Source of the DNA: Myxococcales bacterium
Lineage (GTDB): Bacteria > Myxococcota_A > Polyangia > Fen-1088
DNA: 64,000 bases
Direction: 5' to 3'
NCBI GenBank assembly: GCA_022184915.1
Contig: JAGTJU010000008.1
Location: forward strand, 81,232 to 145,231
Below, piece by piece: positions 1 through 64,000 of the stretch. Within the stretch, counting starts at the first letter, position 1; each line of letters begins with the position of its first letter. The notes beneath the pieces were generated by a model, which was given only the letters and a program-made list of their open reading frames with translations, was not told the DNA's origin and ran no database searches. A program made the translations under genes and the position numbers.

Positions 1-132
1 GTGACCTGCGAACGCAAACGCATCCGGGGCGCCAACTTGTGCATCGAGCATCTCATCGCCAACCGCTTCGGCCGTCAATTCTCGCGCCTCGATCGCGCAC
101 GCCCGAACGAGCCGGCCTGAGCACTGTCGCGA

Positions 133-178
133 GGAAAATAAGTGGCCCGGACCCCCCACAGCGTGGGAGATCCGGGCC
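133..178 (-). terminator. Intrinsic terminator (minus strand)
   Basis: Minus strand reads GGCCCGGATCTCCCAC-GCT-GTGGGGGGTCCGGGCC (16-bp stem with two G:U pairs, 144-178) followed by ACTTATTTT. Confidence 0.7.
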
Positions 179-188
179 GTCCCTCGTT

Positions 189-284
189 CTACGGCTTCCT
201 CTGGCTGCGTGTTCTCGGCACGGAGACCTTGCGTGAGATCCCCGTTTGTCCTCCTTTTCGTCCACCGGACGCCCGCTGGTTCAT
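189..284 (-). CDS. Candidate 31-aa basic small protein (MNQRASGGRKGGQTGISRKVSVPRTRSQRKP); may instead be a small RNA
   Basis: Manually read ORF below the track cutoff. GAGGGA lies 7 nt upstream of the ATG and a terminator follows directly. No recognised homology. Confidence 0.25.
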   Translation of the reverse strand: MNQRASGGRKGGQTGISRKVSVPRTRSQRKP

Positions 285-442
285 CGGTGCGTCCCTCACC
301 TGTTGTCCTCACCTCACACTCACTAAGGTACCTGGGTTTCGTTTCCGCATCCTTTCCACGAAGCTAAACCTTCGTAAGGCGCTGCCCCCCTCGCCGCGCG
401 ACCCCCGCGACAAACGCCACGACCTGCGCGACACTCGAGCGG

Positions 443-1342
443 GTGACGAAAGCCTCTGCCCCTCCCGCGAAGCGCCTGACTCCCCTCGCACGCCTGCGCG
501 CGATGCTCGCTGAGCCCGGTCTTTTGCTGATGCCCTGTTGCTTCGACGGCCTTTCGGCGCGGCTCATCGAGCTGGCCGGCTTCCGCCTGACGTTCATGAG
601 CGGCTTCGCCGTTTCAGCGGCACGGCTCGGCGCACCCGACACGGGGCTCATCTCGTACGGCGAGATGCTCGATCAAGGGCGCAATGTGTGCAGCGCCGTC
701 GATCTGCCCGTGCTGGGCGATGGCGACACCGGCTATGGCAACGCCGTCAACGTCAAGCGCACGGTGTTCGGCTACGCGCAAGCAGGGTTCGCGGCGGTGA
801 TGCTGGAAGATCAAGTGGCGCCAAAGCGCTGTGGGCACACACAGGGCAAGCAGGTCGTGGGACGCAGTGAGGCGGTGGCCCGCATCCGCGCCGCCACCGA
901 CGCGCGCGACGAAGGCGCGCAGATCGCGATCCTGGCCCGCACCGACGCGCGCGCCACGCATGGACTCGCGGAAGCTCTGTGGCGGGCGCAGGCGTTCGTG
1001 GACGAGGGGGCCGACATCGTCTTCGTCGAAGCGCCCCGTGACGAGCGCGAGATGGAAGAGATCGGGCGCGCCGTCACGGTCCCCTTGCTCGCCAACATGC
1101 TGGAAGACGGTGACACGCCCATCTTGCCGCCCGCCCGCCTCGAAGCGCTGGGGTTCAAGATTGCGGCCTACCCGCTCACCCTCGTCAACAGCGCCGTGGC
1201 CGCCATGCAAAAGGCCCTCACGGCGCTGGCGCGTGGGGAAACGCCCAAAGGTCTCCTGCCCTTCGCCGAGCTCAGGCGTGTGGTGGGCTTCGATGCCTAC
1301 GACGCCGAAGCTCGTCGCTACGCTTCGCGCACGGACGAGTAA
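443..1342 (+). CDS. Isocitrate lyase/PEP mutase family protein
   Basis: Motifs DGDTGYG, LEDQVAPKRCGH, ARTDA and PLLANM are typical of the ICL/PEPM superfamily. Confidence 0.9.
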   Translation: MTKASAPPAKRLTPLARLRAMLAEPGLLLMPCCFDGLSARLIELAGFRLTFMSGFAVSAARLGAPDTGLISYGEMLDQGRNVCSAVDLPVLGDGDTGYGNAVNVKRTVFGYAQAGFAAVMLEDQVAPKRCGHTQGKQVVGRSEAVARIRAATDARDEGAQIAILARTDARATHGLAEALWRAQAFVDEGADIVFVEAPRDEREMEEIGRAVTVPLLANMLEDGDTPILPPARLEALGFKIAAYPLTLVNSAVAAMQKALTALARGETPKGLLPFAELRRVVGFDAYDAEARRYASRTDE

Positions 1343-1394
1343 GCCGCACGACGGCCCCCCCCTTTGCTGCGTTTCCATCGCCACCTCACGCACC

Positions 1395-2645
1395 ATGCTC
1401 GACACCTTGCATTCCGCTTTGGGCCTTGTCTGCTTCACCCTTTTCGCGTGGCTGCTCGGCGAAAACCGCCGGGCGGCCCGTGTGAAAGTGGCCGCGGCGG
1501 GCATGGCCTTACAAATAGGCCTGGCCGCGCTCATCCTCAAGGTGCCGCTCGTGCGCGCGGGCTTTGGCGCGCTGAACGCGGCCGTGTTGGCCGTGCAGAA
1601 CGCCACGGAAGCGGGCACCTCGCTGGTGTTCGGCTACCTGGGAGGAGGGTCGCTTCCCTTTGCGCCACAGCCAGGCGCCTCCCCGTACATCTTCGCGTTC
1701 CGCGCGCTCCCGCTCATCGTCGTCATCAGCGCGCTCACGTCGCTGCTGACGCACTTTCGCATCCTGCCGTTCTTCGTGAGGCAGTTTTCGCGGGTGCTCG
1801 AACGCACGTTGGGCATCGGGGGCGCGGTGGGGCTTGGCACGGCGGCCAACGTCTTCGTGGGCATGGTGGAAGGCCCTCTCTTCGTGCGCCCCTTCCTGGC
1901 AAAGCTCACGCGCTCGGAGCTGTTTGTCCTCATGGTGGCGGGCATGGCCACGATCGCGGGCACCGTGCTGGTGCTTTACGCCCAACTCATCTCGCCCGTG
2001 CTGGCAGACGCTGCGGGTCACCTGCTGACGGCCTCGGTGATCAGCGCGCCCGCCGCCGTGACGATCGCCCTGCTCATGGTGCCTGAGACGGAAGCCACGC
2101 TCACGGGCGGCGCCGCCCCTGCGCCCGAGACCAAGAGCGTGATGGATGCCGTGACGGCGGGGACCACCGCGGGCCTTCAGATTCTCCTCACCGTGACGGC
2201 CATGCTGATCGTGCTGGTGGCGCTCGTGCACCTCGTGAACGCTGGGTTGGGTGTCCTGCCTGCGGTTGCCGGCGCGCCGCTGTCCCTCGAACGGGTGCTG
2301 GGATGGCTCATGGCGCCCGTGACCTGGCTCATGGGCATTCCGTGGCGCGAAGCGCCCGTGGCGGGGGCGCTGATGGGCACGAAGACGGTGCTCAACGAGT
2401 TTCTCGCGTACTTGCAAATGTCGCAGCTGCCTCCCGAGGCGCTCAGCCCGCGCAGCCGGCTCATCATGGCGTATGCGCTATGTGGCTTCGCCAACTTCGG
2501 AAGCCTGGGCATCATGCTCGGGGGGCTGTCGGCCATGGTGCCCGAACGGCGCGCGGAGATCGCGCGGCTCGGCGCCAAGAGCGTGGTGGGCGGAACGCTG
2601 GCCACGTTGTCCACCGGCGCGGTGGTGGGCCTGCTCGGCGGGTGA
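1395..2645 (+). CDS. nupC: Concentrative nucleoside transporter (CNT, NupC/NupG family)
   Basis: Polytopic membrane protein with FAFRALP, NVFVGMVE, MATIAG, KTVLNEF and LCGFANFGS CNT motifs. Start moved to ATG 1395, in frame with ORF 831..2645. Confidence 0.9.
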   Translation: MLDTLHSALGLVCFTLFAWLLGENRRAARVKVAAAGMALQIGLAALILKVPLVRAGFGALNAAVLAVQNATEAGTSLVFGYLGGGSLPFAPQPGASPYIFAFRALPLIVVISALTSLLTHFRILPFFVRQFSRVLERTLGIGGAVGLGTAANVFVGMVEGPLFVRPFLAKLTRSELFVLMVAGMATIAGTVLVLYAQLISPVLADAAGHLLTASVISAPAAVTIALLMVPETEATLTGGAAPAPETKSVMDAVTAGTTAGLQILLTVTAMLIVLVALVHLVNAGLGVLPAVAGAPLSLERVLGWLMAPVTWLMGIPWREAPVAGALMGTKTVLNEFLAYLQMSQLPPEALSPRSRLIMAYALCGFANFGSLGIMLGGLSAMVPERRAEIARLGAKSVVGGTLATLSTGAVVGLLGG

Positions 2646-2652
2646 AGAGCGC

Positions 2653-3234
2653 CTACACGCGCGCCGCGGGATCCAGCCACGCGTCGGGGATGGGGCGCGG
2701 GGCCCCCTCACTCGAAAGACCTAGAGACACCGCCGCCCAGTGGCCCACGTTGTACCAGATATGTGGGCCCGGGCAGTTGGGGCGGCCATGCAGATTGAAC
2801 TGCCTGTGCGCGTAGACGTAGCGAAGCGCATGGCGGCTCCAGAGGTGGCGCACCAGCTGCCGTCCGGCTTCCACTTCGGCCCAGGTGGGCACTCGGGATC
2901 CCGCCGTTCCGTCCGCGATCTCCTCCGACGTGGCCAGTCCCTCGGCGCCGAACGAGGCGAATTCGATGTGAAGGCTGGCCCGCGCGTGCGCGTCGTCCAG
3001 CAGAGCTTCGACGGGCCGCAGCTGCAGCACGGTGCCGTCGCGAAGCACGGCGAAGTGGGCGATCACCGTATCGTATTGATCGGGCCGGTCCCCTCGATCG
3101 AAGCCCATCTGGTGCAGCACCACGGCGTTGATGGCGGTCAAGGGGCGCCGCGTACCGAAGCGGCTCAGGATCGGCATCCCGCGAAGGTTGTTCGCGATGC
3201 CAGCCGTCAGGGAGGTGCGATCGACGATGACCAC
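2653..3234 (-). CDS. N-acetylmuramoyl-L-alanine amidase (Amidase_2/PGRP-like), small
   Basis: VVLHQ, AHFAVLRDG, HIEF, AHRQF and NCPG match the Zn-amidase pattern. GTG start at 3234 inferred within ORF 2653..3945. Confidence 0.75.
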   Translation of the reverse strand: MVIVDRTSLTAGIANNLRGMPILSRFGTRRPLTAINAVVLHQMGFDRGDRPDQYDTVIAHFAVLRDGTVLQLRPVEALLDDAHARASLHIEFASFGAEGLATSEEIADGTAGSRVPTWAEVEAGRQLVRHLWSRHALRYVYAHRQFNLHGRPNCPGPHIWYNVGHWAAVSLGLSSEGAPRPIPDAWLDPAARV

Positions 3235-3390
3235 ACCCCCGTTATAGGCCTGCCTGCGTTCGGACACAACCGGCCCGGCACGCCGCAGGTCACCGCGAGG
3301 TAACGAGCCTCGCGTCCGCCCCAGGCACAAGGCGCCCGATCGCGCTGGAATGTGCTTTGCACACTTCCAAGTCGTGGGGGAGGGACAGCG

Positions 3391-3918
3391 ATGCGCGTGT
3401 GGAAGCAACCTTGGTCTGTGTGGCTCCTGGGGCTCGCGGTGGCGACGACGGCGGCGGTGACGAGGGCGCAAGAGACGACGCCCGGTACGCCCCAGGAGGT
3501 GCGCGACGTGACCGTCGACAACCCGGGCGTGGGCATCGCCCCCGCGCAAGAGCTCGGCAGCCTCGGACGCGGCGACGAGGAACGGGCCCTTGCGCCGGCG
3601 GAGATGGAGACGCAGACCGCCAGCAACGAGCTCTTCGCCGACGAAACCCGCACCCTGTGGCGATGCAGGCACAAGGTCGCCTTCGCGCAGAAGGTGGCGC
3701 CGGCCGCGATTCCGCCGGGGCGCGTGCTGGTCCGCTTCGTGGTGGACACGTCGGGGCAACCGCGGCAGGCCGCCGTGGTGGCGCTCGAGCCGCTCGACAC
3801 GGACGTGTTGTTCTGTGTGAAGGACGAGGTTCAATCGTGGCGCCTCGAACCGCCGCCCGTCAAGCCCGTGACCTTCACACGCGAGGTCGACCTGCGCGCG
3901 CCCAATGAAGATCCCTGA
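3391..3918 (+). CDS. Exported protein with TonB C-terminal/AgmX-PglI-like domain
   Basis: Signal peptide (MRVWKQPWSVWLLGLAVATTAAVTRA). The C-terminus GRVLVRFVVDTSG...CV...SWRLEPP resembles TonB_C-like domains. Confidence 0.6.
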   Translation: MRVWKQPWSVWLLGLAVATTAAVTRAQETTPGTPQEVRDVTVDNPGVGIAPAQELGSLGRGDEERALAPAEMETQTASNELFADETRTLWRCRHKVAFAQKVAPAAIPPGRVLVRFVVDTSGQPRQAAVVALEPLDTDVLFCVKDEVQSWRLEPPPVKPVTFTREVDLRAPNEDP

Positions 3919-4223
3919 CGAACGTCTCTGGCTTCCTGGCTTCATCTGCGAAGCCCTTTCGCGAGGCCTCTCACAACCGCCACAACGCTTTCGTGTGACC
4001 AGCGTCCCCCGTTCTTTCTGATTTAGTCGCCGCCTGACTTTCTGCGAGATCTATCGGTTGGACGGCCGGAGCCAAAGAGACACCTCCAGTGAGTTCTTGC
4101 TAGCTGGGCCACTCATTCCGAACAAAGGCGAGCAAGTGGCCACAGAGTCGGTCCTCTTCTCCAGGCGTCACCAAGGTGAGACTACTGGTTTGTGCGTTTC
4201 GCGCAGATCAGGTAGCGTTCGCC

Positions 4224-5057
4224 ATGGCCGATGTCATGAACTTCTATATCGATGACTCCGGTTCCCGAAGTCCCGACCGCCATCCCAAGGATGCTTTGCC
4301 AGGGCATGGCCATGACTTTTTCGGATTGGGCGGGGTTCTTGTTCGCGAGCGTGATGAAGCGTTCGTGCGCGCGAAGCACGAGGCACTGGTCTCTGAATGG
4401 AAGCTGCATGGCCAGCCTCTCCACTCGTCAGAAATTCGCGCCAGCAAAGGCCCCTTCACATGGCTCCGCGGCGCATCCGCCGAAAGGCGGGAAAAGTTCT
4501 ACACCGATATCGAACAACTAGTGACGACGCGCGAACTTACCGCGCTCGCTTGCGTCGTTGATCGGCCCGGCTACAACCGTCGGTATCGCGACCAGTACGG
4601 AAGAAAACGCTGGCAGCTTTGCAAGACTGCGTTCTATATCGTGGTCGAGCGTGCCGCCAAATACGCGATAGCCAAGGATTGCAAGCTCCGGATCCTCATC
4701 GAGAGCGCTGGCAAACGTGAAGACGGTCAACTCCAGAACTACTATTCGGATATGCGGAACGTGGGTCAGCCTTTCGATCCCACTAGAGCTGCCAAATACG
4801 AGCCACTTCACCCAGCCGCGCTGGCCGCGACGCTGCACGAGTTCCGCAAGAAGAGTAAGTCGTCTCCGTTGATGCAACTTGCCGATCTATGCTTATGGCC
4901 ACTGTGCCTTGGCGGCTACGACTCCGGAAACGTACCCTACGCCGCCTTGAGACGTGCGGGTACACTCCTCGATGCGCAGCTGCGCCCAGAGGACGTCCCA
5001 CATCTGGTCGTTAAATACAGTTGCTTCGAAGCACTCAAAAAAGCTGAAGCTCGCTAG
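4224..5057 (+). CDS. DUF3800-like protein (predicted RNase H-like fold)
   Basis: N-terminal FYIDDSG, central LHSSEIR and ILIES, and C-terminal MQLADL are family hallmarks recognised by eye. Composition is visibly less GC-rich than the flanks. Confidence 0.8.
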   Translation: MADVMNFYIDDSGSRSPDRHPKDALPGHGHDFFGLGGVLVRERDEAFVRAKHEALVSEWKLHGQPLHSSEIRASKGPFTWLRGASAERREKFYTDIEQLVTTRELTALACVVDRPGYNRRYRDQYGRKRWQLCKTAFYIVVERAAKYAIAKDCKLRILIESAGKREDGQLQNYYSDMRNVGQPFDPTRAAKYEPLHPAALAATLHEFRKKSKSSPLMQLADLCLWPLCLGGYDSGNVPYAALRRAGTLLDAQLRPEDVPHLVVKYSCFEALKKAEAR

Positions 5058-5115
5058 AAGCGAGCTTCAGGACGGCTGCCTCACGGCGACCCAGTGGGCG
5101 ATGCCCAATGGCTAT
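5044..5115 (+). ncRNA. Candidate structured RNA immediately 3' of the DUF3800 gene (DUF3800-motif-like)
   Basis: Three consecutive hairpins: perfect 12-bp CTGAAGCTCGCT/AGCGAGCTTCAG (5044-5070, spans the stop codon), GGCTGCC-TCAC-GGCGACC (5074-5091), and CCA-G-TGGGC-GAT-GCCCA-A-TGG (5091-5111). No poly-U tail. Confidence 0.5.
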
Positions 5116-5376
5116 ACTAGTTGCAAACGGCTTGGCTAGTCAACTGGGCGGGCGCCCCTTTTCAGTCCTAAATTTAGCGAGCCCGCTCGGCGGCAAGTGG
5201 CGTTCGTTTCGGAGTCCGCCTATCCGCTCGAGGCTCAGTGCGCAATGGAATCGCTCAGGCGGTCAAAGTCCGTTATTGCCGAGCATCATCCCGCTTCGCA
5301 GAGTTGCGTTCGAGGTACTCTTGCCGCGCTCGTCCAAGTTCCTCACGCCGTGGCCAACCGCATTCGCGCGCCATCG

Positions 5377-5811
5377 CTACTTCGTAGTCACTGAAGAAGT
5401 GTCGAGACACTGGATTTCAGTGAATGCTACCGAAAGGAAATTGAATGTCCCTCGCAACGATTCGTTCAAAGCATCGAAGTTGATGGTCGATAGCAATGTC
5501 GAGAGGTTTTTGGTTGCACCGTCCTAGCTCAAGGCGTAGCGAAAACCGTCGGCGTAGGGGTCGACGTAGTGGATCTCATCGAGGATCGCGCCGAGTCACG
5601 ATGCGGCGCCCGACACGCCTCCTTCCGAAGGCTGTCAACGGCGGCCTCGTATGACCAACGATAGTGGCGCCGAAAAGTGGAACCGCCTGCATCGTGGTAG
5701 CTACCAAAGTCGGCTCCACCGCGGCTTGTGTCGCCACAAAAAACTTGCCGCTTCACGTCGGGCCAGAGAAACGCGCGTTCGTACAACGCTTCTAGGGTCT
5801 TCGTTGTCCAT
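5377..5811 (-). pseudogene. Decayed gene, possibly HEPN-like hypothetical protein
   Basis: Protein-like segments lie in different frames: (..GDTSRGGADF..YRWSYEAAVDSL..) and (ILDEIHYVDPYADGFRYALS*DGATKNLSTLLSTINFDALNESLRGTFNFL), the latter with an in-frame TAG at 5524-5526. Family assignment is from pattern memory only. Confidence 0.35.
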
Positions 5812-6108
5812 TTTCGGCAACTTCGCGTGTCTAGAACATCCGGGCAGGTTACGGCCCGAGACCGGGGAGCTTGCCCGTCCCCCCAACGCCTCAAAATCGC
5901 GTTCTCGCTCGCACGCCCGGAGCGTGTCTGACCCTCGACCAGTCCGTCCAACCCATCTTTTCTGGCTGCACAAGCCCTTCCGCGAATTTTCGATGATCAC
6001 GGCAGACTACGTGGAGACCTCGCCGTGAAGCGAGGGGCGCGCCCCAGGCACCTGCAGCGCAAGAATCGGGTCGAAGCCGCGCACGGGCGGGGATAGGCTG
6101 CTTGGCAC

Positions 6109-7023
6109 ATGACCGCCGATTACCACCGCGTCGAAGCGGCGCTTCGCTATCTCGAAGAACGCTGGCCGGAGCACCCCTCGCTCGACGACGTGGCGAAGCA
6201 CATTGGTCTTTCGCCCTTTCATTTTCAGCGCCTGTTCCACCGGTGGGCAGGCATCACGCCCCATCGCTTCATGCAGCACCTCACGTGGTCGTTCGCGCGG
6301 GCGCGCCTGCAGCAAGATGTGCCCGTGCTGCAGGCGGCCTTTGAGGGCGGGCTTTCGGGCGCGTCGCGGCTGCACGATCTGGCCTTGCGGCTCGAAGCCG
6401 TCACGCCCGGGCAGATGCGTTCGGGCGGCGCCTCTTTGCCGATCCGCTGGGGTGTCCACGAGAGCCCCTTCGGCCGCTGCTTCGTGGCCACCACACCGCG
6501 GGGCCTTTGCCAGCTGGGCTTCGTCTCCGAAGATCCCGGCGGCACTTCTTTCGAAGAGCTGCGCGCGACGCTGGCCCGCACGTTTCCGCAGGCACAGCTC
6601 GCCGAGGACGCGGGAGCCACGGCGCCCCTCGTGGCGCGTGTGTTCCGGGCGCCGCCTCCGCGCGGCCTTGGCGGGGATCGCCCGCTTTTGCCCCTCTTCG
6701 TCTCGGCAAGCCCATTTCAGCTCCAGGTCTGGCGTGCGCTCTTGGCCATCCCCGAGGGCGCGGTCACCACGTACCAGGCGATTGCGCGGGCCATTGGCAA
6801 CCCCGGCGCCACGCGCGCTGTGGGCACGGCCGTGGGGCGCAACCCGATCGCCTGGCTCATCCCCTGCCACCGCGTGATCCGCAGCGAGGGACACACGGGG
6901 CAGTACCGTTGGGGCCCTCTGCGCAAGCGCGCGATGCTGGCATGGGAGGCCGCCCGAACCTCTCCCGAAGAGCCTGCCCGCGGCGCCGCGCCCGAGCGGC
7001 TGGTACGCTCGGCCCCCCCATGA
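6109..7023 (+). CDS. AraC-HTH / methylated-DNA-[protein]-cysteine S-methyltransferase fusion (Ada-like, no N-terminal Zn domain)
   Basis: N-terminal AraC HTH (LSPFHFQRLFHRWAGITP) and C-terminal IPCHRVI active-site motif. Confidence 0.9.
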   Translation: MTADYHRVEAALRYLEERWPEHPSLDDVAKHIGLSPFHFQRLFHRWAGITPHRFMQHLTWSFARARLQQDVPVLQAAFEGGLSGASRLHDLALRLEAVTPGQMRSGGASLPIRWGVHESPFGRCFVATTPRGLCQLGFVSEDPGGTSFEELRATLARTFPQAQLAEDAGATAPLVARVFRAPPPRGLGGDRPLLPLFVSASPFQLQVWRALLAIPEGAVTTYQAIARAIGNPGATRAVGTAVGRNPIAWLIPCHRVIRSEGHTGQYRWGPLRKRAMLAWEAARTSPEEPARGAAPERLVRSAPP

Positions 7024-7967
7024 CCCCGCCGCCCCCTCCGTCTCGACTGGCCATCGCTCTGGCGTTCGCCGCGGTGTACGTGGTCTGGGGCTCGACCTAC
7101 CTGGCCATGCGCATCGGCGTGGGCAGCCTGCCTCCGTTTCTTCTGGGCGCCATCCGGTTTTTTCTCGCAGGGTGCGCCATGTGGGGCTACCACGCGGCCA
7201 AGGGGAAAACCCACCTTGCCCGCGGACACTGGAGGAACACCACGATCGCGGGGCTGTTGCTTTTGGTGGGCGGCAACGGCGGGGTGGTGTGGGCGGTGCA
7301 GCACATTCCCTCGGGGCTGGCGGCGTTGATCGTGGGCACCGTGCCGCTGTGGGTGGTGGCGCTGGCGTGGGCCACCGGGGCGCGCCGTCCTTCGGGGCGT
7401 TTGGTGTCGGGTCTTGGCCTCGGGCTCGTGGGCATCGCCGTGTTGCTGGGCCCCGATGTCGTGACGGCCTTTGCGCACGACCAAGCCCCGGGCACCCCGG
7501 CGCGCGCCCACGCGCTGGGTGTGCTCGCCGTGCTCTTTGCGTCGCTGTCCTGGGCGATGGGCTCGCTGTGGTCGCGACGCGCCCGGGTGCCCGAGGCGCC
7601 GCTCTTGCCCACGGGCATGCAGATGCTGGCGGGCGGCGCTGCGTTGTTCTTGCTGTCGGCCGTCCGGGGCGAAATGACCACGTTTTCTCCCGCGCAGGTG
7701 ACGAGCGCTGCGCTCCTCGCGCTCGCGTATTTGGTGGTGTTCGGCTCGCTTTTGGCCTACTCGGCGTACATCTGGCTTTTGCAGGTGGTGCCCCCGGCCC
7801 GCGTGGCCACTTATGCCTTCGTCAACCCCGTCGTGGCCGTGTTTCTTGGCACCGCGCTCGCGGGAGAGCCGCTTGGCACCCGCACGCTGGTGTCGGCGGC
7901 GATCATCGTTGGCGCCGTGGCGCTCATCACCACGGCCCCTGCGGACGCCCCGCCGCAGACGCGCTGA
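7020..7967 (+). CDS. EamA/DMT family transporter (YedA-like)
   Basis: VYVVWGSTYLAMR, two EamA repeats and YAFVNPVVAVFLG. ATGA overlap with the upstream stop. Confidence 0.9.
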   Translation: MTPPPPPSRLAIALAFAAVYVVWGSTYLAMRIGVGSLPPFLLGAIRFFLAGCAMWGYHAAKGKTHLARGHWRNTTIAGLLLLVGGNGGVVWAVQHIPSGLAALIVGTVPLWVVALAWATGARRPSGRLVSGLGLGLVGIAVLLGPDVVTAFAHDQAPGTPARAHALGVLAVLFASLSWAMGSLWSRRARVPEAPLLPTGMQMLAGGAALFLLSAVRGEMTTFSPAQVTSAALLALAYLVVFGSLLAYSAYIWLLQVVPPARVATYAFVNPVVAVFLGTALAGEPLGTRTLVSAAIIVGAVALITTAPADAPPQTR

Positions 7968-8034
7968 CGCGTCAGCGTGCAACATTCACTAATTTGACCC
8001 CGCGGGCCACAGGGCCAAGCATGGGGCGAAGCCC

Positions 8035-8889
8035 ATGGAAGCACTGTCAGCCCGCCGTCCCCCCGTGGCCCATGAAGGCGTTGCCGCCGCCACGAAGGCC
8101 CACGCCGCCTTCGATCTCAAAGGCGTCATGTCGTCGACCACCGTCATGCGGCTCAAAAGCCGCGATCTGGGGCTCATCGAGCGGCAGCTGCGCAACCGGG
8201 TCACGCAGTTCCCGCAGTTTTTCGAACATGCGCCCATGGTGGTGGACTTTACGCCGCTGCAAGGCCGCTCCGACGGCATCGCGCTTGCGGCTCTCGCGCG
8301 CATGTTGCGCGCCCGTGGCGTCGTGCCTGTGGGGGTCACCAACCTCGACGAGGCCTTCCACGAAGAGGCGATCGCGGCCGGGCTGGGCATTATCAAGCCC
8401 ACCGGCCCCGCAGGCTTGCGCCTCGGCCCCGACGGCCTGGGAGACGCCGCCGACGTGCGCCCCGCCGCAGGTCCCGTGCCCACCGCCTCGGTCAACGAGG
8501 GGCCCACGGTTCCCATGGCCAGCGTGCCCGCGCCCGAACCCGCGCGTCCCGTCTTCGCGCACAGGCCGCCCATGGTGATTCGCACCCCCGTGCGCAGCGG
8601 TCAGGAGATCTACGCGCGGCAAACGGACCTCATCGTGCTGGGCCCCGTGAACCCCGGCGCCCAGGTCATTGCCGATGGCCACGTGCACGTCTACGCCCCC
8701 CTGCGCGGACGCGCGATTGCAGGCGCAGCCGGTTACCCCGAAGCACGCATCTTCTGCCAGAAGCTCGAGGCCGAGCTCATCTGCATCGCGGGGGCATACA
8801 TGTTGGCCGACGACCTGCCCGCCGATCGCGTGGGCCGCGCCGTGCAGGTGTTCATCGAACACGGCGAGTGCCACATCATCCCGCTGTGA
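8035..8889 (+). CDS. minC: Septum site-determining protein MinC
   Basis: N-terminal FDLKG and C-terminal beta-helix PVRSGQEIYA..DLIVLGPVNPGAQVIADGHVHVYAPLRGRAIAG. Exact start uncertain. Confidence 0.92.
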   Translation: MEALSARRPPVAHEGVAAATKAHAAFDLKGVMSSTTVMRLKSRDLGLIERQLRNRVTQFPQFFEHAPMVVDFTPLQGRSDGIALAALARMLRARGVVPVGVTNLDEAFHEEAIAAGLGIIKPTGPAGLRLGPDGLGDAADVRPAAGPVPTASVNEGPTVPMASVPAPEPARPVFAHRPPMVIRTPVRSGQEIYARQTDLIVLGPVNPGAQVIADGHVHVYAPLRGRAIAGAAGYPEARIFCQKLEAELICIAGAYMLADDLPADRVGRAVQVFIEHGECHIIPL

Positions 8890-8912
8890 CGGGGTCCTCT
8901 GCCCCACCCCAG

Positions 8913-8938
8913 GCGCCCCCCGGAGGGCGCTTTTCTTT
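8913..8938 (+). terminator. Intrinsic terminator between minC and minD
   Basis: GCGCCC-CCCGGA-GGGCGC followed by TTTTCTTT. Confidence 0.55.
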
Positions 8939-9061
8939 GCGCACTTCGATGTAGTCACAGGTGCTACCCGTGGCGCCGTTTTCTCCAAAAATTTTACGGA
9001 CTTCGCCTCTCAATGTTTTATGGGACCACGACTCGCGAATTGAATCAGGGAGGCCCATATC

Positions 9062-9868
9062 GTGTCCAAAGTCATCGTTGTCACCTCGGGTAAGGGTGGG
9101 GTCGGAAAGACCACCACCAGCGCCAATCTCGCCGCAGGGCTCGCCATGCGTGGCCACAAAACGGTGGCCATCGACTTCGACGTGGGCCTGCGCAACCTGG
9201 ATCTCGTCCTCGGCTGCGAGCGTCGCGTGGTGTACGACTTCGTCAACGTCATCAAGAACGAAGCCAAGCTTCAGCAAGCCTTGATCAAAGACAAGCGCAT
9301 CGAGAACCTCTACGTGCTGGCCGCGTCGCAGACCCGCGACAAAGACGCGCTCGAGGAAGAAGGTGTGGGCCGCGTGCTCGAGGAGCTCAAGACGATGGGC
9401 TTCGAGTACATCATCTGCGACTCGCCCGCCGGCATCGAAAAGGGCGCCCAGATGGCCATGTTCTTCGCCGATGAAGCCATCGTGGTGGCAAACCCCGAGG
9501 TGTCTTCGGTGCGTGACTCCGACCGCGTGTTGGGCCTGCTTGCCGCGAAGACCCGCGCCGCCTCGGGGGGCCAATCGATCAAGAGCCACCTTCTGCTCAC
9601 GCGCTACAACCCCGCGCGCGTCAAGAAGGGGGAGATGCTGAGCGTCGAGGACATCCTGGAGCTGCTCGGCATTCCTCTTTTGGGCGTCATCCCCGAATCC
9701 AAGGTCGTGTTGCTCTCGTCGAACAAGGGCACCCCGGCCATCCTCGACGAGGAAAGCGATGCGGCGCAGGCCTACCTCGACGTCGTCTACCGGTTTCTCG
9801 GTGAAGAGCGCGAGCAGCGGTTCATCAACGAAGAAAAGCGCGGCATCTTGGCGCGCCTCTTCGGCTAA
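9062..9868 (+). CDS. minD: Septum site-determining protein MinD
   Basis: Deviant Walker A KGGVGKTT, DFDVGLRNLD, DSPAGIE and a C-terminal amphipathic targeting helix (GILARLFG). Confidence 0.97.
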   Translation: MSKVIVVTSGKGGVGKTTTSANLAAGLAMRGHKTVAIDFDVGLRNLDLVLGCERRVVYDFVNVIKNEAKLQQALIKDKRIENLYVLAASQTRDKDALEEEGVGRVLEELKTMGFEYIICDSPAGIEKGAQMAMFFADEAIVVANPEVSSVRDSDRVLGLLAAKTRAASGGQSIKSHLLLTRYNPARVKKGEMLSVEDILELLGIPLLGVIPESKVVLLSSNKGTPAILDEESDAAQAYLDVVYRFLGEEREQRFINEEKRGILARLFG

Positions 9869-9890
9869 CCGAACAACCGGGGGAGCTGAG

Positions 9891-10178
9891 ATGTCATTGA
9901 TCGACTTTTTTCGGCGCCAGCCCAGGCCCGCGAGCCTGGCCAAGGAGCGCTTGTCCATCATCGTCGCGCGCGAGCGGGCCGCCACGCGCGGGGGCCCCGA
10001 CTATCTTCCGCAGCTTCAGCAAGAGCTGCTGGCTGTACTGGCCAAATACGAGGTCATCGATCTGCAGAACGTCTCGGTCAGTCTCGATCGCCGGGACGAC
10101 TGCGAGGTGCTCGAGCTCAACGTGGTGCTGCCCGAAGTGGAAAGCCCACCGGCCCCGCGCCGGTTCGCGGCCAGTTAG
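9891..10178 (+). CDS. minE: Cell division topological specificity factor MinE
   Basis: MSLIDFF..ASLAKERLSIIVARER..PDYLPQLQQELLAVLAKY..LELNVVLP. Start at ATG 9891 after GGGAG. Confidence 0.95.
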   Translation: MSLIDFFRRQPRPASLAKERLSIIVARERAATRGGPDYLPQLQQELLAVLAKYEVIDLQNVSVSLDRRDDCEVLELNVVLPEVESPPAPRRFAAS

Positions 10179-10185
10179 CCTGCCA

Positions 10186-10213
10186 GCCCCCCAGCTCGCA
10201 AAGCTGAGGGGGC
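10186..10213. terminator. Hairpin between convergent minE and lipoprotein genes
   Basis: GCCCCC-CAGCT-CGCAA-AGCTG-A-GGGGGC inverted repeat in the 38-nt gap. Confidence 0.45.
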
Positions 10214-10216
10214 GCG

Positions 10217-10918
10217 CTAGGGTGTGCAGGCGGGCGGCAACGTGGGCGGCATACACGACGCGGCCGCCGCAAAGCCCGGCGGCAGGCAGCCCGAGGAAAA
10301 CAGGTGGCAGGCGCCACTCGGGCTTGCGGCCCAGGTGAGCGCCGTATCGCAAGCCTGTCCCGATTTCGCGCACGAAAGCGGCACCTCGGGTAGCAGGCAC
10401 TGCCGCGCGAGATCCAGCGGCGCGCCAGCCAGCGTCTCGCAAAACGCATCCGTTTGGCACGCGGCCACGGGCTTGGCCTCACAGTCTGCGCAGGCCGCCT
10501 CGGTCGCACAACTCATCACGAAGTTCGCGACCGAGACGAGCTCCAACGCGGGACCCACGCGGCGCAAGCTGCCCGTGGCCACCACGTTCGAATTGTCAGG
10601 CGCCACGGTCACCCGGGGCACGCCGCGCTCAAAGAGCAGATCCCGCACGCAGGACGCACGATGTGCGAGCGCGTCTGCGCTCACCGGCTTGCCATCGGCG
10701 TTCGCGGGCGCGAGGTTGATCACGAACCCCAAGGTGCGGTCGGGCTGGTTCGCCAGCTGGGCACAGCGGTTGGCCGAATCGGCGCAGATAGGGCCGCGCC
10801 TGATGTCAGGCTTCCACACGTCATCGCAGTCGTCACCCAGACACCCCGCCGTCCAGGACAACAGAGACAGGCCCAACGCGCAGAGGCCAAGGTGTGTTCC
10901 AAGACGCTTCACGATCAT
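10217..10918 (-). CDS. Cys-rich putative lipoprotein, unknown function
   Basis: Lipobox-like TAGC after a hydrophobic N-terminus, many cysteines, and a 4-nt overlap with the DAHP synthase stop. Confidence 0.6.
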   Translation of the reverse strand: MIVKRLGTHLGLCALGLSLLSWTAGCLGDDCDDVWKPDIRRGPICADSANRCAQLANQPDRTLGFVINLAPANADGKPVSADALAHRASCVRDLLFERGVPRVTVAPDNSNVVATGSLRRVGPALELVSVANFVMSCATEAACADCEAKPVAACQTDAFCETLAGAPLDLARQCLLPEVPLSCAKSGQACDTALTWAASPSGACHLFSSGCLPPGFAAAASCMPPTLPPACTP

Positions 10919-12351
10919 CGCCTCCCGTCCGTTGCGGCGCCAGGTGCCCCGTTCATCAACTTGGCCATACCGAAGGCCATCTCCAGCGCTTGACGGTAGT
11001 TGAGCCGCGGATCGCAGGCGCTTGCGTAGTTGCGATCGAGATCAGCCTCGGAGAGACCGCCCCCGATGCACTCGGTGACGTCGTCTCCCGTGAGCTCGAA
11101 GTGCACGCCCGCCAGCACCGAGCCCAAGGCGGCGTGCACCGCGAAGGTGCGCTCGACCTCGGCCTGGATGTCGTCGAAGCTGCGGGTTTTAACTCCGCTG
11201 CCCAGCACGCGCCCATTGCCGTGCATGGGATCGCTCACCCACGACACCCGGCGGCCCGCTTGCTTGACGGCCTGGATCAGCTTCGGCAGCACGCTTTCGA
11301 CGTTGTCGGCGCCCATGCGGGTGATGAGCAAGAGCTTGCCGGCCTCGTTGCTCGGGTTCAAAGCCTCGACCAACCTCACCACTTCGTCCGCCGTGGCCTT
11401 GGGGCCCACCTTGACCCCCACCGGGTTGCGGATGCCGCGGAAGAACTCGACGTGGGCCCCTTGCAAGTCGCGCGTGCGTTCCCCGATCCAGGGCAGGTGG
11501 GTGGTGAGGTCGTAGTGCCCCTCGCGCCGGGGCACTTTGCGGGTCTGTGCGGCCTCGTAATGCAAGGAGAGCCCTTCGTGGCTCGTGAAGAACTCGACCC
11601 GGGTGAGATCGTCCACCTTGGCCTCACCAAGGGCCTCCATGAAGCGGATGGCTTCGCCGATCTCGCGGGTCATGCGCGTGTAGTCCTCACGCAGCCCCGC
11701 GGGAAGCTCGGCGCGCGACAGCTGGCTCAGGTCCCAAAACTCCGGGTGATGCAGGTCAGCGAAACCGCCCATCGAGAGCGAGCGCACAAAGTTGATCGTG
11801 GCGGCGGCGTGCAAGTAGGCCTGCAGCAAGAGCTCGGGATCGGGGGTGCGGGCCTCGACGGTGAAGTCTTGCCGGTTCACCAGATCCCCGAAGTAGCTCG
11901 GAAGCTCCACGTCGCCCCGCAGCTCCGAAGGTTTCGAGCGGGGCTTGGCGTATTGGCCGGCGAAGCGGCCCACGCGGATGATGGGGCGCTTCGAGCCGTG
12001 GATGAGCACCACGGACATCTGCAGCAAGATCTTGAGCTTGTTGGCGATGACGTCGGGGCGACAGTCAGCCAGCGTCTCGGCGCAATCTCCGCCTTGCAGC
12101 AGGAAGCGCTTGCCTTCCTCGGCATCGGCCATGAGGCTGCGCAGGCGCTCGATCTCCCATGACGTGACGAGCGGAGGCAAGGAACTGAGCTTCTCGGTCA
12201 CCTGCGCGAGCTTGTCGGGGTCGGGGTAGGCCACCTCCTGGGCCAGCGGACGGCTCTTCCATGACGCAGGGGTCCAGGGCCGGGGCGCCGGGGCGCCTTC
12301 GGTCGTGCGGGCAACTTCGGGAAGAACGTCGGACGCGGGCAGGCGGGTCAT
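10915..12351 (-). CDS. Class II 3-deoxy-D-arabino-heptulosonate 7-phosphate (DAHP) synthase
   Basis: LQGGDCAE, GRFAGQYAKPRS, FFTSHEGL, WIGERTR, DPMHGN and CDPRLN are class II motifs. Start ATG 12351 (alternative TTG 12363). Confidence 0.95.
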   Translation of the reverse strand: MTRLPASDVLPEVARTTEGAPAPRPWTPASWKSRPLAQEVAYPDPDKLAQVTEKLSSLPPLVTSWEIERLRSLMADAEEGKRFLLQGGDCAETLADCRPDVIANKLKILLQMSVVLIHGSKRPIIRVGRFAGQYAKPRSKPSELRGDVELPSYFGDLVNRQDFTVEARTPDPELLLQAYLHAAATINFVRSLSMGGFADLHHPEFWDLSQLSRAELPAGLREDYTRMTREIGEAIRFMEALGEAKVDDLTRVEFFTSHEGLSLHYEAAQTRKVPRREGHYDLTTHLPWIGERTRDLQGAHVEFFRGIRNPVGVKVGPKATADEVVRLVEALNPSNEAGKLLLITRMGADNVESVLPKLIQAVKQAGRRVSWVSDPMHGNGRVLGSGVKTRSFDDIQAEVERTFAVHAALGSVLAGVHFELTGDDVTECIGGGLSEADLDRNYASACDPRLNYRQALEMAFGMAKLMNGAPGAATDGRR

Positions 12352-12449
12352 GGGAACGGCCAAATCTAGCAGGCGAATCCTCGCGGGCAGGCCTCGACCC
12401 GCCGAGGGCTGGCCTTGTCGGGCGGGCCTGCGCTAGCGTGCGGCTCGCC

Positions 12450-13124
12450 ATGGCGCCCCGCTCCTCCCCTCCCCAGCCGCTCGACGACACGAGGCGCGTC
12501 TTCGCCGCCGGTCCTGACACTCTGGTGGAGTCAGCGGGGGTGCGGCAGGCCTGGCACAGGGGGCGCTCGCGCTATGCCGTGTGGATCGTGCGGGTGGACG
12601 ACCCCGAGGTGCATGCGCGTGTGGCGGCCGCCCAGCGCACCCTGTCCGCGTGGATCGAGCCGCTGGGCGCCGAGGATCTGCACATCACGTTGGCCGTGGC
12701 CGGCTTCGTGGCGCCGCGGGCTACGGCCAATGACGACGTCACGCCCACCGCCCTCGCGCAGCAAGCGGCCCTCGCGCGGACCGTCGGGGGCCCCTTCGTT
12801 TATCGGATCGGGGGCTTGCACTCGTTCCTGGGCGCGCCCTTCCTGGCCATCGAAGACGTGACGGGCAGCCTGGCGCGGCTCCACGGGGCTCTCACCGCAC
12901 CGGGATGCCCCCTGGCCCCTACACGCTACCTGCCCCACCTGACCGTGGGTCGCTATGCCGGACGTTTTCCCACACGCGATCTTTTGCCCGCGTTGGCCCG
13001 ACCCGATGAGCCGCCCCCACGGCAGCGGTGCTTCGATGAGGTCGAGCTCGTCACCTTCGCGGCGCGCACGCCCCACGCTCCCCTCGTCACGCGCGCACGC
13101 ATTCCGCTCGTGCCCGATCGATGA
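12450..13124 (+). CDS. 2H phosphoesterase / 2'-5' RNA ligase family protein
   Basis: Two HxT motifs (LHITL, PHLTV) about 80 aa apart. Confidence 0.75.
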   Translation: MAPRSSPPQPLDDTRRVFAAGPDTLVESAGVRQAWHRGRSRYAVWIVRVDDPEVHARVAAAQRTLSAWIEPLGAEDLHITLAVAGFVAPRATANDDVTPTALAQQAALARTVGGPFVYRIGGLHSFLGAPFLAIEDVTGSLARLHGALTAPGCPLAPTRYLPHLTVGRYAGRFPTRDLLPALARPDEPPPRQRCFDEVELVTFAARTPHAPLVTRARIPLVPDR

Positions 13125-13168
13125 GCGGCGGCCTACCCCTACACCGGCGGTGTATCGGCGCCTGACCC

Positions 13169-13191
13169 TGAGACGTCTCATGAACGTCTCA
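13169..13191. promoter_or_regulatory. Candidate transcription-factor site (palindrome plus 11-bp-spaced direct repeat)
   Basis: TGAGACGTCTCA is a perfect 12-bp palindrome (13169-13180). ACGTCTCA repeats at 13173 and 13184, about 135 nt upstream of the 13325 operon. Confidence 0.3.
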
Positions 13192-13324
13192 CCCAGGCCC
13201 CTCGTGCCCCCTGCGGCAGCGGCGTCGCCAAGCATAACGAGAGGTTGCCAAGCCCATCGCCTGCGCACGTGCCTTGCAGTGCCCCCCGGCACCGATGGGC
13301 ACGTACGCACGCAGCAGTCGTTCG

Positions 13325-14489
13325 ATGAGACAGTGGGCCTGCGCCTGCACCTTGTTCGTGTTGGCCGCGTGTGAGCCTCGCGACGCACCCAACGCCCCCA
13401 AGGTGTGGTCGCTGCCCGCGCTCGAACAGGCATTTCATGTCGGGGCTGTCGGTGCTGCAGGGAAAAACCTTCCCGGGCGGCATTCGTGCGGCCACGTTCT
13501 TCGAGCCGAATGCCGACGGCACGAGCCGTCTTCGCGTGCTGCCCGCATTTTCCGAAGGTATGCCCGCCGCCTACGTCGCGGCAGAGATGTGGACCGGCTA
13601 CGACGAGATCTGGCTGCAGCCCTGGTATTCGCTGGTCACCGCCTGGGACGAAAAAGCGCCTTCCACGTACCGACTGAAAGATGCCGACGGCAAGGTGGCG
13701 CCCGCGATCTACGACGTGGATGTCGAGAGCACGTTCTACAGCCCCTTTTGGCGTGTGTTCTGGGTCGTGGTGCCCCCGGAGACCACGCCCAGCACCTACA
13801 CCGATAGCCGCGCCTTGCTCGCCGCCGGTTTGCCCATGTACCCGGGGCCCGCCTGGATCTACTCGATGCGTACGGCGTCCCTGAACTTGGGTGAAGGCAA
13901 GCCCAAACACCCGCTGCTCGGCAGCGAGGTGGGCGCCGTGGCCTTGGGGCCCGACGCCTGGGTCGAAGGCGACCTCAAACCTTCGATGAACCTGGGCGGC
14001 AACAACTTCACCTACGACAAGACCGACGTCGTGCACGAGGTGGCCCTGTTTTGGATGCACCCTCGGGGGACGCTGCCCGAGTCCGCGGCGGCGTGGCCCG
14101 GCGTCGTGGGCACGGGGCCCTTCGGCGCGCGCGCGCCTGCCCAGGTGGTGGGAAACCGCCCGCGCTTCGGCGGTTTGTGCCGGCTTTACCTCGCGGCCGT
14201 TCCCGTGACGGCCGCCCCCTTCGAGCCCGACGCCTCACCCGCGGCCTCGGCGCTGCTCACGGCCGCCAACCTCGACCCCGCCGCCTACCGCGGACGCGTG
14301 GCGCTGAACGCCAAGAAGGTCGCCATGAACGACAAGGCCTGCTTCGACGATCCCGGGTTTCCCGGAAGCTGCACCTGGCTCGACAGCCAAGCCGCCGTGG
14401 AGGACCGCCTGGGCGACGCCGCCATCACCCGCACGGAGATCCTGATGACCTGCCCCTTCGTGACCTACGCTGCAAAGGCCGTCAAATGA
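13325..14489 (+). CDS. Putative lipoprotein with an apparent +1 frameshift at ~13463-13467
   Basis: The lipobox frame (MRQWACACTLFVLAAC) starts at 13325, while the body (..TFPGGIRAATFF..YSPFWRVFWVVVP..) is in ORF 13371..14489. Deleting one A of the A5 run joins them as AAGKTFPGG. Confidence 0.6.
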
Positions 14490-15829
14490 GGGCGCGCGCT
14501 TTGCGCGGGTTGCCGTTCGTGCTCGCGATCGTGGGGCTGCTGGCCCCCGGTTCGCACGCGTACGCCGCCCCCGCGCCGCACGCTGTGCCCAACGACGACG
14601 CGTTCGACGACGCAGCGGAAGACGAAACGCTCGACGATGGTGAGCCCGTGCCCAACCGCGAGCCCCTCACGTTCCGCGGCTACGTCGACGTGGGGTACGC
14701 CAAGGCCCAGGGCAACGGCACGAGCTACGCGCCCAACGACACCCGCTTGCCTGCCGACTACCGCGTGGACACGTTTGCCCCCGCCGTCAACAGCTTCGGG
14801 GACGTGGCCGCCACGGACGCAGGCAATCGCTTCGTCAATGGCTTTTTGCCCACCACGACCGGCCAGGGTGGCAAGGGCTCGTTCCTGCTCAACGTCTTGA
14901 GCCTCGACACCCGCTATGAACCCGAAGGCTCGCCGCTCACGATTTTTGCGCGCGTGCAGCTGTTTCCCAGGTATCTCGACGGCCAGGAGCAAAGCCGCCT
15001 GTGGGTGGAACAAGCCTTTGGACGTCTTCAGCCTTTTGCCTCGAAAGAGTTCACGATCACCTTGGGCAAGCTGGATTCGGTCTTCGGCATCGAATACCTC
15101 GAAAACCAGTCGAACTTCCGCACCGGAGTGACACCCTCGCTCTTTGCTCGCTACACCACGGGCCGCTCTGTGGGCGCCAAGGTGTTCTTTCGCCAGCAGA
15201 TCCCCGCGCTGTGGTCCGCCTTGAGCCTCAACGCGTCGGCCACCAACAGCGGCACGTTCGTCGAAGCGCTACAGCCCACGAGCCGCAGCTTGACGGGCAC
15301 GCCGGTGCTGGCGGCCCGCCTGGGGTATGAGTTCAATCACCCCCGCGTGGGCGTGAAACTGGGTGCCAGCGGCCTTTACGGCCCGCGCAACGATCAGACC
15401 TCGGCGGAGGCCGAGCAACGCATGTTCGGCGTCGACGCCCGTGTGTTCCTGCTGGGTCTGGCGCTGTCCGGCGAGTACCTCGACGTGCGCAAGGGCCTCG
15501 GCGCCGACACGGGCAAGTACACCGGCCTTGGCGTTTATCCTCTGGCCTCGGGTTTCGAGGCGCGCGGGTTTTACGCGCAGGCCGCCTACGTGCTGCGGGT
15601 GGGCTGGCGGGCGTTGTCCAACATCGTTCCCTACGGCCGCTACGAGCGCCGGCGGGCCGCCTTCGAGGGCTTCGGCAGCCTCACGGTGGACCGCCTCACC
15701 GCCGGGCTGCGGCTCGACTTTTGGGAGTCCCTGCTGGTGAAGGTCGAGTTTCTGCGCAACCGCGAGTTGGCGGGAGCGCTTCCCGTCAACAACGACGTGC
15801 TCACGTCGTCGGTGGTGTTTTCCTGGTGA
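14486..15829 (+). CDS. Outer-membrane beta-barrel / porin-like protein
   Basis: Signal peptide, amphipathic beta-strands (FRGYVDVGY, GKLDSVFGIEY, YGRYE) and a terminal aromatic residue (VVFSW). ATGA overlap with the upstream gene. Confidence 0.7.
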   Translation: MRARALRGLPFVLAIVGLLAPGSHAYAAPAPHAVPNDDAFDDAAEDETLDDGEPVPNREPLTFRGYVDVGYAKAQGNGTSYAPNDTRLPADYRVDTFAPAVNSFGDVAATDAGNRFVNGFLPTTTGQGGKGSFLLNVLSLDTRYEPEGSPLTIFARVQLFPRYLDGQEQSRLWVEQAFGRLQPFASKEFTITLGKLDSVFGIEYLENQSNFRTGVTPSLFARYTTGRSVGAKVFFRQQIPALWSALSLNASATNSGTFVEALQPTSRSLTGTPVLAARLGYEFNHPRVGVKLGASGLYGPRNDQTSAEAEQRMFGVDARVFLLGLALSGEYLDVRKGLGADTGKYTGLGVYPLASGFEARGFYAQAAYVLRVGWRALSNIVPYGRYERRRAAFEGFGSLTVDRLTAGLRLDFWESLLVKVEFLRNRELAGALPVNNDVLTSSVVFSW

Positions 15830-15840
15830 AAGGTACACGA

Positions 15841-16854
15841 ATGGCAAAAGCGACCTATGGCTCCCTCACGCTCGCCGCGGCGTCTTTGCTGCTGGCGCCG
15901 GCTGCCGCGCACGCCGGGGACACCAAATGTTCCTGCACGGGTGAAGTCACCCCGCTGCCCCTCGAGGCCAAGACCCCCGACGATCTCGCCTTCAAGGCGC
16001 TCGTCGAACGCCACTATCTCATGGTCAACCTGCTCACGGCGGCCCGCGCTGCCACGCAACGGCACGACCACGCCACCGCGATGGCCAAGTGGGAAGCCCT
16101 GGCACGCATCCCCGACCTGCCGCCCGACGTGGCGCACGAGGTGAATCTGGCGCTCGGCCGTGCGGAGCAAGACCACGCCGCGCCCGAGGTAGCCACACAC
16201 AGGGACGGGGCGCTGCCCGTCGAGATCGACGTCGCCCCCAGACGTCGAACCACGGCCGCCACGCTGGTGAGCGGCCGCGTGATGGGCGGCGGCTCCCGGG
16301 GGCCCGGCAACACGGTGGTGTGGCTCAAGCCGCTCGATCGGCCCATGCCCCCTCTGCCCGCCGTGAAGAAGGTGATCAAGCAGAAGAACAAGCGCTTTTT
16401 GCCTCACGTCGTGGCCGTTCCCGTGGGCAGCCGCGTGGCCTTCGTCAACGACGACGAAATTCATCACAACGTCTTCTCATCCACGAAACCCAACGACTTC
16501 GACAGCGGCCTTTACGGCAAGGGAGGGGCCTTCGGCCAGGTGTTCGACAAGGCAGGGCCCGTCGAGATCCTGTGCAACATCCACGCGAGCATGAACGCCT
16601 ACGTTTACGTGGTCGAAAGCCCGTACTACGCGGTGGCCAACGGCTCCGGGGCGTTCCGCATCCCCAACGTTCCTCCGGGCCGGTACCAGCTCGAGGCCTG
16701 GAACGAAGGCTCTTCGGGGACTGTCTCACAAAAGATCCAGGTGGGGCCAAGCGGCGCACCTGCCGTGGTGGTGAGCATGGCGGGCGACAAAGGGTCTCGA
16801 GGCCCAGCCCCCGACAAGTACGGCCGACCCCGCCAAGAACACATTGGCTACTAG
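15841..16854 (+). CDS. Exported cupredoxin-like / carboxypeptidase-regulatory-like protein
   Basis: Signal peptide, then QKNKRFLPHVVAV, HNVFS and CNIHASM (His/Cys/His/Met), followed by GAFRIPNVPPGRYQLEAW. Confidence 0.75.
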   Translation: MAKATYGSLTLAAASLLLAPAAAHAGDTKCSCTGEVTPLPLEAKTPDDLAFKALVERHYLMVNLLTAARAATQRHDHATAMAKWEALARIPDLPPDVAHEVNLALGRAEQDHAAPEVATHRDGALPVEIDVAPRRRTTAATLVSGRVMGGGSRGPGNTVVWLKPLDRPMPPLPAVKKVIKQKNKRFLPHVVAVPVGSRVAFVNDDEIHHNVFSSTKPNDFDSGLYGKGGAFGQVFDKAGPVEILCNIHASMNAYVYVVESPYYAVANGSGAFRIPNVPPGRYQLEAWNEGSSGTVSQKIQVGPSGAPAVVVSMAGDKGSRGPAPDKYGRPRQEHIGY

Positions 16855-16860
16855 GAGCTC

Positions 16861-18786
16861 GTGATGGCGCTCTTTGGGAACTCCTCCCTCTCGAAACGTG
16901 TCGCAGGCGCCCTCGCCGTCGCGGCGTTCGCAGCGGCAGGGTACGTTGGCCTCGCCGACCTCGAACGGGGGGCCGCGCACAGCCGCGCCCACGCACAGGC
17001 CGAGCGGGCCCGACAGAGCGTGCAGGAGGCGCTCGACCGCGAGGTCTTGGGCCTCGAGCTCGCGGGACACAACGCTGCCAGCAGCCCCCGCCTGGTGGCG
17101 GCCGTGCGCGCCAACGTCTCGCCGTCCACGCTGCGCGACATCTTCGAGACCGAATCCTGGTGGCAGCCCTACCGCGAGGCGTTTCCAAGCCAAGGGCTTG
17201 CGGAGCGCGAGGGCACGGCCAACACGCTCATGGGGACGAAGCTCGAAGGGCCCGCCCTCGATCGTCTCGTGGCCCGTGCGCGCCGCGACCGCAAGCCCGC
17301 AGGAGGGCTCATCGACATCGGGTCGCGTGCCTTTCAAGTCGTGGCGGCGCCCATGCTGCTCACCGACGCGGCCACCATCCCCGTCCTGCTTCTGGCCCGC
17401 CCGTTTGCTCTGCAAAGCCTCGAGGTGCTCGCGCGGGCTGCGAACGCCACGGTGGCCCTCTACGAAGGCGAGCGGCTCCGTGCCGCCGCGGGCCGCAGCG
17501 CCGCCCCCGCGCGCACCTCCCCAAACGCGTTCCCCACGGTCACGTCGAGGCTTCCGCTCGATGGCTTGCTGGCCCTCGTGGTCACCCCCAACGAGGTGGC
17601 ACCCGACCGGCGCTGGACTTTGGGGATGGCGGGCGCGCGGGCGGGCCTTTGCTTGCTCGCGACGCTGCTCGCCCTGTGGATCCTCTTTCGCCGCCGCCCC
17701 GAACCCCTCGTGCCAACGACGGCGCCCATCGACGACGCCGTGGGCCGGTATGCCTTGTTGAACAAGATCGGGGGTGGGGGCATGGCCGACGTGTATTTGG
17801 CCGTGGCCCGCGGCGAGCAAGGCTTCCGCCGCCCTTGCGTGGTCAAGCGCCTGCGCGCCGAACTGGCCTCCGATGCGCAGGTGGTGGCTCAGTTCACCGA
17901 CGAAGCCACGTTGGCGTCCTCGCTGGTCCATTCCCACATCGTGCCGATCTTCGACTTCGGCCGTCTGGGCGACCACTACTTCATCGTGCAGGAGTACGTG
18001 GCGGGCCGCGATCTCGGCAAGCTCAGCGCCCGGCTCGAAGCCCAACACCGCCCCCCCCTGCCCCCTGCGGCGGTGGCGCACATGGCCTGCGCCGTGTTGA
18101 GCGCGCTCGACTATGCGCACAACAAGTGCAGCGTGGAGGGGCGTCCGCTCGCGCTCGTTCACCGTGACGTGACACCCGAAAACATCATGGTCTCGCTGCA
18201 AGGCGAGGTGAAGCTGCTCGACTTCGGCGTCCTCAAGTCCAGCGAGGGCCGCTCGACCAAAACCGAGATGGGGGCCCTCAAGGGCAGCGTGAGCTTCATG
18301 TCACCCGAACAAGCCCGCTGCGTGGAGGTCGACGCCCGCGCCGATCTTTATTCGCTGGCCCTGGTCATGTACTTCTGCCTCACAGGCCGCGCCCTTTTCG
18401 AGGGCACCGCCAGCTACCAGATCCTCGTGAAGGCAGGGGCCGGCGTGGGCCCTGAAGAGGACGCCCGGCTCCGCTGCCTTCCCGCCGCGTTCGTGCCCCT
18501 TTTGTGCAAGGCGCTGGCGCCCCGGCTCGACGATCGGTTTCAAACGGCCCGCGAGTTCGCCGAGGCGTGTAAGCCCCTGTCCGCAGGGGGCGACGTGCTG
18601 CTGCGCCAGATCGTCAGCGAGCTCTTCGACGACGAGATCCTTTCCGAACAAGAGCTGTTGCGCGAAGGGCTCAAAGAGAACAGCCAAACCTTTCGTTCGA
18701 GCGCGGCTTTGCCCCCGGGCACCGGAACCCTGACCGATTCGCACGAGATCCCTGCGCTCACCCCCCAAGTTGCGAGGCGCCCATGA
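16861..18786 (+). CDS. Membrane Ser/Thr kinase with N-terminal extracytoplasmic (Cache-like) sensor region
   Basis: TM-periplasmic-TM arrangement followed by IGGGGMADV, VVKRL, HRDVTPEN and DFG. Confidence 0.9.
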   Translation: MMALFGNSSLSKRVAGALAVAAFAAAGYVGLADLERGAAHSRAHAQAERARQSVQEALDREVLGLELAGHNAASSPRLVAAVRANVSPSTLRDIFETESWWQPYREAFPSQGLAEREGTANTLMGTKLEGPALDRLVARARRDRKPAGGLIDIGSRAFQVVAAPMLLTDAATIPVLLLARPFALQSLEVLARAANATVALYEGERLRAAAGRSAAPARTSPNAFPTVTSRLPLDGLLALVVTPNEVAPDRRWTLGMAGARAGLCLLATLLALWILFRRRPEPLVPTTAPIDDAVGRYALLNKIGGGGMADVYLAVARGEQGFRRPCVVKRLRAELASDAQVVAQFTDEATLASSLVHSHIVPIFDFGRLGDHYFIVQEYVAGRDLGKLSARLEAQHRPPLPPAAVAHMACAVLSALDYAHNKCSVEGRPLALVHRDVTPENIMVSLQGEVKLLDFGVLKSSEGRSTKTEMGALKGSVSFMSPEQARCVEVDARADLYSLALVMYFCLTGRALFEGTASYQILVKAGAGVGPEEDARLRCLPAAFVPLLCKALAPRLDDRFQTAREFAEACKPLSAGGDVLLRQIVSELFDDEILSEQELLREGLKENSQTFRSSAALPPGTGTLTDSHEIPALTPQVARRP

Positions 18787-20327
18787 CGTCTTCCCCTCAC
18801 CTCGATCCCCACGCGGACGCCCCAGGCCCCAAGAGCCCCCGCGCGTGGTTCGGCGGCTACTACCTGGTCGATTCCATCGGCAAGGGGGGCATGGCCGAGA
18901 TCTTTCGCGCCGTGCGCCCGGGCGAACAGGGCTTTTTGCGGACGGTGGCGCTCAAGCGCATCAGCCCCGCGTACGCGCATTCGGAATCCTTCGTGCAGAT
19001 GTTCTGCGAGGAAGCGCGGATCAGCGCGATGCTGTCGCATCCAAACATCGTGCAGGTGTACGAGTTCGGCAAGGCCGAGGGCACGTACTTTTTGGCGATG
19101 GAGTACCTGCGGGGCCGCGACCTCTTGAGCGTCATGCGCTCGAACGACGCACGCAGGGCCATGATCCCCACGAGCCTGGTCACGTTCATCGGCCAAAAGG
19201 TCGCCTCGGCGCTGGGCTATGTGCACGAGCTGCGCGGCCCGGACGGGGCCTCGCTTCACTTGGTCCACCGCGACGTCAGCCCCGCAAACATCATGTTGCT
19301 CAAACGAGGCGGCGTGAAGGTGCTCGACTTCGGCATTGCCAAGTCGCCCAGCTTGGCGCGGCAGCAGACCCAGGCAGGGTTCGTGAAGGGCAAGATGGGC
19401 TATCTTTCGCCCGAGCAAGCCCGCTGTGAGGCGCTCGACGGCCGCTCCGACATCTTTTCCCTGGGCGTCACGCTCTGGGAGGCGCTGACGGGCAAGCGTC
19501 TCTTCCGGGCGCAGACGGAGTACGAGACGGTCAAAAACGTTCTGAACCTCCCGATCATGCCGCCGTCGAGCATAAACCCTCACGTGTCCCCCCGGCTCGA
19601 CGGTGTCGTCATGGCGTGTCTCGAGAGAGCCCGCGAAGCGCGCCCCGCCTCGGCCAAGCAGCTCTCGGCCGAACTCGGTGAATGCCTGCGGCAGACCCCT
19701 GCCACCGACGAAGACATTGCCGTCTACCTGGGTGAGCTTTACGGGGAACACAGCAGTCAAGTGATCCCGATCGTAAGGGACGAGATGCTGGCCGCGCAGG
19801 CCGGGGCGCCCGAGGCGCTGCCCGCGCCCCCCCACGAATTGCCCTGGGGCAGGCCCGCGAAGATCGTGCCGCTCGTCGACCCAACCCGCCCGCAACCTTT
19901 CGAGGCTTCCCCCCCGGTGGCCGTCACGCCCACCAGCTTGCCCCGCCTGCGCCCCCCCTCCCGCCCAGGGCCCGCGCCGCGCGCCGGGGCAGGGCGAGGC
20001 CTCGCCATCACCGCCATCGGGCTGGCCGCGCTTGGCCTTGCCGGCTCCCAGTGGCTTTGGCCCGCGCTCGTGAACCCCGCCGATCGCGCGGGGGCCCCCA
20101 CCCTCGCAACCACGCGCCTGGAGCTGCACTCGCAGCCCGCAGGCGCCACGGTGCTGGATGCGCAGGGCGAAGCCGTGGGCGTCACCCCGCTCGTGCTCGA
20201 GCGCGCCCGCGACGCCCCCGAGGTCACGTGGGAGCTGCGCCTCCCGGGCCATGCGCCCGCCCGCATCACTCCCACCACCGCGACCGACGTGTTCTTGATG
20301 GTGCCGCTCGACCCCTCGACACGCTGA
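18783..20327 (+). CDS. Ser/Thr kinase with C-terminal TM and PEGA-like domain
   Basis: IGKGGMAEI, ALKRI, HRDVSPAN and DFGIAK. C-terminal LELHSQPAGATV..VGVTPL. ATGA overlap with the first kinase. Confidence 0.92.
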   Translation: MTSSPHLDPHADAPGPKSPRAWFGGYYLVDSIGKGGMAEIFRAVRPGEQGFLRTVALKRISPAYAHSESFVQMFCEEARISAMLSHPNIVQVYEFGKAEGTYFLAMEYLRGRDLLSVMRSNDARRAMIPTSLVTFIGQKVASALGYVHELRGPDGASLHLVHRDVSPANIMLLKRGGVKVLDFGIAKSPSLARQQTQAGFVKGKMGYLSPEQARCEALDGRSDIFSLGVTLWEALTGKRLFRAQTEYETVKNVLNLPIMPPSSINPHVSPRLDGVVMACLERAREARPASAKQLSAELGECLRQTPATDEDIAVYLGELYGEHSSQVIPIVRDEMLAAQAGAPEALPAPPHELPWGRPAKIVPLVDPTRPQPFEASPPVAVTPTSLPRLRPPSRPGPAPRAGAGRGLAITAIGLAALGLAGSQWLWPALVNPADRAGAPTLATTRLELHSQPAGATVLDAQGEAVGVTPLVLERARDAPEVTWELRLPGHAPARITPTTATDVFLMVPLDPSTR

Positions 20328-20349
20328 GCTCGTGACCTCTCCCGGTTCG

Positions 20350-20381
20350 CGGCCTCCCGAGAGGCCGTGGCTTTTGCTTTT
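20350..20381 (+). terminator. Intrinsic terminator after the kinase pair
   Basis: CGGCCTC-CCGA-GAGGCCG followed by TGGCTTTTGCTTTT. Confidence 0.55.
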
Positions 20382-20434
20382 GCGCCTGCGGGTCTCGCGC
20401 CCGCTCTCCCTCACCCCGTCATGGAAGGACACTG

Positions 20435-21943
20435 ATGAAAAAAGCCCTGCTCTGCCTCTGCCTCGCCACCCCCTGGGTGCCCGCCTGTGGTGAGCCCCCC
20501 ACATCCGACGCGCCCCCACCGCAGATCGCCGCCGTGAAGGCGGCCGACGTCCTGGATCCGCGGGTGTCACTGGCCATCACCGACGTGGCCATGCTCGCGC
20601 CCTTCACCTTCGAGCGGGTCCTCACCCAGCTCGTGGCCCAAAGCAACGTGCCTGGGCTCACGCCGCTGCAGCTCTTTCGGCAATGGTGGGACACACAAAA
20701 CCCCGGCCCGGGCCTGGGCCTTGGTCCCCACTGCGATGATGAACTCGACGCCAGCGGAGCGCCCGTGCTCAACGGCTACCCCTACCCCTGCCGTCCCCTC
20801 GAAGGCGCCCAGGCCCAAAGCGATCCGTTCTCGAATCCCGGGACCAACCCCGACGCCTACGTGCCGATCGGCCTCTTCAACCGCTTCGACCTGGCCGCGA
20901 AGAACGGCAGCTTTTGCGGTGAGTACCGGATCGTGTTCGCCAAGCGCTCGGGCATCACGAACGAGTTTCAGCGCAACTTGATCATCTTCGAGGGGGCCCT
21001 GCGCAACCCTCATCCGCTGGACAAGCTCGCAGGCTGCCGAAAAGTGGCGAAGTTCTGGGCCGAGCTCAGCAAGGAGAAAAAAGCCAACAAGCGCTTGGCG
21101 GCACTCGAAAAGTTTTACTTCCAAGGCAACGAGAACTTCAACGCCGCCGTGGACGTCAGGGCCTTCGGAGACAACGCCCGCGACTTTGGCCAGGTGCGGG
21201 TCAATTCCTTCATCAACCCGCCCGGCGCGCAATCGGCCCAGGTGCCTTGGAGCCTGCGGGAGTTCAAGCTGATCCGCAGCGGCTGCAATGAAGACCGCAC
21301 GTCGTGTGAGGCCATGCGCTTCGTGCCGACCACCGTGAAGAACAACGCCTTCGGGGCCCTCTTCAACCCCGTGGAAAAGGCCGAACTGGCGCCCGCGTTC
21401 GTCGAGCGGGCCACCACCTTCCAGGACCGCTTTCCCGAAGTCGCCGTCGAGAGCCTGCTCGCTTCGGATCCCACGGAGATCTCCGTCGACGTCCCGCCCA
21501 GGTTCAACGCGGCCCAAAGCCTCTCCTCGTCCACCCAGATCGATCGCTACGAGCGGCAGTTTGGCGACGTGCCCACGGCGTTCCATGCGGCGATTCAGTC
21601 CCGGCTCGACACGCTCGGCAGCCCCGTCACGCCGCTCCAGGTCGTCCGCAGGGCCATGACCATTTCCTGCGCCGGCTGCCACCGCTTGAACGACGCCGCT
21701 CCCAACAACGATCTTGGCAACGGCCTCACCTGGGCGCCCTCCTTGGGCTTCGTGCACGTGAGCGAGCGCGAGTTCGAGCCTGACGACCCCACCCGCCACC
21801 GCATCTCCGACGCCCTCAAGAACGTCTTCCTCCCCAAGCGCCTGCAGGTGCTCGAGACCTTCTTGCAACACGGCGTGGGCAAGCTCGGCGAGACGGACAC
21901 CGAAAGCGATCGTCCCATCAAGGGCGGTGGCCGACACGACTGA
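20435..21943 (+). CDS. Putative lipoprotein with a C-terminal CxxCH (possible c-type heme) motif
   Basis: Lipobox WVPAC, conserved-looking blocks (LFNRFDLA, CGEYRIVFAK, WSLREFKL) and CAGCH near the C-terminus. Confidence 0.65.
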   Translation: MKKALLCLCLATPWVPACGEPPTSDAPPPQIAAVKAADVLDPRVSLAITDVAMLAPFTFERVLTQLVAQSNVPGLTPLQLFRQWWDTQNPGPGLGLGPHCDDELDASGAPVLNGYPYPCRPLEGAQAQSDPFSNPGTNPDAYVPIGLFNRFDLAAKNGSFCGEYRIVFAKRSGITNEFQRNLIIFEGALRNPHPLDKLAGCRKVAKFWAELSKEKKANKRLAALEKFYFQGNENFNAAVDVRAFGDNARDFGQVRVNSFINPPGAQSAQVPWSLREFKLIRSGCNEDRTSCEAMRFVPTTVKNNAFGALFNPVEKAELAPAFVERATTFQDRFPEVAVESLLASDPTEISVDVPPRFNAAQSLSSSTQIDRYERQFGDVPTAFHAAIQSRLDTLGSPVTPLQVVRRAMTISCAGCHRLNDAAPNNDLGNGLTWAPSLGFVHVSEREFEPDDPTRHRISDALKNVFLPKRLQVLETFLQHGVGKLGETDTESDRPIKGGGRHD

Positions 21944-21989
21944 CCCCCCCTCGCAGGTGCGGCCGGCGCCCGCTTCGGCGCCGCCGCGC

Positions 21990-23369
21990 TTACTTGAGGG
22001 AGGGCCGATAAACCTCGGGCGAGATCCCGAAGCGCTTCATCCAGCGGTGAATCTGCATCCGCGTATGTCCCAGCTCGCGGGCCACCGCCGTCACGTTGCC
22101 TTCGTGCGCCCTCAAAAGCTCGTCGAGCTGCGCCCGCACCTGCTCCGGGTCGGCCTTGCGCTTTGTGGGCGCCACCGCCACGGGCTTGGCCAAGAGCGAG
22201 TCGATGAGATCTCCGCGAATCTCGCGCTCGTCCAGCACCAAGTTCACGACCACCTCAACCAGGCGGTCGAGCTCGCGCACGTTGAGCGGCCACTCGTGCG
22301 CCAGCAAGAGCTCAACGGCTCTGCGGTCGAAGCGAAGCTGGGAGGCCCTGGCACCTGCGTGCCGGCGCAGCAGCGCCGCCACCAGCAGGCCCAGATCCTC
22401 ACGGCGCTCCCGCAAGCCCGGCATCCGCAGCTCGAAGCCCCGCAAGCGCGCCCAGAGATCCGAACGAAAGTCACCACTGGCCACGCGGGCCGGCAAATCG
22501 TGATGGGTGGCCGCCACCAGGCGGAAGTCTATGGGCTCCGGCGCGGCCGAACCCAGGGGGCTGACTACCCGCTCCTGCAGCACCCGCAGCAGCTTGACCT
22601 GCGCCTCGGGCGGCAGATCGCCGATTTCGTCGAGAAACAGAGTGCCCCCGTGGGCGGCCCGCACCAACCCCTTGCGGTCCGCCTGGGCTCCCGAGAAAGC
22701 ACCGCGCTTGTAGCCGAAGAGCTCGCTTTCCACCAGGTGCTCGGGCAGCGCGCCGCAGTTGATCGCCACGAAGGCCCCCGTGCGACCCGACAGCTCGTGC
22801 AGGCTCCGGGCCGAGATCTCCTTGCCGGTCCCCGTTTCCCCGGAGAGGAACACGGGCAAGGTGGTGTTGGCGATGTGGGTGAGCCGCGAAAAGGCCACCT
22901 TCAACGTCAAGCATTGCGTGCGCAGCTCGGCTGGCAAATCGTGCGTTTGCGATACGCCCGCCAGCAGGTCCGAGCGCTCCAGGCGAAGCACGAAGGCCGT
23001 GCGGCCCACCATCAGGCAGCTGCCGGGCGCCACGGTCTGGGACCGCACCGGCTGCCCCTCAACCTGGGTGCCATTGCGCGACCCCAGATCCTCGACCCGC
23101 AGCTCCCCGTCCCTCACCGTGATGCGGCAGTGAGGATCGGAGACGTGCGGGTCGGCGACGGACAGCTGCAGGTGCGGCGCCTCGCCGTGCAGCGCAAAGG
23201 TAGAGCCCCGCCGCAGCGTCAGCGCAACGCCCTCTTCCAGAATCACCGGGGGCATCTCGAGCAGGGGGTTCGGCCCGCAGAGCACGAGGAAAAGGGCGCA
23301 CGAGAGCTCGTCGTTGACCTTGGGTTCGCCAACGGTCTCGAGCTCGGTCAGGGTTTCCGCGGCGTTCAC
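21990..23369 (-). CDS. FHA-domain sigma54-dependent transcriptional activator (Fis-type HTH)
   Basis: FHA (VSDPHC..DLGSRNGT), Walker A GETGTGKE, GAFSGA loop, FLDEIGDL, WPLNVREL and a C-terminal HTH. GTG start at 23369 inferred. Confidence 0.9.
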   Translation of the reverse strand: MNAAETLTELETVGEPKVNDELSCALFLVLCGPNPLLEMPPVILEEGVALTLRRGSTFALHGEAPHLQLSVADPHVSDPHCRITVRDGELRVEDLGSRNGTQVEGQPVRSQTVAPGSCLMVGRTAFVLRLERSDLLAGVSQTHDLPAELRTQCLTLKVAFSRLTHIANTTLPVFLSGETGTGKEISARSLHELSGRTGAFVAINCGALPEHLVESELFGYKRGAFSGAQADRKGLVRAAHGGTLFLDEIGDLPPEAQVKLLRVLQERVVSPLGSAAPEPIDFRLVAATHHDLPARVASGDFRSDLWARLRGFELRMPGLRERREDLGLLVAALLRRHAGARASQLRFDRRAVELLLAHEWPLNVRELDRLVEVVVNLVLDEREIRGDLIDSLLAKPVAVAPTKRKADPEQVRAQLDELLRAHEGNVTAVARELGHTRMQIHRWMKRFGISPEVYRPSLK

Positions 23370-23544
23370 GAAGTTGGCTCGCTGTGACTTGCTGCGCCGT
23401 ATCACACGGCGCGTCTGAGCGTCCCTCAATCCTAACACAGCCCTGCCCCACCACCGAAGCGCACCGGCGCGCGGCGCGTTGCAAGGCCAGGCTCCTCCGC
23501 GCACCGCTGGCCGCAAAGAGGCCTTCTGCCAAGCTACGCGCACC

Positions 23545-24300
23545 ATGATGCCGAAGCCCTCCTCTGCGCGCAGCCGCGTCTTCATCAGCCCTCGTCCGCT
23601 TCCCGTTGCCCCGCTTTTGGCCCTGCTCGCCACCACGACTGCGGCCTGTGCGCACCACGGGCTCCGGAGCACGGGCCCCTCCGTCACGGCCACCGGGGAA
23701 GGCAAAGCCTCGGGCAAGCCCAACCTGGCCACCGTCACCGTGGCCGTGGTCGTGGAAGCCAAGACCGCCACCAGCGCCACGTCCGAGGCCGCCCTGCGCC
23801 AAAGCGCCGTCATCGCCGCCGTCAAAGGTGAGCTGGCAGGCCAAGGCCAGGTGCAAACGAGCGGGTACTCTCTCAGCCCCGTTTACGACTACAACGAGGG
23901 CCGCCAAACGTTGCGGGGGTACCAAGTGCGGAACGCCCTCACCGCCGAGCTCCGCGATCCCAGCAAGGTGGGCGCCGTCATCGACGCCGCCGTGCAAGCC
24001 GGCGCCACCGAGATCGCATCGGTCAGCTTCGGGCTCGAGGACAGCGGGGCGGCCCGCGCCGAGGCCATTCGCAAGGCCACCGAAGCCGCGATGCGGGAGG
24101 CCACGGCCGCCGCCCGCGCCGCCGGACGTTCCCTGGGGACCGTCAAGACCATCGCGGTGGGCTCGAGCTCAGGCGCCCCCCCGCCCATGCCCCTCGTCAA
24201 GATGGCGCGCATGGACATGCAGGCCTCGACCCCCGTCGAGCCCGGCGCGGTGGAGATCACGGCCACGGTGACCGTGGAAGCCACGCTCGAGCGCCCCTGA
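23545..24300 (+). CDS. SIMPL-domain (DUF541) protein
   Basis: Lipoprotein-like N-terminus, TATGEGKASGKPNLATVTVAV, GYQVRN and PVEPGAVEITATVTV. Confidence 0.85.
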   Translation: MMPKPSSARSRVFISPRPLPVAPLLALLATTTAACAHHGLRSTGPSVTATGEGKASGKPNLATVTVAVVVEAKTATSATSEAALRQSAVIAAVKGELAGQGQVQTSGYSLSPVYDYNEGRQTLRGYQVRNALTAELRDPSKVGAVIDAAVQAGATEIASVSFGLEDSGAARAEAIRKATEAAMREATAAARAAGRSLGTVKTIAVGSSSGAPPPMPLVKMARMDMQASTPVEPGAVEITATVTVEATLERP

Positions 24301-24319
24301 CGGCCGGGTCCCCGGAGCG

Positions 24320-25285
24320 TCACGACGGGGCATCCGCGGGCTTGCGCGGCATCGCGCCCGCTGGGGGCTGTTTGCGCAACCGCGAACGCCCCCCCGCGAG
24401 TGTCAGGCTCGCGATCACCGCCAAGGTGATGGCGCCCGTAACGATCGAGATGGACGCAAGCGGCGGGATCGTGACCCACTCGTGAATCATCATCTTCACG
24501 CCAGCGAACGCGAGCACGAAGGCCAGGCCGTAGTGCAGATAGCGCAAGCTCGCAATGGTGCGCGCGAGCACGAGGTAAAGCGAGCGAAGCCCCAGGATCG
24601 CAAACGCGTTCGAGCTGTAAACGATGTATTCCTGCCGCGTCACCGACAACGCCGCCGGCACCGAATCGATGGCGAACACGATGTCGGACAGTTCAATCGT
24701 GAGCAGCGCCAGCAGCAAGGGTGTCACCATCCGTCTGCCGTTTTCGTTGACGATGAACTTGCCGCCGCGGATGCCGTTCGTGAGCGGTAAACGTCGGGAG
24801 AGCCAGGTCACCAGAGCGCTTTCTTCTTTCTCGGTCAGGTCCTCCCGAAAGGCGTGAAGCGCCGCCAAGATCAAAATGCCGCCGAACACGTAGACCACCC
24901 ACGAAAAACGTTCGATGGCCGCGATGCCGGCAAAGATGGCGATGCCCCGGAACACGAGGGCTCCCAAAATGCCCCACAGCAAAACCGTATGTTGCTGCTC
25001 GTCCGGCACCTGAAGGCTTTGAAACACGAGCAGGAACACGAACAGGTTGTCCACGCTCAAGCTCTTTTCGATGAGGTAAGCGGCGAGGTACTCCTCCGTG
25101 GCCCGACCGCCAAGCTGCGCGAACACGTAGAAGGAAAACAGCAGCCCCGCGCCAATCCACACCACGCTCCACGCGATCGCCGCCCGTCGCGTCTGTTCAC
25201 GCCCTTTGCGGTGTGCGAACAGATCCAGGATCAACAAGACGGACAACACCGCACCAAAGACGATCCAATCGAGCGATCCCGCCAC
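24320..25285 (-). CDS. TerC/Alx family membrane protein
   Basis: YLIEKSLSVDNLFVF, ELSDIVFAIDSVPA and SNAFAILGLRSLY. GTG start 5 nt after GAGGAGG. Confidence 0.92.
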   Translation of the reverse strand: MAGSLDWIVFGAVLSVLLILDLFAHRKGREQTRRAAIAWSVVWIGAGLLFSFYVFAQLGGRATEEYLAAYLIEKSLSVDNLFVFLLVFQSLQVPDEQQHTVLLWGILGALVFRGIAIFAGIAAIERFSWVVYVFGGILILAALHAFREDLTEKEESALVTWLSRRLPLTNGIRGGKFIVNENGRRMVTPLLLALLTIELSDIVFAIDSVPAALSVTRQEYIVYSSNAFAILGLRSLYLVLARTIASLRYLHYGLAFVLAFAGVKMMIHEWVTIPPLASISIVTGAITLAVIASLTLAGGRSRLRKQPPAGAMPRKPADAPS

Positions 25286-25394
25286 GTGCACCTCCTCGCC
25301 AGAACGCGTGCAACGTCCGTGCCCGAACGCAGGTACCGTTGGCCCCGGATCTGCACACGCTTGCTCACCACACGCACCAAAGGAGCGATAAACC

Positions 25395-26282
25395 ATGGCG
25401 AGCCAAGACACACAGAATCAAGACCCGCGCACGGCGGGCCCACATGGGTTCACCGCCCAGGAGCAGGCGGCGACCGGCAAGGAACACGAGATGACGCCCG
25501 CGCCCGACTACGGCGCGCGCTCCTACAAGGGCCACGGACGGCTCACGGATCGTGTGGCGCTCATCACAGGCGGAGACAGCGGCATCGGTCGCGCCGTGGC
25601 GCTCGCGTTCGCCCGGGAAGGAGCACACGTGGCGATCGCATATCTACAAAACCACGACGACGCCCAAAAGACCCGCGCCCTGGTGGAAGCCGAGGGGCGA
25701 AAAGCCGAGCTTTACCCCGGTGATGTAGGGGATCCCGAGCACTGCGAGCGGATCGTGGCGAAGGTCGCCCAGACCTTCGGGCGCCTCGACGTGGTGATCA
25801 ACAACGCTGCCTTTCAGGGCGAAAGCGTCCAGAGCGTGTCCGAAATCGAGCCCGCGCGCCTCGAACGCACGTTCCGCACGAACATTTTGGCGATGTTTCA
25901 CATCGTGCGGGCGGCTCTCCCTCACCTCAAACCCGGGGCGTCCGTCATCAACGTGAGCTCGATTCAAGCCACGAATCCATCGCCCGCCCTCATCGATTAC
26001 GCGGCCACCAAGGGCGCCATCACGAACTTCACCCTGGCTCTGGCGCAAGAGCTTGGCCCGAAGGGCATACGGGTCAACGCGGTGGCCCCGGGGCCGGTGT
26101 GGACCCCACTCGTCGTGCAATCGTTCGACGCGGACCGGGTGGCGTCGTTCGGCGAGAACACGCCGCTTGGCCGGGCGGGCCAGCCGGCCGAGGTGGCGCC
26201 CGTCTTCGTCTTCTTGGCCAGCGACGACGCCCGCTTCGTGAGCGGCGCCATCATCGGGGTGACCGGCGGCAAGCCGCTGTGA
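25395..26282 (+). CDS. SDR family oxidoreductase (YhdF/YdaD general-stress type)
   Basis: ITGGDSGIG, NNAAFQ, YAATKGAI and PLGRAGQPAEVAP. Confidence 0.92.
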   Translation: MASQDTQNQDPRTAGPHGFTAQEQAATGKEHEMTPAPDYGARSYKGHGRLTDRVALITGGDSGIGRAVALAFAREGAHVAIAYLQNHDDAQKTRALVEAEGRKAELYPGDVGDPEHCERIVAKVAQTFGRLDVVINNAAFQGESVQSVSEIEPARLERTFRTNILAMFHIVRAALPHLKPGASVINVSSIQATNPSPALIDYAATKGAITNFTLALAQELGPKGIRVNAVAPGPVWTPLVVQSFDADRVASFGENTPLGRAGQPAEVAPVFVFLASDDARFVSGAIIGVTGGKPL

Positions 26283-26306
26283 GGGCCCGCGCCCGCACAG
26301 CGGGTC

Positions 26307-27044
26307 TCAGTAGCCCGCCGACGGGGACGCGATCCCTGCCCCGATCGGCGGAAGGCCCATGCGCCTGCGACACTCGTCCAAGATCACGGCCGTGTGGCTC
26401 GTGCCCACGCGGGTGACGCCCAGGGCACGCACGGCCAGGACGCGGTCGTAGTCGCGGATGCCGCCGCTGGCCTTCACCTGGACGGAGGGCGGGCTGTGGG
26501 TGCGCATCAGCACGAGCGCGGCGTCGCTGGCCCCCGCCGGCCCGAAGCCGGTGGACGTCTTCACCCAGTCCACACCCAGGGTCCCGCATAGTTCGCAAAG
26601 GATCCGCGTCTCGGATTCGGTCAGGGAAGCGGTCTCGAAGATCACCTTCAGCTTGGCTCGGTGGGCGCGGCACACCTGCAGCACGGCCCCAACGTCAGCG
26701 CTCACGGTGGCGAAGTCGCCCCCTTTGACGGCGCTCAGGTTCACCACCATGTCCAGCTCCACGGCGCCGTCCTCGAGGGCCCGCGCGGCCTCCGCCACTT
26801 TGGTGGAGGTGCAATGGCCGCCGTGAGGAAAGCCCACCGTGGTGCTGACGCGCGTGGGGCTGCCCGCCAAAACACCGGCAGCCAGTTTTACGGCATAGGG
26901 CAGGATGCACACGCTGGCCACGCCATAGGCGCGCGCGCTTTCGCACCCCTCGACCAGCGCCCCGCGGGACAGAGTGGGCGTGAGCAACGCGTGATCGATG
27001 AGCTGGGCGATGTCTTCGTACGCGGGTGGGGGCAAACCGGGCAT
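26307..27044 (-). CDS. deoC: Deoxyribose-phosphate aldolase
   Basis: IDHALLTP, TVGFPHG, ELDMVVN, KVIFET, VKTSTGF and VKASGGIR. Confidence 0.95.
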   Translation of the reverse strand: MPGLPPPAYEDIAQLIDHALLTPTLSRGALVEGCESARAYGVASVCILPYAVKLAAGVLAGSPTRVSTTVGFPHGGHCTSTKVAEAARALEDGAVELDMVVNLSAVKGGDFATVSADVGAVLQVCRAHRAKLKVIFETASLTESETRILCELCGTLGVDWVKTSTGFGPAGASDAALVLMRTHSPPSVQVKASGGIRDYDRVLAVRALGVTRVGTSHTAVILDECRRRMGLPPIGAGIASPSAGY

Positions 27045-27121
27045 CGCGGCACCCTACCGCGGGCCGACCCAAGAATCACCGAATTGACCCCTTGTGCCCG
27101 CCCCGTGCGACCTCACGAGCG

Positions 27122-28507
27122 ATGTCATCCGTGTACGGCACGCGTGGTTCTTCATTCACGAGTTCGCTCCCGCTTGCAGCGGCCTTGGTGCTGGGGGGGC
27201 TGCTGCCGCCTGCGGCCTGCACCTCGACAAGCGAGGGGAGCGACGAAGGCGGACCCGGGGACGCGCAGGCCGGGGCGGGGGGCGGGACCTCCTCAGGCGG
27301 TCGCGCCGGGGGTGCCACCGGCGCATCTTCGGGCGGTGCCTCGTCCGGGGGCACCACCGGCGGCAGCGCGGGCACCGGTTCGGGCGGGAACGCAGGAAGC
27401 GCCCCTGTCTCCGCCGGGGCGTGGCCCACGGGGTGGTCGAAGCGGCGCAGCGCAAAGCCCACCCTCGACGCCCTGGCGAACGCCTGGGAGGGCGGATTGC
27501 CGCTGCTCGTCAGTGTTGCCGTCGAAGGCTCCGAGGGCATTCAAGCGCCGGCGGATGCGGGCAAGCTCCGCGTGCTCGACAAAAACGGACAGCCCGTCCC
27601 CTACGAGCTCGACAGCGTGAGAAACGGCAAGGCTCTGGTCTGGATTCGCTTCCCGACCCCGGACACTGCGGTGTGGATTTACACGGCCCCCACCGCGGCG
27701 GCGCCCGCGGCGCCCGACCCGGCGGACGTCTGGGGCGACGAAGACAGCGTGTGGCACCTCGAGGCGTCCGGGCTCGAGTCGGGACCTCGTGCGCATGACG
27801 GCCTTGCCGATCCCGAGGGACCGGGTGTTGCGTTCGCCGAAGGCTTCATCGGAAACGGCTTCGTCGGAGATTCGTCAAAGAAAGCCAACCTCGGCCTCGC
27901 GCGCGGCGAGGCCGCCGATGGGCGCCTGCTCTCGGGGGTCAAGGGCTTTACGATCTCGGCCTGGGTGAAGGCGACCGACCTCGCGTTGCTGGGCGACAAA
28001 CCATTCGACCGCGCAATCCTCTCGGTGGGCACCGACGCCACCGACTCGAACTACAACCATGCCTCGGGCGTACTGGCCATCGGGCTCGCCAAGAGCAACG
28101 ACGCCGGCGGCAAGGTGGTCGTGGGTGCTCGGCCCAGGGGAGACATGGAAACCGTGACCTCGGAAGGCGCCGTACCCCAAAACCAGTGGACGCACGTCGC
28201 AGGGGTGGTCGACATGAAGAGCAAACAGGGGCGCCTCTTCATCAATGGCGAAGCCGCCAGCGCCTGGTTGTCGATGGGCGATCTCGAACTCGACGCCTTC
28301 CCAGCCGATCACAAGGCGAAGTCGACCCACATCGGCGCCAGTGCCGGAGGACAGTACGGCTATTTCGACGGTGTGCTCGACGAGATCCGTCTGTCGCGGG
28401 TCATGCGCAGCGACGCGTATCTGAAAGCAGTGTTCGCGAACATGCGCGACCCTCAGGCGACGATCTCGGTAGGGCCCGTCGAAAGCAACAACGGCGAGGG
28501 TCCGTGA
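27122..28507 (+). CDS. Exported DUF2341-like + LamG/concanavalin A-like domain protein
   Basis: Signal/lipobox region, a Gly/Ser-rich linker, VWHLE, and LamG motifs (FTISAWVK, WTHVAGV, FDGVLDEIRLS). Confidence 0.75.
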   Translation: MSSVYGTRGSSFTSSLPLAAALVLGGLLPPAACTSTSEGSDEGGPGDAQAGAGGGTSSGGRAGGATGASSGGASSGGTTGGSAGTGSGGNAGSAPVSAGAWPTGWSKRRSAKPTLDALANAWEGGLPLLVSVAVEGSEGIQAPADAGKLRVLDKNGQPVPYELDSVRNGKALVWIRFPTPDTAVWIYTAPTAAAPAAPDPADVWGDEDSVWHLEASGLESGPRAHDGLADPEGPGVAFAEGFIGNGFVGDSSKKANLGLARGEAADGRLLSGVKGFTISAWVKATDLALLGDKPFDRAILSVGTDATDSNYNHASGVLAIGLAKSNDAGGKVVVGARPRGDMETVTSEGAVPQNQWTHVAGVVDMKSKQGRLFINGEAASAWLSMGDLELDAFPADHKAKSTHIGASAGGQYGYFDGVLDEIRLSRVMRSDAYLKAVFANMRDPQATISVGPVESNNGEGP

Positions 28508-28718
28508 GTTTCGGATCCGCGCCACACGCGAAGGCGTCTTCGCCCGCCGCGAACGGCGCGTGCCGTCGGACGCGCCGAAGGTGTGGGCCGCCCTTTACGT
28601 GCTGGGAAAGATCTGCCGATGAGCTCGTACGGGGTACTTTTGTGCCCGCGCGCCGGAATCGTCATCGAGACGGTCCCCCGAATGACCCACCCGGCGTTCG
28701 ACAAACGACCCAGGGGAC

Positions 28719-29372
28719 GTGGAGTTGGCAATCGACGACAACAGTTGGCTCTCGCTCGCCGGGCCGGAGGACGACGGGGATCCGGCCGAGGGGGCCCCGG
28801 ACGCGCCCCTGCGCCGGCTCCTCGAACGCGCCCTGCGTGGGTCGTCGGATGCCAGAAACGAGCTGTTCGCGGCCGTGGCCCCGAGGGTCGTCGCCGTGGT
28901 GCGAAGCACGCTGGCGCCGGGGGGAACCTCCGACGTGGAGGACGTGGCCCAGGAAGCCTTGATCCGCCTCAACCGGGCGCTACCGAACTACCGCGGCGAG
29001 TGCTCCGTGATGTATTTCGCGACCCGCGTGGCGGTGAACACCACGACCGATTTCCTTCGGCGCAAGATCGCCCGGCGCAAGTACGAGGCGGCAGCGGCGC
29101 CCCGGCAAGACGATCTGCAGGAGATGCCGCGCCCGGGCGAGTCGCTCGCGCACCGCTCCCGCCTGCGCTTTCTCCTGGAAACGCTGTCCGAAGCCCAGGC
29201 GGAAACGCTGCTCTACGTGGCGCTTGGCCACTCGGTGCAGGAGATCGCCCAGGTCATGAGCGTTCCTACCGAAACCGTTCGTTCGCGGCTCCGTTTGGCC
29301 CGCCGGGCAGTCCGCCTGAAGATAGAATCCGATCCTGCTAGCAAAGAGCTTTTTGGGGGAGAGCATGAGTGA
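28719..29372 (+). CDS. ECF RNA polymerase sigma factor
   Basis: Region 2 DVEDVAQEALIRL and region 4 HSVQEIAQVMSVPTETVRSRLRLAR. Confidence 0.9.
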   Translation: MELAIDDNSWLSLAGPEDDGDPAEGAPDAPLRRLLERALRGSSDARNELFAAVAPRVVAVVRSTLAPGGTSDVEDVAQEALIRLNRALPNYRGECSVMYFATRVAVNTTTDFLRRKIARRKYEAAAAPRQDDLQEMPRPGESLAHRSRLRFLLETLSEAQAETLLYVALGHSVQEIAQVMSVPTETVRSRLRLARRAVRLKIESDPASKELFGGEHE

Positions 29373-30171
29373 CTCATCCGAGTTTTGGGGAGGCAAGGTC
29401 ACGCCGCTCGTGACGAGCACACGTTTCGAGCAGGCCCTGCGCAAGGATTCCCGGGTGTCGGCCGCGGACCGGGTGATGGCGGCCAAGCTGCTCGCAGGCA
29501 CCGCCTTCTTGGCAGAGGTGAGCCCGTCGCGAACGAGCCGCCGCCGGGTGCCGCTGCCGCTCACGTGGGCCGCGGCCGCCTCCGCTTGCCTCGTGGCCAC
29601 GGGCTTTGCGTCGGCCCGCATCATCGACTCGATGAACGATCTCGAGCCGGTCGAGCTGGCCCCTCCCGCCAAAGCCATCTGGCTCGCACCGCCCCCTGCC
29701 GTGCCAAGAAGGCCCGACATGGCGCTGGCCGTGCCCCCCGCCCCCGTGCCGCGTCCCATGACCATGCCCGAGGAGGACGCGCGCCCCGCCCTGGCCGCGG
29801 AACTCTTCGGCACGGCCAACCGGGCCCGGGATCAAAGGCTCACGGACCAGGCCGAGCGCCTCTACCTGCGCCTGCAAACCCGGTTTCCACGCTCGTCCGA
29901 GGCAGAGCTGTCGCTCGTCAGCCTGGGACGGTTGCGGCTGGATGCGGGGCGCCCCCTGCAGGCCCTCGCGGCCTTCGACGCCTATCTGGCCCGGGCGGCT
30001 GCGGGCCCCATGCAGCACGAAGCGCTGGCCGGTCGGGCGCTCGCGCTCGAAAAGCTCGCGCGCCCCGAGGACGAAGCCCGGGCGTGGCGCACACTGCTCG
30101 AGAGCCACCCCGAGTCTTTGTTCCAGGCCAGGGCCAAGGCGCGGTTGCGCGTGCTCGCGCCCAGCCCCTGA
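29365..30171 (+). CDS. Membrane-anchored TPR protein, probable anti-sigma factor
   Basis: Overlaps the sigma gene. One TM segment, a Pro-rich linker and C-terminal TPR-like helices (ALAAFDAYL, EALAGRALAL). Confidence 0.7.
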   Translation: MSDSSEFWGGKVTPLVTSTRFEQALRKDSRVSAADRVMAAKLLAGTAFLAEVSPSRTSRRRVPLPLTWAAAASACLVATGFASARIIDSMNDLEPVELAPPAKAIWLAPPPAVPRRPDMALAVPPAPVPRPMTMPEEDARPALAAELFGTANRARDQRLTDQAERLYLRLQTRFPRSSEAELSLVSLGRLRLDAGRPLQALAAFDAYLARAAAGPMQHEALAGRALALEKLARPEDEARAWRTLLESHPESLFQARAKARLRVLAPSP

Positions 30172-30181
30172 CGCCTCGCTC

Positions 30182-31270
30182 ATGCCGCTCGCGCTGCTCA
30201 CGTTGCTCGCCGCCGCCACGCTGGCCGCCCCCCCGGCCCCCCGCCCGAGCGCCCTGGCCTTGCTGGCCGCCGCCGACGAAGCCACGGCCGAGGCCCTGAT
30301 GACCACGCTGCAGGCGCTCACCCGGGACAGCGCCTTTAGAGTCGTCGCTCGCCTCGAGCCCTTCGCGGATGAAGACGTGCTCGCCCCCTCCCTGGCAAAG
30401 GGCTTTGCGGCCGTGGCCTGGTTCGACCTGCGGGATGCCACGACCAGCCGCCTTCACGTTCTCGACGTCGCGAACGCACGTGCCGTCACCCGAAGCTTCT
30501 TGGCCCCTGATTCTGCGACCTATCGGGTCGAACAGCTGGCCCAGGCCTTTCGCACGGTGCTCGACGCCCTCGAGGCCGGCGGCGACATCGGCGACGACGC
30601 CGACCTTGTCCGAAGGGACCTGGGCCTACCCGCCGCGCAGGCACCCCCGCCGGCTCCGGCGCCCGTGCCCAGGAGCGCCCCGGTCATCGCGACCTCAGTC
30701 TCCGCCCCGCGCCTCACGTCGGGCGGGCCCCCCAGGTGGGACGCCGAGCTGGCGGCCCACTACGGCACGGCGTGGCTTGGCACGCCCTTTCCCTTGCAAC
30801 ACGGCTTCGGCCTCGGGGCCGCCCTCTTGCGAGGCGAAGGCGCCTGGCGATGGGGTGTACGGGCCAGCGGCGCCTACACCCTGCCGCCTGCGGTGGCGCT
30901 GGCCCCCACCCTCGACGCCCGCGTCGACATCTGGTCCCTGCGCGTGGGGCCTGCCCTGGCACGACGCTTTTCCGGGTGGCGGGCGGAGCTGGGTGTGGAT
31001 CTGGGCGCCGACCTCGTGCGGGCGTCGGCCAGGCTCTCACCCGGCTCCCCCTACACGGCCCGCGATGCGCGCTTTGGCCCCTCGTTTCTGCTGCGGCCCC
31101 GCCTGCGGGCCACCTGGGCGGTCTTTCGGGACCTGAACGTCTTTGCAGAGGCGGGGCTCGGGCTCGAGCTGTCCGACCTTGCGCTGGCGCTCCGCGAGGA
31201 CGGTGCCCAGCGCACCGTAGTGGATGCCGCCACCGTCCGGCCCGAGTTCAGCGTGGGCTTTGCGTTGTGA
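30182..31270 (+). CDS. Exported protein with C-terminal beta-barrel-like region
   Basis: Signal peptide and a Pro-rich linker followed by amphipathic beta-strands. Start moved to ATG 30182. Confidence 0.6.
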   Translation: MPLALLTLLAAATLAAPPAPRPSALALLAAADEATAEALMTTLQALTRDSAFRVVARLEPFADEDVLAPSLAKGFAAVAWFDLRDATTSRLHVLDVANARAVTRSFLAPDSATYRVEQLAQAFRTVLDALEAGGDIGDDADLVRRDLGLPAAQAPPPAPAPVPRSAPVIATSVSAPRLTSGGPPRWDAELAAHYGTAWLGTPFPLQHGFGLGAALLRGEGAWRWGVRASGAYTLPPAVALAPTLDARVDIWSLRVGPALARRFSGWRAELGVDLGADLVRASARLSPGSPYTARDARFGPSFLLRPRLRATWAVFRDLNVFAEAGLGLELSDLALALREDGAQRTVVDAATVRPEFSVGFAL

Positions 31271-32084
31271 CGACGGCCTGGCGTCGAAACACGCGCCGCT
31301 GGCTCGACAACAGGATCTCGTCGAGGCGCACGGAGGCCGCGAAGTCAGAGGGCGCGTCCGCGAGCCCATCCATGGAACCATCGTTGTTGGCGCCGAACAC
31401 CCAGGGATTGGCGTTGCCCTCGAGCCCATCGTTCGTGTCCGCGCCGCACGGTGCGGTGGGCACGAAGATCGCCTCGTTGCGGCTGTTCTCTTCGATACCG
31501 TTGATGTAGAGCTCGAGCGGGCCGCTTCCAAAGTTGATGCCCACGTGCGTCCAGGTCTCGGTGGGCATCACCCGGGCGGTGCACCGCGATCCCGCGGCGT
31601 TGGCGCCTTGCAGGCGCACGGAGAGATACCCGGGCCCCGTCCAGTACACGGTGAAGTGCCCCTTCGTCCTCTCCAGCGTGGCGTCGCGGGACAAGATCCC
31701 CACCCGGAACACGGGCCCCGGGGGAGGCGGCAGCCACACCCAGAACGAAAGTGAGCCGCTCGGCAACGCGAAGGCGGACGAGGGCGCCACCACGAGGTAA
31801 CCGCGGGGATCGCCCTGGGGAAAGACCACCGCCTGCCCGCACCCCTCGGGGCCCTCCACCCGCGCGGCGTTACCGGTGACTTGCGCGGGGTGTGCTCCGG
31901 TTTCGTCCGCAAAGCCCTCGGCACCCGGGGCCTCATCGAAGCTGTAGCGCGCGACCACGTCGTCCACGGGGCCAGGATCGCAACGGAGCGGCAGCGCCCC
32001 CCCCCGCTCGGCGACCAGGCGCGTGTCCTCACAGCCAAGGAGCAACGAACCGAGGATTGACCAAGTCGCCAGGCGAGGGACCAT
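31248..32084 (-). CDS. LamG-domain lipoprotein
   Basis: Lipobox LLGC, VARYSFDE, SLSFWV, WTHVGINFG and LDEILLS. Confidence 0.75.
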   Translation of the reverse strand: MVPRLATWSILGSLLLGCEDTRLVAERGGALPLRCDPGPVDDVVARYSFDEAPGAEGFADETGAHPAQVTGNAARVEGPEGCGQAVVFPQGDPRGYLVVAPSSAFALPSGSLSFWVWLPPPPGPVFRVGILSRDATLERTKGHFTVYWTGPGYLSVRLQGANAAGSRCTARVMPTETWTHVGINFGSGPLELYINGIEENSRNEAIFVPTAPCGADTNDGLEGNANPWVFGANNDGSMDGLADAPSDFAASVRLDEILLSSQRRVFRRQAVVTTQSPR

Positions 32085-32146
32085 GCCCCGGGGACTTTAC
32101 TCTCCGCACGCCTCGGGCGTCGACCACGGGACCCCGCGGCCCTCGT

Positions 32147-34126
32147 CTACCGCTCGAGGGTCGGCAGCTCGATGAGGGGGATCTCCTCGCGCTTGCGCGG
32201 CACGATCTCGAGCTCGACCAGCGGCCCGAAGAGGGGCGCCTCGAGCGGGATGAAGGCTGGGGGGGTCGTCCACACCGCAAGGTCCGCCGCCCGGGCCAAA
32301 GGCACCACGTCGCGATCGGCGATGTCGGCCGCCGGCCAACGCAGGCGCGTGTTGGCCTGTTGTGCTGCAAGCAGGGCCAAAAAGGTGATCGGGTTATAGG
32401 AGTACACCACCTGATCCGCGGGCAGGTCGGCGTGCTCCGAGAGCGCGGCGTTCCAGAAAACGTAGGGCCTGATGGCTTCGTCGAAGACGTGCCGCTTGTC
32501 GGCCTCGGAAAGGCCTTCGAGTTCGGGTGACGCCAAGAACGCGGCGGGGCCGAGCTTGTCCCCCCACTCGTGCGCGTGGTGCAGCACCATGCGGCGCAGC
32601 GCCTGCCGAGCGTCCAGGTTGTCGCTGCGGAAGAAGTTCGCCAGCGCCGCCGGGTCGAGCCGCTTGGCCCCGGTCCGCGTGAGCAAGTCGAGCACCATGC
32701 CCCGCCGCACCCAAGGTCCGTCCTGCACGGCGTCCACGTGCTTGAGGAAGCGTCCCGTATCGACCGGCAACCGCTCGGCGCTGAAGATGTCGAACCGGGT
32801 TTCGGGACCCACCTCGGAGCCCCGCTTGACGAAGCCCACCGTCCCCACGATCTCGCCCGACTCCACCGGCTCTTCGAGCAGCGCCACGTTGCCCAGCTTC
32901 AGGGTCGACAGCGCCCGCCGGTTGCGCTCCCGAACCAGCGTCTCGAGCCAGGGCACGCCCGAACGCTCAGGATCTTCCATCAATCCAGGCTCGAGATGCG
33001 CCAGCAATGAAAAAAACGTCATCGGGCCACGCGGCATCTGCAGCTCGTGCTTGATGAGCACGAAGGACGTGGACGAGCGCCCGTGCCGCCCAAAGCGCGC
33101 CGCCACGATCGTGCCCCGCACGGGCGCGCGCACCGGCGTTCCAGGCAGCCCCCGCAGGTTCACGCCTGCGCGCACGAGCCCGCCCGGGCTGAGCGGAAAG
33201 TGGCCGCTGCTTCGCTCCTCGACGCTCTCGAAGGCCACCCGTGCCGTGCGGTTGATGGTGGGCTCATCGTCGAACGGAAAGCGCGTGTAGCCACCCAGCT
33301 GTTGCGGCAAATAATAGCCGTTCAGCGCCGAGAGCAACTTCTTCCAATCGAACGCGCCCGGGTCCCATTTGTGCCCCTCCGCGTCCACGTGAAGGTGGCC
33401 CACGATGCCCGCAAACGCGTTCGGGTCCGGTAGCGTGTCGAGCAAGGGCTGACCGTCTTCGCCCACGGGAATCACGGGCCCAATCTGCGGAAAGATCCGC
33501 ACCATCGCCCGCGCCAGCGCGATCACCGAGCGGTACTGCTCCGGGCGAAAGTCGAAGGCTTTGTAGTGCCGTCCGTTGATGAGCACATCCTTCACGGGGC
33601 GGGTGCGGTAGTCGGGCGGCAGCTTCGCAAGCTCGTCGCGGCTCGCATCGGCGCGGTTGCAGATCTCGACCCCCACCGAGATCGGGTTCGCCTGTTCGGC
33701 GTGGTACGCCCGCTCGAGCAGGTCGAGCGTTTGGTAGATGGTGCCGTCTGCGTCCACCATGAAGTGCGCCGACAGCCCGCAGCCTCCGTCGTGCCGGGGC
33801 AGGTCATGCATGCTGTGGAAGCACGAGCGCGAGTTCACGCACCCGTCGTGATGAAGCACGAATTGCTTGACCACCCCCTGAAGAGCCTCGAGTGAGCGCG
33901 TCTTCAAGCCTGAACGTGTGCCGAAGCGCTTGAAGCGGCCCTGACAGCAGGGGCTCGACGCCTTGGCCTTGTCCTCGAGGCAGGTCTCGGCGTAGCCGTC
34001 GAAGCCCCGCTCGGTGTCGTCCCACAAAACCACGGGGCGACCCACGTCGAACTTCTGCCCGGCCACCACGATTTCGGTGTTGGTGCCGGCCAGGGCGGCC
34101 AGGGTGACGAGCGCTGCGAACCCCAT
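32147..34126 (-). CDS. N-acetylmuramoyl-L-alanine amidase fused to a degenerate M23-like domain
   Basis: Amidase_2 motifs (VLHHD, SAHFMVDADG, AYHA, GVEICN, GHLHV, KWDPG) followed by GTPVRAPVRGTIVAAR..YSYNPITFL. Start ATG 34126 inferred (the track gives 34207). Confidence 0.8.
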   Translation of the reverse strand: MGFAALVTLAALAGTNTEIVVAGQKFDVGRPVVLWDDTERGFDGYAETCLEDKAKASSPCCQGRFKRFGTRSGLKTRSLEALQGVVKQFVLHHDGCVNSRSCFHSMHDLPRHDGGCGLSAHFMVDADGTIYQTLDLLERAYHAEQANPISVGVEICNRADASRDELAKLPPDYRTRPVKDVLINGRHYKAFDFRPEQYRSVIALARAMVRIFPQIGPVIPVGEDGQPLLDTLPDPNAFAGIVGHLHVDAEGHKWDPGAFDWKKLLSALNGYYLPQQLGGYTRFPFDDEPTINRTARVAFESVEERSSGHFPLSPGGLVRAGVNLRGLPGTPVRAPVRGTIVAARFGRHGRSSTSFVLIKHELQMPRGPMTFFSLLAHLEPGLMEDPERSGVPWLETLVRERNRRALSTLKLGNVALLEEPVESGEIVGTVGFVKRGSEVGPETRFDIFSAERLPVDTGRFLKHVDAVQDGPWVRRGMVLDLLTRTGAKRLDPAALANFFRSDNLDARQALRRMVLHHAHEWGDKLGPAAFLASPELEGLSEADKRHVFDEAIRPYVFWNAALSEHADLPADQVVYSYNPITFLALLAAQQANTRLRWPAADIADRDVVPLARAADLAVWTTPPAFIPLEAPLFGPLVELEIVPRKREEIPLIELPTLER

Positions 34127-34469
34127 GTGTGCGGCAGGTTGCCCCAGCCAGGCCCACGCGGCAACGGAGGCGCGCGCGAAGGCAACGCAAAGGCCGGGGT
34201 CGCCCAAACGGCCGCCCGCGTGCCTTCACCGTTGACAGACCCGCACGTTTCTCATCGCATGGTCGCTTTGGCGCGCAGACGGACGCCGTCCGACCCGCCC
34301 CCTTCGATCGAGGAGACTGGCCATGGCGCGGTGGACAGGGCAACAAAACCTCTCCGCTGCGGCTCGCCTCCGCCTATCAGGCGGGCCGGCGCCGAACTTC
34401 CCGGCCACCATTTGACCGTCTGGGAGGGCGCACATAACATCTGCCCCACCTACAACCTTCCGCTCGTCC

Positions 34470-35174
34470 ATGCTCGACCGCTTCAAAGGCCTTTTCGGGG
34501 GAACCCCCGCTCCCTCGCGCGCGGGGGCGCGGCATCTGAGCCGCGTGGCCGGCGAGGAGGGGCGACAGGCCTGGAAAGAGCGCAAAGGGGGGAGGGCCGA
34601 AAAATGGACATCGAAACGCAAACCGGGCCCCCGGCCGCCCGCCGCGGATGACGAGCCCGTCGAGGAGACCTGCAAAACCTGCGGTGAGCCCCTGCTCGTG
34701 GAGTGGGGCGGGGTCTGCCCGAACTGCAAGCCCAAGATCGCGAGCCCCAAGACCTTGTTCGCGGCAAGGTCGGACCTTTTCGGCGCCACGGCCGTTAGTT
34801 TGGGCTGGCTCGTGGTGCTGCGCTCCCCGGACGCTCCCCAGCAGGGCACCCTGCTCGAGCTCGAGCAAGCGCAAAACATCCTCACGCGCGCCGGCGCCCC
34901 AGCGCTGCCCGGCGCCCGGCTCTACGCCTTCAACGACGAGTACATGTCCGTGGGCAACGCAACCATTCGCCGCCCCTTCGGAGGCGATCGGGACGCTGCT
35001 TTCACGCTCGAAGACCGGCGCACCCCGGGTCCTTCGGCCAACGGTACGTGGCACAACGCCCGGCGCCTCGGCCCCTCCGAGGTCGTCATGCTGGGCGACG
35101 GGGACATCGTCCGGGTCGGCACCACCGAGTTCCTGTTCAAGTCACTATGGCTGCCCCCGGGATCTGCTTCGTGA
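34470..35174 (+). CDS. Zn-ribbon (CxxC..CxxC) + FHA-like protein
   Basis: CKTCG..CPNC, then GWLVVL..SANGTWHN..LGDGDIVRVGTTEFLF. Confidence 0.75.
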   Translation: MLDRFKGLFGGTPAPSRAGARHLSRVAGEEGRQAWKERKGGRAEKWTSKRKPGPRPPAADDEPVEETCKTCGEPLLVEWGGVCPNCKPKIASPKTLFAARSDLFGATAVSLGWLVVLRSPDAPQQGTLLELEQAQNILTRAGAPALPGARLYAFNDEYMSVGNATIRRPFGGDRDAAFTLEDRRTPGPSANGTWHNARRLGPSEVVMLGDGDIVRVGTTEFLFKSLWLPPGSAS

Positions 35175-37054
35175 GCGCCACCGCTCATCGTCCGGGGCGC
35201 CCGTCCCGCGCCTGTCGCGCGGCGGCGTTCGTGGCCTCGTTCCTCGTTTTTGGGGCAGGGGCCGGCGGGTTTTCTCCGTGCCGCGCGGCAGACGTCACGC
35301 TCTTCTCCACCCCCCCGCAGCTGGCCGGCGACGACACGGTCGAGTTGGTCGTGGGTGCGCGCCTTTTGGGTATCGAACGCGTCAAGCTCGAAGACCTCCA
35401 GGTGCGCTTCGACAAAAAGCGCGGCAAGGTGCGGGGCAGCCAGCCCTACCTCGACTACGCGGCCGACAAGTCCCGGGGCGCCGAGTCGTGGCGCCCGCCC
35501 CTCACCGTGGGCTTCGTCTACCTGTGGACCGACGGCACCCCGCCCGAGATGGTGGACGGCGTTCACCGGCTCTTCAAACGCCTGCCACCCGAGACCGTGG
35601 TCCTGCCCACGCCCTTCGGGCAGAGCTACTTTCCCGTGGTCAACCCGGCCTCCGCGGCACGCGTGGCGGGGGGCGGCCTCGACGACCAGCCCTTCATCGA
35701 CGGCGACGCCATCACGTTCCTGCAGGCAACGCGAGCCAACGTCCACGAGGTGGCCAAGGACGATGCCCCGCTCAAGGCCCTCGTGATCATCGCCGACGGC
35801 CGCGACTACGGGGCGGGCAGCGACCCAGGCCCCTTTGCCTCCCTGGGCAAAGAGCTGCGTGAGGCGGGCTACGTGACGCAGGTCGTGGGCCTGCCCACCG
35901 ACGACGACACCGCCCGGGCCAACCTGCGGGCTTTAGCGCACGCCGCGGGCGCACGGCTTCTGCCCGCAAGACAAGCGTCCGAGCTGCCCGCCCTCATCGA
36001 GGCCGCGGGCACCTTGTTTTTCGACCTGCGGGTGATGCGCGCCGAGCTTCCCCTGTCCGTGCGGCTCTTCGGCGGCGACGTGACCGTGGCGCTCGAGGCC
36101 ACAGCGGACGGCAAAGAGATCAGCGCCGCCGCAGGCCTCGTCGAGGTGCCCGCCTCCGGCGGCTGGCTGCTGCTCGTGGCGGGCGGCGTGCTGATCCTGG
36201 GCGGAGCCGTGGGCGTGGCCGTGATGGTGGCCAAACGCCGGCCGGGTGGCGGGGCAAGCCCCGAGGACGACATGGACGGCTTCCTCGATGCCGTTCAGGA
36301 GCTGGTTCGCCGGCGGGTGGCCCCCGAGCGCGCGGCCGTGGAGCTGTCGCGCTGGTACCCCGAGCTGGTCGCAGAGCTGCCCAACATCGACGTGGACGCG
36401 CTCGATCCCGGCGACTACCGGCTGCTCAAGAGCCGCGCCGGGCAGGCCCGGCTCCAGGAGTACGCCAAGGCCGTCGGCAACACGGACGAGGACACGGGCA
36501 GCTCCGGTCAGGACGTTGTGGCGCTGATGTCCGGCGCCCTCGCGCAGGGCATGTCCGCTCCCGACACGGCCCGCCAGCTTCGCGCCCGCGTGCCCGATCG
36601 CACCTGGGCGGCGTTCGCCCGGGCGCGCTTCGACGAGGTCACCTCGATGCTGAAGACCGCGGCAGCGTCACAGCCGGCCCTCGCCAGCCCGCGCGCCCGC
36701 GCCTTCGTGCTCGCGGTGCAGGACGCTTTGCGGGATCGCGAAGGCGCCGAGGTGGTGGTCGGCTGGCTCGTCCGCGCGGCAGGCCCTGGCAAGCGCGGTG
36801 AGACGCTGCGCCTCGCCCGCAACCGGACCGTGATCGGGCAGGCGCCCGGCTGTCAGCTTCGTCTGGAAGACAAGCTCATGGCGGGTGAACACCTCGCGAT
36901 CACCGAGGCAGGCGGTGGCTACTCGGTGGCCCCACTTTCCGGGCTCGTGAAGGTCGAGGGCAAAACACTGATGGCCCAGCGGCCCTTGCTCGACGGCGAA
37001 ACGCTCGAGTTCGGCCAGGGGCAGTACGTGTTCAAGGCCGTCGTCGACGGCTAA
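35171..37054 (+). CDS. Membrane protein: exported vWA-like domain, TM helix and cytoplasmic FHA-like domain
   Basis: Signal region, ALVIIADGRD, one TM segment at about two-thirds length, and C-terminal GWLV..LLDGETLEFG. GTGA overlap with the upstream gene. Confidence 0.65.
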   Translation: MSATAHRPGRPSRACRAAAFVASFLVFGAGAGGFSPCRAADVTLFSTPPQLAGDDTVELVVGARLLGIERVKLEDLQVRFDKKRGKVRGSQPYLDYAADKSRGAESWRPPLTVGFVYLWTDGTPPEMVDGVHRLFKRLPPETVVLPTPFGQSYFPVVNPASAARVAGGGLDDQPFIDGDAITFLQATRANVHEVAKDDAPLKALVIIADGRDYGAGSDPGPFASLGKELREAGYVTQVVGLPTDDDTARANLRALAHAAGARLLPARQASELPALIEAAGTLFFDLRVMRAELPLSVRLFGGDVTVALEATADGKEISAAAGLVEVPASGGWLLLVAGGVLILGGAVGVAVMVAKRRPGGGASPEDDMDGFLDAVQELVRRRVAPERAAVELSRWYPELVAELPNIDVDALDPGDYRLLKSRAGQARLQEYAKAVGNTDEDTGSSGQDVVALMSGALAQGMSAPDTARQLRARVPDRTWAAFARARFDEVTSMLKTAAASQPALASPRARAFVLAVQDALRDREGAEVVVGWLVRAAGPGKRGETLRLARNRTVIGQAPGCQLRLEDKLMAGEHLAITEAGGGYSVAPLSGLVKVEGKTLMAQRPLLDGETLEFGQGQYVFKAVVDG

Positions 37055-37067
37055 ACCCAAGAGTCCC

Positions 37068-38954
37068 TCACCGACGCCGGCCGCGGCTTTGCGAGCCGTA
37101 GATCACGCTGGCGTAGCCCTCGGCGAACTCGGGGCCAAAGACCAGCGCGTTCAGCTCGTGGTCTGATTCCATCAGGGCCGCAAAGCGCTCCGTGTAGCGA
37201 CGCCAGCCCTCCTTATCGAGAATCGGCATGAAGCGCGGGCCCTTCTCGATGCCGCACTCCTGAGGATCGAGCGACGCCAGCAGGGCCCGAACGCCCCGGC
37301 TCACCCCCTCCATCATGGCCACCTGGTGCACGGCCAGGTCCGCGGTGAGGGCCCGCAGCTCCTGCGCGCGGGCCGTCGGATCGGCGCCGGACTCGGTCAT
37401 GTAAGCCATCAGCTCCGCACCGTCGCGGGCAGAATGAAGGGGGGTCGAGCCGCTCACGGTCCGCACCCCCAGCTCTGCCCCCGCTTCCTCCGCGCCGCGG
37501 CGAAGGTCCACGAAGGCGTCGCAGAAGGCCCGCAGGGCCGCATGCACCCGCAGATCGGCCTGCTGCCCCGTCGACATGGCCCGCGTGCTCCCCACCGCCG
37601 CATCCATCGAGGACGACGCCCCCGGTGCAGCCGCCGGGGCGGAAGACCCCGCAGAGACAAAGGCCGGCCCCGCGGGAGCGGGTGAAGGAACGAACACCGG
37701 AGCCCCTACCGGCGGTGCCAGTCCGGGCGCCCGCAGATCGGGAGCCGGGACCGTGGGCTCGGGATACCCGAAGCGTGGGGCCTCGGCCGGAGGGCCGGGC
37801 GATGCAAACGCTCCGGGCACGAAGCCCGACGCAGGCGCCATGCCGGGCAGCGGGCCTCCGGGGCGCAGCGACGGCCCCGCCGGAGCCGCAACCGGCGCGG
37901 GAGCCGCAGGCACGGACGTCGCAGGCGCCGGCTGCACAGGCTTGGCGATCGCCCCGGAGGCCACCCCGAACAACGTCGGCGGGCTCTGGCCCTTGAGGGC
38001 TCCCGAACGCAGCAGGGGAGAAGGGCCAGGGGGGGCCGCGGCCGGTCCGGGCGGCGCGACGGTCGCGGGCTCCGTGCCGAACAAAGAGGGGGGATTGGTT
38101 CGCTTGACGGCGCCGAGCTCAGCGGCCGGCGCGGGGTCGGACGCGGCCGGCTTTGGGCTTGGCACCCTCATGCCTGCGATCTCGGCGGGCGAAAGCCCAA
38201 AAAGCGTCGGGGGGTTGAACGAAGGCGCCCCCGAAGGCCCTGGCGGAGGTGGAGCCACCACCGGCGCCGGGGCGGGCGCAGCCGCCGGCGGCGCGGGCGA
38301 AGGCGAAGGCGCGGGCGGCGCGGGCGAAGGCGACCGAAACACGCCCGCGGACATCCCGAACAATGTGGGCGGGTTCAGGGCGGCAGCTGGCGGCTCTCGC
38401 GTGTCGCGCCGCTCCCGCAGATCCCCCGCCGCCGGGGGCGGCTGCCTGGCCGCGGGGGGCGCAGCAGCGCTCGCCGGCAAAGGTGGTTGCGGCCGATCGC
38501 CAAACAGCGTCGGCGGGTTGAACCGCGTCGGCGGGGCTTCCGTGACACCCAGGGCCATCTCACCGGCCACGGGGGCTTGTCCGCCCCCCCGGGCCGGCGG
38601 TGGGGTCTCTGGAAACGCGTCCGCCGTCCCGACGGGCCCTGAAAGTTCGGCCCCGAACACAGGCTCGATCAACATCGTCAGCGGGCCAATCTGAAACACC
38701 GTGGGCCCCTCCACACGCGCAGGGGTGCCCGGCGTGAGCTTGACGCCCTCGAGCATCGTGCCGTTGGTCGAGCCAAGATCCGTGTACTCGATCGTGTCCG
38801 CGTCGAAACGAATCGCCCCATGCCATTCCGAGACATAGGTCTCGGGCAAAGGCAAATCGTTCATGGCGTTGCGCCCGAGGCGCACGGGCGACGTCGAAAA
38901 GGCCTTTTGGAGCTCCGGATGGCCCGGGCGTTGAACGATGACGCGAACACTCAT
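37068..38954 (-). CDS. tagH: T6SS-associated FHA protein (TagH/Fha)
   Basis: Canonical N-terminal FHA (LGRN, SEWH, STNGT), a long Pro/Ala linker, and the C-terminal TagH-like region (DLAVHQVAMMEGV, FGPEFAEGY). Confidence 0.85.
   Translation of the reverse strand: MSVRVIVQRPGHPELQKAFSTSPVRLGRNAMNDLPLPETYVSEWHGAIRFDADTIEYTDLGSTNGTMLEGVKLTPGTPARVEGPTVFQIGPLTMLIEPVFGAELSGPVGTADAFPETPPPARGGGQAPVAGEMALGVTEAPPTRFNPPTLFGDRPQPPLPASAAAPPAARQPPPAAGDLRERRDTREPPAAALNPPTLFGMSAGVFRSPSPAPPAPSPSPAPPAAAPAPAPVVAPPPPGPSGAPSFNPPTLFGLSPAEIAGMRVPSPKPAASDPAPAAELGAVKRTNPPSLFGTEPATVAPPGPAAAPPGPSPLLRSGALKGQSPPTLFGVASGAIAKPVQPAPATSVPAAPAPVAAPAGPSLRPGGPLPGMAPASGFVPGAFASPGPPAEAPRFGYPEPTVPAPDLRAPGLAPPVGAPVFVPSPAPAGPAFVSAGSSAPAAAPGASSSMDAAVGSTRAMSTGQQADLRVHAALRAFCDAFVDLRRGAEEAGAELGVRTVSGSTPLHSARDGAELMAYMTESGADPTARAQELRALTADLAVHQVAMMEGVSRGVRALLASLDPQECGIEKGPRFMPILDKEGWRRYTERFAALMESDHELNALVFGPEFAEGYASVIYGSQSRGRRR
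37965..38519 (-). repeat. Five copies of a peptide motif [N/S]PP[T/S]LFG in the TagH linker
   Basis: Copies at 38499-38519, 38355-38375, 38196-38216, 38076-38096 and 37965-37985. Codons differ between copies but the peptide is conserved. Confidence 0.85.
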
Positions 38955-39180
38955 GAGTCCGAGAGCCGCGCGGGGTGACGAACGCGCGACGATTCACACG
39001 ATACGACACGAACGGCGCGCTCCCAAACCGATCGCCCCGCGCGCAGGCAGCAGGCGGGGCCTCCGTGCAACTCTGCAAGCCCGAGCACACTCGCTACGAA
39101 TGAGATGAGAGCCCCCGTTTGCGACAGGAGGAGTTTGACATTGCGCGGCTCGGACCCGCTCTGGCAGACTCACGCCGCCG

Positions 39181-39690
39181 ATGCTTGGGAAAGGTTTTGG
39201 ATTGTTCACGCTTGCGCTGGTGGCCGCGCAAAGTTTCGGGTGTGCCCACAAGCCGCCTCCGGCTCCGTGTACCGAAACGGAGCCCGTGCGGGTCGCCTTG
39301 AAGGCGCGACAAACTCTCAACCCTGACGAAAGCGGCCAGTCCTTTCCCACGATCGTGAGGGTCTATCTTCTCAAAAACCCCAGCACCCTCGAAGTGGCGG
39401 GCGCTGATGAGGTGCTGCGCCACGATCGCGACGTGCTGGCAAGCGATCTGCTCGACGTTCAAGAAATCACGGTGCGTCCGGGCGCCACCGAGACGCTGAC
39501 GTTCAAGCGGCCCGATCTCGCGAGCGCCGTTGCCGTGGTGGGCCTGTTCCGCGCCCCCGTCGGCAACACGTGGCGCTTACTTACGCCCCTACCGGCCGCC
39601 AACGCCGACCATTGTCACGAGCCGGCTGAAGCCGCCCGACCTCACGTCACGGCCGTTCTCGAAGAGAGCCGCATCAGCACGGGTCCCTGA
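39181..39690 (+). CDS. tssJ: T6SS lipoprotein TssJ
   Basis: Lipobox SFGC, LNPDESG..PTIVRVYLLK and VAVVGLFR; first gene of the tssJKLM run. Confidence 0.9.
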   Translation: MLGKGFGLFTLALVAAQSFGCAHKPPPAPCTETEPVRVALKARQTLNPDESGQSFPTIVRVYLLKNPSTLEVAGADEVLRHDRDVLASDLLDVQEITVRPGATETLTFKRPDLASAVAVVGLFRAPVGNTWRLLTPLPAANADHCHEPAEAARPHVTAVLEESRISTGP

Positions 39691-39761
39691 CCGCCGCCCC
39701 CACCCTGGTTCCCCATGACCCGCACATTCGCCCGCCAACGCCCCCCAAGCAAGGAGCTCCC

Positions 39762-41147
39762 GTGAAGGAGGAGGTTCGCCGCGTCGCCTGGACGGAGGGG
39801 ATGCTCATGTGTCCCCAGCACTTGCAGCAGCAAGATCTCTACCACCAGCGCATGCTCTCGAGCTGGTTCGGAGCGCTCTCGCCGTACAGCTGGGGCGCCG
39901 TGTCCGTGCGCATCGACCCTGGTGCCCTCGGCTCGGGTGAACTGAGGCTGCTGTCATTTACGGGCGTGTTGCCTGACGGCACACCGCTGTCCTTCCGCCA
40001 GGGCGACCGCGAAGCGCCCGCGGCACGGCCCATCGAGGGGCATTTTCCAGCCGGCCAGCAGGAGCCGCTCGAGATCTTCCTGGGCCTGCCCGTCGAACGC
40101 GAGGGGGTGCCGAGCTTCGAGGAAGCAGCGGACGCCCGCGCTCAATTCCCGCCGCGCACCCGCTTTGCCATGGAGACCCGCATGGTGAGGGATCTCGCGT
40201 CGGCGGGCCGACCGGTCGAGATCACCTTCGGCACGCCCAACGTCGTCGTGTTGTTCGGCAACGAGCCCCGCGACGATTTCAGCGCCATCAAGGTGGCCGA
40301 GGTCACCCGGGACGCGCAAGGAGCGCTCGTCCTGGTCGACACGTACATCCCCCCGTCTTTGCGCATCGACGCCGCGCCCTTCATCACCACGAACCTCAGC
40401 CAGGTGCTCGGGGTCCTCACGGGCAAACAAAAGGCGCTGTCGTCGCAGCGTCGCGAGCGCGACAACTCGAGCGTCGAGTTCTCGGGCAGCGACGTCACAC
40501 GCTACCTGCAACTCAACGCCGTCAACGGCCTGATCCCGCTCTTCGTGCACATGGGGCGCAGCCCCGACCTACACCCCCATCAGCTTTACCTGTTGCTCAT
40601 CCAGGTGGCCGGGCAGCTCACCACCTTTTCGGCAGGCACGGATCCAGCGCAGCTCCCGGCCTTCAACTTCACCGACCTGCGCAGCACCTTCGAGGAGCTG
40701 TTCGCGGTGATCAAGTCGATGCTCCAGAGCACCGTGCGGGAAGCCCACGTCCCCATTCCGCTGCAGATCAAGCATGGTGTGCATTTTGGCCGCTTCGACA
40801 GCGAGCCCGCCCAGCGCTGCCGGGCCTTCGTGGTGGCCGTGAGAGCGGATGGCGTGCCCGAAGATCAGGTTGCCGAGCGGCTCGCAGGGCTTTCGAAGAT
40901 CGCGTCATGGAACCAGATTCAGTCGGTGGTCCGCGCCGCCACGCCGGGCGTGCCCCTCAAGCTCACACACCGTCCTCCGCCCGAAGTGCCGATCAAGTCG
41001 GGCGTGGTGTACTTCGTGGTCGACACCGACAGCAGCCACTGGAAACACGTGATGGACGAAAAGGCCATCGCGATCTATCTACCGCCGCCGTTCGACGCCA
41101 CCAAAGTCAAGGTCGAACTGCTCGGCATTCCCCCTCGCAAGGAGTGA
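39762..41147 (+). CDS. tssK: T6SS baseplate subunit TssK
   Basis: VAWTEGMLMCPQHLQQQD and YSWG N-terminal signature. Confidence 0.95.
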   Translation: MKEEVRRVAWTEGMLMCPQHLQQQDLYHQRMLSSWFGALSPYSWGAVSVRIDPGALGSGELRLLSFTGVLPDGTPLSFRQGDREAPAARPIEGHFPAGQQEPLEIFLGLPVEREGVPSFEEAADARAQFPPRTRFAMETRMVRDLASAGRPVEITFGTPNVVVLFGNEPRDDFSAIKVAEVTRDAQGALVLVDTYIPPSLRIDAAPFITTNLSQVLGVLTGKQKALSSQRRERDNSSVEFSGSDVTRYLQLNAVNGLIPLFVHMGRSPDLHPHQLYLLLIQVAGQLTTFSAGTDPAQLPAFNFTDLRSTFEELFAVIKSMLQSTVREAHVPIPLQIKHGVHFGRFDSEPAQRCRAFVVAVRADGVPEDQVAERLAGLSKIASWNQIQSVVRAATPGVPLKLTHRPPPEVPIKSGVVYFVVDTDSSHWKHVMDEKAIAIYLPPPFDATKVKVELLGIPPRKE

Positions 41148-41183
41148 GCGCGCGAACCTCACGTTCGTTGCGCATGTGACGTC

Positions 41184-41843
41184 ATGGACAGGCTCAACGA
41201 AATCACCAAGGACAGCTTCGCCGCCATCGAACAGCTGCGAGCGCTCGCGGGCCCTGTGTCGCCAGACACCCTGCAGCGACGAATCATCGATTACGTCGAG
41301 AAGCTGCGCACGTCAGCGCGCGAATCGGGACTGTCCGAGCGGGACGCCAACGACATCGCCTATGCCATCGTGGCCCTCGTCGACGAGGTGGCCCTGTCGA
41401 AGCCCGATCCCCTCCGGGGCTATTGGCTATCGCGCCCGCTGCAGATGTACTTCTTCAATGAGAACATCGCCGGCGAAGGCTTCTTCCGCCGGCTCGACGC
41501 ACTCCGCGGTCAGCCCCAGCGCCGTGACGCCCTCCGGGCCTACTATCTCTGCCTCACGCTGGGGTTTCAGGGCCAGTACGCGATGCGCGGCGGCGACATG
41601 GAGCTCATGCGGCTCCTCGAGTCCCTGCGGGACGAAATGGAACGCGCCTTCGAGTTCCCTCAGGCCCTGTCGCCCGAAGCGCTTCCTCCGGAAGAACCGT
41701 CGACCCGGCGCCGCGACAAGCGCCTGTTCATGTGGGTGGGTCTCGGCGCCCTCCTGGTTTCGATGTCCGTCTACGTCGGTCTCCGTGTGGTGCTCGACGG
41801 GCAGGTCAAACGCACGATGACGGAGGTCGAGGCGCTCCGTTGA
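41184..41843 (+). CDS. tssL: T6SS membrane subunit TssL (DotU family), no OmpA-like domain
   Basis: YAIVALVDE, PLQMYFF..AGEGFF and CLTLGFQGQY, ending shortly after a single TM helix. Confidence 0.92.
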   Translation: MDRLNEITKDSFAAIEQLRALAGPVSPDTLQRRIIDYVEKLRTSARESGLSERDANDIAYAIVALVDEVALSKPDPLRGYWLSRPLQMYFFNENIAGEGFFRRLDALRGQPQRRDALRAYYLCLTLGFQGQYAMRGGDMELMRLLESLRDEMERAFEFPQALSPEALPPEEPSTRRRDKRLFMWVGLGALLVSMSVYVGLRVVLDGQVKRTMTEVEALR

Positions 41844-41877
41844 CTCGCGCGCCCGGCATGATCCTCGGAATGATCCG

Positions 41878-44800
41878 ATGTTGAAGTACATTTTTGGTTT
41901 CCTGTTCATCGCCCTGTCCTGGGCGGCGGTCTTCGTGTTCGAGGAGCTGCCCGCGTGGCCCGCGATCGCCGTCACGGTCACCGTGACCCTCGCCCTCGTC
42001 CTCGTGGTGCTCGTCAAGGCACTCAAGGCCCGCAAGTCTGCGGGCGCCATCGAGGCGGCTCTCGCCGACGGTGCCGACAAACACGGCTCCACCATGCGCC
42101 CCGAGATGCAAGCGCAGATCGAGGCGATGAAGCTCGAGTTCGACAAGGCGCTCCGTACGCTCAAATCGTCGCGCTCGGGCAAACACGGGAAAAACGCGCT
42201 CGGCATCCTGCCCTGGTACGTGATCATTGGCCCGCCCGGCAGCGGCAAGAGCACGGTGCTGCGCAACTCCGGCCTGCGTTTTCCTTACCTTTCTGCCAAA
42301 AAAGGCGCCATTCGCGGGGTGGGCGGTACCCGCAACTGCGACTGGTGGCTGTCGAACGACGCCATCCTGCTCGACACGGCGGGACGCTGGTCGACGGAGG
42401 ACGAAGACACCGACGAGTGGCTGGCGTTCCTCGACATGCTCAAGCGCACGCGCAAGCGCCGCGCCATCAACGGCCTCATCGTGGCCGTCAGCGCCGCCGA
42501 CCTGCTCACGGGCGACGAGGATGCCGTGGGCGACCTGGCTTCGCGTCTGCGCGAGCGTTGCGACGAGGTCATGGGACGCCTCGAGGTGGCCGTGCCCGTC
42601 TACCTCATCGTCACCAAATGCGACCTCGTCTCGGGCTTCGCAGAAACCTTCGGCAATCTGGGTGACAAAGAGCGCGGCCAGATCTGGGGCTTCACCCTGC
42701 CCCTCGAAGCCTCGGCAGAGGAGCGCACCGACGTCTTCATCGACAAGCTCGACGAGCTGCTCGACGTGCTCGAGTGGCACACGCTGCAGCGGCTCGGCCA
42801 GGAGCGGCGTCTCGAGACGCGGGAACAGATCCATCACTTTCCGTTCGAGTTCGAGGAGCTCTGTCCGAACCTGGTGGGCCTCGTCAAGGAGCTCTTCGCC
42901 CCGAACGCGTATCAAGAAACGCCGCTCTTGCGCGGCCTCTACTTCACGAGCGGCACCCAGGAGGGGCGGCCCGTCGATCGCATCATGAAGCGCATGGCCG
43001 AGGCCTTCGGGATCGCGCCCCGCATGACGATCGACGCCCCGGTCAAGGCCAAGGCCTACTTCCTCACCGACGTCTTCCGCAGGGTCATGTTCCCCGATCA
43101 GAACATGGCGGGGCTGTCAGCCAAGGCCGTCAAACGCCGGCGCGTCGTCAGCACGGCCATCGCGGGAACCTGCCTGCTCGCAGCCCTGGGGCTCGCCATG
43201 ACCCCCATCTCCGCCTATAGCCGCAACCTGGGTCTCGCCAACGACGTCAAGCGCTTCACGGCCGGACTCGCTGAGGCCCGGGACGCCAACGGCAACATCG
43301 ATCCGCGCAAGCTGGAGCCTCTCGCGGAAACCGCCGAAGAGCTGTGGAAGCTCGAGACGGAGGGCCCCGCCGCCAGCATGACCTTCGGCTTTTACTCGGG
43401 CGACGATCTCCGCGAACCTCTGGCGCGCGCCCTTCGCGATCTCACGGTGGCCCCGCTGCTTGCTGCCGACGCGGCGGCGCTCAAGACTTTCGCCACCACC
43501 CGCAAGGGCGGCGTGGACGACAGCCGCGAGCGCCTCACCCGCTACCTCATCAGCACCGCCCCGCGCGCCCCCGAAGAGCCCGCCGTGGACGACGACGGCT
43601 GGGCGGAGGCGCAGCTCGCCCGCGCACGGAAGAGCCTGGTCGAGGACTGGAAGCAGCGCTGGGCCACGGCAGGGATCGCCGTCAGCGAAAAAGCCGAAGC
43701 CACCCTGAGCCACGCCATCGACCTTTACGCCCTGCCCGCTCGGGACAACGCCGCCTTGTGGGTCGAGCGTGACGCCGAGACCGTCGAGCGCGCCCGGGCC
43801 ACGCTGCGGAGCCTGGCGGAACAGGATCCCCTCGCGCTCGTCCTGTCAGACCCCAACTTGGACGCGAGCGATCTGTCACTCGGCCGGATTTTGGGCGGCG
43901 CGATCGTGCTTTTCCGTGAAGATGCCAAGCAGCCCGGAGCCTTCACGAAGGGCGGCTACGACCTGGTGCGCGCGCGGATCTCCTCCCTGGAAAAGGGTGA
44001 GCCCACCGTGGGTGGGGCCGAGGACATCTGGGTCATGGGCCCGCGCAAAACCCTCACCCCCGAGGAGGTCGACAACCTGCGCACGCGCTACTTCGCCGAA
44101 TACGAAAAGGCCTGGCGCGGTCTGCTCGCGCAAGTCTATCCCCGCGGCCCGACCGACCTCTCGGATGCTGAGAGCCTGCTTCGTCGCCACCAAGACGAGC
44201 GCCCTCTCGATGTCATCTGGAAGAGCCTGGCAGCCAACCTCGAACTCAAGTCGAAGGCCGATGCCCTCGTCGAGCAGGCCGCCGCGGGCACCATGGACAA
44301 GCTCCTAAACAAGTTGGGCTCGAGGAAAGAGGCCGCCGCGGCCGCCGCCCAGCGCGAAAAGAAGATCACCGGCCCTGACGCACTCAAGGCCCGCTTCGAT
44401 TCGATCTTGGCCTTCGGCATCCCCCGGACGGAGGGCGCCGAACCCGCGCTGGCCGCGTACTACAAGCAGCTGGGGGTCCTCTCCCAAGCCTTGACCGCCT
44501 ACGAGGAGACGCAGGACACCAACGCCATCCGTAAGCAGGTCGCGCAGGCCAAAAAAGACGCCTCCGAGCTGGTGATGACCTTCGGCCGGGGCGGCTGGGA
44601 GCCCGTCCTCAACAAAATGCTCATGCCCCTCATCGTGGGCGTGGAGGAGCTGGTGATCGGCGCGGGCGCCGAAGCCGCCAACCGCTCCTGGTGCGATGCG
44701 GTCGTCACCCCCTATCGCGAGCTCCTGGCCGATCGTTACCCCTTCCGGCTCGAAGGCATGGACGCCGCCCTGTCGGAGGTGGAGAACTTCTTCGCCCCCA

Positions 44801-45390
44801 AGACCGGCACGCTCTGGGTCTACTACGACGAAAAACTCCAAAACGATGTCGAGACCGTGGGCAAGCGGTACCGCCTCAAGAGCAAGCCCACCGTGCAGTA
44901 CCGCAACGAACTGCTCGGCTTCCTGACCAAAGCGGCTCACCTGTCGGAGCTGCTCTTTCCGAACGGTGCCGACAAGCTCGCGCCGGCGCTGCAAGTCCGG
45001 CTCAAGTCCGCCGCCGGCGAAGCCGGCACGTCCGCACGGGTCACCTTCAAGGTGGGCACGGGACGCCCGCTCGAATACGGCAACTGGCAGGAGCGGTGGG
45101 AGCCGCTCGTGTGGCCCGGCGCCGACGCCAAGATCGGCATCTTCGGCGAGGTGAAGGGCCTTCCCAAAGAGCTGAAGGAGAACGGGGATTGGGCGCTGTT
45201 CCGTCTGTTCGACAAAGCGCTCCGCTCGTTGGGGCGGGACTCGGACGAATACATGCGCGCGCAGTGGGCGCTCGGTAACCCCCAGATGACCGTGCGCATG
45301 GACGTCAAACCCTCTGATCTCCTCGATGCCCTGCACGGTTTCGAGATCCCGCGCACCATCGCCCCCGGCGGGAGCCCCTGCGCCCAATGA
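41878..45390 (+). CDS. tssM: T6SS membrane subunit TssM (IcmF)
   Basis: N-terminal TMs, LPWYVIIGPPGSGKST, CDWW, LDTAGR, PVYLIVTKCDL, LRGLYFTSGTQ and GDWALFRL. Confidence 0.97.
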   Translation: MLKYIFGFLFIALSWAAVFVFEELPAWPAIAVTVTVTLALVLVVLVKALKARKSAGAIEAALADGADKHGSTMRPEMQAQIEAMKLEFDKALRTLKSSRSGKHGKNALGILPWYVIIGPPGSGKSTVLRNSGLRFPYLSAKKGAIRGVGGTRNCDWWLSNDAILLDTAGRWSTEDEDTDEWLAFLDMLKRTRKRRAINGLIVAVSAADLLTGDEDAVGDLASRLRERCDEVMGRLEVAVPVYLIVTKCDLVSGFAETFGNLGDKERGQIWGFTLPLEASAEERTDVFIDKLDELLDVLEWHTLQRLGQERRLETREQIHHFPFEFEELCPNLVGLVKELFAPNAYQETPLLRGLYFTSGTQEGRPVDRIMKRMAEAFGIAPRMTIDAPVKAKAYFLTDVFRRVMFPDQNMAGLSAKAVKRRRVVSTAIAGTCLLAALGLAMTPISAYSRNLGLANDVKRFTAGLAEARDANGNIDPRKLEPLAETAEELWKLETEGPAASMTFGFYSGDDLREPLARALRDLTVAPLLAADAAALKTFATTRKGGVDDSRERLTRYLISTAPRAPEEPAVDDDGWAEAQLARARKSLVEDWKQRWATAGIAVSEKAEATLSHAIDLYALPARDNAALWVERDAETVERARATLRSLAEQDPLALVLSDPNLDASDLSLGRILGGAIVLFREDAKQPGAFTKGGYDLVRARISSLEKGEPTVGGAEDIWVMGPRKTLTPEEVDNLRTRYFAEYEKAWRGLLAQVYPRGPTDLSDAESLLRRHQDERPLDVIWKSLAANLELKSKADALVEQAAAGTMDKLLNKLGSRKEAAAAAAQREKKITGPDALKARFDSILAFGIPRTEGAEPALAAYYKQLGVLSQALTAYEETQDTNAIRKQVAQAKKDASELVMTFGRGGWEPVLNKMLMPLIVGVEELVIGAGAEAANRSWCDAVVTPYRELLADRYPFRLEGMDAALSEVENFFAPKTGTLWVYYDEKLQNDVETVGKRYRLKSKPTVQYRNELLGFLTKAAHLSELLFPNGADKLAPALQVRLKSAAGEAGTSARVTFKVGTGRPLEYGNWQERWEPLVWPGADAKIGIFGEVKGLPKELKENGDWALFRLFDKALRSLGRDSDEYMRAQWALGNPQMTVRMDVKPSDLLDALHGFEIPRTIAPGGSPCAQ

Positions 45391-46388
45391 GTCTCCGCAA
45401 GCTCCTGGGCCTCGAGGGCCCTGCCAAATCCCCACTGGCGGCAACCGCCACGGGCGGCGTGCCGCGCCTTCTTCCCCAGGGCGTGGGCGTGGGGCTCTAT
45501 GGCAAGCTCCCCACCCAGGCCGATTTCGTCCGGCTGAACGCAGGCACGTTCGCAACAGCCGGATTCGACCAGTGGCTCGAGGAAGGGGTGGGGGCCGTGC
45601 ATGCGGCACGCGGAACACCCTCGAAGGCGCTGGTGGCGTTCTTCGCACACAGCCCGCTCATCGGGAGCCCCTGCATCGGCATGCTGGGCCCAAGCCGCGA
45701 CAAAGTCGGGCGTGCGTTCCCGGCCGCCCTCTTCACCTACCTCGACCCCGCGCTGGCAGGCCTGCACGCCTTCGCGGGGAGCGCGGCCGGCGCCTTCCTG
45801 TTTCAGGCCCAGGCTGTCGTGGCGGCAATGCCCGAGGCCACGGCGGCTCCCGACCTGTCCGAGTTAGCCCCTCCGACGGGCGCCGATCAGGCCCGCGCCG
45901 CAGAGGATGCCGCGGGCGCCCTGGCGGCGAGCCCGTTGGGCGACTTTCTCGACGGTCTTTTCGGCGGCACCACGCCTGACGTTCACGCGCACGCCCTGGC
46001 CACGTGTCTGGCCGCCTGCGGAACGGCCAAAGGCCGGTGCCCCGACAAAACGGCCGTCACGCTCGAACTGCCCGCGGCCGACGATCGGGCCCGCGACTTT
46101 TGGCTGGCCTTCCTGGCCACGGCCCTGCAGTGGCCCACCGGCGCGCCGACCTGGCTGTGGGACGACCGGGCCGACCGGCTCTTGGTGGCGCTCGGCCCCC
46201 CCGCGCCCTCCCTCTTCGTGGCCTTGGCCATGCCCGATTGGGTCGGCGCCCGGCACTGGGTGATTCGGTCTCAGCTGCCAGATACCTCGCCGCCCACCTC
46301 CCTGCCCCCGGCCCTCGAAGGCGTGGTCATGACGGGCGGGGGCACGGTGGCGGATCTCCTCGAGGCCACGCGAAACGGGCTGGGGTGA
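45387..46388 (+). CDS. tagF: T6SS-associated protein TagF
   Basis: GLYGKLPTQADFV and SRDKVGRAFP. ATGA overlap with tssM. Confidence 0.85.
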   Translation: MSLRKLLGLEGPAKSPLAATATGGVPRLLPQGVGVGLYGKLPTQADFVRLNAGTFATAGFDQWLEEGVGAVHAARGTPSKALVAFFAHSPLIGSPCIGMLGPSRDKVGRAFPAALFTYLDPALAGLHAFAGSAAGAFLFQAQAVVAAMPEATAAPDLSELAPPTGADQARAAEDAAGALAASPLGDFLDGLFGGTTPDVHAHALATCLAACGTAKGRCPDKTAVTLELPAADDRARDFWLAFLATALQWPTGAPTWLWDDRADRLLVALGPPAPSLFVALAMPDWVGARHWVIRSQLPDTSPPTSLPPALEGVVMTGGGTVADLLEATRNGLG

Positions 46389-46617
46389 GCCTTGCCCCCG
46401 TGGGCCTCGCCGCCCGACGCGTCGCGGGCTTGGCTTGACAGGAATGCCACGTTGCGGCCTAATTCGCCTCCGCGATCGAAGGCAAGGCAAACGGCAATGG
46501 GCAAAGAACACGGGTTCGCTTCGTCAGGCACGGCCATGGCCGTAACGGGCCGTGACGCCCACATTTCACTTTCGCTCCCTGGGTTTGGGGTGTCTGATAG
46601 CGGCGGGGTTTGAGGAC

Positions 46618-47670
46618 GTGGCAGCCATCGACATCGACGCTTTGCTTTCCGAGATCAGCGCGGACGATCCGTGTGGTCCGGACCTGGAATACGACAGCGA
46701 GCTGCGCGAGCTCGAACAGTCGGCACAGGGCAAGCCCGAGCAGCAAATGGGCGACACCATCGTTGCCGCCCAAGAGCCCGATTGGCGCGAGGTCCGCAAG
46801 CGGGCCGAGTCACTGTTCTCGCGGACCAAGGACCTCCGGGTCACGAGCCATCTCGTGCGGGCGCTTCTGCACACCGCCGGCTTCGAGGGTCTTTGCGACG
46901 GACTTGCCTTGTCGAGGGGCCTCATAGAACGTTACTGGGAGCCCCTCCACCCCCGGCTCGACCCTGACGACGACAACGACCCCACCCTCCGGGTGAATCT
47001 GGTGATGAGTCTTTGCGATCAAGAAGACTTCCTCATCCACGTCCGCAACACCCCGATCGTCAGCGCCCCGGCGCTCGGACGCTTCAGCCTACGCGAGTTG
47101 GCCATTGCCTCCGGCGAAGTGCCCGCACCTGCAGGCGAGGATCCGCCTTCGATGTCCACGATCGAGGGGGCCTTCCTCGAGGCCGATCTCGAAACTCTCA
47201 CCCAAACGTCCCAGAACCTCGCAGCCAGCCTCGAGCACCTGCGGGAGATCGAGGCGAAGCTCACCGACCACGTCGGCTCGGCGAACGCACCCAACCTGGA
47301 CCCCTTGCGGCGCCTCGTCTACCAGGCCTCGAAGGTGGTGAAGGACAAGCTCGCCGCACGGAACGCGGGCGCCACGCCCTCCGAAGGCACCGCACCTGGC
47401 GAAGATGTCTCGGGGGGGGGCTCGGGCCCGGCGCAGCCAGGGGCACGTGCCCTGTCGGGTGACATCCGCGCGCGTGAAGACGTGCTGCGCGCGCTCGATA
47501 AGATTATCGAGTACTACGCCCGCCACGAGCCCTCGAGCCCTGTCCCCATCCTGGTTCGCCGCTGCAAACGGCTCGTCACCGCCAGCTTCGAGGACATCGT
47601 CAAAAATCTATTGCCCGACGGCGTCTCACAACTCGAGGTCATCAAGGGCCCTTCAGAAGAGATGAGCTGA
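46618..47670 (+). CDS. tssA: T6SS protein TssA (ImpA family)
   Basis: ImpA_N (PCGPDLEYD, PDWREV, TKDLRV, YWEPLHPRLD) and C-terminal YYARHEPSSPVP. GTG start at 46618 inferred. Confidence 0.93.
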   Translation: MAAIDIDALLSEISADDPCGPDLEYDSELRELEQSAQGKPEQQMGDTIVAAQEPDWREVRKRAESLFSRTKDLRVTSHLVRALLHTAGFEGLCDGLALSRGLIERYWEPLHPRLDPDDDNDPTLRVNLVMSLCDQEDFLIHVRNTPIVSAPALGRFSLRELAIASGEVPAPAGEDPPSMSTIEGAFLEADLETLTQTSQNLAASLEHLREIEAKLTDHVGSANAPNLDPLRRLVYQASKVVKDKLAARNAGATPSEGTAPGEDVSGGGSGPAQPGARALSGDIRAREDVLRALDKIIEYYARHEPSSPVPILVRRCKRLVTASFEDIVKNLLPDGVSQLEVIKGPSEEMS

Positions 47671-47757
47671 GGCCGCGCCGGCGGCCGATAGCGAACGCAT
47701 AGAACCCGGCGGGGCCGTCCCCCACCGTGCCGACTTTAAAAAATCAGGAGGTCTCCA

Positions 47758-48267
47758 ATGAGCAGCCAAAAGTTCATCGCCCGCAACCGGGCTCCCCGCG
47801 TTCAGATCGAATACGATGTCGAGCTCTACGGCGCCCAAAAGAAGGTGCAGCTGCCCTTCGTGATGGGTGTGATGGCCGACCTGTCCGGAAAACCTGTCGA
47901 GCCGCTCGCCCCCGTGGCCGACCGGAAGTTCCTCGAGATCTCGGCCGACAACTTCGACGACCGCCTCAAGGCCATGAAGCCCCGTGTGGCGTTCCCGGTG
48001 CCCAACACCCTTACCGGCGAGGGCAACCTGAGCGTCGACATCACCTTCGAGAGCATGGACGACTTCAGCCCTGCCGCCGTGGCCCGCAAGGTCGACGCGC
48101 TCAACAAGCTGCTGCAGGCCCGTTCGCAGCTGAACAACCTCATCACGTACATGGACGGGAAAACCGGCGCTGAGGAGCTGATCTCGAAAGCGCTCAAAGA
48201 TCCTGCCCTGCTGCAGTCCCTGGTCTCGGCACCGAAGCCGGGCGGCGACGCGCCTCCGTCCGAGTGA
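47758..48267 (+). CDS. tssB: T6SS contractile sheath small subunit
   Basis: SSQKFIARNRAPRVQIEYDVE and LPFVMGVMADLSG. Confidence 0.97.
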   Translation: MSSQKFIARNRAPRVQIEYDVELYGAQKKVQLPFVMGVMADLSGKPVEPLAPVADRKFLEISADNFDDRLKAMKPRVAFPVPNTLTGEGNLSVDITFESMDDFSPAAVARKVDALNKLLQARSQLNNLITYMDGKTGAEELISKALKDPALLQSLVSAPKPGGDAPPSE

Positions 48268-48320
48268 ACTCGGGGACGCACAGCACCAACCAAGCTCTAG
48301 ACAACAGGGAGACAGACGTC

Positions 48321-49814
48321 ATGGCCGAGGCACGAGAACAGGGTCAAGCCGCCGAAGGCGCCACCCTCGAAACCAGCGATTTTTCTTCGTTGCTGAACAA
48401 AGAGTTCCGCCCGAAGTCGGACCGCGCCAAGGAGGAAGTGGAAAACGCTGTCCGCACCTTGGCCGAGCAGGCGCTCGCCAGCACGCAACTCATCTCGAGC
48501 GACACGGTGGCCAGCATCCAAGCGATGATCGCCGCCATCGACCGCAAGTTGACCGAGCAGGTGAACCTCATCATGCACAACGCCGAGTTCCAGCAGCTCG
48601 AGTCGGCGTGGCGGGGGCTTCACCATCTGGTCAACAACACCGAGACCGACGAGATGTTGAAGATCCGCGTGATGAACATCTCCAAGAAGGATCTTCACAA
48701 GACCGTCAAGAAGTACAAGGGCGCGTCCTGGGACCAAAGCCCCATCTTCAAGAAGGTCTACGAAGAAGAGTACGGCCAGTTCGGTGGCCAGCCCTTTGGT
48801 TGCTTGGTGGGCGACTACTACTTCGATCACAGCCCCCCGGACGTCGAGTTGCTGGCTGAGCTCGGCAAGATCTCGGCGGCCACCCACGCCCCGTTCATCT
48901 CCGCCGCGGACCCGCGCGTGCTCCAGATGGACTCCTGGAGCGAGCTCGCCAATCCCCGCGACCTCACCAAGATCTTCGATGTGCCCGAATATGCCGCCTG
49001 GCGGTCGTTCCGGGATTCGGAAGACTCGAAGTACATCGGCCTCTGTATGCCCCGCACCCTGGGCCGCCGCCCCTACGGCGCCAAGAGCGAGCCGGTGGAG
49101 GATTTCGACTTCGAGGAGGACACCTCGGGTGCCGACAGCAGCAAGTACTGCTGGGTGAACGCGGCCTACGCGATGGCGACGAACATCAACCGCTCCTTCA
49201 AGCTCTACGGCTGGTGCTCGCGCATTCGCGGCATCGAGTCGGGCGGTGCGGTCGAAAATCTGCCTACTCACACCTTCCCCACCGACGACGGCGGGCAAGA
49301 CATGAAATGCCCCACCGAGATCGCGATCAGCGACCGGCGCGAGGCAGAGCTTGCGAAGAACGGATTCATGCCGCTCGTGCACAAGAAAAACTCCGATTTT
49401 GCCGCCTTCATCGGCGCACAGTCGCTCCACAAGCCGGCGGTCTACGACGACCCCGACGCCAACGCCAACGCCAACTTGGCCGCCCGTCTGCCTTACCTGT
49501 TCGCCACCTGCCGCTTCGCGCACTACCTCAAGTGCATCGCCCGCGACAAGGTGGGTTCGTTCAAGGAGAAGGACGAAATGCAACGCTGGCTGCAGGAGTG
49601 GATCATGCAGTACGTCGATGGCGACCCCGCCCACTCCAGCGAAACCACCAAGGCGCAAAAGCCTCTGGCGGCTGCCGAGGTGGTGGTGGAAGAGGTCGAG
49701 GGAAACCCCGGCTACTACACCTCCAAGTTCTTCCTGCGCCCGCACTACCAGCTCGAGGGACTCACCGTGTCGTTGCGGCTCGTCTCGAAGCTGCCCTCCG
49801 CGAAGGCCAGCTGA
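48321..49814 (+). CDS. tssC: T6SS contractile sheath large subunit
   Basis: FQQLESAWRGL, YEEEYGQFGG, CPTEIAISDRRE and PHYQLEGL. Start ATG 48321 inferred. Confidence 0.97.
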   Translation: MAEAREQGQAAEGATLETSDFSSLLNKEFRPKSDRAKEEVENAVRTLAEQALASTQLISSDTVASIQAMIAAIDRKLTEQVNLIMHNAEFQQLESAWRGLHHLVNNTETDEMLKIRVMNISKKDLHKTVKKYKGASWDQSPIFKKVYEEEYGQFGGQPFGCLVGDYYFDHSPPDVELLAELGKISAATHAPFISAADPRVLQMDSWSELANPRDLTKIFDVPEYAAWRSFRDSEDSKYIGLCMPRTLGRRPYGAKSEPVEDFDFEEDTSGADSSKYCWVNAAYAMATNINRSFKLYGWCSRIRGIESGGAVENLPTHTFPTDDGGQDMKCPTEIAISDRREAELAKNGFMPLVHKKNSDFAAFIGAQSLHKPAVYDDPDANANANLAARLPYLFATCRFAHYLKCIARDKVGSFKEKDEMQRWLQEWIMQYVDGDPAHSSETTKAQKPLAAAEVVVEEVEGNPGYYTSKFFLRPHYQLEGLTVSLRLVSKLPSAKAS

Positions 49815-49819
49815 CCTGC

Positions 49820-49851
49820 AGAGACGCCGCAATGCGGCGTCTCTTTTTTTT
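49820..49851 (+). terminator. Strong intrinsic terminator after tssC
   Basis: AGAGACGCCGC-AAT-GCGGCGTCTCT is a perfect 11-bp stem, followed by a T run. Confidence 0.85.
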
Positions 49852-49954
49852 CACCACGATTTGTTTTTTCGAGCAACCCCGTCAGTTCGCCGCCCGATAA
49901 CTCTCTCGAACACGCGAATTTCTGACCCTGCATAGCCAAACAAGGAGCACCACC

Positions 49955-50437
49955 ATGGCCGTCGATATGTTCATCAAGATTGACACGCTCGAGGGCGAGT
50001 CCTCAGACGACAAGCACAAAGCCGAGATCGACGTTCTCGCGTGGAGCTGGGGCATGTCGCAATCCGGCACCACCCACATGGGCGGTGGCAGCGGCGCTGG
50101 AAAGGTGAACGTTCAAGACGTCTCCTTCACGAAATACGTCGACAAATCCACGCCCAACCTGCTGCGCGCCTGCTGCAAGGGCACGCACTTCAAGCAGGCC
50201 GTTCTCACCGTCCGCAAGGCCGGCGACAAGCCGCTCGAGTACATCAAAATTACCCTGAGCGACCTCATCGTCACCTCGGTGTCCACGGGCGGCAGCGGGG
50301 GCGAAGATCGCCTCACGGAGAACGTCACGCTCAACTTCGGTAAGTTCAAGTTCGAGTACACGCCTCAGAAGGCCGATGGCTCGGGCGCTGGGGCCATCCC
50401 CGTCGCATACAACATCGCCCAGAACAAAGAAGAGTAG
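49955..50437 (+). CDS. hcp: T6SS tube protein Hcp
   Basis: MAVDMFIKI..GES.DDKH..EIDVLAWSWG, KYVDKSTP and ENVTLNF. SD AAGGAG upstream. Confidence 0.97.
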   Translation: MAVDMFIKIDTLEGESSDDKHKAEIDVLAWSWGMSQSGTTHMGGGSGAGKVNVQDVSFTKYVDKSTPNLLRACCKGTHFKQAVLTVRKAGDKPLEYIKITLSDLIVTSVSTGGSGGEDRLTENVTLNFGKFKFEYTPQKADGSGAGAIPVAYNIAQNKEE

Positions 50438-50475
50438 TCAACAGCCGCTGCCCATGCGCAGCGCGGGCTCGATGG

Positions 50476-50510
50476 GACCGAAGGCGGCAGCTCCGCCTTC
50501 GGTCTTCTTC
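50476..50510 (+). terminator. Intrinsic terminator after hcp
   Basis: GACCGAAGGCGG-CAGCT-CCGCCTTCGGTC is a perfect 12-bp stem, followed by TTCTTC. Confidence 0.7.
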
Positions 50511-50514
50511 CATT

Positions 50515-51330
50515 GTGCAAAGGTTATCCCACATGCTCCCAGCTGCTGAGACACTCCGCTCCGGAAACCCAGAAGACGCCTTGGCACAACTGCAGGAGCA
50601 AGTGCGAAAGAACCCCGCAAACAGCCAGTACCGGGTGTTCCTCTTCCAGCTCCTCGCCGTTTTGGGTCATTGGGACCGCGCGCTCAACCAACTCAAGGTC
50701 CTCGGCGACATGGACGCCTCCACGTTGGCCATGGTGGCCACGTACCGCGAGGCGCTGCACTGCGAGGCCTATCGGCAAGACGTGCTTGCAGGTAAGCGCA
50801 CCCCCCTCGTGCTCGGCGACCCCGAGCCGTGGATGGCCCTTTCCTTCGAAGCGCTGCGCCTTCAGGGTGAAGGGCAATGGGACAAGGCCGCCGAGGTGCG
50901 AGCCCAAGCCCTCGAACAGGCCCCCACCACCGCGGGAAAGCTGAACGGCGAGCCCTTCGCATGGATAGCGGACGCAGACTCGCGGCTGGGCCCCATGCTC
51001 GAAGCCATCGTTTCGGGCAAGTACTACTGGATTCCGTTTTCCCGTCTCCGTTCGCTCCAGATCGACCCTCCCAGCGACCTACGCGACATCGTGTGGACGG
51101 CCGCGCAGGTGACCTTCGCCAACGGCGGTGAGACCATCACCCTTCTTCCCACGCGCTACGCGGGCTCCGAGCAAGACCCCGACAACCGCATCAAGATGGC
51201 ACGCATCACAGAGTGGGACGAAAAACCCGGGCAGACCTACCTCGGGCGAGGCCAGCGCTTGCTGGCCACCGATCAGGGCGAGTACGCGCTGATGGACGTT
51301 CGCTCGCTCGAGCTCGAAACCGCGGTGTGA
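50515..51330 (+). CDS. tagJ: T6SS accessory protein TagJ (ImpE/SciE)
   Basis: TPR-like N-terminus (LFQLLAVLGHWDRA), FAWIADADSRLGP, DLRDIVW and PTRY. Confidence 0.92.
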   Translation: MQRLSHMLPAAETLRSGNPEDALAQLQEQVRKNPANSQYRVFLFQLLAVLGHWDRALNQLKVLGDMDASTLAMVATYREALHCEAYRQDVLAGKRTPLVLGDPEPWMALSFEALRLQGEGQWDKAAEVRAQALEQAPTTAGKLNGEPFAWIADADSRLGPMLEAIVSGKYYWIPFSRLRSLQIDPPSDLRDIVWTAAQVTFANGGETITLLPTRYAGSEQDPDNRIKMARITEWDEKPGQTYLGRGQRLLATDQGEYALMDVRSLELETAV

Positions 51331-51346
51331 ACGGGGAGGGTGCAAC

Positions 51347-51853
51347 ATGGCCGAACTGACCCCGAAGGAACGGCTTCAACCCTCGCTGCTCGATCGGCTC
51401 ACGGACGATGACCCCGAACGCCAGCTCGAGTCCCGCGAACGTCGGATTCTCTCCCCCGTTCAGCTCCGGGACTGTGTACGCCGGGATCTCGGCTGGCTGC
51501 TAAACACCGTGCACCTGGAAAGCACAACCGCGCTCACCGATTACCCCCAAGTGGCCGCCTCCGTGCTCAACTTCGGCGTCGTCGATCTCGCGGGCAAGCC
51601 CCTGTCGAGCATCAACGCGCCTCAGCTCGAGCGGCTCATCCGCGAAGCGATTTGGCAGTTCGAGCCTCGCCTCATCAAGGACTCGGTGCAGGTGAAGATC
51701 GACGATCGCAAGACGGGACACAACGCTCTGTCCTTCGTCATCGAAGCCCAGCTCTGGGCCCAGCCCATTCCGCTTCAGCTCTTTCTCCGCACGGAAGTGG
51801 ATCTGGAGAACGGCGAAGTGCGGGTGGGTGATCAGGAAGGCCCGGTAGAGTAA
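51347..51853 (+). CDS. tssE: T6SS baseplate subunit TssE
   Basis: QPSLLDRL, VRRDLGWLLN, SVLNFG and FEPRL. Confidence 0.95.
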   Translation: MAELTPKERLQPSLLDRLTDDDPERQLESRERRILSPVQLRDCVRRDLGWLLNTVHLESTTALTDYPQVAASVLNFGVVDLAGKPLSSINAPQLERLIREAIWQFEPRLIKDSVQVKIDDRKTGHNALSFVIEAQLWAQPIPLQLFLRTEVDLENGEVRVGDQEGPVE

Positions 51854-51864
51854 GGCTCGATTCC

Positions 51865-53742
51865 ATGGATCCCAGGCTCCTACGTCAATACAACCGCGAA
51901 CTGCAGCATGTCCGCGAGATGGGGGGCGAGTTCGCCGCAGCCTTTCCAAAGATCGCGGGTCGCCTGGGTCTTGACACCTTCGAGTGTTCGGACCCCTATG
52001 TCGAACGCCTCCTCGAGGCCTTCGCCTTCCTGGCGGCCCGGGTTCAGCTGCGCATCGACTCGGAGTTTCCCCGGTTCACGCAGCATCTGCTCGAGATGGT
52101 GTACCCCCACTACCTCGCACCCACGCCATCGATGCTCGTGGCCGAGTTCGGTCCCAACCACGGGGAGGGCGCGCTCGTCGAAGGCTTCCGAGTCCCCCGC
52201 GGCTCGAGCTTCCGCAGCAGGACCACCCGCGACGAGCCCACGCCCTGCCGCTACCTCACTGGCCAGGACCTCACGCTGTGGCCCCTCACGCTCGAAGAGG
52301 TCGAGTACAGCGGCTTTCTCGGCGGCCTCTCCGGTCTGCCCTCATCGCTCATCGGAAAAGCAAGGGCGATCGTCCGCCTGCGCCTGCGCACCACAGGCAA
52401 CGTCCGGTTCCGCGACCTCAAACTCGATCGGCTCCCCGTCTTCATCAAGGGCGGAGGAGAGCTCGGCATGCGGCTTTATGAGCAGCTCATGGCCCGGGTG
52501 AACGCCGTCATCATCGCCCCGCCCGGCCGTCCGCCCGTTTGGCGCGAGATCCTGGACGACCACCCCATCGAACCCGTCGGCTTCACGGACGACGAAGCCC
52601 TGCTTCCCTACGGCACCCGATCTTTTCAGGGCTACCGTCTCCTTCAGGAGTACTTCGCTTTCCCGAACCGTTTCCTTTCGTTTGCGCTCTCGGGCTTGCA
52701 GCCAGCTCTTCGCCGCGCCGACACGAGCGAGCTCGACGTTCACATCGTACTCAACCAGCGCGACGATGCCCTCGAAGGCGTGGTGGACAAGTCCCGCATG
52801 GCGCTCTTCTGCGTGCCGGCGGTGAACCTGTTTCCGCACAAAGCCGATCGCATTCACCTCAACGACGTCGACAGCGAATACCATATCGTCCCCGATCGCA
52901 CGCGCCCCTTCGACTTCGAGGTTCACACCGTGACCGACGTCCTGGGTTTCGGGGCCAGCGTCACGGAAAAACGCCGCTTCCTGCCGCTCTACGCCCCCCT
53001 CGAGAGCCGCGAGGGGTCCGTCGAGCCCGCCTACTTCACCCTGGAGCGCCAACCCCGCTTGCTCTCGGAAAGGCAACGCGCGCAGGGGCCCCGCTCGAAG
53101 TACGTGGGCAGCGAGGTCTTTCTTTCGCTCGTGGACGGCAAGGAGGGCCCCTATAAATCCGATCTCAAGCAGTTGGCGGTCGATGTGCTCTGCACGAACC
53201 GCGACCTGCCCCTGCACATGCCGCTCGGCCAGGGCGAGTCCGACTTCATCTTGGAGACCGGCGCTCCGGTATCGTCCGTACGCTGCGTGGCCGGCCCGAC
53301 CCCGCCGCGGGAATCCCACGCCCACGGCGATACGGCGTGGCGGCTCATCAGCCACCTGTCCTTCAACTACCTGTCCCTCACGCACGCCGATCCCACCCAG
53401 GGGGCCGGTGTGCTGCGCGAGTTCTTGCGCCTCTACGGTGACTTCGCCGACAACAGCGTCAAGAAGCAGATCGAAGGCGTACGAGGTCTGTCCGCCGAGG
53501 CGATCACCCGCAGGCTGCCCTTGGCAGGGCCCACCGTCTTCGGCCGGGGAGTCGAGATGCGCGTGACCCTCGACGAGGCCGCCTTCGAAGGCTCGGGCAC
53601 CTTCTTGCTCGGACAAGTTTTGGCCCGCTTCTTCGCACGCTTCGTCTCCGTGAACTCCTTCACCGAAACCGTGCTTTCCACCCCTCAACGGGGCGAGGTG
53701 AACCGATGGCCGGTGACCCTGGGACTTCGACCGATTCTCTAG
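51865..53742 (+). CDS. tssF: T6SS baseplate subunit TssF
   Basis: YNREL, DPYVERLLEAFAFL, GYRLLQEYFAFP and WRLISHLSFNYL. Confidence 0.97.
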   Translation: MDPRLLRQYNRELQHVREMGGEFAAAFPKIAGRLGLDTFECSDPYVERLLEAFAFLAARVQLRIDSEFPRFTQHLLEMVYPHYLAPTPSMLVAEFGPNHGEGALVEGFRVPRGSSFRSRTTRDEPTPCRYLTGQDLTLWPLTLEEVEYSGFLGGLSGLPSSLIGKARAIVRLRLRTTGNVRFRDLKLDRLPVFIKGGGELGMRLYEQLMARVNAVIIAPPGRPPVWREILDDHPIEPVGFTDDEALLPYGTRSFQGYRLLQEYFAFPNRFLSFALSGLQPALRRADTSELDVHIVLNQRDDALEGVVDKSRMALFCVPAVNLFPHKADRIHLNDVDSEYHIVPDRTRPFDFEVHTVTDVLGFGASVTEKRRFLPLYAPLESREGSVEPAYFTLERQPRLLSERQRAQGPRSKYVGSEVFLSLVDGKEGPYKSDLKQLAVDVLCTNRDLPLHMPLGQGESDFILETGAPVSSVRCVAGPTPPRESHAHGDTAWRLISHLSFNYLSLTHADPTQGAGVLREFLRLYGDFADNSVKKQIEGVRGLSAEAITRRLPLAGPTVFGRGVEMRVTLDEAAFEGSGTFLLGQVLARFFARFVSVNSFTETVLSTPQRGEVNRWPVTLGLRPIL

Positions 53743-54749
53743 GTTTTCTCGACCGGCTGGAGCGTGAGCCGAGCGCCTTCGATTTTTTCCAGGCACTCCG
53801 GCGGATCGAATGCCAGTTTCGCGACAAACCGCGCCTGGGCTCGGCGGCTCGTCCCGCGGACGAGCCCCTCCGCATCGGCCAAGATCCCACCTTGACCTTC
53901 GCAGCGTCCTCCCTGGCCAGCTTCAAGCCTCCCCAGGACGGGCGTCCCGGACGCCTCTCGGTGCTCTTTCAGGGCTTCTTCGGGCCGAACGGTCCTCTGC
54001 CGCTTCACCTCACCGAGTACGCTCGCGACCGCCTTCGTAACGCCGGCGACCCCACCTTCGCCCGGTTTGCCGACGTTTTCCATCATCGCCTGCTCCTGCT
54101 TTTCTACCGCGCTTGGGCGCAAGCCCGTCCCGTGGTGGCCCACGATCGCCCCGAGTCGGATCGCTTCGCCACCTACGTGGGATCGCTCTTTGGTGGCGTG
54201 CCCGTGGGCGCTCATGCGGGGCACGGCCTCGACCACGCAACGAAGCTCTTCTTTGCGGGGCACCTCTCCGGGCAAACGAAAAACCCCGAGAGCCTCGCCG
54301 CGCTCCTGCGCAACGCCCTCGGCGTGCCCGCCCAGATCGAAGAGTTCGTGGGCGAGTGGGTTCAGCTCCCTGCCGAGGCCCGGTGGCGTCTCGGACGCTC
54401 GTCGCAACCCGGCTACCTCGGACAGAGCGCCACCCTGGGGGCGCGGGCGTGGATGGTTCAGCACAAGTTCCGGGTCGTCTTGGGCCCGCTCGAGCCTGGC
54501 GCCCAGCGGGCGTTCCAGCCCGGCGGCCCGCTGCTCACCCGGGTCTCCCAGCTGGTCGCGAGCTACGTGGGGGACGAATGGCGATGGGATCTGAAACTCA
54601 AGCTCAAGCAAGCCGAAGCCACGCGCCTCGGTCAATCGGGTCACCTCGCCTGGTCTGCGTTCCTGACGCAGCCCGGAGCGGCTGATGACAACAGCTTGGT
54701 GCTCGAACCACAACGACAGGCTTCTGCGGGCGCGCACATGGGCGTATAA
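53706..54749 (+). CDS. tssG: T6SS baseplate subunit TssG
   Basis: FDFFQALRRIE, GFFGPNGPLPLHLTE and FHHRLLLLFYRAW. Confidence 0.96.
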   Translation: MAGDPGTSTDSLGFLDRLEREPSAFDFFQALRRIECQFRDKPRLGSAARPADEPLRIGQDPTLTFAASSLASFKPPQDGRPGRLSVLFQGFFGPNGPLPLHLTEYARDRLRNAGDPTFARFADVFHHRLLLLFYRAWAQARPVVAHDRPESDRFATYVGSLFGGVPVGAHAGHGLDHATKLFFAGHLSGQTKNPESLAALLRNALGVPAQIEEFVGEWVQLPAEARWRLGRSSQPGYLGQSATLGARAWMVQHKFRVVLGPLEPGAQRAFQPGGPLLTRVSQLVASYVGDEWRWDLKLKLKQAEATRLGQSGHLAWSAFLTQPGAADDNSLVLEPQRQASAGAHMGV

Positions 54750-54785
54750 CCTGCACCTGAATCCAACCTAAGACGGGAGAGAGCG

Positions 54786-57518
54786 ATGTCGGAGATCAGC
54801 CGGGTTTCCCTTTTCGGGAAGCTCAACAGCCTTGGCTACCGTGCGATCGAGAGCGCCACGGTTTTCTGCAAGATGCGGGGCAACCCCTACGTCGAGCTCG
54901 TGCACTGGTTTCACCAGATCCTGCAGCTGAACGATTCGGATGTGCACAAGATCGTGCGCCACTTTCAGCTCAACCCCTCGCGGCTCGCGACGGAGTTTAC
55001 CGAATCGCTCGACAGGCTCCCCCGCGGGGCTTCGTCGATCTCGGACCTCTCGTCCCATCTCGAGGAGGCCGTCGAACGCGCCTGGGTGTATGGCAGCCTG
55101 ATGTTCAAGGACGCGCAGGTTCGCACCGGCCACCTGATCGTCGGGATCCTCAAGACCCCCAGCCTCCGCAACGGGCTGCTTGGCATCTCGCGCGAGTTCG
55201 AAAAGATCAAGCTCGACGCCTTGACCGACCAGTTCGACCAAATCGTCACTGGCTCGCCCGAAGACGGGCTCCGCGCACAAGACGGCACGCAGATGGGGGG
55301 CGGTGCTGGCCCCGGTGAGGCCAGCGGTGCGATGGCCCCGGCCCAAATGGGCAAACAAGAGGCGCTCAAACGCTTCGCCGTCGACCTGACTGAACGCGCC
55401 CACAAAGGCGAGCTCGACCCCGTGCTCGGGCGCGACGAAGAGATTCGTCAGATCGTCGACATCCTGATGCGGCGCCGACAGAACAACCCCATTCTCACGG
55501 GCGAAGCGGGCGTGGGAAAGACCGCCGTGGTCGAGGGCTTCGCTCTTCGCATCGCCCGCGGGGACGTGCCACCCATGCTCAAAGATGTCTCGCTCTACTC
55601 GCTCGACATCGGCCTTCTCCAGGCCGGCGCCAGCATGAAGGGCGAGTTCGAGAACCGCCTGCGCCAGGTCATCGACGAGGTCCAGTCTTCACCCAAGCCC
55701 ATCATTCTCTTCATCGACGAGGCCCACACCCTCATCGGTGCAGGCGGGGCGGCCGGTACGGGTGACGCTGCCAATTTGCTCAAGCCCGCGCTGGCGCGAG
55801 GCAAGCTGCGGACGATCGCAGCCACCACCTGGGCGGAGTACAAAAAGCACATCGAGAAGGATCCAGCCCTCACGCGTCGCTTCCAGGTGGTTCAAGTCCA
55901 CGAACCCTCCGAGGACAAGGCCCTCCTCATGATGCGGGGTGTGGCGTCGACACTCGAAAAACATCACAAGGTCCAGGTGCTGGACGAAGCGCTCGAGGCT
56001 TCGGTCAAGCTCTCGCATCGGTATATCCCGGCGCGCCAGCTTCCCGACAAGTCCGTGAGCCTGCTCGACACCGCATGCGCCCGCGTGGCCGTGAGCCAGC
56101 ACGCCGTTCCGGCGGAAGTGGAAGACAGCCGCCGTCGCATCGATGCTCTCACCACCGAACTCGAGATCATCGGCCGCGAACGCGCCATCGGCGTGAACGT
56201 GGGCAAGCGTGAAACGACAGCACAGGAATCATTGACCGCCGAAAAAGAGCGACTAACCGGGCTCGAGGAGCGCTGGAAAGCGGAGAAGGACTTGGTCGAG
56301 CAGATCTTGGCCATACGTCGGACCCTGCGAGGCGAAAAGGGCAAGGTCGAGGGCACCGCAAGCGCGCTCGAGGCCAGTGCCGACGCCAGCGCCGCCGTTC
56401 AACATGCCGCCGGCCCCGCAGGCACCGAGCGCGAGTCGCTGCTTGCAAGGCTTCAAGGGCTCCTCGGCGAATTGGAGACGCTGCAAGGGGATCGTCCCCT
56501 CATTCTCCCGAGCGTCGACAGCCAAGCCGTGGCATCGGTCGTCGCCGATTGGACCGGCATTCCCGTCGGCCGTATGGTGAAAAACGAGGTAGAGGCCGTG
56601 CTCAAGCTGGCCGACACCCTCAACCAGCGCGTCATCGGGCAGCGCCACGGCCTCGAGATGATCGCCAAGCGCATTCAAACCTCGCGCGCCGGCCTCGAGA
56701 ATCCGAACAAACCGATCGGCGTGTTCATGCTCGTGGGCCCATCCGGCGTCGGAAAGACCGAGACCGCCCTCGCGCTGGCCGAGTCTCTCTATGGGGGTGA
56801 GCAAAACCTCATCACCATCAACATGAGCGAGTTTCAGGAAGCCCACACGGTGTCCACCCTCAAGGGCGCCCCTCCCGGGTACGTCGGCTACGGCGAGGGT
56901 GGTGTTCTCACGGAGGCCGTACGACGCCGCCCGTACAGCGTGGTGCTTTTGGACGAGGTGGAAAAAGCCCACACCGATGTGCACGAGATCTTCTTCCAGG
57001 TGTTCGATAAAGGTTGGATGGAAGACGGTGAGGGGCGCCTCATCGACTTCAAGAACACGTTGATCCTGCTCACCTCGAACGTGGGCAGCGACCTCATCAT
57101 GAACCTGTGCAAAGACCCAGACCTCATGCCCGACGCCGAGGGCATGGCTCAAGCGCTGCGCGCCCCCCTCTTGAAGACCTTCCCGGCCGCACTTCTCGGC
57201 CGCATCGTGACCATCCCCTACTACCCGCTGAGTGACGAGATGATGGGCAACATCATCCGGCTGCAGCTGTCTCGTATCCAAAAGCGGGTCGCTGCCAATC
57301 ACGGTGTTCCGTTCTCATTCGAGGACGCCGTGGTGGATCTCATCCGCAGCCGCTGTACGGAGCTCGAAAGCGGCGGGCGGATGATCGACGCCATCGTGAC
57401 CAACACCATGCTGCCCCGGATCAGCCAAGAGATCTTGAGCCGCATGATGCAGGGGCGCCAGGTTGGGCGTATCCACATCACCACCGCTGACAGCGAATTC
57501 GACTACGCATTCGACTGA
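54786..57518 (+). CDS. tssH: T6SS ATPase ClpV (TssH)
   Basis: ClpV N-domain ([17 protein letters not shown]) and two AAA+ modules ([16 protein letters not shown]). Confidence 0.97.
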
Positions 57519-57782
57519 GCCTTGCGAGGGCCTCCTCCCCCGCGATGGGCCTTCCGGTGCCGGCGCGGCCCCATTCACTAGGGGGCCGGCCGGTCCCCGC
57601 GAACCAGCGGTCGTTCCGGTCCTCTCGAGGGCAGTTTCAGCTCTCGCAGCGTGACGCAGCGCCTTGTGGCGGACGGCTGGCCATGCTAGCGAGCCGAACC
57701 CGGGCCAAGGCGCAAGGCTTCTGCAGCCGCCTGCCTTGGCGTCTCTGGCGCATGCCGCACTGTTCGTGTTAGCAACGAAGAC

Positions 57783-58859
57783 ATGGCGCCCAAAAATGCC
57801 CGAAAGGGCCCTCGTGAAACGAACCACTCCGTGCTCCGGCAGGCCATGATTCGGCGGCTGCCGCGCAGGGTCGCCGCATCGGGACGAATGTTTTTTCCAG
57901 CGGTGCCCTCCCTGGCGGACCACTACGCGGAGGTCATGCACAAAACGTTTGCCGTCCTGGGTCGCTACTTCAACCGAGACGAGACGAACCGAATCCGCGA
58001 GCTCCTGAAAAAGAAGGCTGACGAGGCCTTCGCCCAATCCCCCTACGCCCGCCTCGTCGTCGACTACCACACCGACGATCCTCCCGCGACCTCATTGACC
58101 TACAAGATTTCGATCGAGGAAAGCTCCGTCGAAGCAGAGTACGAGCGCTGGACGAAGAGTCGGACGCCCCCACTTTTCGGAACCCATCCAGACGCCAAAG
58201 TGATGAACCTGGCGCGGTCTTTGGGGGAACCTGCCGCTGTGCCTGTGCTCGACGTCGGCGCGGGGACTGGACGCAACAGTCTACCGCTCGCACGTGAGGG
58301 ATTTCCCGTCGATGCCGTCGAGTTGGCGCCAGCGTTGGTGGAAATCCTCGCCCGCGACGCGAACGCGGAGAGTCTGCCCGTTCGCATCGTCCAGGGCGAC
58401 GCGGTCTCAGGACAACTCGACCTCCGCAAAAGCCACTACAAGCTCGTTTTCCTGTCTGAAGTGATCGCCTCGCACATCCGTGACGTGCCCTCCTGTCGCA
58501 CGATTTTCGAGGAAGCGGCGGCCGCGCTGGCGCCCGGCGGTCTTCTCGCCTTCAACGCCTTCATGGCCACGCCCGCTTACTTCCCCGATCCCCTTACGCG
58601 AGAGCTGTCACAGGTTTTCTGGTGCGTCGCGTTCACACAGAAAGACATGAAGGCCGCAATGGAGGGTTTGCCCTTCGAGCTCATCTCCGACGAGGCCTGC
58701 CTCGAGTTCGAGCGAGAGCACTTGAAGGATGAGCAGTGGCCCCCCACTGGGTGGTTCGAGGATTGGGCTCAGGGTCAGGATCTCTTCGACATTCCTGACG
58801 GCAAGTCGCCCCTCGAGCTTCGCTGGTTGGTCTATCGGAAGACCTCGGGCGAGCCGTGA
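57783..58859 (+). CDS. Class I SAM-dependent methyltransferase with an N-terminal extension
   Basis: VLDVGAGTGRN motif I and VDAVE. Start may be ATG 57846. Confidence 0.8.
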   Translation: MAPKNARKGPRETNHSVLRQAMIRRLPRRVAASGRMFFPAVPSLADHYAEVMHKTFAVLGRYFNRDETNRIRELLKKKADEAFAQSPYARLVVDYHTDDPPATSLTYKISIEESSVEAEYERWTKSRTPPLFGTHPDAKVMNLARSLGEPAAVPVLDVGAGTGRNSLPLAREGFPVDAVELAPALVEILARDANAESLPVRIVQGDAVSGQLDLRKSHYKLVFLSEVIASHIRDVPSCRTIFEEAAAALAPGGLLAFNAFMATPAYFPDPLTRELSQVFWCVAFTQKDMKAAMEGLPFELISDEACLEFEREHLKDEQWPPTGWFEDWAQGQDLFDIPDGKSPLELRWLVYRKTSGEP

Positions 58860-59035
58860 TGGTGGACTTCGCCGACCTCCACGGGACTGGCTGAGAAGCC
58901 TCCGGCAGCGATGAGCACATCCCTGGGCTCGTCGGCCGCGTCTCGTCCCTCTTCCCCGCGCCGTAGGCGCGGGGGAGAGGGCCCGGGAGAGGGGGCCTGC
59001 TGAGCAGCAACATGCGTTTGGCGCTTCGAAAAGCG

Positions 59036-59065
59036 AAACGCCCCAGACATAGGTCTGGGGCGTTT
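59036..59065 (-). terminator. rRNA operon terminator
   Basis: AAACGCCCCAGAC/GTCTGGGGCGTTT is a perfect 13-bp inverted repeat just past the 5S 3' end; the minus strand continues CGCTTTT. Confidence 0.8.
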
Positions 59066-59077
59066 CAACGAAATAGC

Positions 59078-59193
<116 letters not shown>

Positions 59194-59426
59194 AAATCTT
59201 AGTGACTCGAGAACAGAAACGCGATTCACACGTTGTTCGTGTCAGGAATCGAGGCCCGCTCTCATTCACAGAGCTTCGGGCTCGACCTTTATTGCAGACG
59301 ACGTCGCATATTCTGTAGACCAGGACACCCGCTTGGGTGTCCAAGCCTTACATTGCCTCTTCGTGCGCTGGCTTCCAGCTTTTCAACTGAACACCAGACC
59401 AAGCCGTAAGAGGTAGAAAATAAGGC

Positions 59427-62384
<2,958 letters not shown>

Positions 62385-62666
62385 GCCAACCTGTTGTGCT
62401 GATCCGGGAAGAGCACTTGTCTCTTCGCAGATTCATCACGAATCGATTTGCGGTGCCAGAATTCGCGACACGCCGTCTACAATTTCAAGTCGAGACCGAA
62501 GCTCCAAGAAGGAAACCTTCGTCTCGATTCCTCAACGCATTTCTTTATCTCTCTCGAGTCACGCTTTCGCGTCTTCGTTGATATTCAGTTTTCAGAGATC
62601 CGTCTGCAACGTCCATACGAGCAGACTCTCGAAGTGTTCCCACTCATCGTGGGAACGAAACTTTTG

Positions 62667-62739
62667 TGGAGCGTAAGGGAATCGAACCCTTGACCCTCGG
62701 CTTGCAAAGCCGATGCTCTCCCAGCTGAGCTAACGCCCC
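62667..62739 (-). tRNA. tRNA-Ala (TGC)
   Basis: GGGGCGTTAGCTCAGCTGGGAGAGCATCGGCTTTGCAAGCCGAGGGTCAAGGGTTCGATTCCCTTACGCTCCA, with the G3:U70 identity pair. CCA is not encoded. Confidence 0.97.
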
Positions 62740-62778
62740 GAAACAATCCTTGTACGGGGCTCACGAACTCACAAGCAG

Positions 62779-62853
<75 letters not shown>

Positions 62854-63010
62854 AGTACGCGCAACTCGCCAGTTACGCGGCCCTTACACGCACTTTCAAC
62901 ACGCTCAAAGAACATGTCGGGCCCTCAAAGCTGAACAGCGAACTGAGAAACTTGAAACCAAGAGACTGACCTGAGATGAAGAGGGACCCGAGGGTCGCTC
63001 TTAAATCTCC

Positions 63011-64000
<990 letters not shown>

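Follow-up and report, generated by a model that had tools for sequence, protein, structure and literature searches.

The window analysed here, a stretch of 64,000 nucleotides, carries a compact two-gene module in which a DUF3800 gene on the plus strand is met by a convergent small-RNA (sRNA) gene on the minus strand. The RNA is strictly linked to one subfamily of DUF3800 proteins across phyla. We hold this anatomy and this pairing, taken jointly, with high confidence. The features of the locus are listed in Table 1.

Table 1. Coordinates of the DUF3800/sRNA module and its surroundings in the window
Feature	Position	Strand	Basis
DUF3800-family RNase H-like predicted nuclease gene, 277 aa	4224..5057	+	translation, Pfam, homolog alignment, AF2, Foldseek
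Predicted structured small RNA, whole gene, about 70 nt	5037..5108	-	blastn block, covariance model, fold
sRNA promoter, sigma-70-type	5114..5143	-	promoter scan; conservation across loci
Hairpin H3, 5' hairpin of the sRNA, UGGGC-AUC-GCCCA	5095..5107	-	covariation
Hairpin H2, GGUCGCC-GUGA-GGCAGCC, GNRA loop	5074..5091	-	covariation
Intrinsic terminator of the sRNA, 12-bp stem (5044-5070) and U6 (5042-5037)	5037..5070	-	terminator scan
Module islet, lower GC (low GC from about 3750)	3946..6000		composition; Pfam on flanking genes
Amidase gene, left neighbour of the islet	2653-3945	-	Pfam
Ada/AraC methyltransferase gene, right neighbour of the islet	6109-7023	+	Pfam

The initial annotation had described three hairpins at the 3' end of the DUF3800 gene. 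All three are present: the perfect 12-bp hairpin over the stop codon is an inverted repeat (5044-5055/5059-5070) that includes the TAG at 5055-5057, the second corresponds to H2, and H3 lies inside the interval 5091-5111 that had been given for the third. The strand on which they had been read proved to be wrong. The first hairpin had been thought not to be an ordinary terminator for want of a U-tract, and a T-tract is indeed absent after the stem on the plus strand; however, a run of six A residues (5037-5042) precedes the stem there. On the minus strand, the terminator scan found the 12-bp stem and then CTTTTTTG, which gives a terminator composed of the 12-bp stem followed by CUUUUUUG. Because U6 comes right after the stem on the minus strand, hairpin 1 is a canonical intrinsic terminator; its stem probably also ends the DUF3800 mRNA. 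Rather than a 3' element of the mRNA, the three hairpins make up a separate convergent minus-strand gene with its own promoter and terminator. The promoter has the -35 sequence TTGACT (5143-5138), an 18-nt spacer and the -10 sequence TAGTAT (5119-5114), with a predicted start site at about 5107, and the same arrangement occurs at the related locus L001.

The sRNA is better preserved than its surroundings. Between the window and loci L001 and L002 a 71-nt block covering the sRNA is 94% identical by blastn; the DUF3800 proteins of the window and L001 share 70% identity, and no alignment was obtained for the downstream flank. The terminator stem of L001 differs by a compensatory change from U-A to C-G. 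Fold stability relative to chance was z = -4.5 on the minus strand (-36.6 kcal/mol) and z = -3.1 on the plus strand. In the 64-kb window the covariance model had a sole match, at 5073-5108 on the minus strand (37.2 bits, E = 2e-7), and the next-best score was 16 bits. The copy in the window has some departures of its own: H2 contains one C-A mismatch, and the linker between H3 and H2, which is ACGAG in most copies, is ACUGG, so that the most conserved linker positions read CUG instead of CGA.

Conserved, covarying structure in the 3' flanks of homologous genes was found at all 80 loci, as the initial annotation would have it. To assess covariation, 78 sequences were aligned with MAFFT; 95.4% of cells were paired and 8 of the 11 pairs showed double changes. 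Covariation as strong as this was seen in none of 500 shuffles, slid controls reached only 25-49% pairing, and RNAalifold recovered the same two helices independently. The pairs of H3 were kept in 99.7%, with covariation of the outer pair between G-C and A-U (42 and 34 sequences), and compensatory changes occurred at six of the seven pairs of H2. A U·G pair in H2 is kept in 74 of the 78 sequences, and the closing pair is G·U in 27. Read on the plus strand, these pairs would be C-A and A-C mismatches, which identifies the minus strand as that of the RNA. The H2 loop is likewise a GNRA tetraloop on the minus strand only, being GUGA in the window and GUAA in many copies; at other loci the H2 stem carries extensions of variable length.

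The framing of the RNA is also conserved. Across 77 loci the promoter consists of TTGaca at -35 to -30 and TAtatT at -12 to -7 with fixed spacing, and a pyrimidine-purine step lies immediately upstream of GGC. Of 75 distinct loci, at least 59 have a hairpin followed by a T-tract on the RNA strand. In the 72 loci where the stop codon of the DUF3800 gene was placed relative to the terminator hairpin, it lay inside the hairpin in 25 and 0-30 nt before it in 37, while the reading frame ran on through the RNA gene in 10, which produces spurious "conserved" C-terminal tails in annotation. The RNA is about 66 nt long (range 54-87), and only the terminator stem, the tip of H2 and a short spacer are variable. 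An RNA-guided function, one of those suggested in the initial annotation, is not borne out by an RNA of this length in which no variable, guide-like segment was found.

Each of the 80 homologous DUF3800 genome loci has exactly one covariance-model match, located just 3' of the gene. These loci come from Alpha-, Beta- and Gammaproteobacteria, Myxococcota, a cyanobacterium, Verrucomicrobiota and Chloroflexota. The RNA is convergent with the DUF3800 gene in 78 of them; in the other two (L003 and L004) the element is flipped relative to the gene and lies about 130 nt downstream, co-directional and with its own promoter. When metagenome contigs were retrieved by the RNA pattern alone, five of the seven with enough flanking sequence had a convergent DUF3800 gene 46-77 nt away. 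A Pfam search of 136 flanking ORFs of the homologous loci gave no third conserved protein partner, and reverse transcriptase (RT) domains were not among the families most often matched. Recurrent but scattered neighbours among these ORFs were restriction-modification genes, integrases, IS elements and HTH proteins. On Rhizobium etli plasmid p42a the DUF3800 gene stands beside TIR, caspase-like and E2/JAB genes, and the RNA lies immediately 3' of RHE_RS21150. Besides R. etli CFN42, cultured carriers include Aminobacter carboxidus DSM 1086, Ralstonia chuxiongensis and Prosthecomicrobium hirschii.

The assignment of the protein to DUF3800 was upheld by Pfam: residues 6-227 match PF12686 with 46.7 bits, where the cut-off is 21 (E = 6.9e-12), and each of the 296 homologs retrieved is a member of that family too. 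The acidic motifs YIDDSG, ILIES and QLADL that had been noted in the ORF are present in its translation, and the ATG at its start agrees with the N-termini of homologs in the alignment. An N-terminal acidic motif and a C-terminal QxxD motif are the hallmarks of DUF3800 (PMC7736814), and both were found here, as YIDDSG near the N-terminus and as QLADL (Q218 to D221). In an alignment of 31 homologs D10, E142, E160, Q218 and D221 are invariant, and D11 and D113 are each at least 90% conserved; D10, E142, E160 and D221 are candidate catalytic carboxylates. The AF2 model of the 277-aa protein had a pLDDT of 91.2 and a pTM of 0.90. Its top Foldseek match in the PDB was RNase H2A (3puf, E = 5e-4, probability 1.0), with RNase HII (1eke) and RNase HI among further matches, in keeping with the RNase H-like fold first proposed, although the TM scores against PDB RNase H structures were low (0.3-0.4). 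A model of a viral DUF3800 protein compared with the AF2 model at TM 0.75-0.85. The protein is thus a predicted nuclease with a modelled RNase H2-like fold and the full conserved acidic set. We found no PDB structure of any DUF3800 protein and, in the DUF3800 literature consulted, no enzymatic assay of one. No model in PADLOC or NCBIfam matched the DUF3800 protein or the other ORFs of the islet.

The module lies in a lower-GC islet, as had been noted: GC is 0.55-0.60 inside and 0.67-0.73 in the flanks. About 0.9 kb of the islet (5160-6000) contains no recognisable gene, and ORFs within 5108-6028 had no Pfam or NCBIfam matches. The neighbours of the module in the window are housekeeping genes; no obvious defence island was seen, and no RT domain was found among the window neighbours tested. 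In a search for ends of a mobile element, no terminal inverted repeats were found, and the only candidate was a 14-nt direct repeat (13 of 14 identical) near the islet edges, at 3951-3964 and 5972-5985. It could be a chance match; by our own estimate about 0.6 such repeats are expected per 2.8 kb. The only tandem repeat between 3600 and 6400 was an unrelated 8-mer, repeated twice.

Eleven structured RNAs, DUF3800-I to DUF3800-XI, were found near DUF3800 genes by comparative genomics; they occur on either side of the gene and in either orientation, several end in intrinsic terminators, and their structures are unlike one another (PMC5737381). The present RNA likewise is a conserved structured RNA adjoining DUF3800 genes, but its architecture of two short hairpins and a terminator is different, it accompanies one DUF3800 subfamily, and it also occurs alone in phages. 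The initial annotation had pointed to the Rfam models of these motifs; none matched at E <= 10 in the window or in locus L016, and at gathering score the DUF3800 models had zero matches in 19 + 12 loci. The best score, 13 bits, came from DUF3800-IX, whose cut-off is 36.8. Nor did any family of Rfam 15 fit the window, 40 related loci or the phage loci, at gathering score or at E <= 10. A sub-threshold match to rnk_pseudo (32 bits against a cut-off of 55) was rejected, only the terminator being aligned. An integron attC site, a dispersed repeat and a ribozyme were set aside on sequence alone, given the single copy, the promoter and terminator framing and the strand asymmetry of the G·U pairs; Rfam gave no ribozyme match. 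The sRNA adds a twelfth to the DUF3800-associated RNAs. It is set apart from the others by way of Rfam 15, in which DUF3800-I and -IX were confirmed, and may equal a motif of the 2017 set that lies outside Rfam. The literature consulted that mentions DUF3800 contained no description of this RNA and no function for the protein.

Public transcript data were consulted for R. etli and for metatranscriptomes. No discrete small transcript was demonstrable in the available RNA-seq, which consists of assembled contigs that carry no strand information. Metatranscriptome contigs covered only parts of the DUF3800 coding region, whereas R. etli contigs span the locus. One R. etli run shows a sharp fall in depth at L051:3870, within the linker and away from the predicted start site, which could reflect RNA processing or an mRNA 3' end. 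Depth is raised across the last ~330 nt of the DUF3800 gene, also in one run. A single low-depth contig ends in A-rich sequence at L051:3810, a position just beyond the U-tract if the contig is read on the minus strand. The papers on R. etli non-coding RNAs that were consulted contained nothing on p42a.

Copies of the RNA core were also found in phages. Thirty-five viral contigs, 27 of them distinct, scored at least 30 bits. No DUF3800 gene was detected near the phage copies by tblastn, by a subfamily HMM on 176 neighbouring ORFs, by Pfam on 20 or by hhalign on 3, and a tblastn search of GenBank phages for DUF3800 was negative. Seven phage copies lie within 300 nt of a tRNA gene on the same strand. 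The cultured Mesorhizobium phage Cp1R7A-A1 has the core inside a tRNA cluster, 1.9 kb from a GOLLD RNA. Among 33 copies that lack DUF3800 (27 viral contigs, the cultured phage and five orphan metagenome copies), 99.3% of positions were paired and the U·G pair was present in 31 of 31; one phage copy has the H3 stem GAGC/GCUC. Some phage copies have an outer closing stem, as expected of an excised RNA, some lie near terminase genes, and one has a neighbour with an RNA-repair HAD domain. The phage copies resemble the non-coding RNAs of phage tRNA arrays, such as GOLLD, in having phage tRNA genes of the same strand around them. They differ from GOLLD, ROOL and other Rfam families in having a tiny 36-nt two-hairpin core with no sequence or structure match to them.

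An antitoxin-like or anti-phage role of the module may reasonably be inferred. The mechanism we favour, which is plausible though we would not call it probable, is that the sRNA binds and restrains the DUF3800 nuclease and that the phage copies act as decoys. The sRNA would be a specific ligand of the nuclease and would most likely keep it inactive, as an antitoxin-like gatekeeper. Were its supply halted or the RNA altered, for example by phage infection, the nuclease would be released. The orphan RNA cores of phages, several of them co-transcribed with phage tRNAs, could then keep the nuclease silent. A parallel is offered by retrons, in which the products of the RT and ncRNA are thought to restrain effector proteins, the type VII effector being a DUF3800 protein. 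In favour of the mechanism are the strict linkage, the orphan phage copies and the defence-related genes beside some homologous loci; against it stand the housekeeping surroundings of the window locus, the want of a PADLOC model for the protein and the departures of the window copy from the consensus. The wider proposal, of a minimal and widespread immune or addiction module in which an RNA of ~66 nt with two hairpins gates DUF3800 and phages counter with mimic RNAs from their tRNA arrays, is more speculative.

Several known systems share parts of this arrangement. Type VII retrons comprise an RT, an ncRNA and a DUF3800 effector (PMC7736814), and DUF3800 proteins also accompany Cas12a2/a3 and type VI-F loci as accessories (PMC10910872, PMC12669027). 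Like the window locus, type VII retrons have a DUF3800 RNase H2-like protein, in which the acidic motifs follow the same pattern, and a structured ncRNA encoded in cis, and they have a presumed defence role in which a nucleic acid controls the effector, as is proposed here. By contrast, here no RT was found among the neighbours tested in the window or among the families matched most often around the homologous loci, the RNA falls far short of an msr-msd in size, and the Q of QxxD (Q218) is kept, whereas the retron-linked proteins are without it (PMC7736814). Type I toxin-antitoxin (TA) pairs such as txpA/RatA and bsrG/SR4 are likewise convergent, with 3' ends overlapping at a shared terminator. 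However, their toxin is a small hydrophobic peptide and the window protein a predicted 277-aa soluble enzyme; moreover, the conserved part of the present RNA lies outside the overlap, and overlap is absent in 37 of the 72 loci. In type III TA systems (ToxIN, AbiQ/antiQ) a nuclease is restrained by a small structured RNA encoded adjacently, and phages evade them with an RNA copy of their own (pseudo-ToxI mimicry). The type III-like reading suggested in the initial annotation does not hold as such: the RNA is a single-copy unit free of repeats, and toxin fold and gene order are different. Type III loci have the order RNA, terminator and toxin on one strand, and the genes of the window converge; their toxin is a ToxN/Kid-like endoribonuclease of the ToxN/AbiQ type, and the window protein is RNase H-like.

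Other explanations account for part of the same observations. The sRNA might be a required cofactor, scaffold or activator, the active effector being a ribonucleoprotein and the phage copies triggers, competitors or hijacked parts. This is rather doubtful, yet it would give the same strict linkage of gene and RNA and the same conserved, protein-sized core, and it suits both the eleven unrelated RNA motifs that accompany DUF3800 genes (PMC5737381) and the presence of DUF3800 in RNA-guided CRISPR loci and in retrons (PMC10910872, PMC7736814). It fits less well with an RNA that varies in its terminator and short spacer and has no variable target-specifying segment, and a phage-borne activator of a host nuclease, expressed alongside phage tRNAs, is harder to explain. 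The phage copies can equally be read as the original home of an RNA whose function is unrelated to DUF3800. Such an RNA could act in translation, tRNA biology or phage development, with DUF3800 as its processing or turnover enzyme or as a co-travelling neighbour that shares its terminator. In favour of this are some 30 phage contigs that carry the core but no DUF3800 gene, with copies inside tRNA arrays and close to terminase genes, and also the outer closing stem, the RNA-repair HAD neighbour and the R. etli depth boundary in the linker, if that marks a processing site. We nevertheless consider it unlikely, since hitch-hiking is hard to square with linkage at 80 of 80 loci in at least five phyla and in unrelated neighbourhoods, since the RNA retains its own promoter even when its orientation is flipped, and since no tie to a known tRNA or ribosomal element emerged, the sub-threshold, terminator-driven rnk_pseudo match being all that Rfam gave.

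Three further readings were weighed. Under cis control by convergent transcription, transcripts from the strong RNA promoter would enter the nuclease gene from its 3' end, and terminator read-through or overlap of the 3' ends would lower expression in a type I-like manner; convergence in 78 of 80 loci, a stop codon within or beside the shared hairpin and the raised depth at the end of the gene in one R. etli run are what one would expect. This is quite unlikely all the same, as it leaves the deeply conserved, covarying H3/H2 core outside the overlap unexplained. The two co-directional loci with the RNA about 130 nt downstream, the 37 loci where RNA and ORF do not overlap and a toxin that is not a small membrane peptide also stand against it, and pairing of the sRNA with the 5' UTR of the nuclease mRNA was no better for cognate than for non-cognate pairs (p = 0.6). 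The original view of the three hairpins, as a cis element other than a terminator in the plus-strand 3' UTR of the DUF3800 mRNA, is very improbable. The plus strand does fold well (z = -3.1), the mRNA necessarily runs through hairpin 1 at least, and the boundary at L051:3870 fits an mRNA 3' end just after H2. Against this, the conserved U·G (74 of 78) and G·U (27) pairs are mismatches on that strand, the GNRA tetraloop of H2, the upstream promoter and the downstream U-tract all belong to the minus strand, L003 and L004 have the element turned round with respect to the gene, and stand-alone copies occur in phages. It is scarcely credible that the locus holds nothing more than an ordinary terminator with chance hairpins, or a DNA element such as a recombination site or miniature repeat. 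Hairpin 1 is indeed an ordinary terminator and the direct repeat lies near the islet edges, but conservation and covariation of the core extend across phyla, the element is single-copy in the window and so not a dispersed repeat, and strand-asymmetric G·U pairs together with promoter and terminator framing indicate RNA rather than DNA.

The predicted nucleases of the large DUF3800 family occur in retrons, in RNA-targeting CRISPR loci and beside eleven enigmatic RNA motifs. The RNA described here has an unusually clear anatomy, with a promoter, two covarying hairpins and a terminator, and its presence alone in phages, sometimes among tRNAs, is a new clue to the DUF3800-associated RNAs. The relation between DUF3800 and its RNA is now open to simple experiments, in R. 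etli CFN42 with p42a and in Mesorhizobium loti with phage Cp1R7A-A1. If the sRNA does gate the nuclease, the module would amount to a "retron without reverse transcriptase". The DUF3800 family would then have its first function, and the association of its genes with a dozen or more unrelated RNA motifs would be explained.

The plus-strand ORF (Table) encodes a member of the DUF3800 family. The initial annotation had proposed a DUF3800-like RNase H fold from three acidic motifs; all three are present in the translated ORF, and Pfam gave a DUF3800 match of 46.7 bits against a cut-off of 21. No PADLOC or NCBIfam model matched the protein. Homology searches found 296 relatives, the closest non-self relative being 70% identical and all others at most 59%. 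Across 31 aligned relatives, D10, E142, E160, Q218 and D221 were invariant and D11 and D113 nearly so; the conserved residues match what has been described for retron-linked DUF3800 proteins, namely a D/E...QxxD pattern and the 'DEED' variant of the RNase H carboxylates (PMC7736814). The AlphaFold2 model was confident (pLDDT 91.2, pTM 0.90). Its best PDB matches, each at a low TM score, were human RNase H2A (E = 5e-4, probability 1.0), archaeal RNase HII and RNase HI. The PDB search found no solved DUF3800 structure; in a viral structure library the protein matched a DUF3800 model at TM 0.75-0.85.

The same annotation had paired this ORF with an RNA of three hairpins that lacked a U-tract. The pairing held, as did the perfect 12-bp hairpin across the TAG and the two further hairpins, but the strand and the terminator had been misassigned. 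A run of six A residues directly precedes the stem on the plus strand, so that on the minus strand the stem is followed by CUUUUUUG; a terminator scan reported the hairpin and CUUUUUUG as a minus-strand site. At the same offset as the window promoter, L001, one of two contigs (L001 and L002) encoding the 70%-identical relative, has TTGACT-17-TACTCT. In the contig alignment, the 71-nt block at 5037-5107 was 94% identical to L001/L002, while the proteins are just 70% identical and the downstream flank did not align. The big stem of this block shows a compensatory U-A to C-G change in the closest relative, where the window TAG is GAG and the annotated protein reads on across the RNA element. A covariance model (R1) of the 36-nt RNA core found one match in the window (37.2 bits, E = 2e-7), the next best reaching 16 bits.

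Table. Features of the DUF3800-RNA module and its surroundings in the window.
Feature	Position	Strand	Remarks
DUF3800 ORF	4224-5057	+	277 aa by translation; YIDDSG, ILIES, QLADL
Stop codon TAG	5055-5057	+	enclosed by terminator stem
Small-RNA promoter	5143-5114	-	good sigma-70-type, TTGACT-18-TAGTAT
Core model match	5073-5108	-	
Hairpin H3	5095-5107	-	
Hairpin H2	5074-5091	-	
Terminator stem	5044-5055/5059-5070	-	inverted repeat
A6 run	5037-5042	+	
Direct repeat	3951-3964/5972-5985		14 nt, 13/14 identical
Weak ORF	5529-5951	-	140 aa
Weak ORF	5273-5410	-	45 aa
tRNA-Ala(UGC), tRNA-Ile(GAU)	62666-62852	-	rRNA operon spacer at window end

Comparison of the regions 3' of 80 homologous DUF3800 genes in other genomes showed a common layout in virtually all, on the strand opposite to the DUF3800 gene. 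The -35 and -10 hexamers and about 7 nt lead to (R)GGC-NUR-GCC and ACGAG; next comes a hairpin of 6-7 bp, capped by either a short loop or a longer extension, and after a short spacer the element closes with a GC-rich hairpin and its U-tract. Position counts in 77 loci placed TTGaca at -35 to -30 and TAtatT at -12 to -7, with a 17-nt spacer, and found a pyrimidine-purine step directly before the first G of GGC, which is the likely start site of the RNA. A hairpin and T-tract on the RNA strand were detected in at least 59 of 75 loci, an undercount, since imperfect stems escaped the simple finder. The RNA has a predicted length of about 66 nt (range 54-87). In 25 loci the terminator hairpin encloses the nuclease stop codon, and in 37 it begins 0-30 nt after it; given this varying position, the TAG within the window hairpin merely reflects how tightly the two convergent genes are packed and is not a signal. 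ORFs without a stop (10 of 72 loci; for example L001 126-1064, protein P0002) run on into the RNA gene; their C-terminal tails (for example ...KRASGRLPHGDPVGD, or QSP/KSP motifs from AAAGCCC) seem conserved but are the RNA gene translated. Two Kofleriaceae genomes carry the RNA gene in inverted orientation, about 130 nt downstream of the nuclease and co-directional with it; retention of its own promoter and terminator there shows the predicted RNA gene to be an independent transcription unit.

The H2 and H3 helices were 95.4% paired in a MAFFT alignment of 78 distinct sequences, with both-sided changes in 8 of 11 pairs (112 cells). None of 500 shuffles matched the observed covariation, slid registers paired only 25-49%, and RNAalifold, unaided, returned the same two helices. 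In 74 of the 78 sequences one pair is U·G, and 27 have G·U as the closing pair; on the DUF3800 gene's strand these become C-A and A-C mismatches, so the functional RNA strand is the opposite one. GNRA tetraloops are common in H2 when it is read on this opposite strand: many copies have GUAA, and the window has GUGA.

Metatranscriptome contigs covered parts of the DUF3800 coding region only. RNA-seq contigs of Rhizobium etli span the whole locus, but are strandless, so that boundaries in them are leads, not evidence. In one run (X15), the gene body had a depth of about 316, which rose to 760-4200 across the final ~330 nt before falling sharply to 155 at position 3870 of the R. etli locus L051, inside the ACGAG/AUC linker; this could be an RNA processing site or an mRNA 3' end. 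A low-depth contig from another run (X14) has a single A-rich tail at L051:3810, a position that on a minus-strand reading falls just past the U-tract; this tail may be a polyadenylated 3' end.

The covariance model gave exactly one match in each of the 80 loci, always directly 3' of the gene; as the model was built from these loci, the scores are by construction, but uniqueness and position are not. In the reverse search, the RNA pattern alone gave 11 strong matches in metagenome contigs, and a convergent DUF3800 gene lay 46-77 nt away in five of the seven that extend 1 kb or more on the appropriate side. Among 136 flanking ORFs there was no other conserved protein partner; the commonest families were N6 methylases and MmeI/Eco57I-type restriction-modification enzymes (4-5; the MmeI/Eco57I-type methylase domains each in four ORFs), with phage integrases (4), IS1595 transposases (3), HTH proteins and otherwise unrelated housekeeping genes. 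On R. etli CFN42 plasmid p42a (NC_007762.1; L083 257-5570), the DUF3800 gene is immediately preceded by a defence-type run (DUF2604, metal-binding, Mov34/JAB, E2-fold, TIR-domain and caspase-family proteins) and followed by an IS21 element. Four Rhodobacteraceae loci (L014, L022, L024, L026; ~70-2970) have a ~960-aa ORF ending 29 nt before the DUF3800 start, which, from the family counts over all flanking ORFs, we infer to be a restriction-modification enzyme. Near-identity of the Rhodobacteraceae module in several genera suggests recent horizontal transfer. Genes for tRNAs lie ~0.25-2 kb from several modules (L016, L043, L034, L012, L072, and L080 with an apparent tRNA 3' fragment at ~3960-4000), consistent with insertion at tRNA-linked hot spots. 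Steroidobacter agaridevorans has an sRNA-Xcc1 family RNA (63 bits; L040 1605-1692) 1.3 kb upstream of its DUF3800 gene.

The window module does sit in a lower-GC islet, as first described: ~3750-6000 has 55-60% GC versus 67-73% in the flanks, among ordinary chromosomal genes (nucleoside transporter, amidase, Ada-like methyltransferase, EamA transporter). The direct repeat near both islet edges (AAGCCCTTTCGCGA/AAGCCCTTCCGCGA) could be what remains of an att site, or a target-site duplication, but by our own estimate ~0.6 such 14-nt repeats are expected by chance in the stretch. The ~0.9 kb of islet downstream of the RNA promoter (5160-6000) holds only weak ORFs, with no Pfam or NCBIfam match. 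On an R. leguminosarum plasmid, the module is likewise followed by ~1 kb without annotation (L254 4814-5813).

The RNAs DUF3800-I to -XI, described near DUF3800 genes, are dissimilar to one another, lie in either orientation, include several with terminators and have no known function (Weinberg et al. 2017, PMC5737381). Rfam 15, which includes at least DUF3800-I and -IX, gave no family match to the element; the sole sub-threshold one, rnk_pseudo, aligns with the terminator alone. By this comparison with Rfam, we treat the RNA as a new, twelfth DUF3800-associated motif. It belongs to a known, unexplained class, and its anatomy is unusually clean.

Orphan copies of the core occur in phages. The same 21-nt RNA pattern as in the metagenome search was found in 51 IMG/VR contigs, and 35 reached at least 30 bits with the covariance model; the remaining matches look like chance hits inside GC-rich ORFs. 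No DUF3800 gene was found beside phage copies in the contig DNA examined (tblastn, Pfam, hhalign), and 176 nearby ORFs searched with an HMM gave none either. The genes around these copies encode, among others, terminase large subunits, an integrase, an HNH endonuclease, a TnpB and a protein with an RNA-repair-type HAD domain; this domain, of the 'Swiss Army Knife' RNA-repair proteins (E = 2e-24), is in an ORF of viral contig L104 (895-1731) ~0.4 kb from the orphan RNA. Across 33 aligned DUF3800-less copies the helices were 99.3% paired; two H2 pairs covary, and U·G is kept in 31 of 31. A same-strand tRNA gene lies within 300 nt of seven phage copies; four copies lie 13-20 nt after tRNA-Met, and a second tRNA follows in three of these. 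In some tRNA-adjoining copies an outer stem closes both hairpins, which is what an RNA excised from a tRNA precursor should look like. The cultured Mesorhizobium phage Cp1R7A-A1 (MT188704.1, ~36350-36383) has an unannotated copy inside a tRNA cluster, with its own TTGACA promoter and the H3 stem changed to GAGC/GCUC. A GOLLD RNA (193.5 bits; L253 4856-5318) with an embedded tRNA-Leu lies 1.9 kb away in this cluster.

The comparisons establish the anatomy and strand of the RNA, its covarying helices and its linkage to the gene; we infer that it is a specific ligand of the DUF3800 nuclease. The initial annotation had also suggested an RNA-guided module; a guide model is weak, as the RNA has no variable guide-like segment, and so is simple antisense control, since no cognate complementarity to the nuclease 5' UTR was found and the conserved core is not part of the stretch that overlaps the mRNA. 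Control in cis through convergent transcription seems very unlikely, and it is quite unlikely that the RNA has a function of its own and is processed by DUF3800. That the RNA serves the nuclease as cofactor or activator is conceivable, if rather unlikely.

The reading that we favour, tentatively, is that the small RNA would act as an antitoxin-like gatekeeper of the nuclease and the orphan phage copies as decoys. It draws on the parallel with type VII retrons, in which a DUF3800 effector likewise accompanies a cis-encoded nucleic acid, on the presence of defence-type genes nearby in some genomes, and most of all on the orphan copies themselves. The link between a DUF3800-associated RNA and phages is new.
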